In this document: piece by piece, positions 1 to 20,000 of the stretch
Layout of the letters: each line of letters starts with the position of its first letter
How positions within the stretch are numbered: the stretch's first letter is position 1
Assembly (NCBI GenBank): GCA_000934665.2
Contig: KZ538061.1
Coordinates: forward strand, 117,077 to 137,076
Direction: 5' to 3'
Length of the DNA: 20,000 nt
Source: Catajapyx aquilonaris
Taxonomy: Eukaryota
Made by a program: the position numbers and the translations under genes
The notes under the pieces: model-generated
What the model was told of the DNA's origin: nothing
The model's database searches: none
Seen by the model: only the letters and a program-made list of their open reading frames with translations

Positions 1-1745
1 TGACTTATTTTAAAGTTTTTATAGCTTGATTTTATAGTGATTGGTAAAAATTATAATATTCAAAATTATTACGATATGTTTTTAAGAAAGAGAAACTACA
101 GGAGTGCAAAAATTATGGGCGCGTGCGTACCATTTTTACAAGATATAATCTTAATTGAAATGAATATGTGCTTTATTATGAGTTTATGACTGTGTTTAAA
201 ATTAAGCCAAGAAATGAAATAGTATTGTAGTGAATTTCTGGGATCTCATCAGGAAATGCTTGTACGTTATGGGTTTTGATTTCATGTTACGTATGTTTGT
301 ATAAGTTTTCAGTGCAATACCTCTATATGATCAAAGTCTAGGAATGTAACGTGTGCACCGCTATAGTCAATAATAATGCCGTGTTTAAGCGTGAGAGGCC
401 GCCTTTTCTTGACGAGAAAGTAAAATTTTAATATGCCTAATCTAAGAGTCATCTAAGTTAGTCATGGAATTGTGTAATATCAAATCCTTCGGTCAGGGTA
501 CCTAGAATCCCTCCACATAAAAATGGGCTAAACAATATGAATGCTAATTGCAATCAATCACATTTGCCTCACAATGGAGTTCTCATTTCGACCTTTATTA
601 TGTTACAGTGTATTGGCCTGTTACACAACAGGGGAGAGTAATGTAAAGACTAATGATTATTAAATTATTGTTGTTATATCAAGCAGACGTATAAATTACT
701 GGAGTAATTAATTATGAACCAGATGTAATATTTGGAAGGCCATTAATGCACAATGGTTTTGAGTGGAAAATCTCTCATAAAGACAACGGAAAGGCACTTT
801 TCCTTGCACATATGCAACCCTTCACACTCATCCCAATGGAAAGCTGTATCCTAGAACGTATGTAACCGTTCTGGCATTAAACCTAACCTGTTTTGAGCGT
901 GGTAATAACTGTTTTAAAATGTTTTATCAACTCTAATAATTATTTTCACTGATCTGTAGCGTGTAACTTAAGGTGTAACTGCTCATTGCTCTATGAAAAT
1001 GAAATACTACTTACAATATAAAAAAATTCGTACACAGTTCAAAGAATTCAATTATTCTGCCAACACATATACGTGGTCATACCTGGTCACACGTTTTGGC
1101 TCACCTCTTCAACAAACCGGAGGTCAACTTTTTTGTGATGATTTTTCTGGTTTGGTTTACACGTGTCCGTTGTACAGGATATACTAGATTCCAATGTCTC
1201 GTAACCGGTAAAAATGACGCAATTTCTATGCCTTCTGCATTCTCAATTCCGGAATTTACTTATCTGGGAAGGTAGGCCATTTCTTAAAAGTCTTCTCGAG
1301 TTCATTCTTACACACTTACCTGTTACGAGGTCAATGCCAAGGATATTACACTTTTTTTTTACCTGTCAGCTCAGGGTCAAGGTAAGAAAGATGACGTCCA
1401 CGTTATCCCAGTCTTCATCCTGATTTATGGTACGGAGGCTACTAAACTCAAGTGCACTGAAATGAAACGGGTTAGGATTTACGCCTACTGTACTACCCTT
1501 TTTTTAAGGTCGGCTTTATTCACCCTCTTGTAAACCCCACAAAGTAAAACGCAGTACGTTACAAAAAACAGAGACTTTACTGGGGACGAATTTGGCAACA
1601 ATATACAGGATTCTTCTAGTACGGTTCAAATCGCAACAGTAATATACACCTCTCTTGTTACCTTCCGGGTACAATAAATTATCTTTTGGATATCCGTGGA
1701 GGGCGGAATAAATTAGAGCCAGGGTTGCCATCAAGTATGGGTCCA

Positions 1746-2453
1746 TCACGTCTGACGCCACTTTTTGCCTCCACCGCCGTGACCGTGACCTCCGCCTCCC
1801 TTCTTGCCACCCTTTTTGTTGCCCTTGCCCTTGTTCTTCTTCTTGTTCTTCTTCCTCTTCTGCTTCTGGGCCTTCTTGCCGTAAACTCCCTTGTAGGTGT
1901 GTCCCTTCACGCCCCAGCCATATGGACCTTTGCTCTTGTGGCTGTACACCGGGTAGTGACCTCCTCCGCCACCGTGACCTCCGCCGCCGCCGCCGCCTCC
2001 GTACCTACAAATGCAGTCAGTAGCAAATTGCATTTGTTGCAAAAAAATCCATGCTCACTTACTTAACAACAATAGGACGCCACCACATCCAGTCGGCGGT
2101 GTCCAAATCTGTCTCCAACTCTTCCTTTTCGCCATCTCGCTGACCCCATGCTATCGTCGCCAGGACGATCAGCAAGGAGCCAAGGAGCTGTGTGAACAAA
2201 TAATAAAAAAACAGCAAGTTAACATCTGACCTAACTGGCAATTGACCAACTGTACCGTTACAGTTAGCACTCACTGCCAAATTTTTTTCGCAAAATTTAA
2301 TTTTAAAAATAAATTGCGAGATAGGCAACAATTTAACACCAAACTACAAAAAATTAAGTCCACGCACTAATTTTTGCACGATGGTTTCCATAAATACACG
2401 CGCGATATCACTGTTCCTGCTTGTGGTCACCAACTTACCACCAGTCTCATCAT
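1746..2453 (-). CDS. Small secreted Gly/His/Lys-rich cationic protein, 132 aa, 3 coding exons (cluster gene A)
   Basis: Exons 2453-2439 (MMRLV|GTAAGT), 2187-2063 (cacag|LLGSLLIVLATIAWGQRDGEKEELETDLDTADWMWWRPIVV, AA|GTAAGT) and 2004-1746 (tgtag|G, YGGGG...KKWRQT*). Phases 0 and 2 join in frame. Hydrophobic signal peptide, upstream TATA, minus-strand AATAAA at 1520-1515. Confidence 0.85.
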
Positions 2454-2591
2454 GTTTTCTCAGCTAGTCCTCCCCACAACCACTGGCCCAAATGGTAGTG
2501 TCCCCCACAACTGATGTAATCCCACAAAGCTCCTCAGGTTCCCCGTTGGACACCGGAGGAGATACGCCGGCAACAGCCCCCAACAACAGCC

Positions 2592-2600
2592 TTATATATA
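2592..2600 (-). promoter_or_regulatory. TATA box of gene A
   Basis: TATATATAA on the minus strand, about 140 nt upstream of the ATG at 2453. Confidence 0.55.
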
Positions 2601-5515
2601 CCTTCCTCTTCACCCCCCGAGACACGCCAAGAAACAAGAATCGCAGACTTGATAATTCATCTGAACGTGAGGCCGAGACTTCCGGAATTGGTGGAATGTT
2701 TCACGCGCGAATCTTTCCCATGAACCGTTAATAAAACGCATGTAGGTGGGGATTACTAAAGGGGAGGGGTCCAATTCCTATCAATTTTTTAGGGGGGTCT
2801 TAGAGCAAGTCTAAAGGGCGCGAAGTTTAAGTCCCGCATATTGTTGAGGATATAGTTTTTTTTTTATGTCTTCGGCTCTTTTTTTCTCCACCCTCCCACC
2901 TCTTACATCGTTTTGACCTATTGGGTTCGTCGTCGTTCTGAAAAAAGAAGAAAAAAAAGGGCCAGCCAATGATGAGGTTGGATGTTTAGCGGGGTCGTGG
3001 AGTCTCCTGCAGGAAACCGCTTGCTTCCTGGAGTCAATGGCCTCAACTGTGGTGGTTGGTGCCTTCCAGATGCCAGCTGGCTGGATGGCCCAGACCTTGC
3101 TCCAAGGACCAATGCTCCCTGGGTTCATGTCCAGTCTCACCCTGTTTGCCTCCCCCGAAGACATCACACGAGCTGACCATTACGACGTGGAGGCCGCGCT
3201 GAGGTCATCCGCACCCACGCCACGTCTTGCGGCTTTTCCGACGCACAACTTGCGCCATTAGTGCGGCACTCTTTGTGAATCACGTGCGATGGGGCTTATT
3301 AGAGGGGGGAACGTAATAATTTGCAATCAACTGAGACTGTCAATTGCCATTTTTGATGGATGTCGTCAAACCAAAATGGTACATCCAGATGTGGGTGCAG
3401 CAATGTTTACAATGCATAATCCGATGTAATAAGACAAAAACCGGTCTTTAGTACAGTAGTTGCTATTAACTTTGGTTTTAAGGTGACGACTGATCTTTAG
3501 TCGGGATCTTTGTTGCCATCAGCATCAATTTGTAGAAGCAATGAAACTAGTTGGAATGACAAATATGGCAGGGTTTACTGCATGTTTAGCTACTAAGTAG
3601 CGTTGATCTCGTGACTTTAGATCATAGAATAATATTAATGCTTTCCCGGATTTGTTGGCTTTCTTTTTCAAACCAAAGTCGTGCATGTCATCAAGGCTAC
3701 CGGAATGACCCATTTCCAATGCCCTGAGGAGCAACATTAAGCTATTTTTTTGAATCCTTTTGCTACCTGAATCCGTTCAGCCTAAATAGTCTTCCAGCTA
3801 CGATATAACCTGAAAAAGAGGCGAACTTAGAATGATTACACTGATGCAGTTATTGTGATGTGCGTAGGGTTTTTTTAACTGTTTATTCGTTGAATAGCTC
3901 CATACATTTTTATTATCGAGTTTGATTTTCAATCAATTCCTAGAATGCAAGTGCATCTCTGGGAATAAACTGGTTCAATAAAGGTTCAACTTCTTGAGGT
4001 TTTCATTTGGTGATGATGGTGTGTATATAAAAGAGCAATCAGCAATCAAAATAGTTGTGCCTCAATTTCCAAAAACATCGGGATTGCCTCAATGATTGAC
4101 TGATGTCTGATTAATTAAAGTACCAAAATTCACTTACATCCTTCATGCAAACTGTGATGATGGAAACACTAAACTACTGGTCATGAAATCTGAAGCCGAA
4201 TTGAAAATAAAATCTCCTTACATTTGTTTAGTATGGAATAAGTTGAGAAGAGAGGACTTCGTACCTCTCTATTTTCATAAAAATTCAGCAAAAATTGCAA
4301 AAATGTTTGCACCACAAACAAAAAACTACATCAACCATTCCATCGTGACAATGCTAAGAAACAACGAAACTCCATAATTTGACTGATAATACGCAACATT
4401 CCATCCTCCTGGAGCATGTCTGATGTCATCCAATTCTCCCGCCGATAATGCATGACATCTTCCGTTTTTTTTCTGCCCTGCTGGGAAACCGGAGAAGAAG
4501 AAACCACACCTCGAAAATGATGCATCCCCGAGGCTACCAAGCCTCATTAGAACCTCGCCATTGCAAGAGTTCAAGGCAGTAAAACTATGCATCCTCAGCG
4601 GTATTATCAAGCAATGCAGCAGGCAATGACTTTACAGCTTTTGACAACAGGAAATGCTGCCCCAATAGTTTTACGATGTCATATAGAATGTGTCACACTT
4701 TTTTTTTTTTACTATTTCGATTCCCTTTTCTAGGTATGGAAAATAACCTAAGACAATATAATTCATGAAAAAAAGGAGGAGCTATAATAGAAAATTCGTC
4801 CACTTTTCCTTCATACATGTATTCGGGGCAGCATGTCACTAGCTTACATTATGTCCTTTTCAGGAATAACAAAAGGAGGACTCTTTGATATCCGTTTTTC
4901 TACTGAAGCAGTAGCTGGAACCTTGACCGTTGTGCTGGACTGGTTCTTGGAACACACACAACAAACCGGATCCTCAAACACCACCGAGACTTGCACGTGC
5001 AGTGAATTGGGAATGGATTGGAAAAAATTCCGATACATGTTAACACCCGTTGAAAAGTGATGCCTTTCGTTAAGACCCGTCGTAAAACCCGGTTGTACTA
5101 TCAGGTACAGGGCTTGAAACCTAAGCAATATCTGACCTCCGCATTACTTGGCACGAGGTCATCTGGAAGGCTAATACGGATCCATCCCACTTTTGTGATA
5201 AGCTCTTTTTTATTCTAACACCCAAAGTATTTCAGTAGGCTGCAGTTCCTGGAGAAATGTAGGTCCACGTCAAACACTCCTCTTAACCCAATTTTTGATC
5301 TCGTTACTGGTGCTGGAATGGTGTGAATTACCATGCTTTTTTTGATACAAATATGGAGTCTCCCTCGAAGCAACTTTTACTTTCGAGCTGGTGCCATGTG
5401 GATGCTAAAATTAGATACCGGCTCTGCAAGTTTACTTAGGGCTTGAAAGGGAAATGACAAAAGTAAAAGTCACTTGGTATATAAATGTTTATTCTTTCAC
5501 ATACAAAAAGTGTGG

Positions 5516-5853
5516 TTAGCGGCCAAAGAACGGATAGGGAAATCTGCAACAAAAATTGGTGTCGAATTAGACTTTAAAAAATGTTTTCAAAACAGGATTT
5601 AGGTTGGGGAAAATATCAAGCTGAACAAACCCTCCTCCGTAGATGCTGATACCAACAGGGAATATTAGAAATTCTGATTCTTGCATTGTTTCCTTTTCCT
5701 CCGCCGCAACTAATGCGACCAGAAGGCTCAGGCAGTAAAGAAGCTGCACAAGTATAAGTTAAATTACTTCAAATAATTTTTTTAAATGTAAATGTCGGAG
5801 TGTATGCACAGTATTTAACTTACGGCAATTGATGCTCTGCAGAGCCTGTCCAT
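5516..5853 (-). CDS. Small secreted peptide precursor, 56 aa, ending in Gly-Arg (cluster gene B)
   Basis: Exons 5853-5824 (MDRLCRASIA|GTAAGT), 5743-5631 (tgcag|LLYCLSLLVALVAAEEKETMQESEFLIFPVGISIYGG, GG|GTTTGT) and 5543-5516 (ttgttgcag|A, FPYPFFGR*). Introns of 80 and 87 nt, phases 0 and 2. AATAAA at 5493-5488. Confidence 0.8.
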
Positions 5854-5895
5854 GGTTTGCTTCTGTTTTGATATATTTTGTCTCTCTCAGACCGC

Positions 5896-5902
5896 TTATA
5901 TA
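5896..5902 (-). promoter_or_regulatory. TATA box of gene B
   Basis: TATATAA about 45 nt upstream of the ATG at 5853. Confidence 0.6.
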
Positions 5903-7495
5903 GTCATTTGGAAGGCCAGATTTTTCGGGTTGTTTTTGGTTTTTGGAACCCAACTTTCGAAATATTGCGACATATACAAGCCTTGGTGCAATACTGAAAT
6001 TGACTCAACTGATAAATGTTGTGATGAGTCGGGTCCAAGACACATATTTGTGTTACTGGAGCAAAAATGAAACATTTATGCGTAATGAATATTTCATAGT
6101 AACCACTCCTTGGATATAGCGAGGAAACGCCACGCAGTCGCCGGAAAACACCTAACGTCACTTGCACCTGGAAAACCTGCTTTGTGGAATTTTTGGGCTG
6201 TATACAACCGTAGGCCTTGCTTAGGATGTTGGTAGCAAGTTTTTCTGGAATAAAAGTAGCTGTGATTTGCTGGGTCTTGAGAGACTTTTACTATCGCCAT
6301 TTTCAAGTCTTGCATTGGAGAAGGCATGCAGGATGAGCTATAAAGACACCATCAACCTAACGTGATCACTGATCGTTCCACGTGCATATTTCAACACTGC
6401 GAATTAATTATGTCCACATTTTCAAATCGATTCTAATTTCCATAAACTGTTGCAATTAAATCTCACAAAACTATGATTTTTATTGCAGAAATTTTATTAC
6501 TGTGGCAGAATATCAAGGGAGGTACTTAGGCCTACCTCATGCAAACGAATTAATTTGGCCATATTTGCTAAGTAGCGTTGACAGTGGAAAAGTGAATCTC
6601 GTTTAGGTCTGTACTGTCTGAATTTTATGTCAACAGACCAACCTACTTATTGAATACCGTTTTCAAAACAAGTTAGGCTAACGATACGTTGCTGACGTTT
6701 TGCAAAATACAAGTCAGGAAGTAGGCCCACCTGTCTGGAAACGAAGTAATAGGCCTACTCTACACTCCTCAATTATTTTTCACATCATTACGGCTAAATT
6801 CCCCATAATTATTTGGCAATTTTAAAATTTAAAAAAAAAACTGAAGCCCACCTTATATGGAGCCCTTGATGGTCTTGGCACCACACACAACCTTCTCAGC
6901 TGAATAGAATAACTGTGGTCATTTTTATAAAACTGGTAATGTATGGGCAAGTCCTTGTTACTTAGGCAGAGTTTTATATAAGTCGGGCCACAGTCGGGCC
7001 ATGCATCTAACATGTCAAGAGCACACGACACAGGCACGTATTAAGTTCATTCTAAGGCCGTGAGAAAATTACTTTGTTTCTAAAGTGTCTGAACTATTAC
7101 CACTTCGTGACCTCATTACGCCCAAAAGCTACCGTACTAGTAATGGGAGTCATGTGACCTTGTCAATGATGCCGTTAATTATAAATGTAATATGCCACAC
7201 AGAACTCATGATACTGCCAATATTGATTTTAATCCTCCGAAACTAACATTAAAATTGTTCATTATTAAGGTACGTTTGAAAAGGTCGCTATTATGAAACG
7301 TCGTAAGAGTGAGGCCTTCTGAATTGCGATTAATTAAACGAAATAAATCTATATCTAATATTCTATTTTAATGAATGCATAAATTCATTTTTAGTTTCTG
7401 TTATTGAATGCCATCTTTTTATGTGTCATATTTTAAGCCTGCATTTACTATTTTGACTTACGTTTCCTATACATTGTTGACCACACATTTTACAC

Positions 7496-7732
7496 CGACT
7501 TTATAATTGATATATTTAAGGAGGTTGGCCCAGCATTGCCTTCCAACCTCCAAGGATAGGGAAGGAAGGAAGCGGCTGTGGCCTATTATACGGAAGCAAC
7601 CCCGGAATTATCCTAGAAAGACCGTGGAAAACCACAGAAAACCACGGTCAAGGTTGCCGGCCCCGGGATTCGAACCCAGGACCTCCCAATTAGCAGTCGG
7701 ACGCCTTAGCCACTATGCCAACCTGCTTCGGT
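7496..7732 (-). mobile_element. tRNA-derived SINE with 12-bp target-site duplication
   Basis: Minus-strand head ACCGAAGCAGGT-TGGCATAGTGG (A box)...GGTTCGAATCC (B box). Direct repeat CACATTTTACAC at 7484-7495 and 7733-7744. From memory, the body resembles Lm1/Talua-type insect SINEs (not verified). Confidence 0.85.
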
Positions 7733-8241
7733 CACATTTTACACTGAGGGAAACATTGCTTTGTTTTTTTCGGTTTGGTTTTGAGAAGCAACACGAACCA
7801 AATGAACACTGGATTTTCAGAATGATCAGAGGACCTTGTGGTCAAAATTGAGCCTTTCATCAGGTCAGTTATCTATAGAGAAATTCTAGTCTCCCATGGA
7901 TAGTTATTTGAAAAGAATCGATCCCAATAGGAATTATGCAATTTCAAAATTCAAATGGGCTCACGTTGCTATTTAAAATAATTAGTTTATGTTGCAGTAT
8001 TATGTACCATTATGCTATAGTTAGATCGTTCTGCATTTTCAGTATTTAGTTGTGTCGCATCAAGTAATCTCTTATTGTAGATGGACCTGTAAGCAGGAGA
8101 AGTATGTCCGGGAACAAAAATAAGCAAATCTGTACGCCAACAATATTTTATTGGCAAAATCATGGCATGATGAACAGCAAGTGTAAACGTACAAGAAACG
8201 ACAGCAATGAAATAAACAATGAAAGATTGCTTCTGCAAGCG

Positions 8242-8549
8242 TTACCACCACCATCCGCCATAGAATCCGGGGAACAGGCCGAATCCAAATCTGAAATCAG
8301 TGAAATGGGAGTAAGTCCCCGTCCTTCACCCTATGAGCCCCAGTCATTTTGATTATAAGTTATTTACCCCCATGGTCCCCAGAAGGTTTGCGACGTCTCC
8401 ATTTCCTCCTTGTCCTGTTCCTTTGCAGGTGCTGCCATCGCTAAGCACACCACCAGAGCCACCAAAAGAAGAGGCTGCCCAACAATGCTATTTGGTTAAC
8501 AACCTCAAGATTTATTTCTCAATTTTTAACTTACCAGGAAAGCCTTCAT
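8242..8549 (-). CDS. Small secreted Gly/Trp/Phe-rich peptide precursor, 56 aa (cluster gene C)
   Basis: Exons 8549-8535 (MKAFL|GTAAGT), 8474-8368 (ggcag|PLLLVALVVCLAMAAPAKEQDKEEMETSQTFWGPW, GG|GTAAAT) and 8290-8242 (tttcag|A, FGFGLFPGFYGGWWW*). Introns of 60 and 77 nt, phases 0 and 2. AATAAA at 8152-8147. Not present in the ORF track. Confidence 0.85.
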
Positions 8550-8621
8550 GTTGTAATATATTATAGTAAGTTCAAACTGACAGTGCCGAAGACTAGGACC
8601 AGGGTCAGACCACAGGGCCAG

Positions 8622-8628
8622 TTTTATA
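8622..8628 (-). promoter_or_regulatory. TATA box of gene C
   Basis: TATAAAA about 75 nt upstream of the ATG at 8549. Confidence 0.6.
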
Positions 8629-9220
8629 TGGGTGGTCAAGGGTACATTTCACCCGAAACCAAAAACAACATTAAGTAGCTCTATAGTGAAAACAAGTTTT
8701 ATCAGAAATGGCCCTCTTCTAATCCAAATATAGATTGGGAGAAATTGTTGTTTGTAAAGTTCCTGTCTAGAAGCAGGTGTAATTTAGGCATAATATTTTA
8801 ATTGCGACCCTTACCGGCGATACGCTCAAGGAATTTGTCTAATTGCATTTTTGGCCAGATTCCCGTAAATAAAACATACCGGTTGGAGAGCGGATATTGT
8901 TAAAGTATATAACAGGAACGGTTTTTTTTACTATTGTAGTATACTGCTATCTGAACCAACTATGGAACAATCGGATACGTGTCAGGCCAATTTTTAATTG
9001 ACATCACTAGTATTGGTTTCATGTAGGAATTTTTGGTCAATAAATTCAATAACTTGGGCTACATTTTTTGGTACCTTTGTCTCGTTGGATTGGCCTGTGT
9101 GAGGGCAGATGTTTCGACAGAGGCTGACCTAACTGTACCAGTAAGATGGCCAGGAGCAGAGCAAGAACCAAAGACGAAATGGAGGGGTGGGTGGGAGAGA
9201 TGGGGGTGTGGGGGTAGAGA

Positions 9221-9256
9221 AAGAAGAAGAAGAAGAAGAAGAAGAAGAAGAAGAAG
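9221..9256. repeat. (AAG)12 microsatellite
   Basis: Twelve perfect AAG units read directly from the sequence. Confidence 0.95.
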
Positions 9257-10276
9257 AGAAGGAAAAAAAAAGCGAAGTGGGCAAATGTGGAGCGAGACCT
9301 GCTGATGAGGGTCCGAGGCCAAACAGGCCTCCTCTTCATTTATCCGCTACGTGCCCTTCTTTGCTCCTACACCCTGTACATTGCACCTGACACGTCAACC
9401 CATCTTTTTTTTCTTCTGACAAGTTTTCATCTCATTAATCATCAGGATATGTGACGCACTCTCATATGAGAAGGACTGTACAGTACCTCTTGTAAGGGCT
9501 TAATCAGGCTTACAGTTAGTTAAGTTGAAATAAATTTACGAACTGTGATGTGGATGACCTCCTGGCCAGACTCATCTGGTGAGAGGTCAGTCTTTTCTCA
9601 TTCAAGTAAAGTCATTTAAAATTCAAAATCAAGCAGTTATTACATAGTAGCCTAATATTAATTAATATCATATTTTCTCTCTTTACACTCCTTTACTGAC
9701 AATTCTGATGGTGTTGGCACTTTGAATACGTTAGGCACATGATCCAGACGAGCCAATCGTGTAGATGCACGCTTACGCATAGTTTTTCATGTGCACTAAA
9801 TTAATTCAATGATAATAAATGCACGAAGATAACTGCTCACCAAAGCCTAATTCAAACTGTAACCCGCCAGATGCCCCTGCCAACTCCTATCGGGACATTG
9901 CGCGCCATCTACCGTGCAAATGGCCAAACTACATACAGCCAAAGAGGTGCACTATCGCCATCTACCGCCCAACAGACGAGTTAGAATGGAGGCCATTTTA
10001 GTTGACTGCGCGCCAAAAAGTGCTTCCAACACCCTCCGGCAGATGGTGCTGCCAACCCGCTGTGCTACATCCGACCCCGAAATTAAACTGCTCTGCTATT
10101 TCCGCCCCTCCTCTCCTCTTCATCTTTTTCCCAGGCCGAGGAAGCTCGTCTTGTTTTCCCGTCTTCCTTCCTCTGCCCTCCATTACAAGGGAAGGAAAAC
10201 CAGCCCTCGGCCCGCTGCAAAGAAGAAGAGGAGGAGGAGGAGGAGGAAGAGGAGAGAGAGGGCCGGAGAGGGCAGG

Positions 10277-11783
10277 ATGAGCGGGACGACGAGCATGCGT
10301 GTGCCAGGGGAGTTCCCGCCCAGGGCCCGCGTGGTCAAGCTGAGGGTGAAGGTGGGGTCCAGGGTGTCTGCGGGGCAGGTCGCGGTGGTCTGCCACTCGG
10401 CCCTGCTGGAGGACGAGGGGGATGCCGATGGGGACGGGGAGGGAGAAGGAAGGAAGGAGCAGTGGAAGGTGAAGGCCACTGGGGCGGGGACGGTGCTGGC
10501 CCTGGAGGTCAAGGAGGGGGACCTGGTGGCCCCCGGGCAGAGGCTGGCCGAGGTGGGCAGCTGCACGCATCCCACCGTCATGAGGGACATGTGCGCAGAG
10601 TGTGGCCTCAGCCTGGCCGAGGGAGGGCCGGAGGACCCAGACGCTGCCTCAGTCGCCATGGTGCACAGCGTGCCCGAGCTCAAAGTCAGCGTCAAGGTAA
10701 TGCGGCACAGGGCACCATGAAGGACATGTCACTGCCGAAATGCAAAGACATTCCTGCAAGTAAAGCAGAGCTTGCATCCTGGGAACTTCTATTGTATTGT
10801 GCTCTAGTTGCCTAACCAAAACAACATTTTCCAGGACAAAGCAGGCATTGTGTTATTGTACTGACACAATTGTCAAGTCGAAAGAGGGTAGAGTGGAGCT
10901 TCATAATCGTTGATTCAGGCCTTTAATACCATAATCAACACCCACACCGAAGAAATGGCGCAGTCTTGTGCCATAAATTTTGGTTGAAAGTGTAACATAA
11001 GCATATGATTTCATGCAAAAGACTTATTTTTAAAGGTAGTGGCAATCAGCAAAGTAATGCCTGCAGTAAAAAGACGCCAGCATTATCTTCCTGTAAAGTA
11101 TTGAGTTACCAGAACTAGAGCTTATTGACCATGAGATTCATGAGATATTATTGTGCAATGACTATAGAAACATACAACGGGTATTGTAGGTGACCCTGGA
11201 CGTCACATCTTGTGTAATAACTTGAAATGATGTCATTAATTCTCAGGTTCTTGCAGTGCAAGGTCAATGTATATCCTAGTGTAACTTTGCAGCTTAATTA
11301 CATCCATGTAAATATTGCAGGAAGCGCATATTTTGGGGAAGGCCGATGAGGAGCGACTTCTGAGGCACCACAAGCTGGTCCTTCTGGTTGACTTGGACCA
11401 GACTTTGATTCACACTACCAATGACAACATACCACCAAACCTCAAGGTAAGACTTAGACGTGTGAGTATGCTAAGAGCAGTTGATATTCAAATAAAAACT
11501 GCAAGGTCAGGTAATATTTTGTTTCAAATTCGTTCCAGGACGTGTACCACTTCCAGTTGTATGGTCCTAGCTCACCTTGGTACCACACTCGCCTGAGGCC
11601 TGGAACGCATGACTTTCTCAGGAAAGTGAGCGCCCTGTATGAGCTGCACATATGTTCCTTTGGCACTCGAGGGTATGCGCACCGAATAGCCTCCTTTCTT
11701 GACCCAGATGGGAGATACTTTGCACAGCGAATACTCTCCAGGGATGAATGCTTCAATTCAACTTCCAAGACTGCCAATCTTAA
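10277..11783 (+). CDS. CTDP1: RNA polymerase II CTD phosphatase FCP1/CTDP1, 5' part (exons 1-3 only)
   Basis: Exons 10277-10696 (lipoyl-like N-terminal domain, CTHPTVMRDMCAECG, VAMVHSVPELKVS; AAG|GTAATG), 11321-11446 (KLVLLVDLDQTLIHTT with the DxDxT catalytic motif) and 11539-11783 (WYHTRLRPG...YELHICSFGTRGYA...RILSRDECF...SKTANL; AA|GTATGT). Canonical splice sites, frame preserved. Confidence 0.95.
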
Positions 11784-11969
11784 GTATGTTTTCCATAGTG
11801 ACCCAAATAGATAAGTTCATGAAGTAATATGCATGTAGAAAGTGTATGGCTTCTACAGCATTTTCTCAATTAAATTTGTGACGCCAACATGAAATGTAGC
11901 TTAAGGAGGGGGGTTTTAACTAATTTTTGTGCTTCTGTTGATGGCTTATATGAACAGGGTGAATATGCT

Positions 11970-12030
11970 TTAAAGGGACACTCCACTCAAAATACAAGTT
12001 GGGCTCTAAAAATCGGGCAAAAAATCCTAA
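11970..12030. mobile_element. Possible Kolobok-like transposon end
   Basis: TTAA followed by AGGGACACTCC resembles Kolobok termini (TTAA target, purine start). Only a weak, degenerate inverted partner near 12865-12903. Confidence 0.3.
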
Positions 12031-12164
12031 CTCCGAGGGTATAAACAGTTTTTCTGAGAGACGAACGGTAAGGCCAGGGCGAAAGCTGGAAGTGCGTCGT
12101 TCGAAAACCGCGCTCAAACGGGCCCGGCGCCACCCCAAGGGTGACGTTGGATAGTAGCGCCGCC

Positions 12165-13061
12165 CAAAGAGCTTAATACTAGGAAGAGTGGAAAAAACAG
12201 CTGGTAGCATAGCAACCGTGTCTCCAATCGACTGACCTGCCACCTGGCGATCGACAGCCAAACTCGATACTGTATTGTACAATACGGTAGATCGAGGCAG
12301 TGCAGGAAATATGGCAATGAAAGCCCCAGAGGTTGGAAATAAGTCATAAGTACTAGTATACTCCCGTCAGATTGCCGACAAAACATGTTGCAGAAGACCT
12401 GTGAATAAAAAACCATCACGAAAAGCAAATATTATTTGCCAGAAGTTTATTGATTTCCACTACAATCCCACACTCTGCTCTATACAATACACACCAAGGT
12501 ACACACTGATAATGATGCTGAACATGGTCACATGACAGGAAGATATACCCCCCGCTGCCATCTTGTCGTGGCGGGACGGGCTTGTTCTTCTTCCCGTGAA
12601 CTCGAGAGCCTTGGAGGGCCCTTTGGTAACGAAAAGAATGTGATCCGAGACCCTGTGCGCGAACAGCAGTATAGTAGCACGCGGCACCCGAACGTCTACG
12701 CCACACTATGCCGGCAAAGGAACTTGTTCAATTTCGAAATTCGAACGTGATTTCTAAGCAACGAGGTGATTATTTGTATTGTTAGGTGCAGGGTGACCAG
12801 CTGCGCAGAATATCACTTTCGGGTCCAATATTAGTTCCTTAACCCCATAAGACCTCATATTGGTCAGTTTTTAGATGTATAACTCTTAATTATGTGCCTC
12901 TTGATATTAAATCAACACAGTGTATTGAAATTCATCTCGACAGCACTCGACGGTGGCGCCGCGTAGTGGCCGACAACCAAACACGTTGACCAAACAAGTG
13001 GCCAAAAAGTGGCGACGCTTGGAAACCGTTTTTTCCACTCTTCCTAGTATTAAGCTCTTTG
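12165..13061. mobile_element. Non-autonomous TIR element with CAAAGAG...CTCTTTG ends (P-superfamily-like)
   Basis: Perfect 34-bp inverted repeat CAAAGAGCTTAATACTAGGAAGAGTGGAAAAAAC at 12165-12198 and 13028-13061. No TSD found. Confidence 0.7.
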
Positions 13062-13065
13062 GTAC

Positions 13066-13356
13066 CAAAGAGTTCTGCTATATTATATATACACCTAGAG
13101 GAGGTACTCGGCCTGAAATGTGAGGCAGGCAACAATGCAGGCAACAATATGACCTTCAACAAGATGGCGGACGCCTGACATTATTGAACTAATTGTCGCC
13201 CAGTTGTCATTATTGGTTGTTGTCCCAGTTGCTAGACAACTGTTAGAACAACAACATGACCTTCAACAAGATGGCGACTGCCTCAGCCTGTCTAATGGAA
13301 AAGGATAGGGAGTTACCTCCTCTAGGTATTATATTATATAATAGCAGAACTCTTTG
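13066..13356. mobile_element. 291-bp MITE, P-element-like, with 8-bp TSD
   Basis: Imperfect ~45-bp TIRs starting CAAAGAGTTCTGCTAT and ending ATAGCAGAACTCTTTG. TSD TTTGGTAC at 13058-13065 and 13357-13364. Internal 21-bp direct repeat ATGACCTTCAACAAGATGGCG at 13149 and 13256. Confidence 0.9.
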
Positions 13357-14092
13357 TTTGGTACACATGACTTGAGTTCGTTCTATTGCAGACTATTTCT
13401 CACTCGCTGTTGCAGACCTCGCCACAAGGTTATGTTCCCTTTCCTTCCTTTTTACACCCACTAATTAGCCATCCAGTCAATTAATCAGGTAGGAAATAGT
13501 ACCAGCTGCTGTTTGATGTGCATTTGCATCGTGGATTATCCGTGATCGAATGTAAATACATGAGGTGTTCAATTTACCATCATTGAGGAGGCATTAATGG
13601 CCGAGGGATAGCTGCGTAATCTGGATAATCTTCAATAAGTAGTGTTTCTGTAAAAGGCATCTCATTATTGTTGATTACTCAAAGCACGTATTCCACTGCT
13701 AGTGTTGGTGGTGTCTGTAAGGCGTTGGAGTGACCGCACCAGTGTACTGTCTGTTTTGTGGCCCTGCCAGGTTTTGCTACAAAAATAGTGAGTACAGTAT
13801 CGCGGGCAGATTTGCAAGTTTAGTGGAATATAATTATGTTTCGAAGGGGAAACAAAATTAGGTTAGGTGAGGTTTAGGGATAACATTTTAGTGCCCATTC
13901 ATTGAAAAAAAAACAAACCTAAACATAATTTGTGGCATCTGTGATGGTTTGTATAAGTATTATGGGGAGTCCCCCAACCACATGTATTCAAGGACTGGTT
14001 TATTATGAGGTATTATTGGCTGTTATTATTATTATTATTATTGGCTAAAGAAATATTTGGAATAAAATAAAATAAATGAAAGTTCCTGAATG

Positions 14093-14730
14093 AAAGCCAA
14101 GTTCTCGCCGCACTGCGGGACCAACTTTACGCGACACAACTCCCGTCATTTTGACCCCCTCGAATCTTCGCACTGGTTAACATAGGTGGCTTCAAAATTT
14201 TTATTTGGGTAGATAAAAATCAGGTAAAAATAATACCCCCTTACTTCCATGTTTATATCTCTTTTCATTTCCGACTTTAAAAATCCTAAAACTACCAAAA
14301 CGGCCAAAATATGACACTAACTGACTGACTGACTCACTGACTGATCATCAAAATTATACGGAACTTCCAGTGGTCCTAGGCTGCTGAAATTTGGTATGCT
14401 GGTAGAGCTTGTCAAACAAACATCAGAATAAATCTGAAAACGGCTAACCACAAACTTTGTTTTTCCAGGTCGACCTTAAGTTTAATCATCAAAAAATTAT
14501 AATGGAATTTCTCTTGCTGTAACTTGGCCATTGCTCTTAAAACATTGAAACAGTTGTACAATTCAACAATACCACGGACATGAGCAATGGCCAAGTTACA
14601 GCAAGAGAAATTCCATTATAATTTTTTGATGATTAAACTTAAGGTCGACCTGGAAAAACAAAGTTAGTGGTTTAGGTTGAAGAAGTTGATAATGCCAGTA
14701 ATTGACAACGACGTTGAACTTGGCCGTATT
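14093..14730. mobile_element. Helentron-associated (DINE-1/HINE-like) non-autonomous element
   Basis: Short inverted motif GCCAAGTTC (14096-14104) / GAACTTGGC (14716-14724), mini-hairpin CCGCACTGCGG (14108-14118), (ACTG)n microsatellite at ~14316-14344 followed by GCTGAAATTTGGTATG. Family assignment is by structure only. Confidence 0.5.
14446..14672. repeat. Long inverted repeat: 91-bp arms, 45-nt spacer
   Basis: 14453-14536 is the exact reverse complement of 14582-14665 (84 bp). It extends to 14446/14672 with one mismatch. Confidence 0.95.
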
Positions 14731-15720
14731 TCAGATCTCACCACTTTTGACGGCCAAGCAGTCAGGAGACCTTGGCTTTTTTTTGCAGAAAGGTTTTAGG
14801 TGGGATCTCACCTCTTCTTGTAGGCAGGACGAGTGAAGGATAATTATAAGAAATCTCGGGGAGCCCCCTACAGTTGGGCGTGGAAGCAATGGTCCGTTAA
14901 ATATTCCAAATAAGGTAATGAATAACTTAGACCAAAATGCGTAGGTTATATAGGAAAGTATGTAAAACTCTATCTTTTCCTCTGAATAGGTATGATTTTC
15001 TTCTGCTTTCTCATAGTACGCTTCCTTTTTTCTGTTCTGGTTGTGCGAATTGGACATCTGCTACACCTGATCGCATAGCCCATTCGCGATCCTTAATCAC
15101 TTCTGTCGATGCCTTATTAGCCCTTTTGAGTATGGTTACGTCTGGTTGGTAAATAGATCTCAATCTATCGTACTCCAGAATAGCTGACTCTTGAGCCGTG
15201 ATGTTAGTATAAAGGAGGCATCGATGAGATGCACTCCATTATTTTGTATTTTAGGTAGTATTTAGGTATTNTCCATGATTGATGTCGTCGGCTGCGATTG
15301 GAGTTGCTGGGAGAGTATTGGAGTGTTGAGGACATTTGTTGGAACATTAGTTGTTGGGGGGGAGGGGGCGAGGGGTTGTCTGTCTTTTGCGGTTGACGGG
15401 CGGTTGTGGGGTCTGAGAGGGGGTTGTCTTTTCTTATTTTCTGTTATTGGTTACAATATTCGTGGTTGTTTCTTGGGCTGTTGGTGTGCGTGGGTAGGAG
15501 GTTTGGTCCCCCTGGGCGCTGGCCCAGGGGGGCTTGGGCTAATGCTGGTTCCGGGGGTCTGGGGCTTCGGCTCCGGTTCTTCCTTGGGACAATATTGACT
15601 GTTCCAAGTCAATATGCCCCGGCCCCAGACTGTATGGATCTGGGAGCCGGACATTGTTGGATTGTTGCCCACAGGTGGTAAGGCCTCTTTGGCTAATTAC
15701 ACCTGCAATTCTTTTATCTA
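14731..15720 (-). mobile_element. Decayed non-LTR retrotransposon ORF1 (gag-like) relic
   Basis: Minus strand gives frameshifted zinc-knuckle-like remnants (IRCSRC/QF/HNQNR near 15030-15075; PNCRGL...PAYKK near 14810-14880) downstream of a Pro/Thr/Gln-rich segment. Many stops and frameshifts. Confidence 0.4.
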
Positions 15721-16067
15721 GGGCCAACCCCACCCCGAGCCAACAGATGGCGCGCGCGGCAGCTTCGCCAGTTTTCTGTAGAGGGAGTGTCCGGTATTAG
15801 CGAAGCGCGTTAATAGTATTTGATGTTATTGCTCATCAAAGTTGTTTACTATCTGCGCGCCACCTAGCAACTAAACGGTCCGCTCGCTAGCGCCGCCCGC
15901 CTGACGCGTCTGAGCGCACCCGTTGCTTGCCTACATGAACCCCCTCTAGATGGCGTTTCCGACCACGGGTTCCTATGTCAAAAATGTTTGTCTTGGTCCC
16001 GTCTATCACCCCTTAAGTTTTTATTTAAAATTCATAGGGCCGCAGGTCAAGAACAAGAGGCACTTAC

Positions 16068-17184
16068 TGAGGACGAATCCTGCCGCGTAGGCTCCGGCGC
16101 AGCATGCAGCGACCACGAATCGGAGGGCGACGAAAACGACGTAGTTGGGCGCAGATGCGGTTGCGATGGCAAATGGGATCTGGACGCAGGCGGCGATGAT
16201 GATGCACCACCGCCTACCCATCCTGTCAAATTAAAATGCGACCTGTATGGACACGACACACCACACAATCCTTCAACTCACTTGTCCGACACCATGCCTA
16301 AGAATATTGCTCCGAGTGCCACTCCCACCATGTATATGGACTGGCCTAATGGTTTATAGGCGGCGTCGCTGCACACGTGGCGATTCTGTTTGGATCAAGA
16401 TTTTGTTGAGTGTACGGCGCGTTAGTCGGGCACTTCAACCTACCTCGGTGACGGTTGTGTTGTGGTAATAGGTATTGTTGAAAATCCATTCCTTGCAGGG
16501 CTCATTATGCTTTTTGTCACGCTTACCGATAAGTTCGTCTAAAGTAAAGTTAGCAATATCGTCGTCGAACTTGTACTTGTTACATTCGTCAAATATTTCT
16601 TCGCCGCTGAAAACAGGCAGCTTGTTATTACCAAATTCGCCACATAGTAATGCTCTAAACACCACCACCATTAAATTTCTCTCCATCACTTCTAAGTTGT
16701 TGTAAGTGACACGTACAGTAGCCTACATAGAGATCATAGATACCTACTTATCCGTTATGGTCATTATCGTGAGGTTCTTGATCTCTCCGTAGGTCCAGTT
16801 CGTCCCTTCTATCGTCTCTGGAACCTTGCACTGGAAATCTGGAGTGGCGCTCAGGAAGACGTAAGACACGTGATGGAAGCCGGTGAACATTCCTTCCAGG
16901 GCCAGCAGTGTGTAGATAATCCAATGCCATATTCCCAAGCGACCAGCCTCTTCAAGGATGGCTTCTCCTTCAGCTTTCTTTTTGTCCTGTCAAAGTTATC
17001 TTCTATAGTTACAACCCAATATTTCAAGCACATTACTCAACATACGATACTACTGTATGTCACGCTCAAGTTGTGTGTCAAGAAGTGTGTTTTGGTCAGC
17101 TTGTCACTAACATAGCGCGAATTTTTTTGTGACGCCAACTGTTGCTTAATAGTTATAGATTCTACTCACCTCTTCAGTCTCCAT
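16068..17184 (-). CDS. SLC22 / organic cation transporter (Orct-like, MFS), 5' part (coding exons 1-5 only)
   Basis: Exons 17184-17170 (METEE|GTGAGT), 16986-16748 (ILEEAGRLGIWHW...TM1...ATPDFQC), 16654-16444 (Cys-containing loop, PCKEWIFNNTYYHNTTVTE), 16385-16282 (VC...QSIYMVGVALGAIFLGMVSD) and 16222-16068 (MGRRW...APNYVVFVALRFVVA). MFS motif A (GMVSDKMGRR). All splice phases are compatible. Confidence 0.92.
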
Positions 17185-17557
17185 GATACTTGACAATTAG
17201 ACAATTACAGAGTATTCCATACAGGACGTAATTTGGAGCGTGTACTGCGCTAACATTCGAATTTTGAAACAGTATGAAGAGTGTCAACAGTTCGGTTGCC
17301 AGGGATCGAGACCATTTTTGAGAGCTGGTGTTCTCATTGTAATTAAAACACTGACAGGTCCATGAGTGCCGAACCTAAATGAGCGCAATTACCTCAATGT
17401 ACTGTACTTAGCAATAAAGCAATGCCTACTCAATTTGGAACCAATCTCCCTGTAATAATTAGCGAGTTGTTTTTAATTAAACATTTCCTTCCAGAGTAGC
17501 AACATTATGTTCATTGCAAAATGTAATGGACAAACAATTATTATGCGACCTTGTATA

Positions 17558-17717
17558 CAGTTCACTCCGGATATAGCAGACTTCAAAGGACAGCGAAAAT
17601 CAATCTGTTATAACCAAGGTCTGTTTATAGCGGAATACAAAAGCCATATATGGAAGTATGCCGGGAACGGCCTTTCGGGTCAGTTAGAGCCGAGGCTGTT
17701 ATATCCGGAGTCAACCG
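17558..17717. mobile_element. 160-bp Tc1/mariner (pogo/Tigger-like) MITE
   Basis: TA|CAGTTCACTCCGGATATAGCAG ... CTGTTATATCCGGAGTCAACCG|TA. TIRs match at 19/22, with TA on both flanks. Confidence 0.85.
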
Positions 17718-18779
17718 TACAATAATTTTCCACAAATTATTTAGTCATACAAAAGCATTGGCAAACCTGCATTGCTAGTTGTTGTTGTTTATATTACGTT
17801 AATTGCTTACAAATATAATTGTATCAAATGAAGCACTGTAAGGTATCATTTTTGAATAATTATTTTTAATATAAACAAGTTATAGTGATAAAGATTGACA
17901 ACATACAGACACCAGAAGGGCCCACGGCCCTACGAACGGGGTAGGAAAATAAATCAATAAATACAGACACCAGGCGTCTTATTTTGCAATACGTGAAGGT
18001 GAAGCTCATAGCTGGACGACGTTGATTTTCTTCCGCCCCCGATGAATTCTTCCCACTCAAAGATACAAACAAAATGAGGGTAGTACCTAGAATGGAATAT
18101 TTCAACTCTAGAAACACACGTCCTGCTGTTAAGACAAACATCTAATCTTCTTTGGTAATCCGAGCAGGACTTCGGCACATCTTCACAGGTGAGGAAATAA
18201 ATTGTGTTGAAAATAAAAGTTAAAAAAAAAGTTTTACAGAATTTATCTACAATAATTTATTTTTTCCCCTCTTTACATGTAGCAACTGATTGAATCCATA
18301 ATTTGAAGGGGTCGGTGCAATACTGCCCTAACCCACCAAATGACGACACAAATTAAGTTACGCGCACTTCCATTTTATGCTACAATCAAATATCTAATAA
18401 AGTACACAGACTGTCCGGTTTCTGCTATCAAACTAGGTTTTTCTTGCTGCAAGGTAATGAATGCCTAAGGTTCTGCAGCAAAACCGCCCTAACCCTCCAT
18501 CTTCAAACATGGCAGCCGGGCTTAAATAGTGAGATTTTGCCTGATGACACCGATGTCACATACAACACAGATTCTGTTTCTGGTAAGTTCATCAAAACTT
18601 GATATTATGGGCTTCACAAAGAATTCATAACGACAAGCACGTGAAAATATCAGTCGTTTTTTTGTTTAGTAATGGTGCGTGTATGTGAGCGAGCGCAGTG
18701 AGATCCCCAACATTATTAGGGCTACTTGTTACCCTGGTAAGATGCATGTAATCGGTTACTGAAATGAAATATCTTACAG

Positions 18780-19077
18780 TCTTGGGAGTAAATCTGAACA
18801 TAATTATAATATTCTACGTGCTACATGCCCACAATAATTGTTTTGTGTAACAGTTTGATAACTACTGGAAAATAACAAACCAATTAATTACTAGTTGATT
18901 TCATTAATTATGGACACTGCAGAAAAATATGTCTCGCTGTATGGGTGGTATTATATGCCAGTAACCCTCCATGAGATCTTGATTCACGGCTCCTGTGTGA
19001 TCACTGACACTTTGCTGCCCATAGGGGAATTGTCAGAGGAAGCCCAGGAGTATAAGAATAAGAACATTAGGAGGTAT
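18780..19077 (+). pseudogene. Transib (RAG1-like) transposase fragment
   Basis: TAEKYVSLYGWYYMPVTLHEILIHG...LLPIGELSEEAQEYKNKNIRRY (18916-19077) matches the recalled Transib C-terminal core (HxxLxH zinc ligands, SEEAQE catalytic Glu region). A weaker remnant GVNLNIIIIFYVL lies at ~18785-18823. No intact ORF. Confidence 0.8.
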
Positions 19078-19530
19078 GTTGCCATCGCTGAGTCAGCACA
19101 CTATATGTCAGCCTGACTCAGCACCATCCCATATGAAATATTGGGACATCCGTAACAACTCAAAACATATGTAAGAGCCCTCAGCTAGTAATAAAGAAAA
19201 CAATAGCTGGCTGAGGTCAGCTCATTGATCAATATATAAACGCTGGACTCTTCCAATGTCAAGTCAGTCAGCAAGAGAGTGAGTGATCCAGCCAGTGATA
19301 CAGGGAAAAGGAGACTTCACCCTACGACATTCAGAAGAGGTAATTATGGCGACTGTCCCCCCCCCCNCCCCCCCTTTGTATTGAAAAGGGTCCATGTTAG
19401 TCCTATTCCATGTGAATTGATATATTGATGTATATGTTAGGCTCAAACCCCGAAAACGGCCATTGCGCGAAAAAACCGTCCATTCTGCAGAATGATAATG
19501 GATGGCGGATTTTGCAGAATGCTCCATGTC

Positions 19531-19560
19531 AAACCGTCCATTCTGCAGAATGGACGGTTT
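19531..19560. repeat. Perfect 30-bp palindrome with a partial upstream copy
   Basis: AAACCGTCCATTCTGCAGAATGGACGGTTT; its first 22 bp are repeated at 19473-19494. Confidence 0.9.
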
Positions 19561-19805
19561 AATGAAACGGACAGAGCCCGAAATGCTCTTTTTAAGGCTA
19601 GAACGCTTTCCTGGGCGAAACTTACACGTCAGGACTCCAATTTCGTGTCGGGATGGCTGGTTTAGAAGACGCCCATAACTCGTTGTGGCAGTTTCCTATT
19701 TCCCACTGTGCCATGTAGAAGCTGGAAATAAATCACCCTATTGTTGTTTGGCAAATGGTTGAAATACTTAACATTTGATGATGCTGTTTATTTTCTAGGA
19801 ACTAT

Positions 19806-19972
19806 TACCTCCAAATATTTATTACCATTATTACTAGTACATCATTTCCAAGAACGGTGTTACTTCCAAATATTTATTACCATTATTACTAGTACATCAT
19901 TTCCAAGAGCTGTGTTAGGCCTACCTCCAAATATTTATAACCATTATTACTAGTACATCTTCTTCCAGGAAC
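19806..19972. repeat. Minisatellite, 3 copies of a ~55-61 bp unit
   Basis: TAC(C/T)TCCAAATATTTAT(T/A)ACCATTATTACTAGTACATC begins at 19806, 19861 and 19922. Confidence 0.9.
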
Positions 19973-20000
19973 TCCTATCCTTCAATTATTAGTCTATTAG

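Follow-up and report, generated by a model that had tools for sequence, protein, structure and literature searches.

Three adjacent three-exon genes predicted to encode small, cysteine-free secreted proteins with a common acidic motif

The window analysed here is the whole 20-kb stretch of DNA. On its minus strand lie three open reading frames of three exons each (g1, g2, and g3; Table 1), spaced about 3 kb apart in the same orientation, with products of 132, 56, and 56 amino acids. They stand where a sequence-only reading of this DNA had placed them, and its description of three co-oriented mini-genes of one design held up: exons, introns, phases, acidic stretches, and the run-on into aromatic residues were all located, as were the TATA box and the AATAAA signal that it had assigned to each gene. 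GT-AG borders are present in six of six introns; in every gene the first intron is in phase 0 and the second in phase 2. Exon 3 had also been called Gly-rich, a description that suits g1 and g3 and fails for g2 (counts in Table 1).

Table 1 Features of the three genes, with positions in the window; intron lengths and donors follow the exon that they adjoin.
Gene	Feature	Position	Strand	Remarks
g1	TATA box, TATATATAAG	2591..2600 (TATA at 2598)	(-)	145 nt upstream of ATG
g1	All coding exons	2453-2439 / 2187-2063 / 2004-1746	(-)	132 aa
g1	Coding exon 1	2439..2453	(-)	5 codons, start of signal peptide; then phase-0 intron of 251 nt, donor GTAAGTTG
g1	Exon 2	2063..2187	(-)	Remaining signal peptide, acidic stretch, Trp-rich hydrophobic stretch; phase-2 end, intron of 58 nt
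g1	Acidic motif EKEELET	2110..2130	(-)	Precursor residues 25-31
g1	Exon 3 including stop	1746..2004	(-)	Gly/His/Tyr runs and Lys-rich polycation; Gly 32/86 residues
g1	AATAAA	1515..1520	(-)	225 nt past stop codon
g2	TATA box, TATATAAG	5895..5902	(-)	49 nt upstream of ATG
g2	All coding exons	5853-5824 / 5743-5631 / 5543-5516	(-)	56 aa
g2	Coding exon 1	5824..5853	(-)	10 codons; then phase-0 intron of 80 nt, donor GTAAGTTAAA
g2	Exon 2	5631..5743	(-)	Signal-peptide core, acidic stretch, hydrophobic/aromatic stretch; phase-2 end, intron of 87 nt
g2	Acidic motif EKETMQE	5678..5698	(-)	Precursor residues 26-32
g2	Exon 3 including stop	5516..5543	(-)	Phe/Pro/Tyr peptide, C-terminus Gly-Arg; Gly 2/9 residues
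g2	AATAAA	5488..5493	(-)	22 nt past stop codon
g3	TATA box, TATAAAA	8622..8628	(-)	79 nt upstream of ATG
g3	All coding exons	8549-8535 / 8474-8368 / 8290-8242	(-)	56 aa
g3	Coding exon 1	8535..8549	(-)	5 codons; then phase-0 intron of 60 nt, donor GTAAGTTAAA
g3	Exon 2	8368..8474	(-)	Signal-peptide core, acidic stretch, onset of Trp/Phe/Gly tail; phase-2 end, intron of 77 nt
g3	Acidic motif DKEEMET	8394..8414	(-)	Precursor residues 26-32
g3	Exon 3 including stop	8242..8290	(-)	Gly/Phe/Trp tail, last three residues Trp; 6 Gly and 8 aromatic/16 residues
g3	AATAAA	8147..8152	(-)	89 nt past stop codon

The features at the gene ends suggest that each gene would be transcribed from its own TATA promoter. 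The background rate of TATA boxes is 0.85 per kb per strand; position -3 of the ATG is an A in all three genes; and no ATG occurs in the summed 273 nt that lead from TATA box to start codon, where about 4.9 would be expected (Poisson P about 0.007). Apart from TATA, no promoter words common to the three genes were found.

Visual inspection and simple counts served to recognise the signal peptides, and the -3/-1 rule to place their cleavage sites. Each precursor opens with an n-region of charge +1, followed by an uncharged run of 14-18 residues, and the products are predicted to be secreted; by eye, signal cleavage is placed after residue 20 (g1), 24 (g2), and 20 (g3), for predicted mature lengths of 112, 32, and 36 residues. 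The mature parts contain no Cys. The only cationic product is mature g1 (pI 10.2, net charge about +19), whose 112 residues include 33 Gly, 23 Lys, and 6 His. Without the signal peptide g2 and g3 are each at -3, and if the acidic head is also removed in the calculation they come to about +1 or neutral and are extremely hydrophobic. The precursor of g2 ends in ...FF-Gly-Arg-stop; this Gly-Arg end resembles a signal for amidation, a typical mark of bioactive peptides, and counts against a matrix role.

An acidic propiece cleaved off an antimicrobial or venom peptide, as proposed by the sequence-only reading, was also considered and found no support: past the acidic stretch there is no basic processing site, and g2 and g3 are net acidic. 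In the translations of all three genes the segment that leads from the acidic motif to the aromatic stretch contains neither a dibasic site (KR, RR, KK) nor RXXR; the only basic residues of g1 in this segment are one Arg, followed by Pro, and one Lys.

Searches of Pfam at E<=10 with the three exon-2 peptides and exon 3 of g1 returned no family; exon 3 of g2 and of g3 is too short to scan. Homologues of the three products were likewise not found in a protein database that lacks the proteome of the source organism. A neighbouring housekeeping gene gave no self-match in the same database (best match 48% identical), which shows that the source proteome is not in it, so that the blanks for the peptides are uninformative on annotation. 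In a tree of FCP1 exons, built from one gene fragment and from taxa without crustaceans, chelicerates, or other ecdysozoans, the window sequence stands among hexapods, with support of 86/84 at the arthropod fork and 95/91 at the protostome fork; the arthropod placement drawn from this tree is moderately supported.

With a probability that we put at about 55%, g1-g3 encode low-complexity secreted proteins that lack Cys and form a lineage-specific family, plausible and of an ordinary kind. Its three genes would be independent TATA-driven transcription units, in which the tiny exon 1 would encode the opening codons of the signal peptide; exon 2 the remaining signal peptide, a short acidic head with the motif, and an aromatic or hydrophobic stretch; and exon 3 a divergent low-complexity tail (Gly/His/Tyr and a Lys polycation in g1, Phe/Pro/Tyr up to Gly-Arg in g2, Gly/Phe/Trp in g3). 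The signal peptide would bring the precursor into the ER, and the acidic head would stay on the secreted Cys-free product because no mark for its removal is present; through the aromatic and Gly tails the products may self-associate or bind polysaccharides, with Tyr, His, and Lys as potential sites of cross-linking. As to function, we rank a matrix role as most likely, with host defence as its main rival: our leading guess, at somewhat below even odds, is that an arthropod-like animal would use the products in its extracellular matrix or on its surface, as proteins of the cuticle or eggshell kind.

Cuticular protein genes provide the first point of comparison. In an account of the Anopheles CPR genes (Cornman et al. 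2008, PMC2259329), the signal peptide is interrupted in 86% of the genes with introns, first exons measure 3-36 nt (mode 12), a TATA box with INR is present in 93%, and the mature proteins contain little Cys. The genes described here have this architecture, with first coding exons of 15, 30, and 15 nt that split the signal peptide and a TATA box upstream. The same text calls the short first exon within the signal peptide a class feature, 'not unique to CPR genes', and it therefore gives no strong support either to paralogy or to a cuticular role. By this and a second account (PMC2259329; Cornman 2010, PMC2932725), genes of the CPR/CPG/CPLC type share with g1-g3 the tiny first exon splitting the signal peptide, the TATA box, the co-oriented tandem cluster, and a Cys-free mature part rich in Gly, aromatics, His, and Lys; the second describes Gly-rich low-complexity repeats as typical of cuticular proteins, and GYR (PF02756) and YLP (PF02757) motifs for those of low complexity. 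The present genes differ in that the Rebers-Riddiford consensus (Pfam chitin_bind_4), GYR, and YLP were not matched at E<=10 by the exon-2 peptides or exon 3 of g1, and in that two products have only 32-36 residues.

Structural proteins are rarely as small as mature g2 and g3, which counts against a matrix role, and we know of no counterpart of the acidic N-terminal motif among cuticular proteins. A likeness is also seen to insect chorion proteins, which are small, Gly/Tyr-rich, secreted, and structural, and whose clustered genes begin with a very short exon and carry an intron in the region of the signal peptide; in silkmoths the chorion genes come as divergent pairs, whereas g1-g3 are co-oriented singles.

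Host defence is possible, although on present evidence unlikely: the genes would then encode effectors in which a conserved signal and acidic region precede a hypervariable mature part acting on microbes or on a host. Divergence is fast in the C-terminal regions while the N-terminal motif is retained; mature g1 is a strongly basic Gly/His/Lys-rich polycation; and the end of g2 could serve for amidation. In composition, g1 resembles antifungal peptides rich in Gly and His from beetles and flies; holotricin 3, tenecin 3, and acanthoscurrin are further Gly-rich antimicrobial peptides in which the signal is conserved and the mature part varies. Dermaseptin-type precursors of frog skin are like g1-g3 in their conserved N-terminal region, acidic stretch, and hypervariable C-terminus, but their acidic spacer ends in a Lys-Arg processing site, which g1-g3 lack. 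Against effectors stands the fact that none of the three genes has a dibasic or furin-type site on the way from the acidic stretch to the aromatic part; the charges of g2 and g3, with or without the head, point the same way, and no homologue of g1-g3 was found among described antimicrobial peptide families by the Pfam and protein database searches.

The armadillidins of isopods bear on both sides of this question. In their descriptions (PMC7017220, PMC5031766), a conserved signal peptide is followed by a highly variable, rapidly diverging Gly-rich mature part within one lineage and with no Pfam domain, as in g1-g3, and the strongly cationic, Gly/His-rich g1 comes near them in character. They are, however, described there as cationic, with Arg-rich GGGX repeats directly after the signal peptide (PMC7017220), whereas g1-g3 have an acidic head at that place and no repeat unit of this type, and the charge of +19 is confined to g1, g2 and g3 being anionic.

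A further question is whether the three genes form one family at all. The sequence-only reading had taken them for paralogues, and this was borne out as probable: g1-g3 are probably distant, old paralogues that have diverged fast. The consensus of the acidic motif is [ED]-K-E-[ET]-[LM]-[EQ]-[TE], with a common core of 7-9 residues; it starts at an almost fixed distance from the Met (residues 25, 26, and 26) in genes that all have introns in phases 0 and 2. Its three-way score of 63 over 7 residues, or 65 over 9, was matched by none of 5000 composition-preserving shuffles over the 25 post-signal residues. A relaxed form of the motif occurs three times in all six reading frames, in g1-g3 only, a count that is circular in that the motif was defined from these genes. 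Five motif residues are identical between g1 and g3, and three of the five are written with different synonymous codons. Between g2 and g3 the first ten bases of intron 1 (GTAAGTTAAA) are the same, as are the codon split by intron 2 (GG/A) and the TTT that follows it.

That g1-g3 are instead three unrelated small secreted-protein genes, alike because their architecture is typical of arthropod secreted and matrix genes, we regard as distinctly unlikely. It would agree with the finding that neither the genes nor their flanks have any detectable DNA similarity and that there is no segmental duplication; with the pairwise identity of the exon-2 peptides of only 28-35%, much of it in the hydrophobic signal core; and with the weak pairwise similarity of the post-signal parts, whose scores were equalled in 170 (g1-g2), 49 (g1-g3), and 66 (g2-g3) of 2000 shuffles. 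First introns that split the signal peptide are, moreover, common according to PMC2259329. Against it stand the three-way motif and its placement, the agreement of both intron phases in three of three genes, the further correspondence of g2 and g3 in length, split codon, and intron start, and the position of the three genes next to each other in one orientation.

Chance frames, or decayed or untranscribed copies, are a very improbable source of the three models. A generic pattern (ATG and 2-11 further codons up to GTRAGT; 40-400 nt of intron before YAG; then a hydrophobic start of 15 residues in a frame open for at least 30 codons), drawn up once the genes were already known, was run on both strands of the window and matched at the g1, g2, and g3 loci only; 200 simulations with a third-order Markov model gave a mean of 0.035 matches per window, with at least one match in 6/200 and at least three in 0/200. 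This late origin of the pattern, the weak second donor of g2 (AGG/GTTTGT), and the failure to find either homologues or a listed RNA run for models drawn from sequence speak for such frames. Against them, an open frame, splice signals, TATA box, start context, absence of upstream ATG, and poly(A) signal coincide three times, and none of the three frames is broken. GC at third codon positions is raised in two genes, g1 (0.70) and g3 (0.62), and is 0.48 in g2, compared with 0.74 in the FCP1 exons; the GC content of the window per kb is roughly 0.33-0.58, mostly about 0.4. The neighbouring FCP1 gene has an intron of 92 nt that was confirmed by homology, so that introns of 58-87 nt are normal in this genome.

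Amidated signalling peptides that resemble neuropeptides or hormones are also very improbable as products, for although the precursors are small and have predicted signal peptides and the terminal Gly-Arg of g2 is the usual substrate of carboxypeptidase trimming and peptidylglycine alpha-amidation, no basic cleavage site is present in g2 to set the peptide N-terminus, g1 and g3 have neither feature, and the 112-residue polycation of g1 does not suit such a role. As an alternative reading of g2, its second intron may be left unspliced, in which case the frame would stop 22 codons later.

Coordinate-based translation gave complete three-exon frames on the minus strand for each of three neighbouring co-oriented genes, here called g1, g2 and g3, in a window of eukaryotic DNA with a GC content of ~40%. 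All six introns have GT-AG borders; intron 1 is in phase 0 and cuts the signal peptide after codon 5 (g1), 10 (g2) or 5 (g3), with GTAAGTT as donor in all three genes, and intron 2 is in phase 2 throughout. In g2, intron 2 has a weak donor (GTTTGT), so that this gene may read through to an end 22 codons beyond. TATA boxes precede the ATG by 145, 49 and 79 nt in g1, g2 and g3, respectively, position -3 of the ATG is A in each, and AATAAA is found 225, 22 and 89 nt past the stop codon. Upstream ATG codons are absent from the three TATA-to-start stretches (273 nt in total; 4.9 expected, P ~0.007), and the Rfam search gave nothing for the genes. Third-position GC is 0.70 (g1), 0.48 (g2) and 0.62 (g3), against 0.74 in the exons of the neighbouring FCP1/CTDP1 phosphatase gene (FCP1), used as internal comparison. 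An FCP1 intron of 92 nt is fixed by homology, and short introns are therefore normal in the genome of Catajapyx aquilonaris. Frames, splice sites, TATA boxes and AATAAA signals bear out the sequence-only reading of three genes of one design, the sole exception being its Gly-rich exon 3, which does not hold for g2 (Gly in two of nine residues).

Features located in the window (coordinates are window positions; gene products are predicted)
Feature	Position	Strand	Length	Introns (nt)	Predicted mature product or support
g1	exons 2453-2439 / 2187-2063 / 2004-1746	-	132 aa	251/58	112 aa; pI 10.2; net charge ~+19; 33 Gly, 23 Lys, 6 His
g2	exons 5853-5824 / 5743-5631 / 5543-5516	-	56 aa	80/87	32 aa; pI 4.33; net charge -3; 7 aromatic residues
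g3	exons 8549-8535 / 8474-8368 / 8290-8242	-	56 aa	60/77	36 aa; pI 4.25; net charge -3; 11 aromatic residues
AAG-rich DNA in g1	1814-1867				
Open frame between g1 and g2	2917-3261	+	114 codons		
tRNA-Ser(GCT)-like sequence between g2 and g3	7655-7726	-			Rfam tRNA 36.5 bits; ARAGORN
(GAA)n microsatellite	9216-9271				
FCP1/CTDP1 (RNA polymerase II CTD phosphatase), first three coding exons (5' part)	10277-10696, 11321-11446, 11539-11783	+			
Perfect inverted repeats	12164-12198 / 13028-13062		35 nt		
Second inverted-repeat pair	13066-13106 / 13314-13356				
Palindrome	14446-14672		229 nt		arms 87% complementary
Putative MFS-type (organic-cation-transporter-like) transporter exons, open frames	16021-16230, 16435-16722, 16744-16989	-			
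Open frame	18895-19116	+	73 codons		
Direct and inverted repeats	19473-19560, 19806-19972				

The window was also scanned on both strands with a generic pattern that ignores the acidic and Gly/aromatic features (short open first exon, GTRAGT, intron of 40-400 nt, YAG, hydrophobic 15-residue start, at least 30 open codons). Matches were found at the g1, g2 and g3 loci only; 200 third-order Markov simulations gave a mean of 0.035 matches, with at least one in 6/200 and at least three in 0/200, numbers that are indicative only, the pattern having been composed after the genes were seen. We put the probability that g1, g2 and g3 are real genes at about 0.85.

Each precursor has an n-region of charge +1 and, after it, 14-18 uncharged residues in a row; the putative signal cleavage was placed by eye, following the -3/-1 rule, after residue 20 (g1), 24 (g2) and 20 (g3). 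Cys is absent from all three mature parts. The acidic stretch just past the signal peptide had been proposed to be a cleavable propiece; in none of the translations does a dibasic or RXXR site separate this acidic head from the aromatic part, so the head is not marked as removable and the proposal is not supported. g2 terminates in Gly-Arg, which may be a signal for amidation. In g1, AAG-rich DNA codes for the Lys-rich block, and this DNA is matched, on the opposite strand, by the (GAA)n microsatellite (83-91% over 34-52 nt); because of this match, growth by microsatellite-like repeat expansion is suggested, and the g1 polycation may have arisen in this way.

Similarity among the three genes is slight at the DNA level: genes and flanks have just 8-10 nt words in common, self-comparison of the window revealed no duplicated segment across them, and TATA is the only promoter word common to all. 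Exon-2 peptides are 28-35% identical, mostly in the hydrophobic core, and pairwise local alignments over the 25 residues after the signal are weak (170, 49 and 66 of 2000 shuffles scored at least as high as the real pairs). These results argue against the genes being recently related. When the three are aligned without gaps, the best block is EKEELET (g1), EKETMQE (g2) and DKEEMET (g3), starting at precursor residue 25, 26 and 26, respectively, and scoring 63 over seven and 65 over nine residues; composition-preserving shuffles reached the block score in 0/5000 trials at 7 and at 9 residues and in 2/5000 at 11. With the motif relaxed, the window contains it in its six frames at g1, g2 and g3 only, a count that is circular. 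Three of the five residues identical between the g1 and g3 blocks use different synonymous codons, as would be expected if the copies are old and constrained. g2 and g3 are also alike in length, begin intron 1 with the same ten bases, and have at intron 2 a split GG|A codon with TTT after it; the case for paralogy is stronger for this pair than for g1. Overall, we consider it probable that the three genes are paralogues of old relationship; the sequence-only interpretation, a paralogous family with a conserved prepro scaffold, is upheld in part only.

Database searches were made with single-exon pieces (35-85 residues) and not with spliced proteins, which lowered their sensitivity. Pfam returned no family at E<=10 for any of four exon pieces; the word-indexed protein search gave no candidate for g3 exon 2, and 402 candidates for g1 exon 3, none with E<=1. 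In the ESM Atlas, g1 exon 3 had no usable match and the top score for g3 exon 2 (0.75) fell within the noise range; metagenome scans gave 601 pattern matches for g1 exon 3 and 599 for the unspliced g2 frame, none of them confirmed. A full HMMER search with g1 exon 2 found four matches at E<=0.001, which were rejected as artefacts: long repeat proteins (480-2320 aa) with scores summed over 5-10 weak repeats. FCP1 exon 1 had no self-match in the protein database, the best of its 31 matches being 48% identical, and the source organism is therefore missing from that database. Since exon pieces only were used and the organism is missing, the empty homologue searches are weak evidence.

FCP1 was also used to place the source organism. 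Its exons in the window encode a biotin/lipoyl-like N-terminal domain and the NIF phosphatase domain; a tblastn search of 31 FCP1 proteins against the window showed the conserved exons to be closest to those of insects (Timema, 73% and 84%), and the best identity over the joined exons was 65%, again with Timema. For a tree, the three joined exons were combined with 18 of the 31 proteins, each group being represented by one or a few (the 13 not included were additional ants, marsupials, Callorhinchus isoforms, a fish, Elysia and a second Biomphalaria). The window fell inside a hexapod group, with support of 86/84 at the arthropod fork and 95/91 at the protostome fork; as the sample lacks crustaceans, chelicerates and other ecdysozoans, 'arthropod-like' is a moderate inference only.

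The architecture of g1-g3 is that described for arthropod cuticular protein genes. A study of Anopheles CPR genes reports a signal peptide interrupted in 86% of intron-bearing genes, first exons that are 3-36 nt long, a TATA box with INR in 93%, and mature proteins nearly devoid of Cys; it adds that short first exons also occur in genes other than CPR genes and hinder annotation (PMC2259329). Gly-rich low-complexity sequence is given as typical of cuticular proteins in a second source (PMC2932725). Unlike arthropod cuticular proteins, g1-g3 are without R&R, GYR and YLP motifs (Pfam scan of exon pieces), and g2 and g3 are very small. By analogy, a matrix or surface role would be a tentative assignment, to which we give slightly less than even odds. 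A role as effector or defence peptides is unlikely: charge and composition of g1 fit host defence, and the armadillidins (PMC7017220) offer a precedent in which the signal is conserved and the Gly-rich mature peptide variable, whereas the missing processing site in all three genes and the anionic character of g2 and g3 speak against it. Quite improbable is the further proposal of an undescribed lineage-restricted family of processed bioactive effectors (antimicrobial, adhesive or signalling) made by a route requiring no dibasic cleavage, in which the conserved head [ED]KE[ET][LM][EQ][TE] (fixed at residue 25-26) would be a built-in solubilising or targeting module, serving extremely aromatic, otherwise insoluble tails (one ending in three Trp, one in Phe-Phe-amide) and the Gly/His/Lys polycation as well. 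The reading we commit to is that g1-g3 form a lineage-specific family whose secreted products have no Cys and combine an acidic head with an aromatic/Gly tail.

If expressed, g1-g3 extend the large, little-explored class of short low-complexity proteins that are secreted by one small lineage-specific family, and a +19 polycation beside two anionic Trp/Phe-rich peptides on one scaffold would make a useful case of rapid tail divergence. Such genes are often lost by automatic annotation, because first exons of 15-30 nt and totals of 56 aa are difficult to predict; the conserved acidic motif is a handle for finding more members in the C. aquilonaris genome and in relatives. They open no long-standing question, similar orphan clusters being common in invertebrate genomes.

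Among the remaining features of the window, only one of the MFS-like pieces matched Pfam MFS_1 (22.8 bits, under the curated cut-off of 33.4). The open frame between g1 and g2, in a GC-richer patch, had no Pfam match. The tRNA-Ser-like sequence runs on into non-tRNA sequence and is therefore probably the head of a tRNA-derived SINE, not a tRNA gene. The palindrome matches the plant MITE-derived families MIR7504 and MIR6135 below their gathering scores, and probably represents a MITE-type hairpin rather than a microRNA gene. The perfect inverted repeats enclose ~900 nt and are adjoined by the second pair; both resemble mobile elements of foldback or MITE-like type within the FCP1 intron region. 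The 73-codon open frame, also without a Pfam match, lies in a region of direct and inverted repeats and may be a mobile-element remnant.
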